Origin: Carcharhinus amblyrhynchos
Lineage: Eukaryota
Reading direction: 5' to 3'
Length of the DNA stretch: 64,000 nt
Assembly (NCBI GenBank): GCA_965287045.1
Contig: OZ336878.1
Coordinates: forward strand, 47,492,001 to 47,556,000
The translations under genes and the position numbers were made by a program. Within the stretch, counting starts at the first letter, position 1. Every line of letters starts with the position of its first letter. This document shows, piece after piece, positions 1 to 64,000 of this stretch. Below the pieces are notes generated by a model. The model saw only the letters and a list, made by a program, of their open reading frames with translations, had not been told where the DNA came from and made no database searches.

Positions 1-190
1 TAATCAGTAATCTCTAAACTGTCTGTGCTTTATATGCTCTGTCTGAGGCCAGAACTCTCCATTCACCTGACGAAGGGGGTAACCCCGAAAGCTAGTGAGT
101 ATATTATCAAATAAATAGGTTGGACTAAAACCTGGTGTTGTCAGACTTTTTACTGTGTTTACGCCAGTCCAACGCCGGCATACCCACATC
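1..190 (+). mobile_element. Penelope-like element 3' terminal repeat (pLTR) fragment, inserted in L1
   Basis: Matches the repeat ending the RT/GIY-YIG element at 29.2-29.5 kb (AAATAAA..GTTGGACT..AACCTGGTGTTGT..CAGTCCAACGCCGGCAT.CCACATCA). Confidence 0.85.
61..100 (+). ncRNA. Minimal type I hammerhead ribozyme, apparently intact
   Basis: ATTCAC-CTGACGA-A-GGGG(GTAA)CCCC-GAA-AGCT-A-GTGAGT: stem I ATTCAC/GTGAGT, CUGANGA core, GNRA-capped stem II, palindromic AGCU stem III, UA cleavage site. Confidence 0.85.
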
Positions 191-905
191 AAGTAAGTAA
201 ACCCAGAGGGGGACCAGCTGAAGTGGATAGAAGCAAGAGGGTGCAGTCTCCCTCTAAGCCTTTCCAAAGGCATGATGCTGGACTTCGAAAAATTAGTTTG
301 ATAGCCCAAAAAGGAGCCAAACCTGTCCACAATATCACTAACACTGGGAACAGAGACATCAAGCTTAGACAAGAATAGCAACATATCATCAGTGTGTATC
401 ATGGCCTTATGTTTCCACCACCTCTAGAGAACCTAAATACTGAAGCATTATGTCTAATTGCCTCCATTAAGGGATCAATAGCTATTGCAGATAGTAAAAG
501 GAAGAATGGACAACCCTAATGAAGACTAAAAATAGCAGACCTATAACCACTAGTAAGAACTGCTACAGTGGAATTTTATAAAACACTTGTATCTATCCAC
601 TTGACAATAATTTCAAATCTACATGCAAGAGTGAAATTGGCCTAAGCATGACTATTCCTGAGAATTCATGTCTGCCTTCAAAAGGAGATATTTTCTTCCC
701 AAAACTATTAAGGAACAGGCCTGCTTCAAATGAATGTTTATACATAGTGATCCGAGGATCTATTAGAAAGTCTTTTAATTTTTTATAAAATTCAGTCCCA
801 AAACCATCAAATTGACAATCGGACATTTTTCCTCTGGCCTTGATACTCCAGATCGTCACGGAATTTTGTTTTTCCGAGGATGGTAAATGAGCTTCACCCA
901 AGAAG
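191..905 (-). mobile_element. L1-clade LINE ORF2 RT fragment
   Basis: Translations DGFGTEFYKK, RPISLLHVDLKLLS and HTDDMLLFLS..FGSFLGYQTNFSKS resemble L1 RT motifs. Confidence 0.8.
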
Positions 906-909
906 TTGC

Positions 910-3900
910 ATTTTCTTTTATTTTAATACGTTTTATTGATTTTCAAAATGAAATAGAAACAAATAAACCAAGTACAATACAATACAATGGAATAGCCCCC
1001 TTCTCCCTAAGTAAACAAACCAAAAACTATGCAAAAGAGAAAAACTAAGAAGTTCAAAAATGGCTAGTCTACAGTAATCAATTATTTAGAAATAGAAACA
1101 AATAGCTGCCTTCTACAAAAATATTTCACAGCCGATCCTCTTATGGTAAACTTCATCTTTTCCAAATATAAAAAAGACTTCTAACCAGGATAGAGTAGAA
1201 GGTGGCTTAATAAATCTTCAGTTTAATAAAATCTGCCTGCAGGCGATCAATGAAGGGAATCAGTGACATCCATCTTAAGCTTAATGAAAGTGACCAGTTC
1301 AGATAAGCTTTCGAAGAACACATTTGCAAGTTAATATTTAGAGCTTTGGAGAGAGTATCAAAGAAGTATAACCAGAAGCCAGCCGGCCTTGAGCACGACC
1401 AGAACATTTAGGTATTGTCTGCAGGGGCAGATGAACAGCTGTTTTCTGCTTGAGTTGGGGAAGAAATTACTAATTCCAGCTTTGGTGAAGTGAATTTCTG
1501 TGCAAAACTTTCATATTTATATTCATAAGCTTAACTGAACGCAGGAGGATGTGGAGTTGAGCCTAAGAAGGGCCTCCTCCAACCATTGTCCATGAAGTCA
1601 AGCCCAAGCTCTGCTTTTCAATCATTTCTTACCTTATGGAGAGGAGAGGGGCCAGAGGACAGCATGAGACCAGGCAATCTTAAAATAGAACCTCTGCGAG
1701 TTTGAGGCAATAATAAAAATGTGTTGGAAGTAACGGAGGAATGGATGAACAGTGAAAACGAACAAAAATACGTATGTGTAAATAGTGTTAAAAACCAAAT
1801 TGGGGCAAATTAGCCACAAGCTCATTAAAACTGGCAAAGGCCCTATCTACAAACAGATTCATAAATTGTTCAAGTTCTCTTTCCCTCCATAAGGCAAACC
1901 CAAGTCAAGCTTGGAGGCAAAAATAAGTGGTTATTGCAAATAGCATCCAGCAATAAAAAAGTAGAATGTTTAAAATGTGGACAAAATGGTTTCCATATTT
2001 TTAGGGTGGAAATCACAATGGGGCTTGATATGCATTTTGAGGGAAATATAGTGGGGCACAAACTAATCCAGGAAGAGAGGATGGGCAGCAGGAGAGCGTG
2101 CTTCAATAAGCATCCAACTTATAATTGGATCACAACACTATATTCAAATCTTCTGATTATTGGCTGCCCAATAGGTTAGGTAGAACTAGTTTACCAACAT
2201 ATCTCCCCCTCTGAGGTATCACTCTACAGCCTCTAGAGGTCCTGTCTGCCCAGATAAATGTTGATATCAGCTTGTTTACTGTGACAAAAAATGATTTTGG
2301 CTAAAAAAAAGAGGACATTAAAAAAGAATCAAGAATGGCCAGAATGTTCATTTTTATGGGTTGAACTCTGCCAGTTAAAGAAAGAGGCACACTATCCCAG
2401 CGCTGTAAATCCACCTTCACTTTGGTGACCAGCTTCAAAAAGTTTGTTTGATGGAAAGTCGTAAAAGACCCTGTTATGTTCTCACCTAAGTCATGAAACG
2501 TGGCACAAGATATATGAAATGGCAAAACTTCTAGGGAATTAGTGTGGCAATAGGGTTGACTGGAAAACATTCACTTTTGCTGATATTCAATTTATAGCCA
2601 GAGAATGAGTTAAAGGTGTTAAGAATATTCATTATGTCTTCAACACTGGCAATAAGATTAATAAGATCTAATGGGTGGTTGTCAGTATAAAAGGGCACAC
2701 TTTGCTCCACATAGGCTCAATGGATACCTTTTAGCAGCATTGACAACTTTAAGATTATGATCAATGGTTCTATCACCAGGGCAAAGAGAAGTGCAGGCAG
2801 CCTTGGCTTGTCCTTCTGAATAGAAGGAAATACTTCAAGTATAGAGAGTGTGTTTGCAAGCTTACAGTAGGTGAGGTATAGAGAAGACAAATCCATGAAG
2901 TAAATTTTGAACTAAGCCCAAACTTACCCAAAATTCTAAACAGATATTCCCACTCCAACTGGTCAAAGATCTTCTCTGCGTCTAAGGAGATCTTCAAGAT
3001 CTGCCAAAGCAGTTGGGAAAGTGTATTGATGAGAAGACGGTGTAGATTTATAAACAGTTGGCACCCCTTCACAAAACCAATTAGGTCCTCTGATATTACA
3101 CTACAAAGAAAAGGCTCCAATTGGCCTTTAGCCAACAGCTTGACTTCTGCATGTAACAGTGTTGCACATGAGACAAATAGATGAAGTCACTTATGACTGT
3201 TGGAGAAAACACCAAGGGTCAACACAACCCATTTTTAGTTATAAAGGTAGAGAGAGCTGGAAGTCTTTGGTCTTGAATGGTCCAGCCTTGGACGCAAGGC
3301 ACAAATTAGGTCCCCAAATTAGGTCGTGTGTGTTAAGGTTGGAATGGGGGATAGAAGCAACCTAATAAATTTTATATCATCCAGTTAGGGGCATAGACGT
3401 TTATCAACACTAAAGGGGGCTGAAAAAATGTGCTACTAAGTATTGTATAATTATTGGGCATATTAGAATAACTTTGTTACCAGAGAGCTAAAATTGGTTT
3501 TATGTGTTAGCAAATAGGAATATATCGGCATGATGAAAAACGTTAGGGAAACACCCGTTGGAAGAAACACCATATGTGTTTTTCCTGCATTGCTCAACTG
3601 GAAGTCCAAAGTTGCATTTTCAATGGTAACAATTCTGTCCCTCGCTTCATCAAGCCTTTTGCCAGTATTCTACAGTTCTATTGTCTGAGCACTGATACTT
3701 TGTACTAATAGACTGAGTTTCTCATCAATGACCTTAATAATATTAGCAGTCATCAGTTGTAGTGCTGCTGTGAGTATCGGATTGAGAATCTATTCAGCCA
3801 CGAGGTACCACGTTGAGGAGTTGGCTCCATACCAGTTACTCCTGATTGGTCTCTTTTGTCAATTATTTTCTTAATTTTTTTGGCACTTTGTCACCAACAT

Positions 3901-4050
3901 TTAATCAGAAATCTTTTAGGGACATAATATGAAATTCTCACTCCAGGATGAGGTAAGTATGAGCTGTGTAAAAGCGATAAATGAAAGGATCAGGGGCTGA
4001 GGAGTGTCAGTGCTCATAGAAACACAACTACATCCACATTTGTATCATGT
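910..4050 (-). mobile_element. Internally deleted L1-clade LINE (ORF1 remnant, endonuclease, RT, C-terminal region, A-rich tail)
   Basis: GFVKG..ISLDAEKIFDQLEWEYLF..RTSQGC; DLQRWDSVPLSLTGRVQPIKMNIL; MFWSC; T-rich tail near 910-940. Confidence 0.8.
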
Positions 4051-5399
4051 GACTCCCACAGCATCTTAATTGTAAACATCCGTGTGCTTGCACTCACAGG
4101 CCTTTCTGTTGCTCTGTTTCATCAATAACTTGATTGTTTAGTTTATAGCCTGCAGTATTTCACATTTACTAATCTTGTATTGGAGTTGGCTCCGTGCAGG
4201 CATTTTTAATTTGTTTCCTCCCAAATGTGAGAAAATGAAACTAATTCAATTAAACATACACAAAAATTAAATCAGAAAATCAATTTTTGAAAGTCTGAAA
4301 ACAAGTAAACAAAAGAACAGCTGAAGTAAAAAGATTTTTCATAATAAATATAATTTCGCTCAGTTGATTGTCTCTTATTCAGGTTTGTAACTGGATCCCT
4401 GCAGCTAGATATCTGAGAGTTAAAATTCCACAAGACCAAATGCGTCTTGTCAAGTATTTCAAGGATGGGGCTAGGTTCCTGTGCCAGCAATAGTGCTATT
4501 GGCATACCATGTGGGTTTAATCTTTCCATCATAGGAAAGGAAGAGTGAGGGAGGGGCAGGTCAATCTGGACTACTTACAGCAAGCTAGGAACTTTCAATG
4601 ATCCTTGAGCTGCATAACCCAAATAGTGTTCAACTTTCTAATGCCAATTATTGTTTGTCAGGCCCACATACTGCCTTTGTAAAACATTAATGTTTGCTTC
4701 ATTCAGGTACATTCACCTGATGAACCTTGAAGGATATCTTGAGGAGAAAATTCCAATCTCACCTTCAAAAGTGTAGTTATGATAGATCTGAGAAGCAGAA
4801 GAAAGTCCCTCTAACAGATTTTAATACTAGGGCGGAAACAGCCAAAACCTAGCAAGTAAAGATTCCTATAGTAGGAGCCCACTAAAATTGTCCTAGAATG
4901 CTAGGACTAGACTCTTTACAAGTATTTGAAATTGAAGCTGAAAACTTCAGGAGGCGATCTTACTGGCTTGTCACACCGGCTGATCAGCGTGGGGCATTGA
5001 CAGGAGATCTCCCAGTGTGCACTGAGAGATCAGGGCACTGGGAAGCTGGCTTCCCAGTGAGAAAAGGCTCAAGTCCCTCCCCCTGCTGGCAAGAATCACA
5101 AGAAATCTTTCAATTAAGCACTGTACAGTTGCAACCGGGAGCCCACCCAAAACATGGGCATGATTCTCTCCCGTTTTTACACTCATTTGGCCCTTAGAAT
5201 GTTTTTGGAAAGATCGCCCACATGTACCTTTATACTTCTGAGTTTCTATCCACTCTTCGCTATACTGACAACTTCCAACAGAGGGAATATGATGAGTTTT
5301 TTAAGATTCTCACTCCTTCCTATCCTGATCCCAATTAAGAGGCATATTGAGCTATGTGACCAGAGGAACTCTCATTACAAAGACCCTTGTAGAATACAG

Positions 5400-5970
5400 A
5401 AGAATTGATAATCATTCTACTATGTCTTACGACAGTAACATCTTTAAAATCAGTTGAACAAATATCTAACTAGGAACAGAATCAAGGGTTACAAAGACAA
5501 GTTTCTGTTGAATTTTAGCTGTAACCTAGTGGTGATTGTGCTGTTGACATTGAGTAAATGTTGTGCCAGAGAAAGGTTTGATGTAAGATGTCAGGTAATA
5601 GGCAAGATAACAATTTGAGTTTTGTTTAATGTAGCTTTGGTGGCACCAGGATGAACCTTTGGAGAAGTTTTCCTTGGAAAATTCAAATTTTCATCTTAGG
5701 CTGTCACCCAGGATCAAGAATGACTTACTTGCACTCTGCTTCAATCTGAGATGGTTGATAAGTCAATACGTGAACTTAGATTCTCCCATATGTCGGGGAG
5801 GTGGCGCTGAAAGGGTTGGGCAGATAAGATGGTGACAAGTGCCTGATAATAAGGGAACTGTTCAGGAGGCTGCTGGCAGGATGCAGGAAAGTGCTTTGAG
5901 CTAATCATTGAAGGTTGTGCAACTGTCTGAGACTGATGTGAAGCTGGACTCCATGGTTCCCACTGCATTA
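5400..5970 (-). mobile_element. Possible DIRS1-like tyrosine recombinase relic
   Basis: Minus translation FPRKTSPKVH..LNKTQIVILP..QHLLNVNSTI loosely resembles DIRS YR FLPKV..HLNQ.I.LP..HLLDV; very decayed. Confidence 0.3.
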
Positions 5971-6689
5971 AATCCTGCTTCTGAAATGTAACCTCAATTA
6001 AATGACTCTGAGACAGTAATAAGAGTTAATCATTAATATTAATTCCCCCTGAGAAGGATAATTCCAATACTCACAGGGGAAGAAACTCAATCATTATCTG
6101 AGAAAATTAAGATTTGGATCAATTATTAAGAGATAAAATATTTTAATGAATTCTTTTTAACCAATTTTACACAGACTGCCATGTCATCGACTGCATGTAC
6201 CAGAATTTAAAATTAAGTTTTCTGTTGCTTACTCAGAGCAAGATTGTACCAAGTACTCAGAAAATTGGATTTGTATGATGAATCGAAAAGTGATAACACT
6301 TAATTAGCATGACAACAATTATGCTGCTAAGATACTAATGTTTCTGTACTGGAATTGATTGAAAAGATGTCTGATGCTAAAACTGAAAAGCCACTGGATA
6401 AGCAGGCAAATGATCATCTAAAACGGAGATGTTGTTTTCTTGTCTTTCACCCTACATCACATATCGTTTCAATTGTTAAAAATGGGTACTCCTGCAATTT
6501 ATCACCTTAAAACGATAAGACATGAGGGAAATTTCTTTCATGTATAGGCCGAATGGTCTCCTGCACTTTAGGTATTCCATGATGCTATGATTCTACATAG
6601 TGATTTCCCAGGGAATGCAGTGGTGAGAGCCACTAGCCACACATGTCATTCTTCATTGAAGAACACTGTGCAGATGCACATAACATCAG

Positions 6690-7990
6690 GTCAGGACAAA
6701 CCTAGGCATGGAAACCTCTTGTTGAATACTATGTAGTGTCCCCCCCGAGCTGATAAACCAGCACTCTTCCATTGAACACAACTTGGAGGAAGCAATGAGG
6801 CTGGCAAGAATGCAGAATGTATTCTGGGTGGTGGACATCAATGTCCATCATCTAGAGTTGCTTGGTAGTACCACCACTGACCAAGTTTGCCATGTCCTAA
6901 AGGGCATACTTGCCAGACTGGGACTGTGGCAGATGGTAAGTGAACAAACAAGAGGAGAAAAGAAATACACTTGGCCTCATTCTCACAACCTGCCTGCTGC
7001 AGATGCATCTATCCATGACAGAATTGGTAGAAATGACCATTGCATGGTGCTTGTGGAGGCAAAGTCCTGTCTTCACATTGAGGAAACCTTCCATTGAGTT
7101 TTGTTGCACTACCACCATGCTAAATGGGATAGATTTTGAATAGACCTAGCAACTCAAGACTAAGCATCCATGAGGGACTGTAGGCCATCAACAGCAGCAG
7201 AATTGTACTCAACCACAATCTGCAATCTCATTGCCCAGCTTATCCCCCACTCCACCACTATCACCAAGCCAGGAGATCAACCTTGGTTCAATGAAAAGTG
7301 TAGGAGGGCATGCCAGGAACAACACCAGGCATACATAAAAGTGAGGTGTCAACCTGGTGAAGCTACAACACAAGACTACTTGTATACCAAACAGCATAAG
7401 AAGCAAGTGATAGAGCTAAAAGCTTCCACAACCAATGGATCAGATCTAAGCTCTGCAGTCCTGACGCAACCAGTACAAATGGTGATGGATAATTAAACAA
7501 CTCACTGGAGAAGGAGGCTCCCCAAATACCCCCATCCTCAATGATGTAGGAGTCCAGAAATCAGTGCAAAAGATGAGCTGAAGAATTCAAACAATCAAAG
7601 TACCGATAGGATGATCCATCTCAGTTTCCCTCAGAAGTCCCCATCATCACAAATGCCAGTCTTGAATCAATTCAATTCACTCCACATGATGCTGCAAAGA
7701 CTATAGGACCTAACAATATCCTGTTGCTACTATTGTGCTCCAGGACTTGCCATACCCATAGCCAAGATGTTCCAGTATAACTACCATTATCCCTTGACAT
7801 GTGATGGAATAATCTCCATTTGCCAAGATGAATGCTTCTCCAACAACACTCAAGGAGCTCAACACTATCTAGAATAAAACAGCATGCTTGATTGTCATCC
7901 CCTCTACAAACATTCACCCCCTCCACCATCGACCCATAGCACCAGTTTGTACCATCTACAAGGCGCACTACAGAAACTCAGACAAATTCA
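6690..7990 (+). mobile_element. CR1/L2-type LINE fragment (APE endonuclease and linker, with deletions)
   Basis: WVVDINVHH, IGRNDHCMVLVE, KPGDQPWFNEKCRRACQEQHQAY; its 3' part resembles the element at 40.9-41.66 kb. Confidence 0.8.
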
Positions 7991-8490
7991 TTGTGAAGAT
8001 GACAGAATGCAAAAGCTGTTGGTAAAGCAGAGACTTAAGTCTCACATCATTGAGAGTGAAACTGGTAAGCAAATGAGAAGAAATGGGCTCATATTCAGTG
8101 TGTACTTGAGCTGGAGAAACAGAAAGGTCATCAACAACACTAGCAACATCAGCAATTCCGACAATAACAACTTCATCGCCAACAAACATCAACAACATCA
8201 ATAACAAATGGCACAACATTAGCAATATCAAACACAATTCCTATAACCCCGGAGCAACACACACATCGTAGTGTGTCAATTCATCAATGAAAACAATGAA
8301 TACCAAATCCACAAAGTGGAGGCACAACATCTTACCACCTAAACAACACTCTGAATACGTAGACACAGGAATTTGTACATCAAAGGTTGAGTTAAATGTT
8401 GTAAACAGTGAAGACTCCTCACCCCAGTAGCTATTGCTGGCATCAAGCTTTCTGAAAATGTTTGCCACTGCTGTTTCTGGTCTGATATCT
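7990..8490 (-). mobile_element. Gypsy LTR retrotransposon pol relic
   Basis: IFRKLDASNSYW.EESSLFTTFNSTF resembles Gypsy RT KLDAxxGFWQ..EESSLLTTFNTPFG. Confidence 0.6.
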
Positions 8491-8685
8491 TCAAGCGAGA
8501 AAAGAAAATAAGTTATGAAAGATCTTTAATTATGTAAGTCAATTGCTGGTCTTCTTTAGTTAGTCTTCCTTTTTTTTCAATTTTCCATAGAAAGCAGTCA
8601 AAAGATGTAAAACATAACAGTAAACTGAAGCATTATGGAGCATGGGAAGCAAAGGACTTGTAAGTGGAAAATATATTCCTTAACA

Positions 8686-9030
8686 ACAGCACGGTGACAA
8701 AATGGTTAACACTACTGCCTCACAGTGCCATAGATCCAGGTTCAATTCCAGCCTTGGGTAACTGTCTGTGTAGTGTTTGTACACTTTTGACGTGTCTGCA
8801 TGGGTTTCCTCCAAGTGCTCTGGTTTCCTCCTACAGCTCAAAGATGTGCAGATTGGCCATGCTAACTGCCCCTTAGTGTCTCAAGATGTGTGCATTAGGA
8901 GGATTAGCAGGATAAATACATGAGGTTGAGGGAATGGAGTGGGTTGGGTGTGGATAAGATGCCATTTCGGAGAGTCAGTACAGATGCAATGGGCTGAATA
9001 GCCTCCTTCTGCATGTAGGGATTCTATGAT
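8686..9030 (+). mobile_element. HE1-like tRNA-derived V-SINE
   Basis: A/B box-like head (GCACGGTG..TGGTTA, GGTTCAATTCC), conserved body, CR1-like tail GGGATTCTATGA. Confidence 0.85.
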
Positions 9031-9084
9031 AACCTTCTGATAGCCCATGGGATCGAAAGATAGATAATTGCGTCTACGGTCAAA

Positions 9085-9222
9085 CTGAATTCCAGTATCA
9101 AGCAGGAAACAGCACTTCCGGAGTGTTGTATTGAAGCGTCAGCCTACATTATAAATGTCTGGGGAAGAGTTTGTAGCCACAATCTATTGATTACAAAGAA
9201 AAGAGCTTCCACTGAGCCAAGT
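9085..9222 (-). mobile_element. Degenerate SINE 5' part, possibly SacSINE1/DeuSINE-like
   Basis: Minus strand begins TGGCTCAGTGG and contains GGCTGACGCTTCAATACAACACTCCGGAAGTGCTG; family assignment from memory. Confidence 0.45.
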
Positions 9223-9685
9223 TGTCTGATTTTTCAATCAATAGTATATCCGGTTATATGGAGGATTAAGCAAACCTTTCTGAACTGGGCATTTTATCTT
9301 GTTCTTTAATATCTGAGAGGTATCTAGCTTACAATGTAATAAATATCAAAATATGTCTGCAATGTAATGGTTTTTTCTAAATTTTGAATTGTTATTGAAG
9401 ATGACAATACTGATACATTCTGACGCAATTCAGATAATTATAAAGACACTCTTACATGTTAAATGTCTGTCAGGACAACTGGGAGAATAATATGACTGAA
9501 TGGATTCCTGTAAGCTCGCAAGACACAATGGAAGACGGTTTAAAAATTGAAATCATGTAGAAGAAAAACTAAAATATATTTTAAAAAGATCAGATAGTAA
9601 GGCTATTGAAGCGGAAAGGTATTAGCATCCTTAATAGGTGTATGACTTATTGCTTTCAACAAAGAACACTGTAGTTAGCATCCAA

Positions 9686-10098
9686 GATGTGGAGATGCCA
9701 ACGTTGGACTGGGGTAAGCACAGTAAGAAGTCTCACAATACCAGGTTAAAGTCCAACAGGTTTATTTGGTAGCATAAACCACGAGCTTTCAAGGCACTGC
9801 CCCTTCATCAGGTGAGTGGGAGTTCTGTTCACAAAAGGGCATATAAAGACACAAACTCAATTTACAAGATAATGGCTGGAATGCGATCTTTACAGGTAAT
9901 CAAATCTTGGAGGTACAGACAATGTGAGTGGAGAGAGGGTTAAGCACAGGTTAATATTGTCTCCAGCCGGGACAGTTAGTGAGATTTTGTAAGCCCAGGC
10001 AAGTCGTGGGGGTTACAGATAGTACGACATGAACACCGCTGAAGTGTTCCCCAACTGGAAGGGAACTCTCCTGCCTGGTGATTGTCGAGCAGTGTTCA
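9686..10098 (-). mobile_element. Penelope-like element 3' fragment (GIY-YIG end + pLTR)
   Basis: EHCSTITRQESSLPVGEHFSG followed by pLTR. Confidence 0.85.
9778..9817 (-). ncRNA. Minimal hammerhead ribozyme in pLTR, core intact
   Basis: Minus: CAC-CTGATGA-A-GGGGC(AGT)GCCTT-GAA-AGCT-C-GTG. Confidence 0.75.
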
Positions 10099-10605
10099 AG
10101 TATCCAAGACAGACTAAAGCTGCAGCTTCCTGAAACAAGTTCAAATATCCTGTTTCCTGGGATGGCCAGAAGTGTACTTGTGCCCACAATTTCTCAAGTG
10201 ATTTAAAATGCTATGTAAAGTGTGCTGTTGTAATTAAATATCGTCCACACACAGGATAATGAGTTAATAAAAAATGTTGTGCATTAGACTAACAAACGCT
10301 AATTTTTTGAAAGACTTGTGTTGTGGCCACCAAGTAGATGAGCTAAGACTACCCAAACTCATTTCATTAATGATACTTTTAGTCAGCGACAGAAAACTTT
10401 CACTGCATCACCTTAGCCCACTGCCAAGTCTGTTTCTTTCTAACAGTTTATTGGTTCTGAATTGATTTCTTATCATAATTTTATAATTTGAAATTTAGCA
10501 TTTATATTGACTCTAATTTGCTCAGAAACAGTATCCGATAATCAAACTGCATGGGTTCTGTACATATGGTGGCAGACTGATTGTAAGTGTCCAACATTTC
10601 ACAGA

Positions 10606-10895
10606 TCATTAGAATCATTACAGCGCTGAAGGAGGCCATTCAGCCCATGAAGCCTGCACTGACTACAATCCCACCCAGGCCCTATCCCACATATATATGT
10701 CCCCCTGACACTAAGGGTACAATTTAGCATGGCCAACTATGCAAACCTGCACATCTTTGTAATACGGGAAGAAACCAGGATCACCCGGAGGAAACCCATG
10801 CAGACATGGGAAGAACTCCGCACAGTCACCCAAGATCAGAATTGAATCCAGAGCCCTAAGGCTGTGAGACAGCAGTGCTAACTACTGTGCCACCT
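10606..10895 (-). mobile_element. HE1-like V-SINE
   Basis: Reverse complement of the SINE at 8.7 and 26.6 kb. Confidence 0.85.
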
Positions 10896-11269
10896 TTTTC
10901 TTCTTCTCCTTTCAGGCCTCTTTCTTTAAGGGTGTCTTTCACAATTTTAACAACTTGTGTGTTTTTTTCTTCTTCTGATGTCCTGTCATTGCTTCATTGA
11001 GTGATCTTTATAAAACAATTGGTCAGATTCCAGCAGCTCTATTGAAATTCCTCTTTTGTGTCTGGACGAGCTGCTGGAACTTCTGCACCATTTTCAGCAC
11101 AGTTTCAGTGTATAATTTGGGAAAATAACTTCATTTTCTAACACAAAACCAATCTCTGCCACTGCCCAAAATCATTTACAATTTTATGGTGCTTCTTCAA
11201 TGCACCCAGCATATCATGTGTGAGCTGACTAATTAAAGTGATGGATTGGCCAATACTGCTATAGCTCTG

Positions 11270-11480
11270 AATTTAGTAAGGTCAGAGCTGATCTAGTCAT
11301 ATCCTGAACTCCATTTTTTTGCCTACCCACTTAACCATTAATCTCACTTGTAAATCAGTCTAAATCGCCCTTGAATATATTCGATTGCCAGCCTCCATTG
11401 CTCTCTGGGTAACAGAATTCCAAAGATTAAAGGCCCTCAGAGACAAGAAATCCCTCCTCAACTACATAGGAAACTCCTTA
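11270..11480 (-). mobile_element. Old CR1 3' fragment
   Basis: Minus strand similar to CR1 FFSxRxxNLWNSL region and 3' UTR. Confidence 0.55.
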
Positions 11481-11964
11481 ACGGTTAACTGCAGCCATTA
11501 GTTTTGTAGGAGGGTTTTCTTTATTTTTAAATGTATACACCATCCTCGACTTGTTTCTCACAACATGAAATCAGTGGGAGATTGTCATCATCCCAGTCAC
11601 AATGAAGGCTAGTCTGGGGAGATGGCTGGCATTCCCATTGGGCATTACCTTTTTATTCCATTATTATTGAGTAGGAGGTGACAAAGACAAAAGAGAGTAG
11701 CGCAAGAGAGAGTTTGGCAGCATTTAAGGCTCTAAGCTCAGTGCCTTCAGAAGAAGCAAGAAAAAATTGAATTAAAGAAAACGTATCTCAGAGTTGAGAG
11801 AGGCAGAATTTGTTAACCTTTATTCCCATAAGTTTTACCAGTACTTGATATTTTTAATTTCCTCTGTCTCTTTTGCCCTTTGACGTTCTACTTTAATTGG
11901 GATGTTTTTATTGTCTTCTGCTATGAAGGCAGATAAAAATATTTGTTCAAAGTCTCAGCCATTT

Positions 11965-12835
11965 AGAGTCATAGAGTCATAGAGGTTTACATCATGGAAA
12001 CAGGCCCTTCGGCCCAACTTGTCCATGCTGCCCAATTTTTATTTAAACCCCTAAGCTAATGGGCGGCACGGTAGCACAGTGGTCAGCACTGCTACCCCAC
12101 AGCTCCAGGGTCCCAGGTTCAACTCCCAGCTCGGGCCACTGTCCGTGTGGAGCCCGCACACCCCTCTCGAGTCTACGTGGGTTTCCCCCGGGCTCCCCAG
12201 CCTCCTCCCACAGCCCAAAGGTGCGCGGGCCAGGCCGACCGGCCACGCTAAGAAATTGCCCCCTGGTGTCCAGGGATGCATAGGTTAGAGGGATTAGTGG
12301 GTATAATATGTCGGGATATGGGGGTAGGGCCTGGGGGGGGATTGTGTTCGATGCAGACTCCATGGGCCGAAGGGCCTGCATTGTGGGATTCTATTCTATT
12401 CTAACCCCAATTGCCCGCATTTGGCCCATATCCTTCTATACCCATCGCTCCCATGTAACTATATAAATGCTTTTTAAAAGACAAAATTGTACCTGCCTCT
12501 ATACTACCTCTGGTACTTTGTTCCAGACACTCAACACCCAGTGTGAAAAAATTGCCCCTCTGGACACTTTTGTATCTCTCCCCTCTCACCTTAAACCTAT
12601 GCCCTCTAGTTTTAGACTCCCCTACCTTTGGGAAAACATATTGCCTATCCAGCTGATCTGTGCCCTTCATTATTTTATAGACCTCTATAAGATCAACCCT
12701 CAACCTCCTATACTCCAGAGAAAAAAGTCCTAGTCTATCCAGCCTCTCCTTATAACTCAAACCACCAAGTCTTGGTAGCATCCTAGTAAATCTTTTCTGC
12801 ACTCTTTCTAGTTTAATAATATCCTTTCTATAATA
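11965..12835 (-). mobile_element. CR1 LINE 3' end, interrupted by a SINE
   Basis: YYRKDIIKLERVQKRFTRMLP..LGLFSLEYRRLRVDLIEVYKIMKG; (CTATGACT)n tail near 11965. Confidence 0.92.
12061..12404 (+). mobile_element. HE1-like V-SINE with T>C hypermutation, nested antisense in the CR1 3' end
   Basis: Full tRNA head GGGCGGCACGGTAGCACAGTGG, body and (ATTCT)n tail; CR1 sequence continues on both sides. Confidence 0.9.
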
Positions 12836-14435
12836 TCTGTGGGAGAAACAGTTACTCTTTACATATCTTCCAGTTACCCGATCATCAGAGAGAAGTACCC
12901 CCAAGATGTGTTTTTGGATCTTCTTTGAGTCCCATTATTATTAATTCCCCAATCTCATCCACTTAGGGACCAACGTTTACTTTAGCCCTCTCTTCATTTT
13001 CAATGTACTTGTAGAAGCATCTGTTCGCATATTTTTGCTAATTTATTCTCACATTCTTGTTCATCCTTTGCAGGTTTCTAAAATTTCCCCAATATTTTGG
13101 TCTATCTCAAATCTTAGCAGTTCTGTATTTTTTTTTCGATTTGACAACATCCTGTACTGTGTTAGTCAGCCATGGATTATTCATCTTTCCTTCTCAATTG
13201 AATATATTGCATTGTCACTCCTACTGCTGTTTAGTCTTACTGCCATTTAAAGAAAGATTTGCCATTATACAGTGCCTCCCATGAGTTCAGGTTTTCCTAA
13301 AGCATTTCGCAGCAAATGAAGTGCCCTGGTGGATGCCTGCAGAGGGACCAGGAGAGGGGCCTGTCGAAGTACACTGCTTTGCCGAGCTGGAGCTGCCTTG
13401 CTGCCTGAATCTTGGAGCCAAGCTGTGCCCGACATTCACCACTACACCATTCCCAGGGGCATTCGACAGCTCTTCATCGGCATTGACGCTAGGAGCCCCC
13501 GGCCAGGTATCTGGACCGTAACCTGGGCTTGAGCACAATGCTGGTGTTCCTCATTCCAGATCCATCTAGGCAACCTCCAGCATCTCCTGGATCAGGAGCT
13601 GTAGTTTGTGGCTAGCCAGTGACAAAATCAAGCACAATACAGCCAGTAAACTCTACTCCTGATGGCTGATCTAAGTACAAAGTGTGTTGTTATTGCCCAG
13701 TGTGTTGTTAGAGCTGGTGGGGGCAGATAGGAATTTGAAATAACAGAGAAACAAGCAAATACATTTACAAACACAACAGAGACACACACATAAATTTAAA
13801 ACTAACGGAGATGCAGAAAAATACATTGATGACAAACAGAGTTGCACATAATGACACTTATATCTGATCAATAGCACACAAATAAAACCATTTATAAACA
13901 GTATACACAAATAAAATCAAATAATTATAAACCAATAGATAGAGATATGCAAATACTTTTATCAGCAGCATACAGATATAACTAATGCATAAACTGGGAA
14001 ATTAATAATAATGGGAGTTATGCACAAAGGCACTAAAGTTAATTGTTACAATTAATCTAAGAGTAAGAGAGATACATTAATTGAGCAACAGATTGATACA
14101 TATAAAAGCATTAATAAATCATGCACAAAGCATATATTAATTATGCACACATTTCATAAGTTGAAATGGATACATGTACACAACAACACAATCACAACAT
14201 TGTTAACTACACATTATATGAAACTTGCATACTCCTACATGAACATCAACAACACATAGTCACCGTTTAAAATAAGCATGACAATTTTACATTCACATGA
14301 TTATTGATTTAATCAAGAACGTAGAGGACATAGGGCTGCAAAACAGAAGCACAGAGTAATTTATAAATGGTGAGAGATTAGGAAGTGTTGATGAGAGAGA
14401 TCTGCAGGGTCCTCCTTGGAAGTTAGAACATTTTT

Positions 14436-14638
14436 GCTTCTTAGCCTTTTTGCTAAGATCAAGCATCAGTTCAAGCCCAAAATGGGGTACAATACCTTAA
14501 CTTGTCCCTTGTAGGGCCAATGAATTGGATTCAATTGGGTTTGAATTTGGAGCAAGTAAGGAATGAATTCAGGTTTGCCCAGTCCATTCTGAGCAATGAT
14601 TTTGCCATTTTAAGTTTTTTAAAAATTAAATTAAAAAC
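14436..14638 (+). mobile_element. U2 snRNA-headed short element, degenerate
   Basis: GCTTCTTAGCCTTTTTGCTAAGATCAAG matches U2 nt ~4-31; shares TCAAGCCCAA.A.GGG and TGAATTGGA with the 30.7-31.0 kb element; A-rich end. Confidence 0.6.
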
Positions 14639-14664
14639 CTGGGTGTCCTTAGATCATTGACTTG

Positions 14665-14945
14665 CTACCGTGCTGAAGGAGGCCATTCGACCCATTGAGT
14701 CTGCAACAGCAACAATCCCACCTAGGCCCTATCCCATAACCCCATGTATTTACCCTGCAAAACTCTCTGACACTAAAGGGCAATTTAGCATGGCCAATCT
14801 AACACCTTTGGAGTGTGGGAGGAAACCATGCAAACATGGGAAGAACACGCAAGCTCCACAGAGACAGTCACCTAATGCTGGAATTGAACCCAGGTCCCTG
14901 CCACTGTGAGGCAGCTGCGCTCGCCACAGTGCCACTGTGTCACCC
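14665..14945 (-). mobile_element. HE1-like V-SINE
   Basis: Reverse complement of the SINE seen elsewhere in the window. Confidence 0.8.
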
Positions 14946-14949
14946 TTGT

Positions 14950-15140
14950 TCATAGAACAAAGAACAAAGAACAAAAACAGCTCGGGAAACAGGCCCTTCG
15001 GCCCAATGAGCCCACAGCGCCATTTTAACATTACCAGTACCCCCTCCACCCATGACCCTTATCTATGCTTATGGCATTCCACATTGAGGGAAACTAATTT
15101 AGGGACAATTTATTACCTCCAATCAGCCTCATAGCACATC
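14950..15140 (-). mobile_element. 3' part of a second V-SINE family with CR1-type tail
   Basis: (AAGAACA)n..GGGAAACAGGCCCTTCGGCCCAA.GAGCCCAC shared with the 58.5 kb copy. Confidence 0.65.
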
Positions 15141-15855
15141 ACTGAAAGCCAACATACAGTTCTGGGAAGCAATTAAGAAGGTTTTGGCCTTTATTGCAAG
15201 AGGATTTGAATATAGAAATAAGAATTTCCTGCAATTGTATAGATCCTTGGTGAGACTGTGCCTGCAGCATTGAATGCAGCATTTTGCTCTACTCGCCTAA
15301 TGAAGAATATATTTGTGTTATGAACAACGTATAATTTTAAGTTGAATTTATATATGTATGTAAATACCTGTGAGTTAAGAAAGGTAAAATGATTTCAGTT
15401 TCGGGAGTATCACAGCTAAAAGTAACTAGAATTCAGCAGCAAGTGAAAAAGCTTGAACTTTTAAAAGAAAAGGAAATGAAACAAATGAAATAGGAAAAGA
15501 AAAAATTAAATTAAAAATAACTTGAATTAAAGACACAAAAGAAAGGACAAAAGAAACGGAAATTAAAAAGTTCACATTAGAAAATTAAATAAAAGAAGGA
15601 TTAAAAGAAATGGAAATGCGAAAGTTTGCGCTTGAGTTTCAAAGAAAGAAATAAATTAGATTCATGACTTGGCTGGAGAAAAGCTTAGACTAAAGAAAGG
15701 AGAAATAGCGGTTCAGTGGATGCGTATGATTCCACTGAGGCTTTTGATTTAGTTAAAAGTCTTTGATTAGTGCCGAAGTTTACAGAGGATGGATTGAAAG
15801 GTATTTGAAAAGACAGCTGTGAAGTTGAAGTGTCCAAAGGGTGCTTGGACTCATA

Positions 15856-17062
15856 TGGCCCTATTTTCCCATTGCGTTGTGCCATTTTTGGGTGCAAAAA
15901 CATGATAAAGCTGATGTGAGGCCATTAACGCGATCTGCTCCCACATCGCACAGATTGCCAGTTTACCGAAACGCAGGAATGGCGGAAATCCGCTTCGCGC
16001 CCAAAACAGGCGCAACGGCATGCATTTAAATTGAATCAATGAACGGCCCGCCCGACTCTATCAGCATTTCCCCCTTTTCCCCTTTTACCACTGCGTTCGC
16101 CAATCCGGAACCGCACCTTAATGGACCTGCCAAATAAAAGTTTGAACTGGGCGCTCCAGCTTCTGAAGAGCAAGTTCAGAGCTTCCAACAGCTCTCTGGC
16201 TCAGGTAGTGGTGGTGGTGGTGGATGGGGGTGGGGGCGGGGTGGGGGGGTGGCAGAAGTGGGGAGTGCAGCCAGTTTGTTGTTGGGGGGCAGGGAAATGA
16301 GGTCAGATCATTGTCTGGAGGGCGGTGAGTGAGGTCAGATCGTGGGGTGGGGGGTGGGGGAGAAGGGAAGTGGGTAAGATGTATCTCGGTGGGGTGGGGA
16401 GGCCTGGTCGCTCACTAGTGGGAGGGAGCAGATGGATCTCTGGTGGGGGGGGGGGTAGATGGATCTCTGGTGGGGGGCAGGGGAGTCTGCTGCCACTCTG
16501 CGGGCGATCGGTGGGGAGGGGACAGGGTGGCAATCAGTCTAGGTAGTGAGGAGGGTGGATAAGGGGGACAGTGATGTGTGTGGGTAGTGGGGGGGGTGGA
16601 TAAGGGGGACAGTGATGTGTGTGGGTAGTGGGGGGGGTGGATAAGGGGGACAGTGATGTGTGTGGGTAGTTGGGGCGGTGGATAACGGAATAGCAATGTG
16701 TGTGGGTAGTTGGGGGGGTGAGTAAGGGGGACAGTGATGTGTGTGGGTAACAGGGTGGATGGATAAAGGGGACAGTGGTGTATGTGTGCACCATTGCTGC
16801 CGCTTTTCGTTCCCAGGCCACTTTCTCCACTTCCTGTGGCTCAGGAGCGATTTGACACAAGTGCGTTTTTTCAAATGTTTTTCTAACTGCGCATGTGCAG
16901 TTCAGAGCTCCGATCGTTTCGGCCGCGCTAAACCCCACCCACAGCATGAATGGGACTGGAGATGGCAGAGAGCATATGGGGGCGGCTGAAAGCAGATTTC
17001 TAAATCGGATCTGCATTACACCCAGATTCAGCACTTAGAATGAAAATGGTAAAATTAGGCCC
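15856..17062. mobile_element. Non-autonomous Harbinger-like DNA transposon (MITE)
   Basis: TIRs GGCCCTATTTTCCCATT / AATGGTAAAATTAGGCCC, 3-bp TSD ATA; related copy at 59.8-60.5 kb. Confidence 0.75.
16555..16785 (+). repeat. G-rich minisatellite, ~41-43 bp unit, 5-6 copies
   Basis: GTGGATAAGGGGGACAGTGATGTGTGTGGGTAGTGGGGGG repeated. Confidence 0.9.
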
Positions 17063-17811
17063 ATAGTTACAGTGTCTTGACACTGTGTATACAAGTCTGC
17101 CAGCAGAACAATCTGAAAACTATGAAGCAGTTAAAAGAGGAATGCCAAATGTTTAAGTGCTTGTCCCTGAAGCTTATTGATTAAAGTTTATGACCATAAA
17201 GGAAAAGCATAATTTGTTGAATTTGCGAAAGAGAAAGAAATGGCTTGGTGTCAACAGTTTCACTCAGTAAAGTTGAAATTGAATTTTATTAACATGAGGG
17301 AAATTATGATGATGAAAAGATTTCACAACGGCATCCAATAACCATTATGACTTACTCAGATGAGCATCAAATATCAAAGATCCAAGAAGCTGCAATGTTG
17401 GGAACCAACAGGAAAGTGGAAGAATAATGAATCTGCTGATGGAAAAGCTATTGGCTCTAGGGAACAGATAGAAGGATGTTAAAATTGGACATATTGTTAA
17501 TAACTGGAAATTAATTGGGAGAGCTATTGCAGTAATAGGGATACCTACAGAATATTTAGGAGAAACTGACATAGGCAAGGAGACAAGTGACAAAATGATA
17601 GCCAGAGTGCAAGTGCAAGGTGAAGGCTCAGAATCTACCAAAGCAGTAAAGATAATTCCTCAACCTAGTCAAGTAAATTCACAAAAACAAATTGCAGGAG
17701 AGTTTAAAGATTTTCTTTATGGAGGAGGGGTATTCCCTTATTCTTCTAATTAAGGGAGTAAACTAATAAACGTATTGAGAGACACTGGAGCAAGTCAATC
17801 ACTGATGCTGG

Positions 17812-18240
17812 TTGATGTCTGCCAGGCTGAGGGGCGTGTGGGGGGGTTGCCACTGCTGGCGGAGGGGTGGGCTGTGCATCAGGGCACTCTGGGATGGGGG
17901 GGAAGGGTGTTGGGGGGAATGAGGCGGTCAGGACTGGCCTGGGAATTGCTGTGGGGGCTGTGATCAATCCATGCGTGTGGAGGGGGACTGGAGGGGGACT
18001 GGTACCGCGGGGGGATTGAGCTGGCCAGCAAATGGGAAGTCTGACAGATCGGAATGACTGTGCGCATGTGCAGAGTTCCAGAACTGTCAGACTCCAGAGT
18101 GAATAGGCCTCACCCATTCACGACTGGGATCTCTGCAGTGCACAAAGTGCGGAGATTCAGGTGAGAAGCTGAACTGACAAAATGGTTGGGATTTAGAACA
18201 GTTTTCTTGCCAATTCAGCAGTTCTGGGAGAATCAACCCC
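17812..18240. mobile_element. Harbinger-like non-autonomous element fragment
   Basis: GC-rich, ends GGGAGAATCAACCCC like 29.53-29.83 kb; GCGCATGTGCAG motif. Confidence 0.55.
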
Positions 18241-20039
18241 GTTGGTTCAATTTTTCACAAGACGTGGATTACCTAAGGATCTACAATCAGATCAAGGCTC
18301 AAATTGTATGATACAAATATTCAAAGAAATAATGAATATTTGGGAATAAAACAATTTAAGTTTTTAGTTTATCATCCACAATCGCAAGGAACTTTAGAAA
18401 GATGGCATCAAACTTTAAAGTCCATGAATTAAGCCTATTGTCAGGTATGCCCTAATATAATTTATACTCACTATATAGGCTCACAAGTGAAGAATGGCAA
18501 ATTGTAAAAGGTTAAGAACAAGAAATACCTTTAATGATGTCCTCCTCTTAGAATATAAGCTACCAGATTAAGGCAGTAATGGCTTGTCCATTCAGAGAAT
18601 CCTGCATGTATACATCTTATGGAGCGTCAGGGTTACTGCACTCTGGGTTGATACCCTACCCAAGTGTTGCTTACTGTGTAAATAAATCTAAACTTGGTGA
18701 AGGAACTCCAGCCTCAGAAGTTATTTCAAAGACGGTCCACAACAGTCAAAGAACCTCATACCCAAACATAAGTCAATATGTTCAGAATGGAATGGAAAAT
18801 AGAGAAAGAAATCATTGGAGAGTCTGGTTGGGGTTGTTGGGGGTGGGTGGGATGGGCTGGGTGAAGGAGGAATGTTTCAGGATTATCAAAGTTCACAAAT
18901 CCCTGTTAATTAAAACAGATGTAGTCATTCAAATTAAATGTGGTTTTGAATCTTATTTTTTGACAGCATTGGGATCCAGCCACCTGTATTGCTTCTTATA
19001 CTGCATTCCCTATATTCTGATTGCACAACTTTGACTGCGGATGCCATCCATCCTGTAGAGTAACGGCCAAAAATCAAAACAAAACCTGTACCTGAAAAAG
19101 CTATAATTTCAATGATAAATTAATTTCCAAACACTGTCAAATGTGCACTATTCATAAAGTTATGAATTTTCCACAATATTTCACTGGAGTTTATTATATA
19201 ATACCATAGTTTTAAACTGCATTCAGATGAAAGGCTGCATCCTCTGTTTACATTCTTTGTAAGGGTTTTGCTTTGTATCACAGAAAAACATAAAAAGGAA
19301 CCAAGGCTTCTAAGCTGAGACACATTTATTGGAAAGCTAATGTCGTTAAGGGGAGAAATATCGTGACAGAAATCCTTAGAACCCACTGTCCTTTAGATGT
19401 GAAATGGCACTATTAGAAGCAAACCAGCAAGCTAAAGGGATTATTACCTGTATCAGCCTATGAAGACCACATTGTAAGAAGCGTGATATAACTTCCATTA
19501 TTCATTTGATCTACACTGTGTCATCTGTTGACTAAAATGAAGGAGACAAAGCCAAAGGCATTAAGGAAAGCTTCTGATTTTTCGAATAATTAAGCTCATA
19601 TTTATCCTGCTAATCAGCACAGCAGATCTAGCCATGTTCGGCCTCAACACTAGCAGCAAAATTAAGAATATTAACATGGAGTGTCAATATTTTACAGAAA
19701 ATAAAAAATAAAATCACAACATAATCCAATAAATTTGAAGTTCTGACATTAAATAAAACCACATATTTGAATAGCTCACGTTATAATTATTTGCTTATTT
19801 CACTACTTGAATACATGGGGTGGGATTTTCCAGCAGCACAAATCCCACCTTTGCATGGTCCCTCCCCTCCCCATGCCCCCGCCTGTTATGATTCCTGTTG
19901 TGGCAGGACAAGAAAATACCATCCATTGTGTAAAAACTCAAATGGCTAAACTGTATAACAATCCTGCATAATCCTGTGCAACAAGCCCCCTTCACGTGTA
20001 GTTATTGTTGAAATAACTAAAAGCTGCATACAAATTAAA

Positions 20040-20735
20040 AGTAGGCCACTCAGCACCTCAAGCTTGCTTCACCATTCAGTAAGATCATGGCAGATCTGAC
20101 TGTAACCACATCCTCACATTCCTGCCTAACCCTGATAATGTTTCACCACCTTGTTAATCAAGAAGCTAGCTAGCTCTGCCTTAAAGATATTCATATAATC
20201 CACTGTCTTTTGAGGAAGAGAATTCCAGAGAGTCTGAGAGAAAGAACTTCTCTTCACCTCTGCCTTAAATGAACGACACCTTATTTTTAAACAGTGACCC
20301 CAGTTCTAGATTCTTTGACAAAAGGAAACATCCTTTTCACATTCACCCAGTCAATACCCCTCAGGATATTGATGTTTTCAATCAAGTCACCGCCTACTCT
20401 TCTAAACTCTAGCAGATACAAACCTATCATCTCCATCCTTTCTTCAACCCAGAACCAAGGGTCACAATTTGAAGATTCAGGGTAGACCATTTAGGACGAG
20501 GTGAGGAGACATTTCTTCACCCAAAGAGTGGTGAGTCTGTGGAATTCATTACCACAGGAAGTAGTTGATGTCAAAACATTGAATGTATTCAAGAGCCATT
20601 TGGATAAAGCACTTGGGGCAAATGGGATCAAAGGTTATGGGGAAAAAGCAGGATTAGGCTATTGAGTTGGATGATCAGCCATGAATGGCAGAGCAGGCTC
20701 GAAAGGCCAAATGGCCTCCTCCTGCTCCGATCTTC
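20040..20735. mobile_element. Two CR1 3' fragments in opposite orientation (minus 20040-20440, plus 20445-20735)
   Basis: IGLYLLEFRRVGGDLIE on minus; FFTQRVVSLWNSLP on plus. Confidence 0.8.
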
Positions 20736-20764
20736 TACGTAGCCAAACAGGCCATCTAAAATGG

Positions 20765-21537
20765 TGTTTTGTAAAGCACTCTGGGACAACTGGGCAAGAA
20801 ACTAAACCAACAGGCTGCAGTTTAAAGACAGACAAACAGGCTGCAACCCTGATGAGTGAATACACAGGATATGGGCCATCTCCAGAAAGAAGAAGACTTC
20901 CTGATCATGCTGGGTTGTGTGCCAGACATAAAGGCACCGTGAATCCTTATTTAGGTGGAAGGTTTGTGACCTATGTGCCTACAACACCTACAGACATGGC
21001 CGCTGGGGACACACCCAGAGATCGGTGTTGTAGCACCTGATTGGACTCTTATCGATCAGGGTGATCAAGTCCTGATTGATTATTGGCAATGGCCAAAAAG
21101 GAGCATGAAACCAAACGGGGTATAAAGAGTGCTGCACAACCAGGAATCTCTCTCTCTCTCTCTGACCACACGAATGAGCTGCAACGATGGTGAACATCAC
21201 CAGCAAGAGGAGAGCTACCACACCCGAGAAGGAAGGAAGAAAGACCTCAGCCAGAATGCCAGACCAGACCAATGGACCAAACTACATCGACAACTACCAA
21301 GACCAGCACACAGATAAAGGCCAATATCTGTTTGGGTACATGTCAGTCACACAACGTTAAGTCAAGGTCTTGTATTGTACTTGAATTCTAGTATTTTCTG
21401 TAAGATAACTTATTGTTGGTCGGGTGGGTGATTATTGATTGTGCAGGTTTAAATAAATATTGTTTGTACTAATAAGACGTCTACTCAAAGTTATTTGACC
21501 ACCGTATAAGGGTTAAAACAGACTGATTTTTACAACA
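20765..21537 (+). mobile_element. Probable solo LTR
   Basis: TGTT..GTAAA / TTTACAACA termini, ATTGG at 21040 and 21082, TATAAA at 21121, AATAAA at 21452; no clear TSD. Confidence 0.6.
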
Positions 21538-22571
21538 CTATGTTTCATAAGGCACTTAAATTTGTTTTCTATGAAGGTGACAAAAATGTTGATGAGCTAA
21601 AGTAGGAACCCACTGTTAGAATCAGGCACACCAAGGTCAGTTATTGAATGGTTAGATGCAAAAAAACTCCCCCCATTTCATTGCTCTGTCTCAGACAAAT
21701 GACCCTTCCCGTGCCAAGATAATGTTCCCATTCCAATCACACTCTGGCAGCCAAGGCAAAAGAATCATCACATAATATATACTGACATAAACCTATGTCC
21801 CCTAGTACTTGACTTTTCTACCCTAGGAAAGAGCATCTGACTATCCACTCTGTCCGTGCCGTTCATAATCTTGTAGGTCTATCAGATCACCCCTCAACTT
21901 CCATCGTTCCAGTGAGAAAAACTAAGTTTATCCAACCTCTCCTCATAGCTAATACCTCCAGTCCAGGCAACATCCTGGTAAACCTCTTCCGTACTGTCTC
22001 CAAAGTATCCACATCCTTCCAGTAGTGTGGCAAACAGAATTATACACAATATTCCAAATGAGATCTAACTAAGATTCAGTACAGCTGCAGCATGATCTGC
22101 CAATTTTAATACTCAATGCCCCGACTGATGAAGACAAGCATGCTGGTATGCTTTCTTGACTACCTTATCCGCCTGCATTGCCACTTTCAATGATCGGTGG
22201 ACATATACGCCCAGATCTCTCTGCCTATCAATACTCCTAAGGGCTCTACCATTTACTGTATAATTCCTATGTGCATGGACCTTCCAAAATGTATTATCTC
22301 ACACTTCTCCAGATTAAACTCCAATTGCTATTTCTCCACCCAAGTCTCCAACCAGCCTATATCTTGCTGTATCCTCTGACAATCTTCTTCACTATCTCCA
22401 ACTCTACCAATCTTTGTGTCGTCTGCAAACTTACTTATCAGACCAGCTACATTTTCTTCCAATCATTTATATATACTATGAACAACAAAGATCCCAGAAC
22501 TAATCCCTATGGAGCACCGCTAGTCACAGACTTCCATTCCATACATGCTATCCTCTGTATTCTATGGCCAA

Positions 22572-23577
22572 TGATGTGGAGATGCCGGTGTTAGACTGGG
22601 ATAAACACAGTAAGAAGTCCCACAATACCCCAGATTAAAGTCCAACAGGTTTATTTGGTAGCAAAAGCCAATAGCTTTCGGAGCACTTGCGGCTCCTTCG
22701 TCAGGTGAGTGAGAGTTCTGTTCACAAACAGGGCGTATAAAGACACAAACTCAATTTACAAAATGGAATGCGAGTCTTTACAGCTAATCAAGTCTCAAAG
22801 GTACAGACAATGTGAGTGGAGAGATCGTTAAGCACAGGTTAAAGAGATGTATGTTGTCTCCAGACAGGTCGGTTAGAGAGATTTTGCAAGCCCAGGCAAG
22901 TTGTGGGGGTTACGGATAGTGTGACATGAACACAGGATCCCGGTTGAGGCTGTCCTCATGTGTGAGCATCTCACTAAGGCCATCCCCACACCCTGACTTT
23001 TTGCCTTCAAACAACCGCACAATCTCAAATAGACTATTGTCCGCAGCAAACTGTTCAGGAGAGCAGTGACCACAACACCACACAACCCTGCCACAGCAAC
23101 CTCTGCAAGATGTGCCGGATCATTGACCCAGATGCCATCATCTCACATGAGAATACCATGACCAGGTACACGGTACACACTCTTGTAACTCAGCCAACGT
23201 TGTCTACCTGTTATGCTGCAGGAAAAGATGTTCTGAGGCATGGTACACTGGGGAGGCAATGCAGATGCTACGACAGTGGGCGAATGAACACCGCTCGACA
23301 ATCATCTTCCCGTTGGGGAACACTTCAGCAGTCACAGGCATTTGGCCTCTGATTTTCAGGTAAGCGTCATCCAAGGCGGCCTTCACGGCACATGACAGCG
23401 CAGAGTCGCTGATCAGAGGCTGATAGCCAAGTTCCGCACACATGAGGTTGGCCTCAATCAGATCTTGGGTTCATGTCACACTATCTGTAACCCCAATGAT
23501 TTGAAAGCTCTGAAAGCTAGTGGCTTTTGCTACCAAATAAACCTGTTGGACTTTAACCTGGTGTTGTGAGACTTCTT
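22572..23577. mobile_element. Penelope-like element with inverted 5' pLTR and GIY-YIG 3' part
   Basis: Minus pLTR 22572-22975 then plus GIY-YIG remnant; target duplication TCTATGGCCAA at 22561 and 23578. Confidence 0.88.
22668..22710 (-). ncRNA. Minimal hammerhead ribozyme in pLTR
   Basis: Minus: CAC-CTGACGA-A-GGAGC(CGCAAGT)GCTCC-GAA-AGCT-A-TTG; first stem I pair mismatched. Confidence 0.65.
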
Positions 23578-24439
23578 TCTATGGCCAAGCCAGTTCTGTA
23601 TCCATCTTGCCAGCTCTCCTCTGATCCTGTGTGACTTCACCTTTCGTACCAGTCTACCATGAGGTACTATGAGGTCAAGGCTTTATTGAAGTCCATGTAT
23701 AGAACATCCACTGCCTTTCCCTCAGCTATCATCTTCGTCACTTCCTTGAAAAATTTGACCAAGTTAGTGATGCACAATTTCCCCTTCACAAAACCATGCT
23801 GCCTATACTGATAAATCCATTTGCTTCCAAATGTGTGTAAATTCTGTCCCTAAGAATCTTTTCCAATAATTTCCCTACCATTGACGTAAAGCTCACTGGC
23901 CTATAATCTCCCGGATTATCCCTAGGGGCCTTCTGAAACAAAAGAACAACATTGGCTATCCTCAGCAATTTCCGCTCTCGCTTTCCTCAGTATTCTGGGG
24001 TAGATTTCATGAGGCCCTGGGGACTTTTCTACTTTAATGCTTTTTAAGACACCCTAGACCTCTTCCTTTTTGATAGCACATGATCCAGAATATTCTCAAA
24101 CCCTATGCGAGGTTCCTCATCCATCATGTCCCTCTCTTTGGTGAATACTGAGGCATAGTATTCATTTACTATCTCACTCATTTCCTCTGGTTCCATACAT
24201 AGATTCCCTTCACTATCCTTGGGTGGACCAAGCCTTTCCTTGGCTACCCTCCGTAACAATTTGCATTGATATCAGGCAGAATCTACTGAGTGCCCAATTA
24301 TATGAGGATGTCCTGCCCTGCTCAGCTTTCTTTCCAATTAAAGTTTAATCCAAACACTTTCTCACTCCACTGCAAATGTGTTGCAGTCTTTGGCATCCAG
24401 GCTGTAACACTCAGTTTCAACACTACTGGTGTCATTTTG

Positions 24440-26580
24440 CTTTCAAAATGGTGTCTGCACATCCCACGTTATGTGCCAGTTTGGTGAGGACATTAGCATG
24501 GACATTATAGTGTGTGCTGGAAGTATGCAGATAGACAGGGCATAATGTAAGTTAATGTGTAACACTCATTTGTCATCAGCTTTGCAATTTGTGACCTCTC
24601 CATTCCAGCTAAAACCCTGTCTTAAACACACATGATTGAACATATATGTCAGCAGCAATGACCACCAGTCAATGCTTTTTAAAGGAAGCATTTTCAAATT
24701 GCAGGTTAGTGGCTGATAAATTACTATCAGCTTTGTCTGACTTTGTAATAACACTGAGTTTGTTTAATTGCTATCTCACATTAATGAAGTTGCTAGGGAG
24801 TAGTGTTGTACATGGTGAAGGCCTTGATTCTGCCATCAATAGTCCTGGTCAATACACTTGCTCCCAGTATTGATGCTGTAGTTACCACCCTCAGTATATA
24901 ATGTGAAAGGGAGATTGAACAGGGGGTTTTTGGGGAGATGTCTCTTACCTGAACCTAAGCTAGGATCAGCATGCAAAATGTCTCTATTTTACAAAGGAGC
25001 TACTTACTGAGACTTGTTACCGGCAGACCTGCAGCAAGGGCATGCTGCTTGCCATCTATGAAGGTGACCAGGATCACACATTTCCTTCTGCCTGAACCTT
25101 CCAGGCTGTAAAAGTTTTAGATCTGACACTTTCTAAATCATTATCCGCTATTGAATCAGAGTTGACAGAGACTCCATATGGCAGGAGAAGAGATTTCATT
25201 GAACATTCTCTGAACTGAGAGCAGCAGATAGAGCATGCAAATGGCCTACTGCGTTTGTGGGTTCCCCCATGTTGCAGGGTGTTAGCAGTTGCACACACAT
25301 GATTTTGTGGACGCTGCATCACAATCCAAAAAGGTCTTGTAAACTGAGCGAGTTCCTGTACCTCAATGTACAGTAGGTGTATGAACATGCTCAGTGCAGA
25401 TGAAAATCTGCTATCCTGGAATCAGTTATAATGCCTTTACCCTGCATCAGTCCACTGTTTCCTCAGTATCTGAATCACAACATTGAACTGTACATAGACC
25501 TGAGCATCCAAGACTATCAACAGACCACCTGGCTAATGGCTCCAAACCTGGGTAAGAATAATAAGAGCCACGCTGTGACGCTAAACATCCGAGCAATGGT
25601 TCCACTGCCTGGAACCATCTGAACATCTCTGTAATACTCATTGGAAGATGTGTGGTACACCCTCAAATCATTCAGGCAAAGTCCTTGCCATCAAGGATAC
25701 AAGCAACTGATGAGCAAGAGAAACAGAACAGGGTGAAAGGAGGAGACAATAAACGCCTCGTCTTCCAGCCAGGTTACCTGAAACCGTCGCAGCACTAACA
25801 AACACAACACCAATTCCCTATTGCACAACAGTCACACACCCTCACTCTGTCATTGATCATCATTATGTTCTCTTGGCCACAATCTTAAATTAACCATAGA
25901 ATGCCACAAACCAACTTTAATACACAAACCATCCAATATTCTACATAAAAGTTAACTAATCACCTTTGTGTACTCTCTGAGCGCCTGTCTTCCATGTACC
26001 CTAGCCTTTGCTCCTTCCAGAGTGGTACCCCAGTAACTGCAGCATGGCTGGTGGAAGATGCTGAATTTCACCGGGTGAGACTACTGATGATTTTGCAGGG
26101 TGCCCTCGAACAGTTCTGGCCCAAAATTGCCGAGACTCAACATCAGCTGCTGCAGTTGGGACTGCCTGGCTGACCAGACAACAGGAAGAAAGAAAAGGAG
26201 GACAAGTGTTCTCATCCTGAAAGGGAAGAGCAGGTTCATGCTGCCTGGAGCAGCGCCTAAGCGATCCAAGTCATCTGATGGAGGATGAATTGCTGGGCTG
26301 CACTGTGAGCCTCTTTGATCACTGGTATGTACGTAACAAGCACATCGAGCCTGCATTGGCATGAGCTGAGATTACATGTTTTCTGACTAAGCTTCCACTG
26401 CAGCACTCAAGAGTTGCTGAGACATCAGCCTTCAGATTTATCACCACAAGTACAAACAAAATACTGTAGATGCTGAATATTTCAGATTTTGCTTCATGGT
26501 TGGATCTACAATATTCTCATTGAGTTGGCCACATGTTGGAAAGGATGGGCTTCAAGCTCTGTGCAAAACCCTGTGCCAAG
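24440..26580 (+). mobile_element. PIF/Harbinger transposon relic (DDE nuclease on plus, probable second ORF on minus)
   Basis: GFPHVAGC, FLYLNVQ, YPGISYNAFTLHQSTV, DYQQTTWLMAP resemble Harbinger nuclease motifs GFPxVxG, SLNVQ, YPGSxHD, GYPxxxWLMTP. Confidence 0.7.
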
Positions 26581-26596
26581 TTGTTGACAAACAAGT

Positions 26597-26892
26597 AGCA
26601 CAGTGGTTAGCACTGCTGCCTCAGAGCGCCAGGGACCCAGGTTCAATTCCAGCCTCGGTCACTGTCTGAGTGGAGTTTGCATGTTTTCCCTGTGTCTGCA
26701 TGGATTTCCTCCATATCCTCCAGTTTCCTCCCACAGTCCAAATATGTGCGGGTTAGGTTGATTAGCCAGGTTAAATTGACCGGAGTATCAGGGGATTAGT
26801 AGGGTAAATATGTGGGGTTACAGGAGTACAGCCTGGGTGGGATTGTGGTCGGTGCAGACTTGATGGGCCAAATGGCCTCCTTCTGCACTGTA
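26597..26892 (+). mobile_element. HE1-like V-SINE
   Basis: tRNA head, body, CR1-like tail. Confidence 0.88.
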
Positions 26893-26894
26893 TG

Positions 26895-27645
26895 CAGTTG
26901 TCCAGCAGTGATGTATGCTATGTTGCCCATGATGCCCTTGGTGGACGTCCCCTGGGTGGCTGGGACCTGGAGGGCCCCAGCTGACTTGCGAATGGCACTG
27001 TTTCGGTGCCACTCTTTTCATCTCACTGTTCTAGATGCCCCAGTGAGAGGAAGGGAGGAATCAGAAGGTCTTGGGACATCCGGGATCTCTGGGTGGAAGA
27101 CCCCGGCATGGACTCAAGCGTTCCGTCCTCTCTTGGGGTCAGTGGCTCGAGGACACTTCACAGGATGACAGCGTAGCTTGACTGATCTCCAGAAGCTCCA
27201 GCGTCACCTGGCTCTGCCAGTCCTGGAGGCCTAAATGCGTCTGCCCCATGATGTGTGATTCCTCAGCTCTCACCCTCTGAAACTGGGCCCAGCTCTGGAT
27301 CCCCTCCTCTACAGTATTCTGTGAGTGAGCCAGGCGCTGGAGCACCTTAGCAGTGGCCCTCTGAGCCTGGGCTAAGTTGTCAAGGCTCACAGCCATGGCC
27401 TGCTGTGTCTCCAGAATGCCAGTGAAAGAACCTAGCCCTGGCCGGCAGTGTCTATTACATGCCTCCGATACCCGCGGCCATTGAACGGTGTGCCTTCTGG
27501 ATGCAAACACACTCCCCTGTGGTCCGTTGTGTCTCCAGGATGGCCTGGACCCTGTCACCCAAGAGTACGGACCCCTGAGCCAGACTTTCCACTGCGGACG
27601 CCACCTTTACAGTGTTGGCCTGGGTCTCATGCTGTGTCAGGGAGA
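26895..27645 (-). mobile_element. Probable Harbinger second-ORF relic (coiled-coil region)
   Basis: VASAVESLAQG, ILETQQAMAVSLDNLAQAQRATAKVLQRLA heptad-like repeats; family assignment from memory. Confidence 0.45.
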
Positions 27646-29526
27646 TTTGCCCTCCCAAAGATACACAAGGCAAACACACCCGGCCATCCCATCATATCAG
27701 GCAATGGGACCCTGTGTGAGAACCTCTCCAGCTACGTCGATGGCATCCTGAAACCCATTATACAAGGAACCCCCAGCTTTTGTCGCGACACTATGGATTT
27801 CCTACAGAAACTCAGCACACATGGAGCAGTTGAACCAGGGACATTCCACGTCACAATGGATGCCTCGGCGCTCTACAGCAACATCCCCCATGATGATGGC
27901 ATTGCTGCAACTGTCTCAGTGCTTAACGCCGACAACTGCCAGTTTCCAGATGCAATTTTACAAATCATCTGCTTCATCCTGGATCACAATGTCTTCACCT
28001 TCAACAACCACTTCCTCATCCAGACACGTGGAACAGCCATGGGGACCAAATTCACACCTCAATATGCCAACATCTTCATGGACAGGCTCAAACAAGACCT
28101 CTTCACCGCACAGGACCTTCACCGATGCTATACACTAGATACATCGATGACATTTTCTTCCTTTGGACTCATGGTGAATAATCACTGAAACAACTGTATG
28201 ATGACATCAACAAGTTCCCCCACCATCAGACTCACCATGGACTACTCTCAGGAATCGGTTGCATTCTTGGACACACGCATCTCCATCAAGGACAATCACC
28301 TCAGCACTTCATTGTACCGCAAGCCCACGGATAACCTCACGATGCTCCACTTCTCCAGCTTCCACTGTAAACACGTTAAAGAAGCCATCCCCTACAGACA
28401 AGCCTTCCATATACACAGGATCTGCTCAGATGAGAAGGATCGCAACAGACACCTCCAGACGCTGAAAGATGCTCTCATAAGAACAGGATATGGTGCTCGG
28501 CTCATCGATCGACAGTTCTGACGCGCCACAGCGAAAATCCGCACCAACCTCCTCAGAAGACAAACACGGGACATGGTGGACAAAATACTCTTCGTTGTCC
28601 AGTATTTCCCCGGAGCGGAGAAGCTACAACATCTTCTCCGGAGTTTTCAATACATCATTGTTGAGAACGAATATCTCGCCAGGGCCGTCCCCATACCGCC
28701 ACTCCTTACCTTCAAACAACCACACAACCTCAAACAGACCATTGCTCGCAGCAAACTACCCAGCCTCCAGGAGAACAGTGACCACAACACCACACAACCC
28801 TGTCACAGCAACCTCTGCAAGACGTGCTGGATCATTGACATGGATGACATCATCTCACGTGAGGACACCATCCACCAGGTACACGGTGCATACACTTGCA
28901 ACTCGGCCAACGTTGTCTACCTGATACGCTGCAGGAAAGGATGTCCCGAAGCATGATACACTGGGGAGACCATGCAGACGCTACAACAATGGATGAATGA
29001 ACATTGCTTGACAATCACCAGGCAAGACTGTTCCCTTCCTGTTGGCGAACACTTCAGCGGTCATGGGCATTCAGTCTCTGATCTTCGGGTAAGCATTCTC
29101 CAAGGCGGCCTTCACAACACACGACAGCGCAGAGTCGCTGAGTAGAGACTGATAGCCAAATTCCGCACACATGAGGACGGCCTCAACCGGGATCTTGAGC
29201 TCACATCGCACTATCTATAACCCCCATGACTTGCCTGGGCTTGTAGAATCTCACTTACTGTCCTGTCTGGAGACAATACACATCTCGTTAACCTATGCTA
29301 ATGTTCTCTCCACTCACATTGTCTGCATCTTTAAGACTTGAATAGCAGGTTGGCTATAAAGACTTGCATTCTAATCAGTATTCTGTAAACTGTGTGTGAC
29401 TTTATAAGCCCTTCTCTGATCAGAACCTTCCACATAGCTGACTAAGGAAGACCGTTTCTGAAAGTTTATGGGATTACTATCAAATAAATTGGTTGGACTC
29501 AAACCTGGTGTTGTGAGACTTCTTAC
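27645..29526 (+). mobile_element. Penelope-like retroelement (RT + GIY-YIG endonuclease + pLTR), 5' truncated and frameshifted
   Basis: LPKIHK..PIISG, TMDASALYSNIPH, QTRGTAMGT, RYIDDIF, FLDTRI..YRKPTD, NVVYLIRCRKGC..YTGET. Confidence 0.95.
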
Positions 29527-29529
29527 AGG

Positions 29530-29832
29530 GTTGTGGGGGCCAGCAATGAGGCCAGCAATGTCAGTGGGGATTGGATGGCAGTGATCTGGATGCTGGGAGG
29601 TCTTTTCAGAAATCTCCCAGCAAGGTGTGCATGCACGGGGTATCCGCTCATCCCGCTGATTTCAGGCTTTTTGGCGCAAATAGGCCCTGGCCTCTGGGTT
29701 TTTAATAATTTTCATGATTGTGACCTCTGCATTGCACGGAATGGGAGATTCAGGTCTGAAGCTGCATTGAAAAACAGTCGTGATCTAGACCAGTTTTCTT
29801 TTCAATCCAGCACTTTTGGGAGAATCTCCCCC
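29530..29832. mobile_element. Harbinger-like non-autonomous element fragment
   Basis: Ends GGGAGAATCTCCCCC; similar to 17.8-18.24 kb. Confidence 0.5.
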
Positions 29833-29849
29833 AACATTTCCAATCATTA

Positions 29850-30675
29850 CAAACAGTGCAAAAAATAGACATATTAACAATTTCCTTAACTTCAATATTT
29901 TACAGTGCTCAGTTCCAAGACATTACATACATTACTGTTCAGTTCTTCAACAAACTATATACATTCATCACATTTCTCTATGTGCTGTTTTTACAGAGTT
30001 GTACACAGTTATGTAATCCGAGGGTGTTCTACAGTTACTGGCCCCTTGGTCTGCCTTGGTTGAAAGGCTTTAAATAGTGGCCTTTCCCCATTGTGCCTTT
30101 GCGGTAGCTGCCTTAGCATGTAGTCCTGGACCTTGGAATGTACCAGTCTGCAACACTCGGTCGAGGGCAAATCTTTGCACTGGAAGATCAGTAGGTTTCG
30201 GGCGGACCAAAGAGCATCCTTCACCGCTTTAATGACCCTCCAGCAGCAGTTGATGTTTGTCTCAGTGTGCGTCCCTGGAAACAGCCCGAAGAGCACAAAG
30301 TCCTGCATCATGGATCTGCTCGGGATGAACCTTGACAAATACCACTGCATCTCACTCCAAACCACCTTTGCAAAGGCACGTTCCATGAGGAGGTGTATGA
30401 CCATCCATCGCAGCTACTTCGAGGGCAGCGTGCAGTGGTGTTGAGACCTCGGGTGTGCATGAAGGATCTGACGGGAAGTGTCCTCTCACCACCAGCCAAG
30501 TCAGGTCTTGGCACTTGTTTGAAAGTTCTAATGATGAGGCATTCTGCCAGGCGACACTCACAGTCTGTTCAGAGAACTAACTGACAGGATCCACCATCTC
30601 CTTTTCCCTCAGGGCTTCAAGGACATTACGCGCTGACTACTGCTTGATCACCATGTGGTCAAAGCTGTGTTTCTG
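29850..30675 (-). mobile_element. Tx1-clade LINE ORF2 C-terminal region and 3' UTR
   Basis: WQNASSLELSNKCQDLTWLVVR, ARCPRSSC, HLLMERAFAKVVW, VKDALWSARNLLIF. Confidence 0.85.
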
Positions 30676-30687
30676 GAAAAAAAAAGA

Positions 30688-30995
30688 TTTTTTTTGTTTT
30701 TATTCCAATTCAATCAAATCAAGTCCAATTCAGAGTTTCAACTAGTTGGGACATTCCCGATCAAGCTGACAAAGGCTCTCACCTCCCGTCTTGGGCTTGA
30801 TCTACATGATCCAAGCTGATTGGAGTAGACGTAGCTCCTCCTCCAAGGCTTGATCTCATTTGCATCTTAGCCAAAAGGTCGAGATGCTGCTTTTAAAAAC
30901 TGCTTCAAATAAAGCTAAAATGTAACCTAATGACTTCAACCAAGCACAGCAGGTCAATACTACACTTGATCTTAGCCAAAAGGCCAAGAAGTGAT
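30688..30995 (-). mobile_element. U2 snRNA-headed element (SINEU-like, or Keno/Tx1 5' end)
   Basis: Two U2 5'-like segments (30957-30995 and 30864-30887), unique body and A-rich tract at 30688-30703. Confidence 0.7.
30957..30995 (-). pseudogene. U2 snRNA 5' fragment (nt 1-39)
   Basis: ATCACTTCTTGGCCTTTTGGCTAAGATCAAGTGTAGTAT vs U2 ATCGCTTCTCGGCCTTTTGGCTAAGATCAAGTGTAGTAT (2 mismatches). Confidence 0.9.
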
Positions 30996-32329
30996 CTCAA
31001 GATGGTATTGAGATTCATTGACCAATAAGTCCTTTGAACTTTCCTTCTCTTACTTCGAGCTTCACACTAGGAGATGAGCTCCACCTTTTCAGTGAGTCTA
31101 TGTTAAGCCCTTGTTGTACAGATCTATAAGTACAATATAAGTTTTATTGTAAAATCCCCCCCAAAAAACTACCACTCAGAAATGCTAAAAAAAAGTGTAA
31201 TCTTAAAATGTTGCAAATCTGCTGCTTTAGATTGCATCAAGTGATTGATGGCTACTGAAAAATTGGAAGTTCCATAATCTCACAGCTCCTGTTGTTGAGA
31301 TGGAGTTATTTCGGAATTATGTGATTAAATGGTTGGTGTTTTAGCATTTTCTGAGCCACAGCAGAGCTGAGGGAATAGATCAGAATAGATTACTTCACGT
31401 CTGAAAGGGCAGAACAATTTGTACTCTTGCTTTGTCCTTGAGTCGCAAGATATGTTCTTTATTGCAGTGACAAAGAACATAAATTTAGATTTCCATTACC
31501 ATTCAAAGCATTGATTTAATATCCAATTGAATGGGGGGGTATGACATAAACGTGTGAATGACTAGATGTTTCGAAGTTCTAATGTTCAGCACAACAAATT
31601 CACTGCAGCAGATTATACCTTTCTTACATTAAATCTAAATTTGGCTTTGGTTAAAAGGAAGTCAGAAACCTGTTTTCTTGAAACTCTCCTTATAAGATTC
31701 AATATCTGTTAGTATGAGATTCAATATCTGTTAGTATTTTGAATATAACTTGAGAAAGGCTAAGATAACGTACTATATATTTTTTAAATATATAGAAAAT
31801 ATTTTTATTGCTATTTTTAAAAAATTTATACTGGAAAAAGACTTGAAATCCATGTCTGTCAGTGACTTCAAAAAAGAGAGGCTGCCTGGCAGCATTAAGA
31901 CACTTGCATATTATTATTCCTGAAGAGGTATTAAAGGCCCCTTATTTTCTCAGTGGTCTCTGCACTGTAAGTCTTTCTTTACTCTATCCTTCTTATACTG
32001 TATGAGTGCAAAGGAGACAATGCTTTGACCTCCGCCTCCACCTTGAGTATCTGCAAATAAATCAATCATTTGAGTTCATCCTATCTCGTGTTTGCTGCGA
32101 GGTTTATAATAGAAAATTGGTTCACACCAAATTTAAAGGGATGGGAAATGCAGTACTGCTTATAAAGAGGGAAATAAGTCAGAAGCATCTTTCTGTTCAC
32201 AGACCGGTGATGAGAACAAACAATCGGACCAAACAGTCAGTTGGAAGCTAAGACGAAAACCCAATGGCTGGAAGAAATTTAAAAACACAGTAATTTACCG
32301 CAGCAAATTTCTTTACCCTAACACTTTGT

Positions 32330-33300
32330 AAATGACAATGTTTGGTGCCCAGATGTGGGTCAAGTAAGGAAGTTTGAATGGTGAAACATTAGCAGGCCAT
32401 AGCACCGAGCATCTGAAAGCTATAGCTTGAGAGTTACAGTTGAAGTTGTCCAATGAAGTGAAGAGAAGTGAACTAATCCAATTGTTGGTAGATCAGGATC
32501 TCACATTACTGATGGAACAGTCAGATGCAGCAGTCAGCCATGGCTCTGAATCTCACCTCCACCACCAACCAAATTCAAGCTGCAAAAGCTCAGATGGCAG
32601 CTAGAATATCAATAGAGGGAAAGAGAGAGAGAGAAGCATAAAATAAGGAAAAGAGAGAGAGAAGCATTGGAGAGAAAACGGAGAGAGAGAGAGAAAAAGA
32701 AGAATAGGAGAGGGAAGAGAGAGATAAGTAGGAAAGGGAAATGGGAAGAAAAGGGGGAGCATAGGGGAGGGAAAGAGAGAGAGAGGGAAGCACACGGAAG
32801 GAAAAGAGAATTCCAGCTCTAAACATTGGAAATGGATCAAGCAGTTTGAAGGGGGTAGGAGAAGCAACCTCTTAAAACCATGAAAAACAAAGGCTAAGAT
32901 ATTGCCAGAAATATAGCTGACAGAAACAATATTCTAATATTAAGTAGAAAGAAAGGGAGTTCCCAACTCAATGAACAAATAGGGAATGAGATGCCTCTCC
33001 CAGTTGAGAAACCAAAAGGAGCACAGCTGGGGCTGCGGCTCCACATGAGGTTAGTGGATGATTCAGGGATGTGAAGAGTTTCTTCTCCCAAACAAAAGGC
33101 ACCAACTGAAAAGCCATTGGCCTGGCCAGGAAGTTTATGATTAATTTAAATAAGGACATGGGAACTTCCCAAATTGTCACAGAAAGCTTAAAAGTGATGC
33201 CTCACTTTATTGAAAAAAAAACCACCTGAAGTACAGTGAGATCTGACCATCCATTGGAGGGCGGTAGTGTTCCAAAAAAAACATGGAGCCTGCTACCCAA
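32330..33300 (+). mobile_element. Gypsy-like gag relic with purine-rich coiled-coil tract
   Basis: LKAIA.ELQLKLSNEVKRSELIQLLV then AG-rich tract at 32620-32810, similar layout to the gag at 15.4 kb. Confidence 0.45.
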
Positions 33301-33307
33301 CTGACCA

Positions 33308-33455
33308 TGATGTGGAGATGCTGGCGTTGGACTGGGGTAAACACAATAAGAAGTTTTACAACACCAGGTTAAAGTCCAACAGGTTTATTTGGTGGTGGTT
33401 GCTATCAAATAAACCTATTGGACTGTAATCTGGTGTTGACCTTACTGTGTTTACC
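33308..33455. mobile_element. Short inverted pair of Penelope pLTR ends
   Basis: Fold-back of the pLTR 3' end, flanked by duplication TACCCAACTGACCA. Confidence 0.8.
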
Positions 33456-35039
33456 CAACTGACCAACAGACGGATTCCAACCAGAATGGACCCCATCCTC
33501 ACCCACTTTAATACAGAATAGCACATTGCATTTAAAATGATCGGTGACAGCTTCCCCCACGGCTACAACACTGTAACCCTACCCAGTATGGCTGCAGAAT
33601 ACGCCCTTCCAGAAGCTGATTTTCCTATCAGTTAGATATTCAGCCCAGTAAATGACATTATCTGAGTGAACCTGCTTTTTTCATCACCAAGACTTCAGAA
33701 TTAGGCTATGGGAGCAAAGCCTATCACAGTGGTTAAGAATAAATCAAATAACACTTGAAGAAAAATATTAAAAGATGCAAAGAATAAGCAGGAACCTTGG
33801 AAAAGGGCAGATGGGCTGTTGTAGGCTGTTGGCAGAAAGCTGGATACAATTAACTGGATGGCCTCCTTTGAACTGTAGTTAAGTTTACAATCATATTCTA
33901 AGAAGTACTTTGATCAATTTTTTGACTAGGCAGAGATAATGAGTTTCTCTTCAATTGAAGCAAGTTGTCAAGAGCGCTTTAATTTTCATCCTCCACAAGA
34001 AGCTATGGACCTTTGAATTTCTGCAGCTCTTTACAGATATGAGCCACTGATGATTTGTAATCCCTGTTTCAGAAACATTAACTGCAGGACCACAGCGGTT
34101 TAAATTTAAAGGGTTATGAAAATGTTTGACAAACCTCGTTTACAAACACAGCACATTGCCAAAAATCATATAGAGATAAATTATGATACTTCTTGCACTA
34201 AATGTCATTGGAATTAAAATGATGCATGACTCATCTCAGACAAAATGAAACTCTTTACGCAAGCACATACCTTGCCAGCTTGGATAGACCCCTACTTTTT
34301 TTTAATGTAACTGCCTCATAGCACCATAATCCCCTAGCTCCAATAAATCTGAATTTCGATTAGCTATGTTTAATTATTTTTTGTTTGTTGAATGGAGATG
34401 TTAGATATGTGGGAAATGTGGGAAGTCGTTGCCTCTGTGCCAGGAAGAAAAGAACTAGGTCCTTTATTTAAGCCAAAGAGAACAGAAAAGCATGTCTAAA
34501 GACAATCACCAAGGAAACAGAGGTGGACAGAAGGTTTTTACACCAAGAAAAAGATGAATTGCAAGGCCGGTGGTCTGGAGAGCTGCGAATAGCTGAATCT
34601 CATGAGCCAGTTTGAAGTTTATAAGGAGACACTCTGATCTGACTGTAGGTGCTAGCAAAGAAAGAGTATAGTGCTGCCTCCAAGTTACCAACTGAGCATA
34701 TATATTGTCAGCGTAGCCTACCTAGTCCTAAATTATTAGCTTCCACCCCCTCATCTGCCTCCTTCATTCCATTTACCCATTTTCAGTTTATGAAACTTAT
34801 TGAGCACAGAATGGGTCAAGGACAAGGCCTAACAGTGGACAAAGTGGACAATGTTAACGATGGAAGAACAAAGACACAGCCATTTTCTTGGGAACCTTAG
34901 TGATTCTGAGGAAGACAAAGGAGAAAGAACAGGGAGATCAAAGAGGTGAAGTTGGACTTAAGCCCATGCATAAAACGCTCTGGAGGCCTCTTGCAGTGTT
35001 CCTCTGCAGAACTCCACTTCCCCCCATTTCTCCTTTTTA

Positions 35040-35385
35040 CATTTTATTTCTGTCCCATTCCCACACCATCCCCCACCTGCCCCACCACCACCACCACCAA
35101 CATCTCCATCTGTCACAGTTTACAACTTCTTTGCCAGTCACACCCTTTATTTTCTCTTTGGACAGCTTTTCCCCTGGTTTCTGTGGCTATGACTCACCTT
35201 TCTTTCCCTCTCCCTGCAGTATAAATATCTTCCACTTTCTATGCCTTTTAGCTTTGACAAAGGTTCATTTGGACATGAAACATCAGCTCTTTTCTCTCCT
35301 TACAGTTGCTGCCAGGCCTGCTGAGATTTTCCAGCATTTTCTCTTTTGTTTTCAGATTCCAGCATCCATTGTGATTTGCTTTTAT
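35040..35385 (+). mobile_element. Second Penelope family 3' end with decayed hammerhead (35250-35288)
   Basis: AGCT-TTGACAA-AGGTTC(ATTT)GGACAT-GAAACATC-AGCT then GCTGCCAGGCCTGCTGAGATTTTCCAGCATTTTC. Confidence 0.7.
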
Positions 35386-35944
35386 CCTATGCAGAGGGCA
35401 AGGTGGCCTGAGAGAGTAAAGTGAGGAGCCTCTGCACTTTTATCAGCTATCCACATGAGCTGTGTGTGTCCCTGACCTTTGCCCTAGCCATGTATTAATA
35501 TCATGGCACCAGGCATCTGATGCCAAGCCTTTACCTACCCTATCAATTTCTTAATCCTCTTTGATGCTGTATGTGCATAACCATCAGTGTAGGTAAGTAT
35601 ATTGCTATAGACTTTCCTGTCATGTTTTTTCTATTAAATTAACAGTTATTCTTTATTAACTAATCACAGGAAGGCTCAACTGTTCCTCAACACCTTAATT
35701 ACATTACCCATTCATCAATTATTTGCGAGACATTACAAACCAACTTTGCAAATTCTTCTCATAATTTAATTCCTCCAGCCCAACATCATTCTGATGTGTT
35801 GTACTCTCTCCAACATCAATATCTCCTTACTAAAGTATAGTGTCCAGAGCCAAATGCAGTATTTTAAATGAGTTTGAACCAACTTCTGATGCAGTTATAA
35901 CACAATTTGTATCTCTCTCTATTTCAGTTCTCTTGAGATTAGAG

Positions 35945-36200
35945 AATGTTTATGGGGAAAGTGCAATTAACATGATGTTGTTGATGGGCTTTCAAAAAGA
36001 TATTTGATGAAGCACCACAGAACAAACTTGTCAGCAAAATTAGAGCTCCTGGAATGAAAGGGACAGAAGCAGCATGGGTACTACACTGGACGAAGAGAGG
36101 AAACAGAGAGTAGGAGGAACGGTTGTTTTTCAGATTGGGGATTTTAGGTGACGCTTCTCTTAGTAATGACTTAAATGTGGGTGCAAAATGCACCATTCCA
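35945..36200 (+). mobile_element. Old CR1 RT fragment
   Basis: MGFQKDIFDEAPQNKLVSKIRAPGMKG-like translation. Confidence 0.6.
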
Positions 36201-37408
36201 ATTTTTTCCCTTCAGGTAATTAACTAAGGCACCCTTCTACTATAATGTTAGTTCACATTTGAATCCTCTGCAGCAAAACTCACCTGCAACTTCATCCACC
36301 AGGGAGCTGTGTTAAGATCCCAGTTGGTGTTACTATTGGACAGGGAGGTCCCAGAATGGAAAACAGGTTCAGTAACGTTTCACTTTTCTTAGGAAAGTGT
36401 GAAGAAACGGAGTCACGGGATTGCTAATTAAAAATGAAGGCTGTGATTTAGCAGCCACAAGCGCAAATCCTGTCATGGCTGCTACATCTTGCGAGAGGCC
36501 AAAAATGGGAGTTCCATTGATGAGATTTTTGAACATGAGGAAAAGTAAAATACTGTGGATGGTGAAAATCTCAAATAAAACTAGAAGAAGGGTCATCACA
36601 ATTTGGAATGTTGTCTTCAAAAATGCTGTCTAACCTGCTGTGTATTGCCAGCACTTTCTGTTTTTACTTAATAAAGAATCATATCATTATCCTTTGCCTC
36701 TATTGTAATTATCTCTAACAGACCCTAATCTCCATAATTCCCTTTAAAACTAAATTATAATCAAAATGCTTCCCAATTGATATCCCTTCCATGTGCCCAG
36801 TTTCATTCCCTGAAACGGAGTCCAGAACGGTTTCTTTCTTATCAGGCTTGCTATTGTGGTTATAAAGTTTTGTTGCATGCACTTTAAGAATTCTGCACCC
36901 TCTGTGTTTTATAAATCTAGCTAAATGCAGTTTTTCACCTCTATTTGGATGATCTGAAGCCATGCTAATATCTGACATTATACAAGGGATATATATTAGA
37001 GATAAATAGCAACTTTGCAAACATATTTTCTTGATAGTAGCCAAAAGCGCATATTGGGAAATCATAGCCACATTTCCGTGATTTTCTTTTCAATAAAACT
37101 ATTAGATGGATAATTTTCAGAGTTTCATCCACAATTTCCCAATGTGTTACTGGTAAATTAATCTTTCTACTGGAACAACACTTATTAAAAACCAGCCTAC
37201 AGCACCAAACATCTGAAAACATTGTGGCAGAAGTTCGAAGGTTAGGATTTACAGTGGTTCATTGAGGGGAAAGGGGGCATATCCCATTTAGCATTTTTAA
37301 CTTAATTGATTGATTGTGCTCTTTAAGAGAGAGCAAGATTTGTAGCAATCCTTAAACTAAGGAAGAACAATCACCCTTTTTAAAAGCTCAAACTAAAAAT
37401 GTACATTT

Positions 37409-37953
37409 GGCTCAAATTTTACATTCTCACCTTTCCCATGCACAGGTTGGCAGCAAGATGGGGAATTGGGCAAAATAGTGGAGCTCCACGCCCTTACCTA
37501 CCCACTGTTGCTGGTATTTTGCCAGTGTCAGGGAAATATCAAGTAGCTCACTCACCCATGGATTCACTGAGGCCTTCAATTGACCAACTAATGCCCATGT
37601 AAGGGCTTGCTTCTGCCACCATTGGTATTTTAGCAGCGTTGGAGTTACCCATGCCAGATAGCAAGGCCTTGCTGCCAGCCTGGGGTGCAGAAGACCTCCT
37701 GTTTGGGCAACCTGTGCCCAAGTTGGTTCCCCAACTCCTGTGTGTTTCCATTCTCTCAGCCTTGCAGAAAGTGGCCACCAGCCCCTTACTGGGACCTGCC
37801 AGGCTGGCTGCGGTATAGCCCCAGATCTACCTCGCAGTCCACTTTGGTGGGAGCTGCCTGTAGTCCCATCAGTGGTGTTTCAGGTTCAAGACAGTTGCTG
37901 GCCAACATCTTTAAGGTTAGGACAGGGTTGTTGCCTCTGCATAAAATCCCCCC
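37409..37953. mobile_element. Harbinger-like MITE
   Basis: GGCTCAAATTTTAC / ATAAAATCCCCCC termini, GC-rich body. Confidence 0.45.
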
Positions 37954-39106
37954 TACGTTACTACTCCCTTATTTGTGTATATAATAATAACACTCAGCAT
38001 ATTACTTAATGCAAGGTAAATACAAAGAGCAAAGTCAATGCCAGCAATTGTATTTGTTAAGCTTTATGCATATTATTGAAAATATTTTACTAATTTATTG
38101 ATAGAAACAAGAATTTTATAACTTACAGTGTGATCTTCCATGGAAGGTATCCAACTTTCAGCAGACACTCTCTCGTAATAGACACCCCTCTCATACCCAT
38201 TCAAGTGACCACTCTCTCTCTACCTGTTGGACAGGATGGTTTCCATGCTCTGCGCAAAGCTCTGGAATGTATTGGAATTGGCCTTCTCCATTCTTACAAA
38301 CATTGTGCATACGCAGGCGCACATGGTATATCTAACATTTACCCATCTGCCTTCTTCAGTAGTTTCTGCAGAAACTTAACGGCACATCTCAGGAATGCTG
38401 GGCTTCTCATCCTGTAGTACCAGAGGCACACTTTCAGTATGAAACATGAAAAAGAAGAACAAGGTTAGGTTTTAGTGTGGAAGAGAAACAGAAGAAAAAA
38501 TGGCAGGAAAACAGTTGCAGTTTGCCACGGTGAAATGAAAGTAAGAAGGGCCATGGCGTGCAAGAGTAGAAACAAAGATAAACTTATTATGTGGCAGTGA
38601 TTTATTTGACTACATTCATTGCAATTCTGTGAAATAAACCTGCCTTGCTATCATACAAAGCAGCAGAGTACAGGTAATTAAGGTCACACTTTTCTGTGTC
38701 CTTTTTCAGAACATTACTGGCTGCACTCCTACCAATCCCATTCCTGACAAAGTATTGGGCTAGCTATAATTGAAGGTGATAATGGATACAATATTGATAC
38801 AGCATTGAGTTCTTCTGTTGGCTCTGTTGCTAGGTAACATTAAAATTTACTTCAAAATACAACTGTCTCAATAAACAATAATGGAAAACTTAATTAAACA
38901 TTCATTCAATGAAATACAAACACTAGAAACATCGCAAAGAGAGACGTAATCCAAAATTATCTTGATAGCTTACAGATCCTCCAACAAATCGAATAAGAAG
39001 AATGAGTCATAAACTGTCTCACACAAACATCTTAGTGCCTGATGGAACAATTAGTTAAAACGTATTTGTTCAAGATAAAAGCACGAAACTGGAAATGATT
39101 CTTCAC

Positions 39107-40300
39107 AGCAGATAAATGGGGCCATCTGTTGTACAGTTAACTCCTTGAAAAGTTGAAGTAAACAATGTATGTCAGAGGTAGTTGATTTTTAGCCCTGTGA
39201 ATTATGTCTCTATTACGTCAACCAGTGAAACTTAGATTTGAATGTTGTGACGGTTGGCCGCAAATGTGAAAAAACTAGTTCAAAGCTACGCAGGAATCCG
39301 GTGAAGTAATTGCACACAATTATCTGTAGTCAGGTTATTTGCTTAATAAGTCATGTATAACTTTGGCCTTTTGCAGGGAGGTATCTGAATGCATTGACCT
39401 GAAAATCCCATTCTACATATAATTAAATCCAAAGCTAAGTGGTTTCATCAGGAAACAACATTCCCTACAACCTTTGGAAAGGCACAGAAAACACTAACCC
39501 AATGTCAGCCTTTGTCAAGGCCTTTGAAGAGGTGAAAATAAATCCAAAGCAAACTGAAGTGAAAGAAAACCCAATATGAAAGAGCTAGAGTTGGCAGGTA
39601 AATGATGGAGCAGCCCAGCACATGACCTTCTGTTTTATGGCTGGTGAAGTGGATGCCAAGATGCATGTGATAAGTAGTCCTATTTGATACTCCATGCTAT
39701 CCTATTGACAGCAGGGCCATGACACAAAAATAATAGGGCTGTAGTGTCAGGAGCAGAGCCAGGCCTATATACATTACAGAATAAATGACAACTTGTCACA
39801 CATCTCTTGTGAGCCATAGCCTGTGCAGGAATGATGAGAGGGCTGGCAGGCAAGCAAACTCACACAATTGAACTGCCCAACGCCTGTTCAACCTCCAAAA
39901 ATTAGAAATGAAGTAAAACTGTCCTGATAAAGCTCTGAGCTCATTAGAAAAGCATGGCAACTCTAAATACTAGACACAAAGCTCCTGGCCACCAAAGCAG
40001 GAACACAAATGAAAAATAAAACTAACTGAGTGTTCTCAAATGCTCCTCCTATGATTACTAAAGTGCTCTCCTATAAGCAACACGGTTCCTAACAACTATA
40101 GGCAGCTCACCAAACAGAACAAGACCGTAGCAGATAAGTGGGGCCAGCTACTGTACAGTTAACTCTTTGAAAAGTTAAAGTAAACAATGTATGTCAGAGG
40201 CAGTTGACTTTTAGCCCTGTGAATTGTGTCCCTATTATGTCAACCGTTGAAAGTTCGATTTGAATATTGTGAGGGTTGGCCGCAAACGTGAAAGAACAAG
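39107..40300 (+). repeat. Diverged ~172 bp direct repeats (39107-39278 and 40129-40300)
   Basis: Shared TGTACAGTTAACTC.TTGAAAAGTT.AAGTAAACAATGTATGTCAGAGG..TTTTAGCCCTGTGAATT..GGTTGGCCGCAAA. Confidence 0.9.
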
Positions 40301-40894
40301 ATTTAACTCCAGGAGATTGATTTGAATAACAAAATACTGATATTTTACAGAAGTCTGTTAGCAAAATGGCAGTCGCCACTTGAACAGTTTAAAATTTGAT
40401 TGAAGGATTGCGCAAAATGCAATGGGCAGATCCAGCAAAACATATGTCTGCCCTTTTTCCAATCGGCAACATCTGAACGCTGTCATTTAGTTTAACAACT
40501 AACTTAATCAAAGATTCGCTAGTCACAGGAATTGGAAATAGCTTCTCCATTCATAGATATTCTTTGCCCAGTGTTATTTGTGACATACTGAAAGAATTCT
40601 TTATATTCAGGGTTCTCAAACCTTTCATTTCACAGGCCTCCTTCTTACATTATTAAAATCCCACTGTTCCTCCGAAATGTAACACAATAATTATTTCTGA
40701 CTAAAAAGTAGTTACATAACTATTTACCACTATTTTTGCTTTACCTACTTAATGTGAAACTTATTGCTGGTGCTTAGCAACAATTCTGTCAAGACTTGGA
40801 AATTTGAATTCTACATATGTCATATACTATTGCCCAATTTACTCAGCCTCACATCATAGGACAATTCTCTCATCTTCACAGTCAACCCGCTTTT

Positions 40895-41660
40895 ATTAAT
40901 TCATTCATGGGATATTGGTGTCACTGGCTAGGCCAGTATTTATTGCCCATCCCTACTTGTTCTTTAGAAGGTGGTGCTGCGCTGCTTTCTTGGTTCACGA
41001 TGTGGAGATGCCAGCATTGGAATGGTGTAAACACAGTAAGAAGTCTCACAAAACCAGGTTAAAACCCAACAGGTTTATTTGATAGCAAACACCACAAGCT
41101 TTTGGAATGCTGTTCCTTCAACAGGTGAGTGGAGAGTGTTTCTGATCAGAACTCTCCACTCACCTGTCAAAGGAACAGTGTTCCGAAAGCTTGTGGCGTT
41201 TACTATCAAATAAACCTGTTGGACTTTAACCTGGTGTTGTGAGACTTCTTCTTGAATCACTGCAGTCCATGGGGTGTAGGTACACCCATTGTGCTATTAA
41301 GGTGGAAATTCCTGGAATAAGACCCAGCAACGGTGAAGGAACGGTGATATATTTCCAAGTCAGGATGGTCAATGTTTAAGGGGAACTTTCAGGTGTGGTT
41401 TTCCAATTTGTCTGCTGCCCTTGTCCTTCCAGATGATAGTGATTATGGATTTAGAAGGCACGGCGATGAGTCCCTGCAGTGCATCTGACATACGGTGTAC
41501 ATGGCTGGTACTGCTTGTTGGTGGTGGAGGGTTTGAATGACTATGGAAGGGGTAGCAACCAAATGGGCTGATTTGTCCTGGATGGTGTCGAGCTTCTTGA
41601 GTGTTTTTGGAGCTGCACTCATCCAGGCGAGTGGGGAGTATTCCACCACACTCCTGACAT
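40895..41660 (-). mobile_element. CR1/L2-type LINE 3' end split by Penelope pLTRs
   Basis: VRSVVEYSPLAWMSAAPKTLKKLDTIQDKSAHL; tail GGGCAATAAATACTGGCCTAGCCAGTGAC..CCCATGAATGAAT. Confidence 0.8.
40999..41250. mobile_element. Head-to-head inverted Penelope pLTR pair with two decayed hammerheads
   Basis: Palindromic about TTCTGATCAGAA (~41140-41151); cores CTGTTGA and CTGTCAA mutated. Confidence 0.85.
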
Positions 41661-41809
41661 GATTGGTGGAGTTACATTTTTTTCTTGGTAAAATGGGAAT
41701 GGGTGCGAAAACAGGTGCCATTTCCGCTAGCTGCATCATGCCTGATTTTACAACATTTTCCTGCCGCAAAAGGGGTGCAATGAGGTCGTAAAATTCCACC
41801 CAATGTTTC

Positions 41810-42826
41810 AATGAGGCCAGTCACCAGTGGAGTGCCCCAGGGATCTGTTCTAGGACCCTTGCTGTTTGTCATTTTCATAAATGACCTAGATGAGGAAGTG
41901 GAGGGATGGGTAAGTAAGTTCGCCGATGACACGAAGGTCAGTGGTGTTGTGGATGGTCTGGAAGGATGTCAAAAGTTGCAGCAGGACATAGATAGGATGC
42001 AAGACTGGGCGGAGAAGTGGCTGATGGACTTCAACACAGATAAATGTGTAGTGGTCCATTTTGGCAGGACCAATGGGATGAACGAGTACACTATCAAGGG
42101 CAGGAGTTTTAGCAGTGTTGAAGAGCAGAAGGATCTTGGGGTCCAGGTCCACAGGACTCTTAAATCGGCCTCGCAGGTGGAGGATGTGGTCAAGAAGGTG
42201 TATGGTGTACTGGCCTTCATTAATCGAGGGATTGAGTTTAGGAATCGGGAGGTAATGCTGCAACTTTATAAGTCCCTTGTCAGGCCCCACTTGGAGCACT
42301 GTGCGCAGTTCTGGTCGCCTCACTATAGGAAGGACGTAGAAGCTATTGAAAGGGTACAGAGGAGATTTACAAGGATGTTGCCTGGATTGGGAGGCATGCC
42401 TTATGGAGATAGGTTGAGGGAGCTGGGACTCTTCTCCCTGGAGAGATGAAGGTTGAGAGGCGACCTGATAGAGGTTTATAAAATGTTGAGAGGAATATAT
42501 AGGGTGGATTCTCAGAGGCTATTTCCCCGGGTTGAAATGGTCGCTACAAGAGGACACAGATTTAAAGTGCAGGGAAGCAAGTACAGAGGTGATGTTAGGG
42601 GTAAGTTTTTCACTCAGAGGGTGGTGAGTGAATGGAATCGGCTGCCGTCAGTGGTGGTGGAGGCGAACTCGCTGGGGTCTTTTAAAAGACTTCTGGATGA
42701 GTATATGGGATTTAATGGGATTGGGGGTTATAGATAGGTCCATGGATTGCTAGGTATTGATGTGATCAGCGCAACTTGTGGGCCGAAGGGCCTGTGTGTG
42801 CTGTAGTGTTCTATGTTCTATGTTCT
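41810..42826 (+). mobile_element. Young CR1 LINE 3' portion (RT)
   Basis: 212-aa ORF SGVPQGSVLGPLLF..KFADDTK..WSPHYRKD; (GTTCTAT)n tail. Confidence 0.95.
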
Positions 42827-43974
42827 AAATCTGTATTACTCATATCCAACAGGTTGTCCAGCATTTTCTGTTTTTGTTTCAGATTTCCAGCAACCACTGT
42901 ATTTTGCTTTTAGTTGGATAGAACAGAGGAAGCTATGGGGTGACCTAATTGAAGTGTACAAAATTGTGAGGGGCCTAGGCAGCTTGGATAAGAAAATCTT
43001 GCTTCCCCTAGCTGAGCGCTCAATTGCTAGGAGCATGAATTTAATGTGTCGTAGGGCAATATTGAGGATTGTGTCTTTTATATTTTAAAATATATGTCCG
43101 TTCATATTTTATTTAATTTCAGTATAATACATGCAGGGCTACATAGAGCAAGCCCAGAGAGTCCAGCCTCACCAGAGGGAAGGAAATAGTTAATGCAGAC
43201 AGTAGAGGTCTGCTCTACCAATAGATAACGATTAATGCATGCTGTCAACTTCTGGTGTGCAGGAGATCGCTCCGAATTATCATGACAATGGGAGAATTGG
43301 CATTAAGACAGCCAGGCTCCATATAGTCTAGGAAGAATATAGTCTTCCATAAAAAATGATCATCCAGCAGAGGGGGATAATGATTAACACATCAGTGCAA
43401 ATCAGTTGGGCAAATACAACGCTTTGGCAATATAATCAGGTAAATGGAACTGCCGAAGAAACTAATTAACTAACTAACAAAGTTGTCCTGAACAATGCAT
43501 AATGAAATTAAAAGAACCATTTTGTATCCAACTTGAGGAATTAATATGCTAACATAAACCTTTGTGACTCAAAACAGTATATTACCCTGTACCAATCTAC
43601 CAGGGGCAGAGGGGACTCGCAGGTAACCTGGGATTTCAGGCCTGAGTTCAGCTGTCCCTCATGCTTGTGGAACAAAAGCTTTTCTTGAAGTTCAACACAG
43701 TCTCCAAAGCTCAATTTATTTTATTTCCCTCCTACAAATGTGATTGGTAAAGCATTAGAGGGGACATAAGGAAAACCCTCTGCATCCAGAGAGTGTGGGT
43801 GCCTTTAATTCACTGCCTAAGTTGGTGGTTGAACCTGAAATGCTCAACTTATTAGAAACATACCTGGATCTGTGTCTGAAGAGCTGTAACCAGCAAGCTT
43901 ATGGACAGGGGCAAACACAATAAGTTGAATGGCCTCTCCCTACATGGAGGAGGACAAGTCTTCTATGGTTCCAC

Positions 43975-44680
43975 AGAATGTTACTTGTCACTTGTCAGCC
44001 CAAACACAGATATTGTCCAAGTCTTGTTGCATTTGGAGATGGACTGCTTCAGCATGAGTCATCATGACTTGTGCTGAACATTGTGCAGTCATCAGCAAAC
44101 ATCCCTATTTCTGATTTTACAATGAAAGGAATGTGATTGATGAAGCAGCTAAAGATAGTTGGGCCTAGGACATTGCCCTGATGAACTCCTGCATGATGTC
44201 TTGGAACTGAGATGATTGATTTCCAATAACCACAACCATCTTCCTTTGTACTAGAAATTACTCCAACTGGTAGAGAGTGTTCCCTCTGATTTCCAGTGAC
44301 TCCAGTTTTGCTAGGGCTCCATGATGCATACTCAGTCAAATGCTGCCTTGATGTCAAAGGCAGTCACTCTCATCTCACCTCTGGAGTTCAGCTCTTTTGT
44401 CCATGTTTGGACCTAGGCTGTAATGAGGTCAGCTGAGTGACCTGGTGGTCAGGAAAGAATTTCCAGGCTTTTGACCTAGTGAAAGTGAAGGAATGGCAAT
44501 CTATTTTGAAGTCAAGATGGTGTGTGCCTTGGAGGGAACTTGAAATCTTAAAAACAATGGTGTTCCTATGCATCTGCTGCCCTTGTCCTTCTAGGTAGTA
44601 GAGACTACAGTTGGATAGTGCAGTAGAAGAAGCCTTGGTGATTTGCTGCAATGTCTAGAAGATGATACACACTGCTGTCA
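43975..44680 (-). mobile_element. CR1/L2-type LINE RT fragment
   Basis: AGVHQGNVLGPTIFSCFIN..GMFADDCTMFS. Confidence 0.8.
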
Positions 44681-45776
44681 CTAGAAAATCTTTACTCTAC
44701 CATCTCCATCGCAAATATTTCCTATGGCAAGTCACATTGCATAAAGGCACTTCTCCAAAAATCTCCCTTTACATAAAAAACCAACCTGCATATAATATTG
44801 CCTGCAGTTGCAAGTCAGGTACGTACGAGGTCTGTAATGAAAATTAGCACGCATGCACAGAAAGTGAGCTTTTGCCTGCCCCTGACAATGCATTATATAA
44901 AGACTCAAATTTTCAACACAATACTGGCTCTCTGCCGTGGTGAAAATCCTAAATCCAACCCCCAAACTCAACTCAATAGAATCATCGATATCAGTTCATC
45001 TAACTTCCAGTAGTCTGAATTGTAGTAGATAGTGTCAACATTAACAATTCCAAAAAGAGTGAAGGAGTCTACTCCAAACTTCATCCTTGCTTTTCAAACA
45101 CTTGCTGTTTATATTTCAGTGTTTCAGTATCCATGGTATTTTGATTTTACATTAGACTCAATTCCTTGCATGGATGAATTTCATCATCTATCTCTCTTTC
45201 AACACCTTTTGAATAATGGTTCCAGTTCCTTTGTACAAGATGCCATGGTGGGCAATCACTGCATCTCTGTAAGTCCAATACTCTCACAGCAACTGGCATA
45301 TCCTTGATGGTTTCCAGCCATCTTTTTGTCACTACTGTATGGAGAACTTGGAGAGTTGCATCTGTTGCATAGTTTACTTGATCTGAGCAAGAAGCTTGCT
45401 TGTCAGATTTAATATCTCTATTGGGTCGATGACTCCCAGAGCATGTGGTGCTGTTGTTTCTAGTTGAATCTGGAAGATTTCACACTCTGTGCTAGTATCA
45501 TCAACTGCATTCAAAGGGAACGTAGCTCTTCACAGCATGTCAGCCGTGAACATCTGCTTTCCCTGCTTGCACTTCCCTTCCAAATGATACCTTTGCAGCA
45601 ACCCACTTTATCGGCTTGATGTTCTTCTTTCCAGCAAAACAGTTGTGTGCAAAGTGACTCAGCTTCTTGCAGCTACAGCACTACTTCCCTTTTTTCCTCT
45701 TCATTTGTTCTCTGCCATCTTTACAATCTGTAATCTTGATCTTTCTGCTGGCCCTTTTGTAATATTTCTTCCTTTT

Positions 45777-46114
45777 CATAGAATCATAGAACCCTATAGT
45801 GCAGAAAGAGGCCCTTCAGCCCTTCGAGTCTGCACCGAACACAATCCCACCCAGGCCCTACCCCCATATCCCCACATATTTACCCACTAATCCCTCTAAC
45901 CTACACATCCCTAGACACTAACGGGCAACTTCTTTGCATGGCAATCAACCTAACCCGCACATTTTTGGACTGTGGGAGGAAACCAGAGTACTGGATGAAA
46001 CCCATGTGGACACGAGGAGAATATGCAAACTCCACACAGACAGTGACCCGAGCCAGGAATTGAACCCAGGAGCTGTGAAGCAGCAGTACTAACCACTATG
46101 CTACTGTGCCGCCC
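45777..46114 (-). mobile_element. HE1-like V-SINE
   Basis: Full-length reverse complement copy. Confidence 0.9.
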
Positions 46115-46351
46115 ATTGTCTTGTGCTTGTAACTCAGCACAGTGCAAATCCTTATCAGCTACCCCATCAATATTTGCCAGCTGATGGTTAACAATATCAG
46201 AGCCTCTGCACATATCAATTGCTTTCTTGAGAGTCAGGTTCTTTTCTCTCAGCAGATGTGTTCTTCCACCAGGATCTCTTATTCCTAAAACAATCCCAAC
46301 TCTGATCAGATCATGCTTCTGTTGCTCAAGTTCACCTGAATCAGCTACAGT

Positions 46352-46567
46352 TAGAAGTCTGACAACACCACGTTAAAGTTCAACAGATTTATTTGGAATC
46401 ACAAGCTTTCGGAGCGCTACTTCTTCCTCAGGCTCCTTCTTTACTCACCTGAGGAAGGAGCAGTGCTCCGCAAGCTTCTGATTCCAATAAACCTGTTGGA
46501 CTTTAACCTGGTGTTGTGAGACTTCCTACTGTGCCCACCCCAGTCCAACGCTGGCATCTCCACATCA
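46352..46567. mobile_element. Head-to-head inverted Penelope pLTR pair with hammerhead remnants
   Basis: Plus CAC-CTGAGGA-A-GGAGC(AGT)GCTCC-GCAAGCTT; minus CTGAGGA..CCGAAAGCTTGTG. Confidence 0.85.
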
Positions 46568-46934
46568 CAATCCAGCTAGACAATTCAGAGCAGTCACATA
46601 CTGGTCAATATTCTGTCTCTCTCCCTCAGTTCTGGCATTGAACATGAAGCATTCAGAAATAGCATTAGGGTTGTCAAGGCTCTAAAATTTCACAAAACTG
46701 TTTCTTCCTGGTTCAATTAAACTTTTTCCTCAGCACTCATGCTCTTTATTTGTTCAAGTTTCTTGTTCAACTCTGGCAATTTCACAGTTTTGTGATTAGA
46801 TTCAAAGAATTTCCAATTTATTTTCAAAACTGTCACCTTCCCCACCGGAGCCGGTACTGGAAATTCAGAGACATATAGACTCACCCATTGACCAATCTCC
46901 CTGTAGAAAGTTGCAGAATGACACTTTACTTATA

Positions 46935-47452
46935 ACATAAAACATAGAATATTACAGCGCAGAACAGGCCCTTCGGCCCACGATGTTGCGCCGACCAGTT
47001 AAAAAACAATGACCCTCTAACCTAAACCAATCCCTTTTCATCCATAAACCTATCCACGGATCTCTTAAACGCCCCCAAACTAGGCGCATTTACAACTGCA
47101 GCAGGCAGGGCATTCCAATCCCTCACCACCCTCTGGGTAAAGAACCTACCTCTGACATCCGTCCTATAACTACCCCCCCTTAATTTAAAGCCATGCCCCC
47201 TCGTGCTAGCTTTCTCCATCCGAGGAAAAACGCTATCACTATCCACCCTATCTAAACCTCTAATCATCTTATATGTTTCAATAAGATCCCTTCTTAGCCG
47301 CCTTCTTTCTAGCGAAAACAACCCCAAATCCCTCAGTCTCTCCTCATAGGACTTCCCCTCCATACCAGGCAACATCCTGGTAAACCTCCTCTGCACCCTC
47401 TCCAAAGCCTCCACATCCTTCCTATAATGTGGGGACCAGAACGGCACACAAT
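46935..47452 (-). mobile_element. Young CR1 LINE 3' end
   Basis: FWSPHYRKDVEALERVQRRFTRMLPGMEGKSYEERL. Confidence 0.92.
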
Positions 47453-48064
47453 TCTCTGCTCTTACAGCTATCAAAATCCATTCAATTTCAGCTACACACT
47501 TCTGACACCGTGTTCCAAATAGTAGCTGAAATGGCTTCTGCTCTATACCAAGGATGATATCAGAGGTCACACAACTTTGACAAGCCTATGCACAAAGGCA
47601 TCTCCTCAGACATCATTCTTATTTTTCTACTCCAGTCGCCTTGAAATAAAGACCAACAGCATGCAGTTTGCCTTCCTAATTGCTCACTTTAATCAACATG
47701 CTAACTTTCTCTGTTTCTTGCACACTTCTGTCTGGTAAGGATAGAGATTGGAAGCCACATCTGTTTATATTTCTTGTCATTAATTCAGTAGAAATTTTGA
47801 TCTCTAATTGTCCCTCTCTTGTCAACTCCCAATGAGGCTATTGCCTTCATTAACTCTCACAGAACCGAGAAGAATCTGAGCAGCTGAATTCTTGCTGTAC
47901 TCTCTCTGAATATGTTTACCTATAATTAGTTCCATTGGCATCGGAGTCTTTCATTGCATTTTATATTCTTGAGAATGAATAGTTGTATGAAAGAGGTTTT
48001 CATCAGCCCATGATTGTAAATTCTGACATTCAGTTACTGAAACTTTGCAGGAGAGGCAGGGGTT

Positions 48065-48423
48065 TTTTTAAACATTCATGGGACATGGGCATCGCTGCTT
48101 GGGGCTAGCATTTATTGCCCATCCCTGGTTGCCCTTGGAAGGTAGTTGAGAGTCAACCACATTGCTGTGGCTCTGGAATCACATGTAGGTCAGGCCAGGT
48201 AAGAACACCATAGTTCCTTCCCTAAAATGTTAGTGAACAAGATGGGTTTTTCCAACAATTGACAATGGTTTCATGGTCATCAATAGATTATTAATTCCAG
48301 ATATTTTTTAATCAATTCAAATTCCACCATTTACCGTGACGGGATTCAAACACGGGTCATCAGAACATGAGCTGAGTTTCTGGATTAATATGCAATGATA
48401 ATATCATTAGGCCATCACCTCCC
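48065..48423 (-). mobile_element. tRNA-headed SINE with tail shared with the CR1/L2-type LINE
   Basis: Minus head GGAGGTGATGGCCTAATG..GTTTGAATCCC; tail GGGCAATAAATGCT..GCCCATGTCCCATGAATG as at 40.9 kb. Confidence 0.75.
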
Positions 48424-49304
48424 TTGAATCGGCGTGACATTGAGAAACACAATATCAACAGATAACCTGAGCAACAATTTAACCTGCTTCTCCTTGGTCA
48501 CCAGACCCAATCATAGAGCCGTCAACTGAATGGGAATTGAAGGAGATCAGTCATCTATCTCTGTGTAGTTCAGGGCAAGGAACAGTCTTGAACTCCACTA
48601 AAATAAATAAATCAGAGGCTGAATTATGCTCAATGTAAAATCTTTAATACTGAAGTTCCAAACAGAGCCTTGGATTATTTGGGATTTATTTGACATTAAA
48701 CTTTTTATTTTGTGTCAGTTTTATTTTTTGGAGGAGGCCTTGAAACGTTCTCATGGATGCCTAGTTGAAAACTTTTGCTTTATGACGATCATTTCATTAA
48801 ATGAGACAAGAAAAACAGCAACAAAAGCAAATTGTTTTTACCATTTGTCTATCAGGCATTCAAGTGCAGTTTGAAAATATATATTAAACATTAAGCAATT
48901 TTTTCACATAAACATATTCCCACTGCGTAAACTTACTTGATTTATTTGAGAAGCCGAGGTAAAGAGCTACAGTTCATAATACAACACATTCGCAAAGTAG
49001 AAAAGAGTGCAAGACAAGGTAAAATAATGCACTGAGGTTAATTGACACCCAACATACGCTTTAACATCCTATAAATTGATGGAGAAAGGAATCCTTGAAT
49101 ATATTCAACTCAAAAATATCCTCCTGGCTCATACAACTTTTTGATGCATAGTTTACACAGAACAGAAACGGATCATTTGATCCAATCAGTATATTAACAT
49201 GTCATGGCCCTCTACATAAGGATGTGGCTGTTGCTAAAAACTCTGCTGCCATAATGAAGAGGGAGAAATAACTTAATCAATTGTTTTAGTTAATGAAGCA
49301 CAGC

Positions 49305-49603
49305 AGGCAGCACAGTGGCACAGTGGTTAGCACTGCTGGCTCACAGGGACCCAGAGACCAACTCTCGGCTTGGGTCACTGTGCAGAGTCTACACGTTGTC
49401 CCCATGCCTGCGTGGATTTCCTCTGGGTGCTCCAGTTTTCTCCCACAGTCTAATGAATGTGCTGGCTAGGTGTATTGACCATACTAAATTCTCCTTTAGT
49501 GTACCCGAACAGGCACTAGATTGTGGCGACTAGAGGATTTTCACAGTAATTTCATTGCAGTGTTAATGTAAGATTACTTGTGAATAATAAATAAACTTAA
49601 CTT
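49305..49603 (+). mobile_element. V-SINE with a non-CR1 (probably L2-type) tail
   Basis: Same head as HE1-like copies but tail GGCGACTAGAGGATTTTCACAGTAA..AATAAATAAAC. Confidence 0.8.
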
Positions 49604-49884
49604 AAAAGGAATGCCCAGAAGGAGGAGAAAGTCAGGAACTGTCATAGACAAAGGGCATTTTTCTCAAATTAGCATTATATCCACAACACCATGCAACCTA
49701 CTCACTTGATGGTGCAGGTGTCATGTAGCTTACAGATCTAAAGAATGTAATATCAATACCTGGGGCACCATATTTTCAGGGCCATTGGCTCAAAACAAGG
49801 GTATACTATTCCTTGCCCATCCCAAGAAGTTGCCACTGACAGCAAGAAGCAGTCTACCTCACATTTTGTTCCTATTGAAGCACC

Positions 49885-52535
49885 ATTTCGGGCAGCATGA
49901 CTTTGTATGGTGAAGGCCATGTCTCACCAACATGATTGACTGTTTTGAAGAGGTGACAAAGAAAATTTGTGAGGGAAGGTCTGTGGATATAGTTTATATG
50001 AAACTTAGTAAAGTGTTTGACAAGGTCCCACATGGCAGACTGGTACAAAAACTAAAAGAGTGCAGACTAACATGTGACTGCAGAGATGGTGTAGGAGAAA
50101 GGGTTTAAGTTACTTGGATAATTGGAACACATTCTGGGGAAGGTGGGACCTGCACAAACAGGATGGTTTGCACCTGAACCAGAGGGGCATAATATCCTGG
50201 GAGGGAAATTTGCATCTGCTCTTCAGGGGGGTTTAAACTAATTTGTCAGGGGGATGGGAAAATTAGATGTAGTCCAAAAGCCAGTGTTGAGGGTCCTGAG
50301 GTACTGAGGAAGGTACCAAGGTCGCAGGAATGTACAGGCAGACAGGATGGCGGGTTGAAGTGTATGTACTTCAATGCAAGGAGCATCAGGAATAAGGTAG
50401 GTGAACTTGGAGCGTGGATTGGTACTTGGGACTATGATGTTGTGGCCATTACGGAGATATGGATAGAACAGGGACGGGAATGGTTGTTGGCAGTTCCGGG
50501 GTATAAATGTTTCAGTAAGAGTAGGGAAAGCGGTAAGAGAGGTGGAGGAGTAGCATTGTTAATCAAGGATAGTTTAACGGCTGCTGAAAGGTATTTCGGG
50601 GGCGATCTGCCTACTGAGGTAGTATGGGCTGAAGTTAGAAATAGGAAAGAATCGGTCACGTTGCTAGGAGTTTTCTACAGGCCTCCAGATAGTAATAGAG
50701 ATGTGGAGGAGAAATGGCAAAGCGGATTATGGATAAGTGTGGAGGTCACAGGGTAGTTATCATGGGTGACTTTAACTTTCCAAATATTGATTGGAACCTT
50801 TATAGGTCGAATAGTTCAGATGGGACACTTTTTGGACAGTGTGCGCAGGAGAGTTTCCTGACACAATATGTGGATAAGCCAACAAGAGGTAGGACCACAT
50901 TGGACTTGGTACTGGGTAATGAATCGGGCCAAGTGTTAGATTTGTTTGTGGGAGAGCACTTTGGAGACAGTGACCACAATTCGGTGTCCTTCATTATTAC
51001 AAAGGAGAGGGATAGGGTCACATGCAGGGCAAGGTTTATAATTGGGGCAGGGGAAATCATGATGCCATTAGGCATGAATTAGGGAGCATGGGAGCAGAAA
51101 CTGTCAGGTACGGGGAAAAAAAAAGTGGAGCTTTTTCAAGGAACAAATACTACATGTCCTTGATAGGTATGTCCCTGGCAGGCAGGAAGGAAATGGCCAA
51201 GTGAGGGAACCATGGTTCACAAAGGAAGTTGAATGTCTTGTCAAGAGGAAAGAGGAAGCGTATGTAAGGATGAAAAAAAAGGTTCAGTTGGGTCACTTGA
51301 GTGTTACAAGGTAGCTAGGAATGAGTTAAAGAAAGAGGTTGGGAGAGTTAGGAGGGGGCATGAGAAGTCCTTGGCAGGTCAGATAAAAGAAAACCCCAAG
51401 ACTTTTTACACTTATCTGAGAAATAAAAGAATGACCAGGGTGAGGTTAGGGCCAGTCAAGGATAGTAGTGGAAACTTGTGCATGGAGTCAGAAGAGATAG
51501 GTGAGGAGTTGAATGAATACTTTTCTTCAGTGTTCACTAAGGAGAGGGGCCATGTTTTTGAGGATGAGTGCGTGATACAGGCTGATAGGATGGAGAACGT
51601 AGATGTTCTGAGGGAAGATGTATTAGCAATTTTGAAAAACCTGAGGGTCGATAAGTCCCCTGGGTCAGATGGGATACACCCTAGGATACTTTAGGAGGCA
51701 AGGGATGAGATTGCGGACCCTTTAGCTTTGATCTTTGGGTCATCACTGTCCATGAGGATTGTGCCAAAGGACTGGAGAGTGGCAAATGTTGTTCCTCTCT
51801 TCAAGAAAGGAAATAGGAATGACCCTGGTAATTATAGGCCAGTTAGTCTTACTTCAGTGGTTGGTAAGTTAATGAAAAGGGTCCTGAGAGATAGGATTTA
51901 TGGCCATTTGGAAAGATGCAGTTTAATCCGGGATAGTCAGCACGGTTTCATGAGGAGTAAGTCCTACCTCACAAATTTGACTGAATTCTTTGAGGAGGTA
52001 ATTAAGTGTGTGGACGAAGGTAGAGCAGTTGATGTCATATACATGGATTTTAGTAAAGCCTTTGATAAGCTTCCCCATGGTAGGCTCATGAAGAAGATAA
52101 GGATGTGTGGGATAGAAGGAAATTTGGCCAATTGGATAAGTAACTGGCTGTATCATAGAAGACAGAGTGGTGGTAGAAGGAAAATGTTCAGACTGGAGGC
52201 CAGTTACCAGCAGTGTACCACAGGGGTCAGTGCTGGCTCCTCTGCTATTTGTGATTTTTATCAATGACTTGGAAGAGGGGGCTGAAGGGTGGGTTAGTAA
52301 ATTTGCTGATGACACCAAGATTAGTGGAGTAGTGGATGAGGTGGAGGGCTCTTGGAGGCTGCAAAGAGACATTGATAGGATATAGAGCTGGGCCGAAAAG
52401 TGGCAGATGGAGTTTAACCCTGATAAGTGCGAGGTGATTCATTTTGGTAGGACAAACTTGAATGCAGATTACAGGGTCAATGGCAGGGTTCTAAGGAATG
52501 TGAAGGAACAGAGAGATCTTGGGGTTCATATCCCC
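49885..52535 (+). mobile_element. Long CR1 LINE (ORF1 end, APE endonuclease, RT), frameshifted, preceded by a short CR1 RT fragment
   Basis: DGLHLNQRG; YFNARSIRNK..VAITE..GGGVAL..FYRPP..MGDFNFP..SDHN; NYRPVSLTS..QHGF..YMDFSKAFD..KFADDTK. Confidence 0.93.
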
Positions 52536-52539
52536 AACT

Positions 52540-53385
52540 TACAACAGAATATAGATAGTTGGAGACTTGGGCACAGAAATAGCTGATGGAGTTTAATCTG
52601 GACAAATGCAACATGATGTATTTTGGAGGATCAAATTTAGGTGTGAATTATACTGTAAATGGCAGAACCCTTGGAAATTAACATACAGAGGGATCTGAAT
52701 GTGCAAGTCCACAGTTCCCTAAAAGTGCCAACACAGGTGGCCAAGGTGATTAAGAAGGCATATGGCATGCAGGTCTTCATCAGTCGGAGCACTGGGTACA
52801 AGAGTTGGGAAATCATGTTGCAGCTAGATAAAACCTTGCATTTGGAGTATTGCATGCAATTCTGGTCACGACACTATCAGAAGGATGTGGAAGCTTTGGA
52901 GGTAGTACAAAAAAGGTTCACCAGGATGTTGCCTAGTCTCAAAGGTGTTGGCTATGAGGAGAGGTTGAATAAACTAGGACTGTTTTCACTGGAAAGACAG
53001 AGGCTAAGGAGAGACATGATAGAGGTCTACAAAATTATGAGAGGCATAGACAGGATAAATAGTCAGAGGCTTTTTCCAAGAGTGATAGTGCCAATTACAA
53101 GGGGACACAGGTTTAAAGTGAGCAGGGGAAAGTTTAAGGGAAATGTACGGAGGAAATTTTTCATGCAGAAAGTGGTGGGTACCTTTAACGTGTAACTGGA
53201 GGAGGAGGTGGAAGCAGACACATGAACAACATTTAAGAGGCATCTGGATTGGTACATGAACAAGGAAGAAATAGAGGGATACGGGCCAAATAAGGGCAGG
53301 ATTTTTTTTTTAGTTAGGGCATCATGATCGGCACAGCCTTGGAGGGCTGAAGGGCCTGTTCCTGTGCTTACATTCCTTTGTTCTT
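52540..53385 (+). mobile_element. CR1 LINE 3' end (different copy or subfamily)
   Basis: Repeats the MEFNxDKC region; FWSRHYQKDVEALE..RFTRMLP. Confidence 0.88.
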
Positions 53386-54304
53386 TGTTGTTCACTAAGA
53401 AAGTCGCAGGGCAGGGAAATAGAAGACATGTCGCATACATTATCAAAAAGGGGAAATCCGTGGGTAAACAGACTGAACATATCTGCACCATTAGACCATA
53501 TGACATAGAAGCAGAAGTAGGCTTCTTGACCCATCGAGTCTGCCTACTGCTAGAATCTGCCCAATCTGGCTTATAGCATCATGACACTTCAGTTAAGATC
53601 ACAGTGCGATAGCTGGGGTAAATACAACGGTATTCATGGGTCCTAATGTAAGACTTTAATCAATGACAACAATACTTGGTGTGGCCAGGATGTAAAGAAA
53701 TGTGTTTGGATGTTCCATGTTGCAGTCTGGAGCAAGAGTAGGATTTAGGCCAGATGTGTGCCATGTAGAGCAATACAGAGAATGCCTCAAACCTGATGGC
53801 TAGGTTTTTACCAGCAATGGAGAGGTAGTATTGCTCCCACAAGCCTAGTTTCTATTCTACTGTGGTTGCATGCTCCTTCCAGTTTTTGCTTCCCCATTCC
53901 CACCCATTGGCCTGCCAAACCCTGCTGAACCATATCCCCAGCAGTCTCAAACAATCTACCCTGACAGTAAAAGGGACAAAGGATCAGTCTGCCCAGTTCC
54001 CCCAAAAAGTGGGCTGGAATTCTCCCATCCCACCCGCATTGGAATTCTAGTGGGGTGGGGGGGAGCAGACTATGTAAAGGCCCATTGAAGTCAGGCAGGT
54101 GAGTGTGGCCGGAGAATCCCATCCATGGCCTTGTTCTTGAGCAATTTATTTTGACTCTTGAGGCCAGTTTGGGATGGTGACGAATTCTCATCAACTTGCA
54201 AACTGACAGTTCATGTAATATTTTAAACCGAGCTTTTCCAGTGCCTGGAATGATCACCCCACTTGGGCCCACATCCATCTGGAAGGTCTTGGCAAACCAG
54301 TAGA

Positions 54305-55570
54305 AAAGTTACCACACAGAAAGAGGCCATTCTGCCCATTGTGTCTCTGCAGGCCAAAGAAAGTGAAAAAAAGAAACTAACCATTCATTTTAATTCTACT
54401 TCCCAGCAACTGGTTCATGGTCTTGAAGGTTGCAGCACTTCAGAAACAGATCCAATTATTTTTTAAATTTCAGCCTCAGCCACCAATTCAAACAGGGAAT
54501 TTCAGACACACCTACTCTCTGTCTTTTCTCATGTTCTCTCTAATCGTTCTACCATTCATAATTCTATACCACTGGTAATTGCCCCTCATCTAGGGGAAAC
54601 AGGTCTCTCCTGTCTATCCTTTCTAGGCTCCTCTTAATTTGTACATCTCATTTAGGTCATTCCTTAGCCTCCTCTGCTTAAGGAAAACAATCCCCTCCTA
54701 TCTAGTTTTTTTCTAATAGCTGCAATTTTAAAAGCTCTGCAACATTTTTGTAAATCTCTTTTATACTTTCTCCAGAACAGTTATGTACTTCCTGTGACGT
54801 AGCAACCAGAATTCTACAAAAATTCCATTAGTGGCCTAACCAGCATTTCACACGGTCCCAGCATTACATTCTTGTTTTTGTATTCAATACCACATTTAAA
54901 AAAGGAAAACATTCCATATACGTTCATAACCACCTTATCTATCTATCCTGCAACCTTCTGAGACTTGTGGGCATGCATTCCAAGGTGTCTCACTTCCTTT
55001 ACTCCTCTCAATATCTTCCAGTTTTTTGAGTATTTCCTTGCATTTTTGCCCTCTCCAAATGCATTACCTCATACTTCTCTGGATTGAATTCCTTTTGCTA
55101 TTTTTCCACCCACTCAACAAACGATTAATATTATTCCGGAGACAAAAGAACATAGAGAAGAACATAAGAACTTGGAGAAGTTCAGCCCCTAGACCCTGCT
55201 TGATCATAGCTTGTCTCAACAGCTCAATCAATATGATCATAGCTAATCTCAATAGCTCGATAAATATGAGCATAGCTGATCTCATCTCAGCCTCATCGCC
55301 AAATCCCTGCTCATTCCCCATAACATTTCATTCCACTGCTAATTAAAAACTTACCTATCTAGCGTGTCGGAGTCCACTGAACTCTGGGGTAAAGAATTCC
55401 ATAGATTCAAGACCCTTTGAGTGAAGTAATTCTTCCTCATTCCTGTTTTGAATTTGTCACCTCTTAGTTTAAAACTATGGCCTCTCATTCTAGAATGTCC
55501 AACAAGAGGAAACATCTGCTCTACCCTGTCAATCCCCTCTAGCATCTTATTTACCTCAATTAGATCTTGT
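54305..55570 (-). mobile_element. Two CR1 3' fragments
   Basis: DLIEVNKMLEGIDRVEQMFPLVG..YFTQRVLNLWNSLP and an older copy at 54.3-55.1 kb. Confidence 0.75.
55200..55286 (+). repeat. ~33 bp tandem repeat, about 2.5 copies, in CR1 3' UTR
   Basis: TGATCATAGCT..TCTCAA.AGCTC.AT.AATA repeated. Confidence 0.75.
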
Positions 55571-56559
55571 AGTGGAGATTTTCTTTTAAAATAGTGGCAA
55601 ATTTCTAAAAACTTAGATTCTATCTGAAAAACTTGCAAAAGGCAAATCATTGTTCAAAAGACTTAACCAAAATTTATTTTAAATAGAAGAAATCATACAA
55701 GACAGACAATAAATTAACATATGGATAGGAGGGCTTTAGAGGTTCAAAAAGCCCAGGTTTGGCGCTATGGGACCCCTCCAAAGATTTGAGACACTCAGCC
55801 AAAATACTGAAAAATTATACTCTTCATTATCTAAGATAAATCTCCTCATTAGCTTAGATTCCATTTCATTTAGTATTAACATGTCAGTCCAATACATGTC
55901 AGATTATCCCAGCCAATCGCAATATGCCACTTGATATAATGATATTTCATTTGTCCACTTAATTCTGGACATCTTCCCACTTGGCTAAGCCCACTTCCTT
56001 GTTGCTATGTAGTTAGGGATGCTTCTTTAGCTAAACCTTCCCCATAGGCACATTGCCAGGACAGAGACATATGCCACTCTCTGGGCCTTTAGAATGACAC
56101 TTTCTTATGCCTGGACAATGGGTGCTTCTGTAATATTACAATGTGTTACAGTCTTTGTCCCAGGACTTGAAACTTCTAATACTTACTCTGCTGATTAATG
56201 GACTCCCAGCTCTGAACTACTGACCTTACCATTCATTATATTTTGCAACATTTGCATTTTGACTGAGTTTAACAATACATTTATACATTAAAAATATATT
56301 AAAATACACTTAATATTTCAATATGCACTTTAAAATCATTTTCATTTTGTTTTAAAACTGTTTTGCATTCATATGTGAGCACTGTTCACATTAACTGGTT
56401 ATATAGAATCATTTAACTCCCTCCAGCTGTTCTGTCACGATAAAGACTACATCTGCCTGTGAATCTAACTAACTGATCTAAAATTCCCTTCCACAGAGCC
56501 CCTCTCAATCATTGTATAGTCATTAGCACTGCTGCTTCACAGTTGTGGGACAACAGTTA

Positions 56560-57260
56560 TCCTCTTCATTACCAACCACACAGCCAAACTTCCCAATCAT
56601 ACCTCCCACATTTAAGTCCAGATCACTAATAAATACAATAAGCAGCAAAGACCCCAATACCGAACCCTGCGTAACACCATTGGAAACTGCTTTCCATTCG
56701 TTAAAACATCAATCAAACTTTACTCTTTGCTTCCCGTCACTGAACAAGTTTTGGATCCGATTTACCATTCTCCCCAGTATCCCATAGAATTTGACTTTTC
56801 TGACCAGCACGCTTGGTTAAATGTCGTATTAAAATCCATGTAGTCAAATTTCATGACACTTCTCTCATCAATCCCCCTTGATACTTCCTTGAAAAACTTG
56901 ATTAAGTTAGCAAGACACAATCTTCCCCTAATGAAAACATACCGTCTCTGATCAATCCATGCCTTTCTAAGCAACAGTATATCCTGTCTCTCAGAATTGA
57001 GTCCAAGGATTTTCCTATCACCAAAGTCAGACTGACCAGCCTATAGTTTTCAGGCTTATCGTTCGCACCCTTTCAAATAATGGTACAGTGTTCGTGGATC
57101 TCCAATCCTCTGGTACCTCACATGTGTCTAGTGAGGATTGGGAATGATCCTCAGAGCATCTGTTATTTCCACCTTGCCTTCCTTTAACAGCTTGGAATGC
57201 AATCTGTCTTACCCTAGTGATGTGCCTGCTTTCAAAGCTGTTAGTCCTTCCAGTACTTCC
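56560..57260 (-). mobile_element. CR1 RT fragment
   Basis: FIRGRLCLANLIKFFKEVSRGIDE..YMDFNTTFN. Confidence 0.8.
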
Positions 57261-58494
57261 TTTCTCATAATGCTTATTAATGTAACCAATGATAACATTG
57301 GATCTGTTATAATGTAACCAATGGTAACGTGTTGTGAGGGTCAGCTGACCCAGTAGACAATGTAACCAATAACAAAATGATGTGATGGTCAGTTGACCAG
57401 TTGACCCAGTATAAATAAAAAGCAGGTGGGAATTGTGGGGAGCTTGTATGGTTTAGGGTGTGACCTAAGTGTTAGAGTAATGAAGTCTCTTTGCTGAATT
57501 TTTTTCTTTGATTTACTTTCTAAAGTTAGTTATTTTAATGCTTGCAACTCAAGGACCCTTCTTGCCGGATTAACAGAGGAAAACTCATCATGGCTTGTTT
57601 GTTTTGTAAGGCCTGAAGTGGTGCTACTGACTCAGGACATGGCCGTGACAGAAGTTAGAAGCAAATTTGTGTCATTTGATTGTTCGCCTGTCTTTCCAGA
57701 TGCCAAACCATACCAGCAATGGAAAGCAGAAGTAGAAGTGTGGACTCTTGTTACTACAGTACCAAGCAAAAAGCTGGATATGACCTTAGCTTTGTCACTT
57801 CTGGCTAGAACTAAGATAAAGGACAAAGTGTTTTCTGACTGGACTGCAGATGCCCAAAATAAAGAGGGGTTACAGTTCCTGTTGCAATATCTGGACAAGT
57901 TTTACCAAAAAGATGAGTTTTAGGTGAACAACAAAGGGTAGCTGATTTTTGACAGGATGAGAAGACAAAAAAAAAGTCCTTGGAGAAAAATGTAATGGAT
58001 TTTGATAGGGGCTGTAACAAACTAATGAAATTTAATTTGGAGATTCCAGAAGCAGTATTGGCCTTTAAGTTGTTGGTCTGTGCATGACTGCCTCAGATGG
58101 ACAGTCCTCTGGGAATGACTGGAATACAATTTAAGGGAACAGAGCCCCTCTTTGATCAGATGGTATCATCATTAAAAAAAATTTTTTGGGAAAATAATTG
58201 TTCCCTGCTACTTTTTTCAATTCAGATCGGAATGCTGTGGCGACCACAATAGAGGATTCAATGGTAGCTTCACTGCATTCTTGACCAAAAGGTACACAAA
58301 AGCCCCAAAAGAAACATAATTTCTTCTTGTTAGGCAATTCACTATGTGGTGATTATGGGGAAATCACAATGAAAACAGCAATTCATATCCCTTTTGCATT
58401 TCTTCAGTTTAAATGTATTTTATCAGCCTTCCATATGTGTCTATCTCCATTATCAAATCGGTCATATCTGGTTTCAACATCAGATCTGTTATTA

Positions 58495-58975
58495 GTACAA
58501 AGAACAAAGAACAACCCAGCACGGGAAACAGGCCCTTCGGCCCAACGAGCCCACGCCACCGCATCCTCCTACACCTACCCTGCCCTGTGTGTATGTGAGT
58601 GGAACCCCTAACTTAGCCAGATTCAGGGGAGAATAGTGTCAATTTGGTAAAACCAATCAGCCTAAGAGCACATCTTTGGGGTGTGGGAGGAAACCGGAGC
58701 ACCCGGAGGAAACCCACGCAACCACAGGGAGAATGCGCAAACTCCCACAGACACAGGCCCAAATCCATGTATCTGCACAGCTAGCAGTGCTAGTCACTGA
58801 GCTGTTGCGGTGCCCGTCTACTGGTCTAGGGTTAAGCGCACACACCGACACGAAGTACTAGGCCACTCCCAGAACCTCCAAGAGCAGCCCACGCACGACC
58901 CACCGTGTGCATGCCCCTCGTTTGACAACAAGGTGGACCGACACCTGCGGAATAAAAAGACAAAAACGTTAACAT
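58495..58975 (-). mobile_element. V-SINE (second family) inserted in Copia gag
   Basis: GTGGGAGGAAACCGGAGCACCCGGAGGAAACCCACGC core and (AAGAACA)n tail; 5' boundary uncertain. Confidence 0.75.
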
Positions 58976-59805
58976 GTAATTCTAGTGTAACTGTTTCTTT
59001 GTCACTTCTGGCTAGAAGTGAGATAAGGAGCAATGTGTTTTCTGACTGGATGCAGATGCCCTAAATAAACTTGTCTTTTTGGTAAAACTTATCTCGATAT
59101 TGCAACAAGTGCTGTACCCCTTCTTTATTTAGGATATCTGCAGTCCAGTCGGGAAACCCTTTGTCTCCTTCTAGGCAGAAGTAACAAAGAGACAGTTACA
59201 CTAATGAAATTATGTTTCTTTAGGGGTCTTTGTGTACCTCTTGGTTGAGAATGCAGCTAAGCTACCATTGAGTCCTCTATTCTGATTGCCATAGCATTCC
59301 AATCTGAATTGAAAAAAGTGGCAGGGAACAGTTGTTTCCCAACTGACTTGATGTTAAAACCGGATATAACTGATTTGATAATAGAGATAGAAGACACACA
59401 TAGGTGGGGTGATAAAAGTTGTTTCAGTCGAAGAAATGGAAAAGGGATTGTAAGTTGCTATTTTCAATGCGATTTCCCATATCCCTACATAGTGAATTGT
59501 CCAAAAAGGAAATTGCATCTTTGAAGCCGCACACGAAACAGAATACATAGAAACTGACAGTGATGACGATAAGGGCCATGAAGGCAATAAAGAGTGCGCT
59601 GATGATAGACTCTTTCAATTGTATGTGACAAAATTGGCTAAATTGCAATTGAGGATCCCTTGATCATAAAGAGCGAAAGAAAGTTAAAGAATGTGACAGT
59701 TTCCCCTGTTTTCGATTTGGAGATGATAATACTTTAACATCTTCCAAAAGGGTGATACTTCCCTGTAGAATTGCAGGAATCAACTTGTTCATAAGTACAG
59801 ATGTT

Positions 59806-60528
59806 GGGTCCAATTTACCATTATGTTGCCCCCATTTTCGGCTGCGAAAACTTGGTAAAGTTGGACGTGAGGGGACTAGCGATCTGCTCCTGCCATCGCA
59901 TCAGTTCCCCTTTTACCAAGGCCTGAAAATGGCATGCATTTAAATTGATTTAATGAGCTGTACGCTCAACTTTACTGGCACTTCCCCCTTTACAACCACT
60001 GCATTCGCCCATCCAGAATCAGTGTGAAACAGACATGCTCCATAGAAGTCCAATTCAGTCTCTCCAGTTAGTGAGGAGGTAAGTGCCTGGTGTCCAAAGG
60101 CTCTCTGCTTGAGATCATGGCAGGGGGAGAAGGTAGGTGCCCTGGCACTCTGCCTGAGATCAGTGGAGGGGAGGGGTCTGGGTGACAGGGGAGTGGGAGG
60201 ATAAGGTGGTCAGTAATGTTGTGGGGATGGGGCAATGCCTGTGGGGGCTAGGGGGAGGCATTATCCAGCCCAGGAGGGATGTGGCAGGCAGCAGCATTCT
60301 ATCTTTTCTATTCTGCGCACGCGCAGTTGGAGGCACCAATTGGAACTGCAGGGTTTCGGGCACATTAAGTCCTACCCACAGGCTTCTGCAGCGTCACTCA
60401 GAGTTGCTGATATTTTTGCAGGCAGAATGCATTTGGGGTGCCTCAGAATGGGTCTAAATGTTGGATCTGAAATGCTCCCAGTTTCAAGTCCACCTAGCAC
60501 TTAGAATCAAAATGGTGAAATAGAGCCC
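59806..60528. mobile_element. Harbinger-like MITE, related to 15.86-17.06 kb
   Basis: TIRs GGGTCCAATTTACCATT / AATGGTGAAATAGAGCCC; flanks GTT/ATT; splits the Copia protease. Confidence 0.75.
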
Positions 60529-62829
60529 ATTGGTTTGAGTGATTTTGTTATTAAGCAGGTCTGCAATGAAGAAAGCCCAGATGACTATCAATTTGAAGCA
60601 TGACAAAACTGTGGTATTTGGAAGATATGTAGATCTACATTTTGAGGTCAGGCCATTATTGCCTTCCCTTAAGTGAACCGAAAATGTCAAACCAAAAGGT
60701 TCATGATGCATTAATGTTGCTTACAGACAACAGCTTGATGGACAAAAAAGATTATTTTGAAACTTCAAACATGGTTTGCTCATCCAGCACCACAGAGACT
60801 GAGAACACTGCTGCAGGACACATGTGTGCTGGATAAGGGTTATAATCTCACAGGGCAAATACAGAGATTTGTACAAAATATAGAAAGACAGCTCTGCATC
60901 CAGTTGTGAGCCTACCATTAGCTCAGGATTTCAACAATGTAGTGGCAATAGATTTGCGATAAAAGCAAAAGCGTCTATTTACTACATTTCATGGAGATGA
61001 CCACCCAGTTTAGCATATCTACAGTGATTTACAAAGATAAAAAGATTAAATTATGACTTATTAGATTGGAACAGGGTTGGGGTACTGTCTAAATTTTTGA
61101 TGGACAATGGGGGTGAATTTGCAATGATGAGTTCCAAAATATGTGCAAAGATTTAAATATTGTGGTGATGCACACTGCAGCAAAAAACCCATTCATCAAG
61201 GATCTCTGTAATGGAATCATGCAGTAATAGATGATATGCTGCATAAAGTTTTGGCAGATCAACCAGGCTGTAAATTGCAGATTGCGTTAGCGTGGGCAAT
61301 GCATGCAAAACTTTACTACAAATAGTGGAGGGTTATAATCCGTACCAATTGATATACAGGAGGAACTCAAAATTATTGAAAACGCTCCTCTGGATTAGAA
61401 GGGACAAGCATTAATTCCATTTTTTCTGCACATCTGAACGCCATGCATACAGAGAAAAAGACTTTCATTAAGGTTAAAATTTCAGAATGGATAAGATGAG
61501 CCCTAAGGCTCATTGTATAAGACCATCAGGGGGTATATTTTGAAAAAGAGGATTATGGTCTACTATAAAAGAATGGAAAGAGCCAGGTAAAATGACGGGG
61601 ATGGATAGCAAGGTAGTTATATTATAACATGATAATTAGACAGTGTAAGCCCACTCTTTGGGAGTAGTGAAAATTGATTATGAATTGAGAGCACCTGAAC
61701 AAGATGCAGAAATACAAGAAGCACCTTGTACCTCACATAGACATACCTTAAGCAACAATGATGACCAGACAACTATAGCTGAGAGTGAATCTGATGATCA
61801 GCTAAATAACAGTGAGCCAGGAGATGAAGCTGTTACTTCAAAGGTTCAGTTACCCAAAGTGGGGACAGTGGGTCAAGTGCGTGGGAGGGATGCCACTATA
61901 ATCAAAAGAGTAAGAAAAGACTCAGGAAAGTATAAACATTGACTCAACACCCAAGAGTAAGGGCAAAGAGCAAAAGCTATGGATTGGAAAAATTGAAGTC
62001 AAAAAAATGAGTTTTAAGTTTTGAGGATGAGACTGAGCACTCATGAACCCAGGAAAAAGTCACAAATCTGTGGCCAAAGTTGTGTTAACAAGGAACAGCA
62101 GTCTGAGAGTAGCAGCCCTGACAGCGACAAATGCAGCAGTAGTGGCCAGAGTTTAACAAAGGCTAGGAATCAAACCAATGATAGTAATAGGATTAGATGT
62201 CCCCATGATAGGGAAATGTTAGTGGCTGCCAATAAAAAAAAGCTCATGGAAATAAGAAACAAAGAACTATACATTTGGTAAGAGTTTGAAGTGCACACTG
62301 AGGTACCAGATAAAAGGCAACTGCTCTGTCCCAGGGTTTGCACAAAGTTTTGCAAGATGGGACTTATAAAGCAAAGACAGGTTAGTAGCTCATGGGTATG
62401 AGTAACACTTGTGGGGGGAGACAGCTGGGAAAGTGACACTGGATTTTTTTCACTATCCTGGCATCTAATAATTGGGAATGTAGATCAATAGGTATCAAAG
62501 CAGCACTTTTGCAGAGTGAAACATTACAAAGGAAAGGCTTTTTGAAGCCACTCAAAGAAGCAACTTATACGTAGGGACAGCTGCAAAAACTGAACAAATG
62601 CATATATGGATTAAACGATGCCTCAAGGATTTGGTATTTTTCTGTACTATCTGTATTGTTGAAAACTGGCTGTGTCCAGTTATAAGTAGATCCTGCAATG
62701 TTCTATTGGAAATGTGATCAAAAATTGGTCGGAATTTTTGTGATGTATGTTAACTTCCTATGGGATAGCACAAAAGAGTTTGAAAAGAGAGTAATTAACA
62801 GGTTAACAACAGAATTTAAAGTAGGGAGT

Positions 62830-63087
62830 TACAGAGTTGAGGAGGAACTTCTTTCTCCCAGAGGGTAAGGAACCTTTGGAATTCTCTGCCTAATGAAGCA
62901 GTAGAGACTACCTTGTTAAATGTGTTTAAATCACAGATTTTTAACCAATAAGGAAATTAACGGTTATGGGGAGCGGGCGGGTAAGTGGAACTGAACCCAC
63001 TATCAGATCAGCCATGATCTTATTGAACGGCAGAGAAGGCTCAAGGGGCTAGATGACCTACTCCTGCTCCTATTTCTTATGTTCTGA
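62830..63087 (+). mobile_element. CR1 3' end in Copia RT
   Basis: RRNFFLP..LWNSLP region and 3' UTR ending CTCCTATTTCTTATGTTC. Confidence 0.8.
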
Positions 63088-63499
63088 TGAGTCAAGCAGC
63101 TGGTGCTTTTCGAAATCTGACAAAGCAAATCCAGGTTAATGATGAATCAACCGGGATATCTAGACAGCATTGACCTTTGACCTGAGAATAGGATCAAAGA
63201 GGAACTGGCCAATAAAAAAGAAATATAATAGTTGAGTAATATAATACGACAGTTAAATTGGCTATGCACACAGACAAGACTGAATGGGAGCTATAATGTC
63301 CGAGAGCTAAGTAATATGTTAAGGCTTCAGACCAGGAGATCTTGCAGGCAGATAAAACTTCAAAAAAAACTAAAATCAGAGGAATGTGTAATTAAATTTC
63401 CAATAATGGGAGAACTGGAAGATATGACGTTAGTTGTATTTAGTGATGTTTCACATGCCAATCTACCAGATGGACTTTCGAACAGTGCTGGATTCATGA

Positions 63500-63908
63500 T
63501 AGGCTGAGGGAGCTAGGTCTTTTCTCCCTGGAGAGACAAAGATTGAGAGGCGACCTGATAGACGTTTATAAGATGTTGAGAGGTATAGATAGGGTGGATT
63601 CTCAGAGACTATTTCCCAGAGCTGAAACAGTCGCTACGAGAGGACACAGGTTTAAGGTGCTGGGGAACAGGTACAGAGGAGATGTCAGGGGTAAGTTTTT
63701 CACTCAGAGGGTGGTGAGTGAGTGGAATCGGCTGCCATTGGTGGTGGTAGAGGCGAACTCATTGGGGTCTTTTAAGAGACTTATGGATGAGTACATGGGA
63801 TTTAATGGGATTGAGAGTTATAGATAGGCCTGGTAGGTATGGATATGATTGGCGCAACGTGTGGGCCAAAGGGCCTGTTTGTGCTGTAGTGTTCTATGTT
63901 CTATATTC
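63500..63908 (+). mobile_element. Young CR1 3' end, same subfamily as 41.8-42.8 kb
   Basis: RGDLIDVYKMLRGIDRVDSQRLFPR; closely similar 3' UTR. Confidence 0.92.
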
Positions 63909-64000
63909 TTGGTAGGTGAGGAAGTAAACTGTTGCCCATGGCCTGGAAAGCAAATAAAGTAAAAAAGATAGTCAAAAGTACATTGGTGGCTGAAACTGTA

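Follow-up and report, generated by a model that had tools for sequence, protein, structure and literature searches.

The 64-kb stretch of DNA analysed here, hereafter the window, lies on contig C9 of the 2.92-Gb genome of the shark Carcharhinus amblyrhynchos and contains a composite element in which a SINE is nested, in antisense, within the 3' end of a 5'-truncated LINE on the minus strand (Table 1). This arrangement, already described in an earlier note made from the letters of the window, agrees with our sequence comparisons and with the RVT_1 frame found on the minus strand of longer LINE relatives (two of three frames tested; single frames of L115 and L111 gave no match in Pfam). Because the longer relatives continue into this minus-strand reverse-transcriptase frame, the RNA strand of the element is the minus strand, and T>C on the plus strand means A>G in the RNA. 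The LINE may belong to the CR1 clade and be HER1-like; the last 47 nt of its tail are 77% like the SINE's own tail. The nested SINE, which had no match in Rfam, is presumably V-SINE/HE1-like by its central motif. With this common tail, the repeats of the window resemble those of sharks and rays. Broken reverse-transcriptase and endonuclease frames of LINEs are also seen at window positions 2776-3186, 6726-7094 and 27436-28185, and a Pfam scan of 105 of the 517 listed frames (51 in the window and 54 in the source region described below) gave mobile-element or sub-threshold matches only, with no host gene, and no host exon in the window.

Table 1. Features of the retrocopy and its target site, in window positions
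Feature	Position	Strand	Remarks
Whole retrocopy	11963..12920	-	~957-958 bp, ends +/- 1-2 nt; copied from G000:C29:34793836-34794796, 94.7% identity over 961 columns
LINE 3' tail (end of 3' UTR plus short tandem tail)	11964..12060	-	predicted priming end of reverse transcription; zero own substitutions
Nested SINE, antisense on RNA strand	12061..12400	+	same junctions occur in the source only
Putative hyper-edited tract	12084..12263	-	27 A>G on RNA strand (T>C on +); within predicted 191-nt stem, ~12074-12264
LINE body (end of ORF2 and 3' UTR)	12401..12835	-	5'-truncated at 12835; T changed to C: 0/130
Upstream flank of source carried along (5' transduction), 85 bp	12836..12920	-	no family match; run X4 has it with source alleles, continuing into other sequence
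Target site, left half of older LINE fragment	11840..11962	-	14/14 relatives examined continue into sequence resembling 12921 onward, or diverge
Target site, right half of older LINE fragment	12921..13100	-	

A source copy elsewhere and an empty insertion site

The top match to the composite is a copy on contig C29 that includes both LINE-SINE junctions as well as the 85 bp past the LINE. In two junction searches with 40 matches scored in each, these junctions were spanned by the window and C29 copies only, besides one match of 83% (L093, G000:C1:16981292-16981435). L093 is a third site where a SINE tail adjoins the LINE in the same order, possibly through an independent insertion at a similar site. 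The earlier note had proposed looking for another copy with the SINE at the same LINE position, edited or not; the C29 copy is such a copy, it is unedited, and it is the source of the window copy.

At C29 an older repeat motif, intact at four other loci, is interrupted by the LINE, and ATCT (4 nt) is present on both sides of the LINE. The 85-bp flank is the right half of this split motif, and the window copy holds that right half. The window unit in turn interrupts an older LINE; relatives of that LINE run across the site without a break, several of them matching both flanks in register. The window copy bears the hallmarks of a LINE retrocopy, namely a 3' end at the LINE tail, 5' truncation, source flank, and an empty site elsewhere, with a target-site duplication of at most 2 nt (TT); its ends are uncertain by 1-2 nt because TT is present at both junctions. 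Among four sequencing runs compared, three (X4, X5 and X6) have the empty site, their contigs joining 11962 directly to 12921, whereas contigs of X1 enter both junctions of a filled site. From the split motifs, the carried flank and the empty sites, it follows that the window copy is a young daughter whose template started upstream of the truncated LINE.

A 216-nt X1 contig spans 12074-12289 with one differing letter, although X1 may be the assembly's own sample. Since this contig carries the edited bases, they are not a polishing artefact; the earlier note had advised confirming the bases in raw reads. In other samples, the source is represented by one X4 contig that has its alleles. X5 and X6, both with the empty site, gave no contig over the source flank at 12873-12920 at 90% likeness, a stretch that may be diverged, absent or filtered there.

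A one-strand tract of substitutions in the window copy

Changes of the window copy were polarised against the source copy together with the family majority base. By this measure, the 47 substitutions between the window and C29 copies fall 34 to the window and 10 to C29, with 3 left open, and the 34 own substitutions of the window copy comprise 27 T>C and only 7 others over its whole length. One further T>C site at 12189, which is ambiguous beside an indel, stands outside the 27. In the span 12084-12263, T>C changes affect 27 of 52 T and A>G changes 1 of 24 A (Fisher p=2.8e-5), and G>A or C>T own changes are absent, so the APOBEC signature of clustered sense-strand G>A is not seen. Outside the tract no T has become C in the LINE tail (0/27), in the 3' part of the SINE (0/38), or in the LINE parts as a whole (0/157). 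The earlier note had seen by eye roughly 20-25 T>C changes in the first ~200 nt, few A>G changes, and a 3' third of the SINE that keeps its Ts; the actual number of T>C changes is slightly higher, and the rest of the description holds.

When scored against its 15 nearest SINE relatives, the window copy has 25/54 T>C and 1/27 A>G. In contrast, 173 untargeted SINE copies have a mean of 1.9 and a maximum of 8 T>C, and at this background rate 25/54 has a p of about 1e-21. The best 40 matches to 12061-12270 consist of the window SINE itself and 39 others at 80-83%, the best other (83%) being the unedited source; in an alignment to 29 of these matches, a dense run of T>C stands out in the first 200 nt of the window SINE. 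C is found at the 27 sites in at most 4 of ~60 copies, except at two sites with 9/59 and 10/58. We considered alleles shared by a multi-copy subfamily, which the earlier note had named as a possible refutation, and rejected them, as the best 40 matches hold no second copy with the C alleles. CpG decay in the source, which could mimic T>C, was likewise rejected; there were 4 such sites, and they were taken out using the family majority base.

The earlier note had judged the match to ADAR sequence context to be partial, and for the window copy alone this is so: adenosines with a 5' G are edited at 6/17 versus 21/35 at other 5' neighbours (p=0.14, not significant alone). A 3'-G preference is not apparent here, with 6/15 edited, and in the second pair described below the corresponding count is 11/19.

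Predicted duplex with an inverted SINE at the source

Because the read-through transcript would have begun upstream of the 5'-truncated LINE, an inverted partner SINE would be part of the same RNA. The nearest inverted SINE at the source (C29:34795329-34795515) lies ~1 kb upstream and matches SINE nt 14-204 at 83%. All 27 changes fall within the 191-nt stem predicted from this match, starting at SINE nt 24, with the last edit at the end of the stem. Inside the stem, 27/54 adenosines are changed, versus 0/39 in the SINE outside it (p=1.3e-8) and 0/196 outside overall. Sorted by predicted pairing, adenosines opposite C are changed at 4/5 and those in A-U pairs at 23/47.

The duplex energy of the source arm is predicted to be -300 kcal/mol with the nearest partner and -226 kcal/mol with the next. 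We also considered whether the window copy was edited where it stands, by pairing with adjacent SINEs, and rejected this, since the two inverted SINEs beside the window copy are only 66-71% alike and are predicted to form weaker duplexes (-206 and -201 kcal/mol). Two observations speak against the stem with the nearest partner: SINE nt 281-342 show no edits although they, too, are ~75% like the partner and pair in part in the fold, and the second partner is favoured in a 4.7-kb fold. The partner arm itself is absent from the copy, reverse transcription having ended ~400 nt before it.

The 40 kb surrounding the source showed neither a host gene nor a promoter, Pfam giving only mobile-element or sub-threshold matches among the frames scanned. 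About 16 kb upstream of the source is a minus-strand esterase frame (Lipase_GDSL_2, L124:6784-7095), a kind of frame typical of LINE ORF1, and this region is a possible origin of read-through transcription. Downstream of the source, L121:5200-8400 and L122:3750-3900 (G000:C29:34779264-34787899) are LTR-element/ERV-like with integrase frames (rve, MLVIN_C), and this stretch has a SINE 3' fragment on either side, the two fragments being near-identical and separated by 8.5 kb.

Further source-daughter pairs in the same genome

A motif with three adjacent T>C changes was found at 22 loci and the sense A>G motif at 6 loci. Five of the 22 (the window, L154, L156, L149 and L151) scored at least 14 T>C and are clearly hypermutated, as is one of the A>G-motif loci, which scored 17; two others of that group scored 7. 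The remaining motif loci resemble ordinary diverged copies. Four further hypermutated SINEs were tested for a source, and each has one unedited source at 86-97% identity, so that similar copies, for which the earlier note had suggested scanning, do exist in this genome. The source of L156 was found by a query without a young LINE. L151 (G000:C11:19637304) is a further candidate, with 14/51 T>C and a head-to-head inverted SINE ~90 bp away, and L179 and L180 are weak sense candidates with 7/28 and 7/27 A>G.

Pair 2 (C13:56592870-56594078, from C23) is 1209 bp long, and A>G makes up 34/46 of its substitutions. Its SINE is cut off at the 5' end of the copy, and inverted SINEs (91% and 85%) are 7-8 kb away. 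The copy extends ~110 bp beyond the LINE tail and thus has both 5' and 3' flank; beyond the SINE, a small inverted repeat (L020:1707-1780, G000:C13) carries two A>G, as if a short local hairpin had been edited. Pair 3 (C3:68029980-68030866, from C1) has its SINE in sense and ends at the tail of another SINE. A>G accounts for 54/96 of its substitutions, 53 of them in the first 490 nt; 21/54 edits are within the main predicted partner stems and 33/54 outside those detected within 15 kb. An 8-nt deletion in the SINE tail, present in the window and C29 copies near window position 12377, is also found at the same place in the pair-3 daughter (L175), apparently independently.

In pair 4 (C21:33798282-33798774, from C29:1.03 Mb) A>G makes up 22/24 substitutions, and 21/22 edits are inside a predicted stem with a partner 750 bp away. 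The copy (L188) is a chimera of edited host RNA and a young LINE, with the edited piece joined to the LINE's 5' side, likely through a template switch; this LINE has no counterpart in the source and is 98-99% identical to at least 39 other copies. Pair 5 (C7:55874368-55877125, from C7:91.1 Mb) is a 2.8-kb copy ending at a LINE tail. Its A>G changes (24/54 substitutions) include 20 in the first 120 nt, and 20/24 are within the predicted stem of the nearest partner.

In all five pairs the strand with A>G either has a LINE or SINE tail at its end or is joined to one (chance 1 in 32), the SINE being in sense on that strand in one pair and in antisense in four. Inverted SINEs lie within 1-8 kb of every source. 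Pooled over the five pairs, edited adenosines by 5' neighbour number 25/46 after U, 51/79 after A, 48/92 after C, and 27/89 after G. The 5' G is disfavoured in 5/5 pairs, with 27/89 versus 124/217 in the pool (p=2.8e-5, or 2e-4 without 15 motif-forced sites), where the sites are not independent because they are partly homologous among the pairs. The 5' end of the copy lies inside or within ~20 nt of the edited SINE in three of five pairs (2, 3 and 5; L128, L195 and L209); reverse transcription may stall at the duplex, or inosine-rich RNA may be cut there. The frequency of such pairs is not an unbiased estimate, because 4/5 were found through a motif or query derived from the edited pattern. 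Since a copy can match a motif only if it has three particular edits with their neighbours unaltered, tens of such copies or more are likely to exist, as a rough inference rather than a count.

Discussion

In this study, we found that a stretch of shark DNA is a retrotransposed copy of a locus on C29, and we are highly confident that ADAR, acting on a predicted RNA hairpin ahead of reverse transcription, produced its clustered A-to-G changes. A transcript of the minus strand of C29 would have read through the inverted SINE, ~400 nt of host DNA, and then the truncated LINE in which the second SINE is nested. The two SINEs would then pair over ~190 nt, and ADAR would deaminate about half of the adenosines in the nested-SINE arm. 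A LINE reverse transcriptase acting in trans may have primed on the LINE 3' tail, reading inosine as G and stopping 85 nt beyond the LINE, before the partner arm was reached, and the cDNA presumably integrated within the older LINE in a germline cell. The earlier note had proposed that a minus-strand LINE+SINE RNA was edited over its SINE part and then retrotransposed; editing followed by retrotransposition is supported, but the template appears to have been a read-through transcript and not plain LINE RNA. The window copy itself is probably neutral.

The alternative nearest to this proposal, which we regard as unlikely, keeps ADAR editing and retrotransposition and places the duplex in trans, between the antisense SINE arm and a free sense SINE RNA. 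Several SINE subfamilies here have only the first ~205 nt in common, so such a partner would give the same boundary, and pair 3 has edits without a detected cis partner. Nevertheless, a close cis partner with a matching boundary is present at C29, inverted SINEs accompany every source, and adenosines opposite C in the nearest cis partner are edited at 4/5, albeit a small number, all of which favours pairing within one RNA.

It is far less probable that adenine was deaminated in DNA during or after insertion, either by a single-strand DNA deaminase or by ADAR targeting the DNA strand in an RNA:cDNA hybrid or R-loop. One-strand clusters are expected from such a process too, and ADAR action on transcribed DNA has been proposed (PMC10209271). 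However, if the cDNA strand were deaminated, the RNA strand would show T>C, the opposite of what is seen in 5/5 pairs, and this polarity largely refutes the idea; deamination of DNA also has no reason to end at the edges of a stem and spare 700 bp of LINE. The link of editing to A>G substitutions in DNA is a matter of debate (PMC10209271).

Equally improbable is a cluster made by error-prone synthesis, whether by the reverse transcriptase or polymerase eta, or by GC-biased gene conversion. G runs have been gained beside the edited tracts in two copies, and the most edited context, A after A, resembles the WA motif of polymerase eta. But A after C is edited as often as A after U, transversions are almost absent from the tract, and biased gene conversion should yield equal numbers of T>C and A>G; the test for strand symmetry suggested by the earlier note instead gave 27 to 1. 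Least credible of all is that assembly or sequencing introduced these alleles, or that they mark a rare SINE subfamily, since, even though the sole run with a filled site may be the assembly's own sample, the X1 contig has the same bases but for 1 letter in 216, no second copy with the alleles is among the best 40 matches, and the five edited copies each show a different set of changes and come from different sources.

Editing of a hairpin RNA followed by LINE-mediated copying, the reading that we prefer, has an experimental precedent in human L1-made pseudogene insertions in cultured cells, where 3/235 carry clustered T>C confined to inverted Alus (PMC11702581, bioRxiv 2024). As in the shark copy, the clusters in that system are confined to inverted SINEs of the template RNA and are fixed in DNA by a LINE. 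Unlike the L1 insertions, which are induced, somatic and derived from 3' UTRs of poly(A) mRNA, the shark copy is natural and inherited, and would derive from non-coding read-through RNA through a LINE with a short tandem tail; furthermore, only one duplex arm was copied here, and the unedited source is retained in the genome. L1 RNA itself is reported not to be edited by ADAR1 (PMC5224506), and the unedited LINE parts of the window copy are in keeping with this.

The established genomic analogue is the 'DNA editing' that APOBEC enzymes have left in LTR retrotransposons of vertebrates (PMC4866542, PMC2873906), which also leaves strand-biased clusters of transitions relative to a source or consensus. 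In that case, however, the change is G>A through deamination of cytosine in cDNA and is independent of RNA duplexes, and the screens in these papers select for G-to-A and against A-to-G; the word 'ADAR' is absent from the main text of PMC4866542. ADAR hyper-editing of inverted SINE pairs in transcriptomes likewise yields dense A>G in duplexes of repeats lying within a few kb, with 5' G depleted (PMC5625713). That study reports abundant hyper-editing of elephant shark RNA, depletion of upstream G across animals, and a 3'-G preference that varies among animals, but the editing there is known in RNA only, whereas the changes of the shark copy stand in DNA. With respect to the elements, the HE1 V-SINE and HER1 LINE of sharks and rays are tabulated as a pair in PMC3747384, and LINEs of the stringent type are said to require the template's 3' end; like this pair, the window SINE and LINE have a common 3' tail, the family names applied here being provisional. 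According to a 2016 review (PMC4982230), it had not been determined what part ADAR editing plays in the evolution of SINEs. Our own literature search, covering titles and the openings of abstracts, gave no natural germline case with its source, the L1-made insertions in cultured cells being the nearest. Hypermutation of the A-to-G type has reportedly also been seen in avian retroviral proviruses, through reverse transcription of ADAR-edited RNA into DNA. Those proviruses belong to an exogenous virus in culture, whereas the shark copy would stem from host read-through RNA inherited via the germline.

In summary, RNA editing normally vanishes with the RNA, and here it appears as an inherited DNA change for which the source, the partner arm and the empty site are all available. 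Copies of this kind can mimic RNA editing when reads mis-map, or pass for fast-evolving sequence. Source-daughter pairs make the entry of edited RNA into the germline countable, and they could show which transcripts of germ cells are double-stranded and edited, along with the preferences of ADAR on single molecules. We consider it likely, though with less confidence than for the window copy itself, that shark genomes contain inherited retrocopies of non-coding read-through RNAs hyper-edited by ADAR, in numbers between tens and hundreds, and that their unedited sources are still present. If so, these copies would form a record of germline A-to-I editing that is dated and resolved to single molecules, LINEs that recognise a tail would routinely mobilise nuclear read-through RNA, and ADAR would directly give rise to heritable clusters of mutations in a vertebrate.

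Follow-up and report, generated by a model that had tools for sequence, protein, structure and literature searches.

The window analysed here is a stretch of 64,000 nucleotides of the Carcharhinus amblyrhynchos genome (contig OZ336878.1, positions 47,492,001 to 47,556,000), in which two retroelements lie almost in contact on the minus strand. The first, at 30995-30688 (-), is a full-length copy of an A-tailed, U2-headed, SINE-like retroposon of ~310 nt, and the second is a C-terminal piece of a Tx1 ORF2 that begins at 30681 on the same strand, ~6 nt past the A tail of the SINE. In window coordinates, the features are:

30688..30995, minus strand: full-length U2-headed SINE of ~310 nt; it belongs to the main subfamily, differs by 5.2% from the majority of that subfamily and shows no convincing TSD
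30956..30995, minus strand: head, U2 snRNA nt 1-40 from U2 +1, including the branch-point recognition sequence (Rfam and alignment)
30924..30952, minus strand: fold-back arm, matching the reverse complement of U2 nt 11-39 imperfectly; base-pairing with the head is predicted
30891..30923, minus strand: remaining spacer, with a small predicted hairpin and a T5 run (fold and sequence)
30849..30890, minus strand: second U2 5' piece, covering about nt 1-3 and 9-31 and interrupted by an 11-nt insert (alignment)
30858..30865, minus strand: octamer motif ATGCAAAT, present in the majority sequence of each of the five subfamilies and in 90 of 103 copies
30759..30855, minus strand: a duplicated hairpin unit (predicted), the two versions of which share the base stem but not the upper stem
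30688..30758, minus strand: 3' part, with relatives in a sister U2-derived family, comprising a third predicted hairpin, AATAAA (30704-30699) and a short A tail
29832..30681, minus strand: separate, 5'-truncated and decayed Keno/Tx1 copy, ORF2 C-terminus and 3' UTR (DNA alignment)

Rfam placed U2 at 30995-30797 (52.8 bits, E 2e-8, above threshold) and no other family there. Compared with the intact U2 genes of the same genome, U2 nt 1-39 of the head matched at 37 of 39 positions and the second U2 piece (SINE nt 109-132) at 22 of 24, and these two segments are the only parts of the element that align to those genes. The 11-nt insert with ATGCAAAT lies at 30865-30855 (-), the five bases before the second piece resemble the end of the upstream flank of a U2 gene, the A tract reaches 30688, and the T5 run of the spacer is putatively Sm-site-like. 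Much of this layout had been recognised in the initial annotation of the locus, which described U2 sequence starting at +1, a second U2-like segment interrupted by an octamer-bearing insert, and an A-rich tract followed by a Tx1 ORF2 C-terminus in the same orientation, and all three descriptions hold. The spacer of ~70 nt that it noted is also present but is not featureless, as its first 30 nt are the fold-back arm, and the U2-headed part and the Tx1 fragment that it described directly downstream proved to be two separate elements. Copies of this SINE give above-threshold Rfam matches to U2, as here, and can therefore inflate the annotation of U2 genes.

That the U2-headed part represents a multi-copy, non-coding SINE family is nearly certain. 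A search of the genome with the body returned 2,008 candidates, the best 40 of them at 91-93%, and exact matching found 3,041 copies of a 15-mer from the body and 1,253 of a 26-mer spanning the insert, with no matches to either reversed control; the body, which the initial annotation had called unique, is thus repeated thousands of times and is not single-copy. Since the 15-mer was present in 19 of 38 and in 20 of 32 SINE copies found by other routes, we estimate ~5,000-6,000 copies genome-wide, or more if old copies are counted. Copies align from the U2 head, or a point within it, to the A tail, and the flanks beyond are unique and unrelated. Among 103 distinct copies with matches of at least 150 nt, the 5' end fell at U2 +1 in 17 and within nt 1-24 in 89. 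The sequences formed five clusters with divergences from the majority of 3.6% (20 copies), 4.9% (67 copies, including that of the window) and 8-10% (16 copies), the youngest copy being 1.7% diverged. TSDs of at least 10 nt flanked 14 of 83 copies, compared with 0.5% in shuffled pairings, and none was found around the window copy.

All full copies carry U2 nt 1-40 as their head with the junction fixed at nt 40. A third U2 piece occurs in L028, L071 and L139. Extra U2 heads end variably, at nt 37-42, and in the three copies that reach further upstream the additional head is accompanied by 16, ~6 and 3 bases that resemble the flank of a U2 gene. Direct tandems of SINE copies were seen at L065, L101, L114, L135, L137, L139, L143 and L251. 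Almost all copies are dispersed, and homing to the U2 site is rare (3-4 loci). A classical Pol III SINE was considered and rejected: for the window copy Rfam returned U2 only, with no tRNA, 5S or 7SL head, and T4 and T5 runs lie within the first 105 nt.

The spacer and the head are predicted to form a fold. The first 30 nt of the spacer matched the reverse complement of U2 nt 11-39 at a score equalled in 2 of 500 shuffles, and in the youngest subfamily the arm is predicted to pair with the head through 25 pairs, 7 of them G-U, covering the branch-point sequence, followed by two duplicated hairpins and then a third. Fold z-scores were -3.7 for the window copy and -7.3 and -4.7 for the two main subfamilies, in which the branch-point bases were predicted to be paired with probabilities of 0.62-1.0. 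Pairs are kept between the young clusters, which hints at selection on the fold of the SINE, but covariation between subfamilies was thin (two-sided changes: one in the fold-back, three in the third hairpin), and 2-3 pairs are broken in the old subfamilies. The antisense arm is predicted to mask the branch-point sequence of U2. In the arm (SINE nt 44-72, window 30952-30924), all seven transitions relative to a perfect complement are A-to-G or C-to-T, with pairing kept as G-U, and the A-to-G changes in so long a stem could be captured RNA editing. The first four bases of the octamer are paired in a predicted stem, and the motif need not be an enhancer.

The origin of the body is indicated by a sister family of short U2-derived elements (L138:1530-1700 and L140, minus strand), which consists of a U2 5' piece, one hairpin and a diverged but recognisable U2 nt 56-135. 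None of 500 shuffles aligned as well to U2 nt 56-135 as the sister family did, and none of 500 as well to the 3' half of the SINE body. Compared directly, the 3' part of the SINE and U2 nt 56-135 were not significantly similar (8.6% of 500 shuffles). Because the sister family aligns to the 3' half of the SINE and retains U2 nt 56-135, an older U2-derived monomer is the probable ancestor of the body. Sister family copies were also observed directly behind Keno tails.

The Tx1 family of 30681-29832 is Keno-type and targets U2 at nt 37/38. Its identity comes from DNA alignment, as Pfam gave nothing useful on the Tx1 fragments of the window: the piece, which lacks its final ~50 nt and A tail, is 80% identical over 790 nt to a near-intact array copy of 5,395 nt, and its relatives extend further 5' without any SINE. 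In Pfam searches the 5,395-nt copy (contig C98) had an intact-looking ORF1 (CCHC) and ORF2 (APE endonuclease, RT, zf-RVT); its named relatives were amphibian and fish Tx1-type proteins, including the zebrafish 'transposon TX1 149 kDa protein', and no named Keno sequence was returned. One Tx1 tail joined to U2 nt 38 led us to inspect the U2 arrays, where insertions near nt 37-39 had been suspected, and Tx1 insertions were found there repeatedly, joined to U2 at nt 38 on the 3' side and at nt 38-57 on the 5' side. Genome-wide there were 57 exact junctions of an A tail with U2 nt 38, and the 30 examined comprised 28 Keno, one SINE and one bare U2 head, with Keno 5' junctions at U2 nt 26-57. At L192, a Keno in a promoter-bearing U2 gene has its 5' junction at nt 40, with a 3-nt duplication, leaving a U2 piece of the same length as the SINE head. 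Exact Keno tails number 1,165 against these 57 U2 junctions, and most Keno copies are dispersed outside U2. Among 15 matches to a junction pattern, eight were dispersed full-length Keno copies with no array flank, whose U2 heads start at nt 1, 1, 1, 2, 2, 9, 10 and 25 and run to nt 56; as the pattern required a U2 head, this eight of eight is not a fraction of all Keno. The Keno head, U2 1-56, is joined to a 5' UTR unlike that of the SINE.

The U2 genes themselves were of two kinds. On C98 and C334 (L041-L060, L121-L126, L129-L130) a variant U2 is arrayed in tandem units of 407 bp, with only ~215 bp between genes, and these arrays are heavily invaded by Keno. The canonical U2 genes are found on C45 in units of 10.55 kb. 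At C45:1795690-1849000 (L184, L195-L200), one promoter-bearing U2 gene contains about 13 Keno copies arranged head to tail; the copies are partly deleted, and a short stretch of U2 forms the joint at each. A second and older Tx1-type ORF2 fragment, 69% identical to the C98 Keno, lies in the window at 53746-54001 (-).

The SINE and Keno were linked first by position. When tails were chosen by motif alone, 4 of 30 had a SINE within 40 nt behind them, and when loci were chosen by Tx1 similarity, 7 of 29 had one directly behind the Keno tail; at about 2 SINE copies per Mb the chance expectation is about 4e-5, an excess of ~3,000-fold. A general preference of the SINE for A runs could also produce the stacking. 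An exact search for the tail plus the U2 motif gave 20 matches, of which 18 were SINE copies, one a sister family copy and one a U2-headed Keno. Often one and the same short target sequence stands before Keno, between Keno and SINE, and after the SINE, and its presence three times points to successive insertions at one nick; the order of insertion in stacked pairs was mixed, with no fixed order. Transduction of the SINE as a 3' flank of Keno was rejected, as the linkers between Keno tail and SINE vary by locus and match local TSDs. Outside U2, a crude hot-spot comparison gave three SINE-Keno flank pairs against a control mean of 0.9 (maximum 3), and by eye two sites in other repeats were used by both elements (L003 with L070/L089, and L091 with L179). 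Beyond the A tail there was no homology between the SINE and the full 5,395-nt Keno (best E 0.7) and no common 3' tail. None of 59 SINE loci ran on into Keno and one was preceded by it, with the same counts, none and one, in 30 further and partly overlapping loci.

The second link is the U2 site. Three dispersed SINE copies continue into U2 from nt 38/39. Two of them, L181 and L182, were both of the matches to a search for SINE-U2 junctions; they could be insertions into dispersed U2 pseudogenes, which would show targeting and not transcription. The third, L210, continues to near the 3' end of U2 and has no U2 sequence upstream, which fits a truncated copy of a read-through RNA. The C45 U2 cluster also holds a decayed unit made up of U2 upstream flank (81-85%), U2 nt 1-15, an antisense RPS18 retrocopy and SINE nt 25-168; the processed RPS18 copy in its head lies at L205:40-370 (Pfam Ribosomal_S13, E 5e-17). 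An intact SINE-bearing U2 gene with its promoter was sought in several places: there were no SINE copies in 60 kb of the C98 array and 20 kb of that on C334, 130 kb of the C45 cluster held only the decayed unit, and none of 11 promoter-flank pattern matches in the U2 clusters, inspected or scored by Rfam as whole genes, led into a SINE. The 600 nt preceding the intact U2 gene on C45 contain no exact octamer.

Based on these data, our preferred reading, which we hold with fair but not high confidence, is that the SINE is copied by the enzymes of Keno and transcribed from U2 genes invaded at the Keno site. Its first part, Keno as the partner, is very probable; U2-site copies and stacking behind Keno tails support the proposal of the initial annotation that a snRNA-derived SINE was mobilised by Tx1. 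The second, transcription from the U2 promoter, is likely, and dispersed full-length Keno copies whose U2 heads begin near +1 make it likely that both elements are transcribed from invaded U2 genes. For the suggestion that mobility is tied to that promoter, the U2-site copies, the decayed promoter-linked locus and the U2-headed Keno copies speak indirectly in favour, and the failure to find an intact promoter-bearing master speaks against. Mechanistically, the Keno endonuclease would place a SINE into a U2 gene, where the upstream remnant, U2 nt 1-40, with a junction that Keno also makes, would become its head. The external U2 promoter would start the RNA at +1, and the RNA would be polyadenylated at its own AATAAA or would sometimes run on into the U2 3' half; the arm would fold over U2 nt 11-39 and hide the branch-point sequence. 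At A-rich sites across the genome, Keno RT would then make copies of the A-tailed RNA that lack a promoter, and repeated re-entry into U2 would add further heads, which would explain the two U2 pieces of the SINE. snRNA promoters are usually coupled to 3'-box processing and not to polyadenylation, and this counts against the model.

At this locus, the Keno fragment is most likely the older of the two, the SINE having inserted afterwards at its 5' edge. It is also conceivable, though we give it a minority share, that the junction arose in one event, by a jump of the RT from Keno RNA to SINE RNA. The direct abutment and the absence of a TSD around the SINE would fit such a jump, which keeps its standing because the 3' end of the Keno piece, where a joint TSD would show, is lost. 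However, the Keno piece looks older (8.9% non-CpG divergence from a loose nine-copy cluster, compared with 4.0% for the SINE), and elsewhere stacked pairs show separate TSDs.

For the family as a whole, the same SINE and the same Keno partner could be reconciled with transcription from other upstream promoters or from an internal element such as the octamer, with U2 heads gained when the template is switched to U2 snRNA, the route that Kojima (2015) put forward for SINEU of crocodilians. We regard this as unlikely. Conservation of the octamer in 90 of 103 copies, the varied ends of the extra heads and the missing intact master in a U2 array would all agree with template switching, but the head junction is fixed at nt 40 in every copy and Keno makes the same junction in a U2 gene, the bases upstream in extended copies resemble the genomic flank of U2, which mature U2 RNA does not contain, some copies are followed by the U2 3' half, and 5' ends stop at +1. 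Less probable still is mobilisation by another L1/Tx1 family, with nearness to Keno due only to insertion into A tails. This would account for the lack of a tail common to SINE and Keno, for Keno adjoining only one of 59 SINE loci and for the crude hot-spot result, but three copies lie at the exact U2 site of Keno, stacking far exceeds chance, and the ages of the two elements overlap. That the whole of 29832-30995 is one internally deleted Keno, as the initial annotation had entertained, or that the SINE is a Keno 5' UTR, can practically be discounted: the common strand, the ~6 nt between them and the U2 heads of Keno would favour it, but the SINE lacks homology to the full-length Keno, which refutes it for this Keno subfamily, the Keno head of U2 1-56 sits on a different 5' UTR, none of 59 other SINE loci runs on into Keno, and AATAAA, an A tail and TSDs belong to the SINE itself.

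If the promoter-borrowing reading is extended, the SINE may be a self-renewing parasite of snRNA genes, a promoterless element that homes by means of Keno, takes the U2 promoter and the first 40 bases in each round, and disarms the captured branch-point sequence with a selected antisense arm; we put this forward tentatively, at slightly under an even chance. If true, it would account, outside crocodilians, for the transcription of snRNA-headed SINEs and for the stacking of their U2 heads. A young, abundant SINE and its likely partner occur here in one genome together with U2 genes that have been invaded, dispersed Keno copies with U2 heads, SINE copies that continue into the U2 3' half and a promoter-linked locus in decay, and because these intermediates are visible side by side, the model is directly testable.

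Two other features of the window were recorded. At 27436-29340 (+) there is an RT element decayed across several frames (weak RVT_1, E 5e-4), which is probably Penelope-like to judge from its motifs, and three Keno copies (L152, L158, L161) lie at one position in a repeat related to it. A strong inverted repeat at 33336-33456 underlies a sub-threshold MIR841 match; its repetition in up to 40 loci makes it likely to be the end of a mobile element rather than a microRNA.

Our search of the literature found no report of a snRNA-headed SINE in sharks or of one tied to Keno; Repbase, Dfam and subscription journals lay outside the search, and the family may be deposited there. A term search of PMC5499810 found no mention of snRNA, SINEU or Tx1. 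Keno, a member of the Tx1 clade with an APE endonuclease, is described as U2-specific and as using the same U2 site as Utopia (PMC4640811, PMC4494074), and the window family resembles it in its downstream U2 from nt 38/39, its CCHC ORF1 and its ORF2 with APE, RT and zf-RVT, but differs in that most copies here are dispersed outside U2. Utopia elements are RLE non-LTR elements, an endonuclease class other than that of Keno, and in reptiles they have a 20-bp TSD (PMC4640811) that is similar to the overlap at U2 38-57 observed here; no Utopia-like protein came up in this analysis. R2, which is co-transcribed with 28S rDNA (as cited in PMC4494074), offers a precedent for a promoterless element expressed from its target gene, as proposed for the SINE, with the difference that the SINE would use a Pol II snRNA promoter and is a non-autonomous passenger.

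The closest parallel is SINEU, which Kojima (2015, PMC4494074) found only in crocodilians. SINEU-1, -2 and -3 are short (<500 nt), A-tailed elements with a U2-derived head and thousands of copies, with repeated 5' addition of snRNA pieces, tandem insertion and no LINE tail in common; their partner was inferred from common targets to be a Tx1 family related to Keno, an internal oligo-T argued against Pol III, and the means of transcription was left open. The window SINE is alike in its U2 head, its short, non-coding and dispersed character, its poly-A and TSDs, its recurrent 5' addition of snRNA and a target preference common to a Tx1 family. In contrast, the target and partner of SINEU are Mariner-N4_AMi and Tx1-Mar, whereas those of the window SINE are U2 or Keno tails and a true U2-targeting Keno, and copies at the U2 site and an antisense arm over the head are, relative to that account, features of the window SINE only. 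The two families were compared by description, and a convergent origin is likely. We concluded that the SINE works like crocodilian SINEU, and that what appears to be new is a non-crocodilian host with a U2-targeting Keno as the likely partner.
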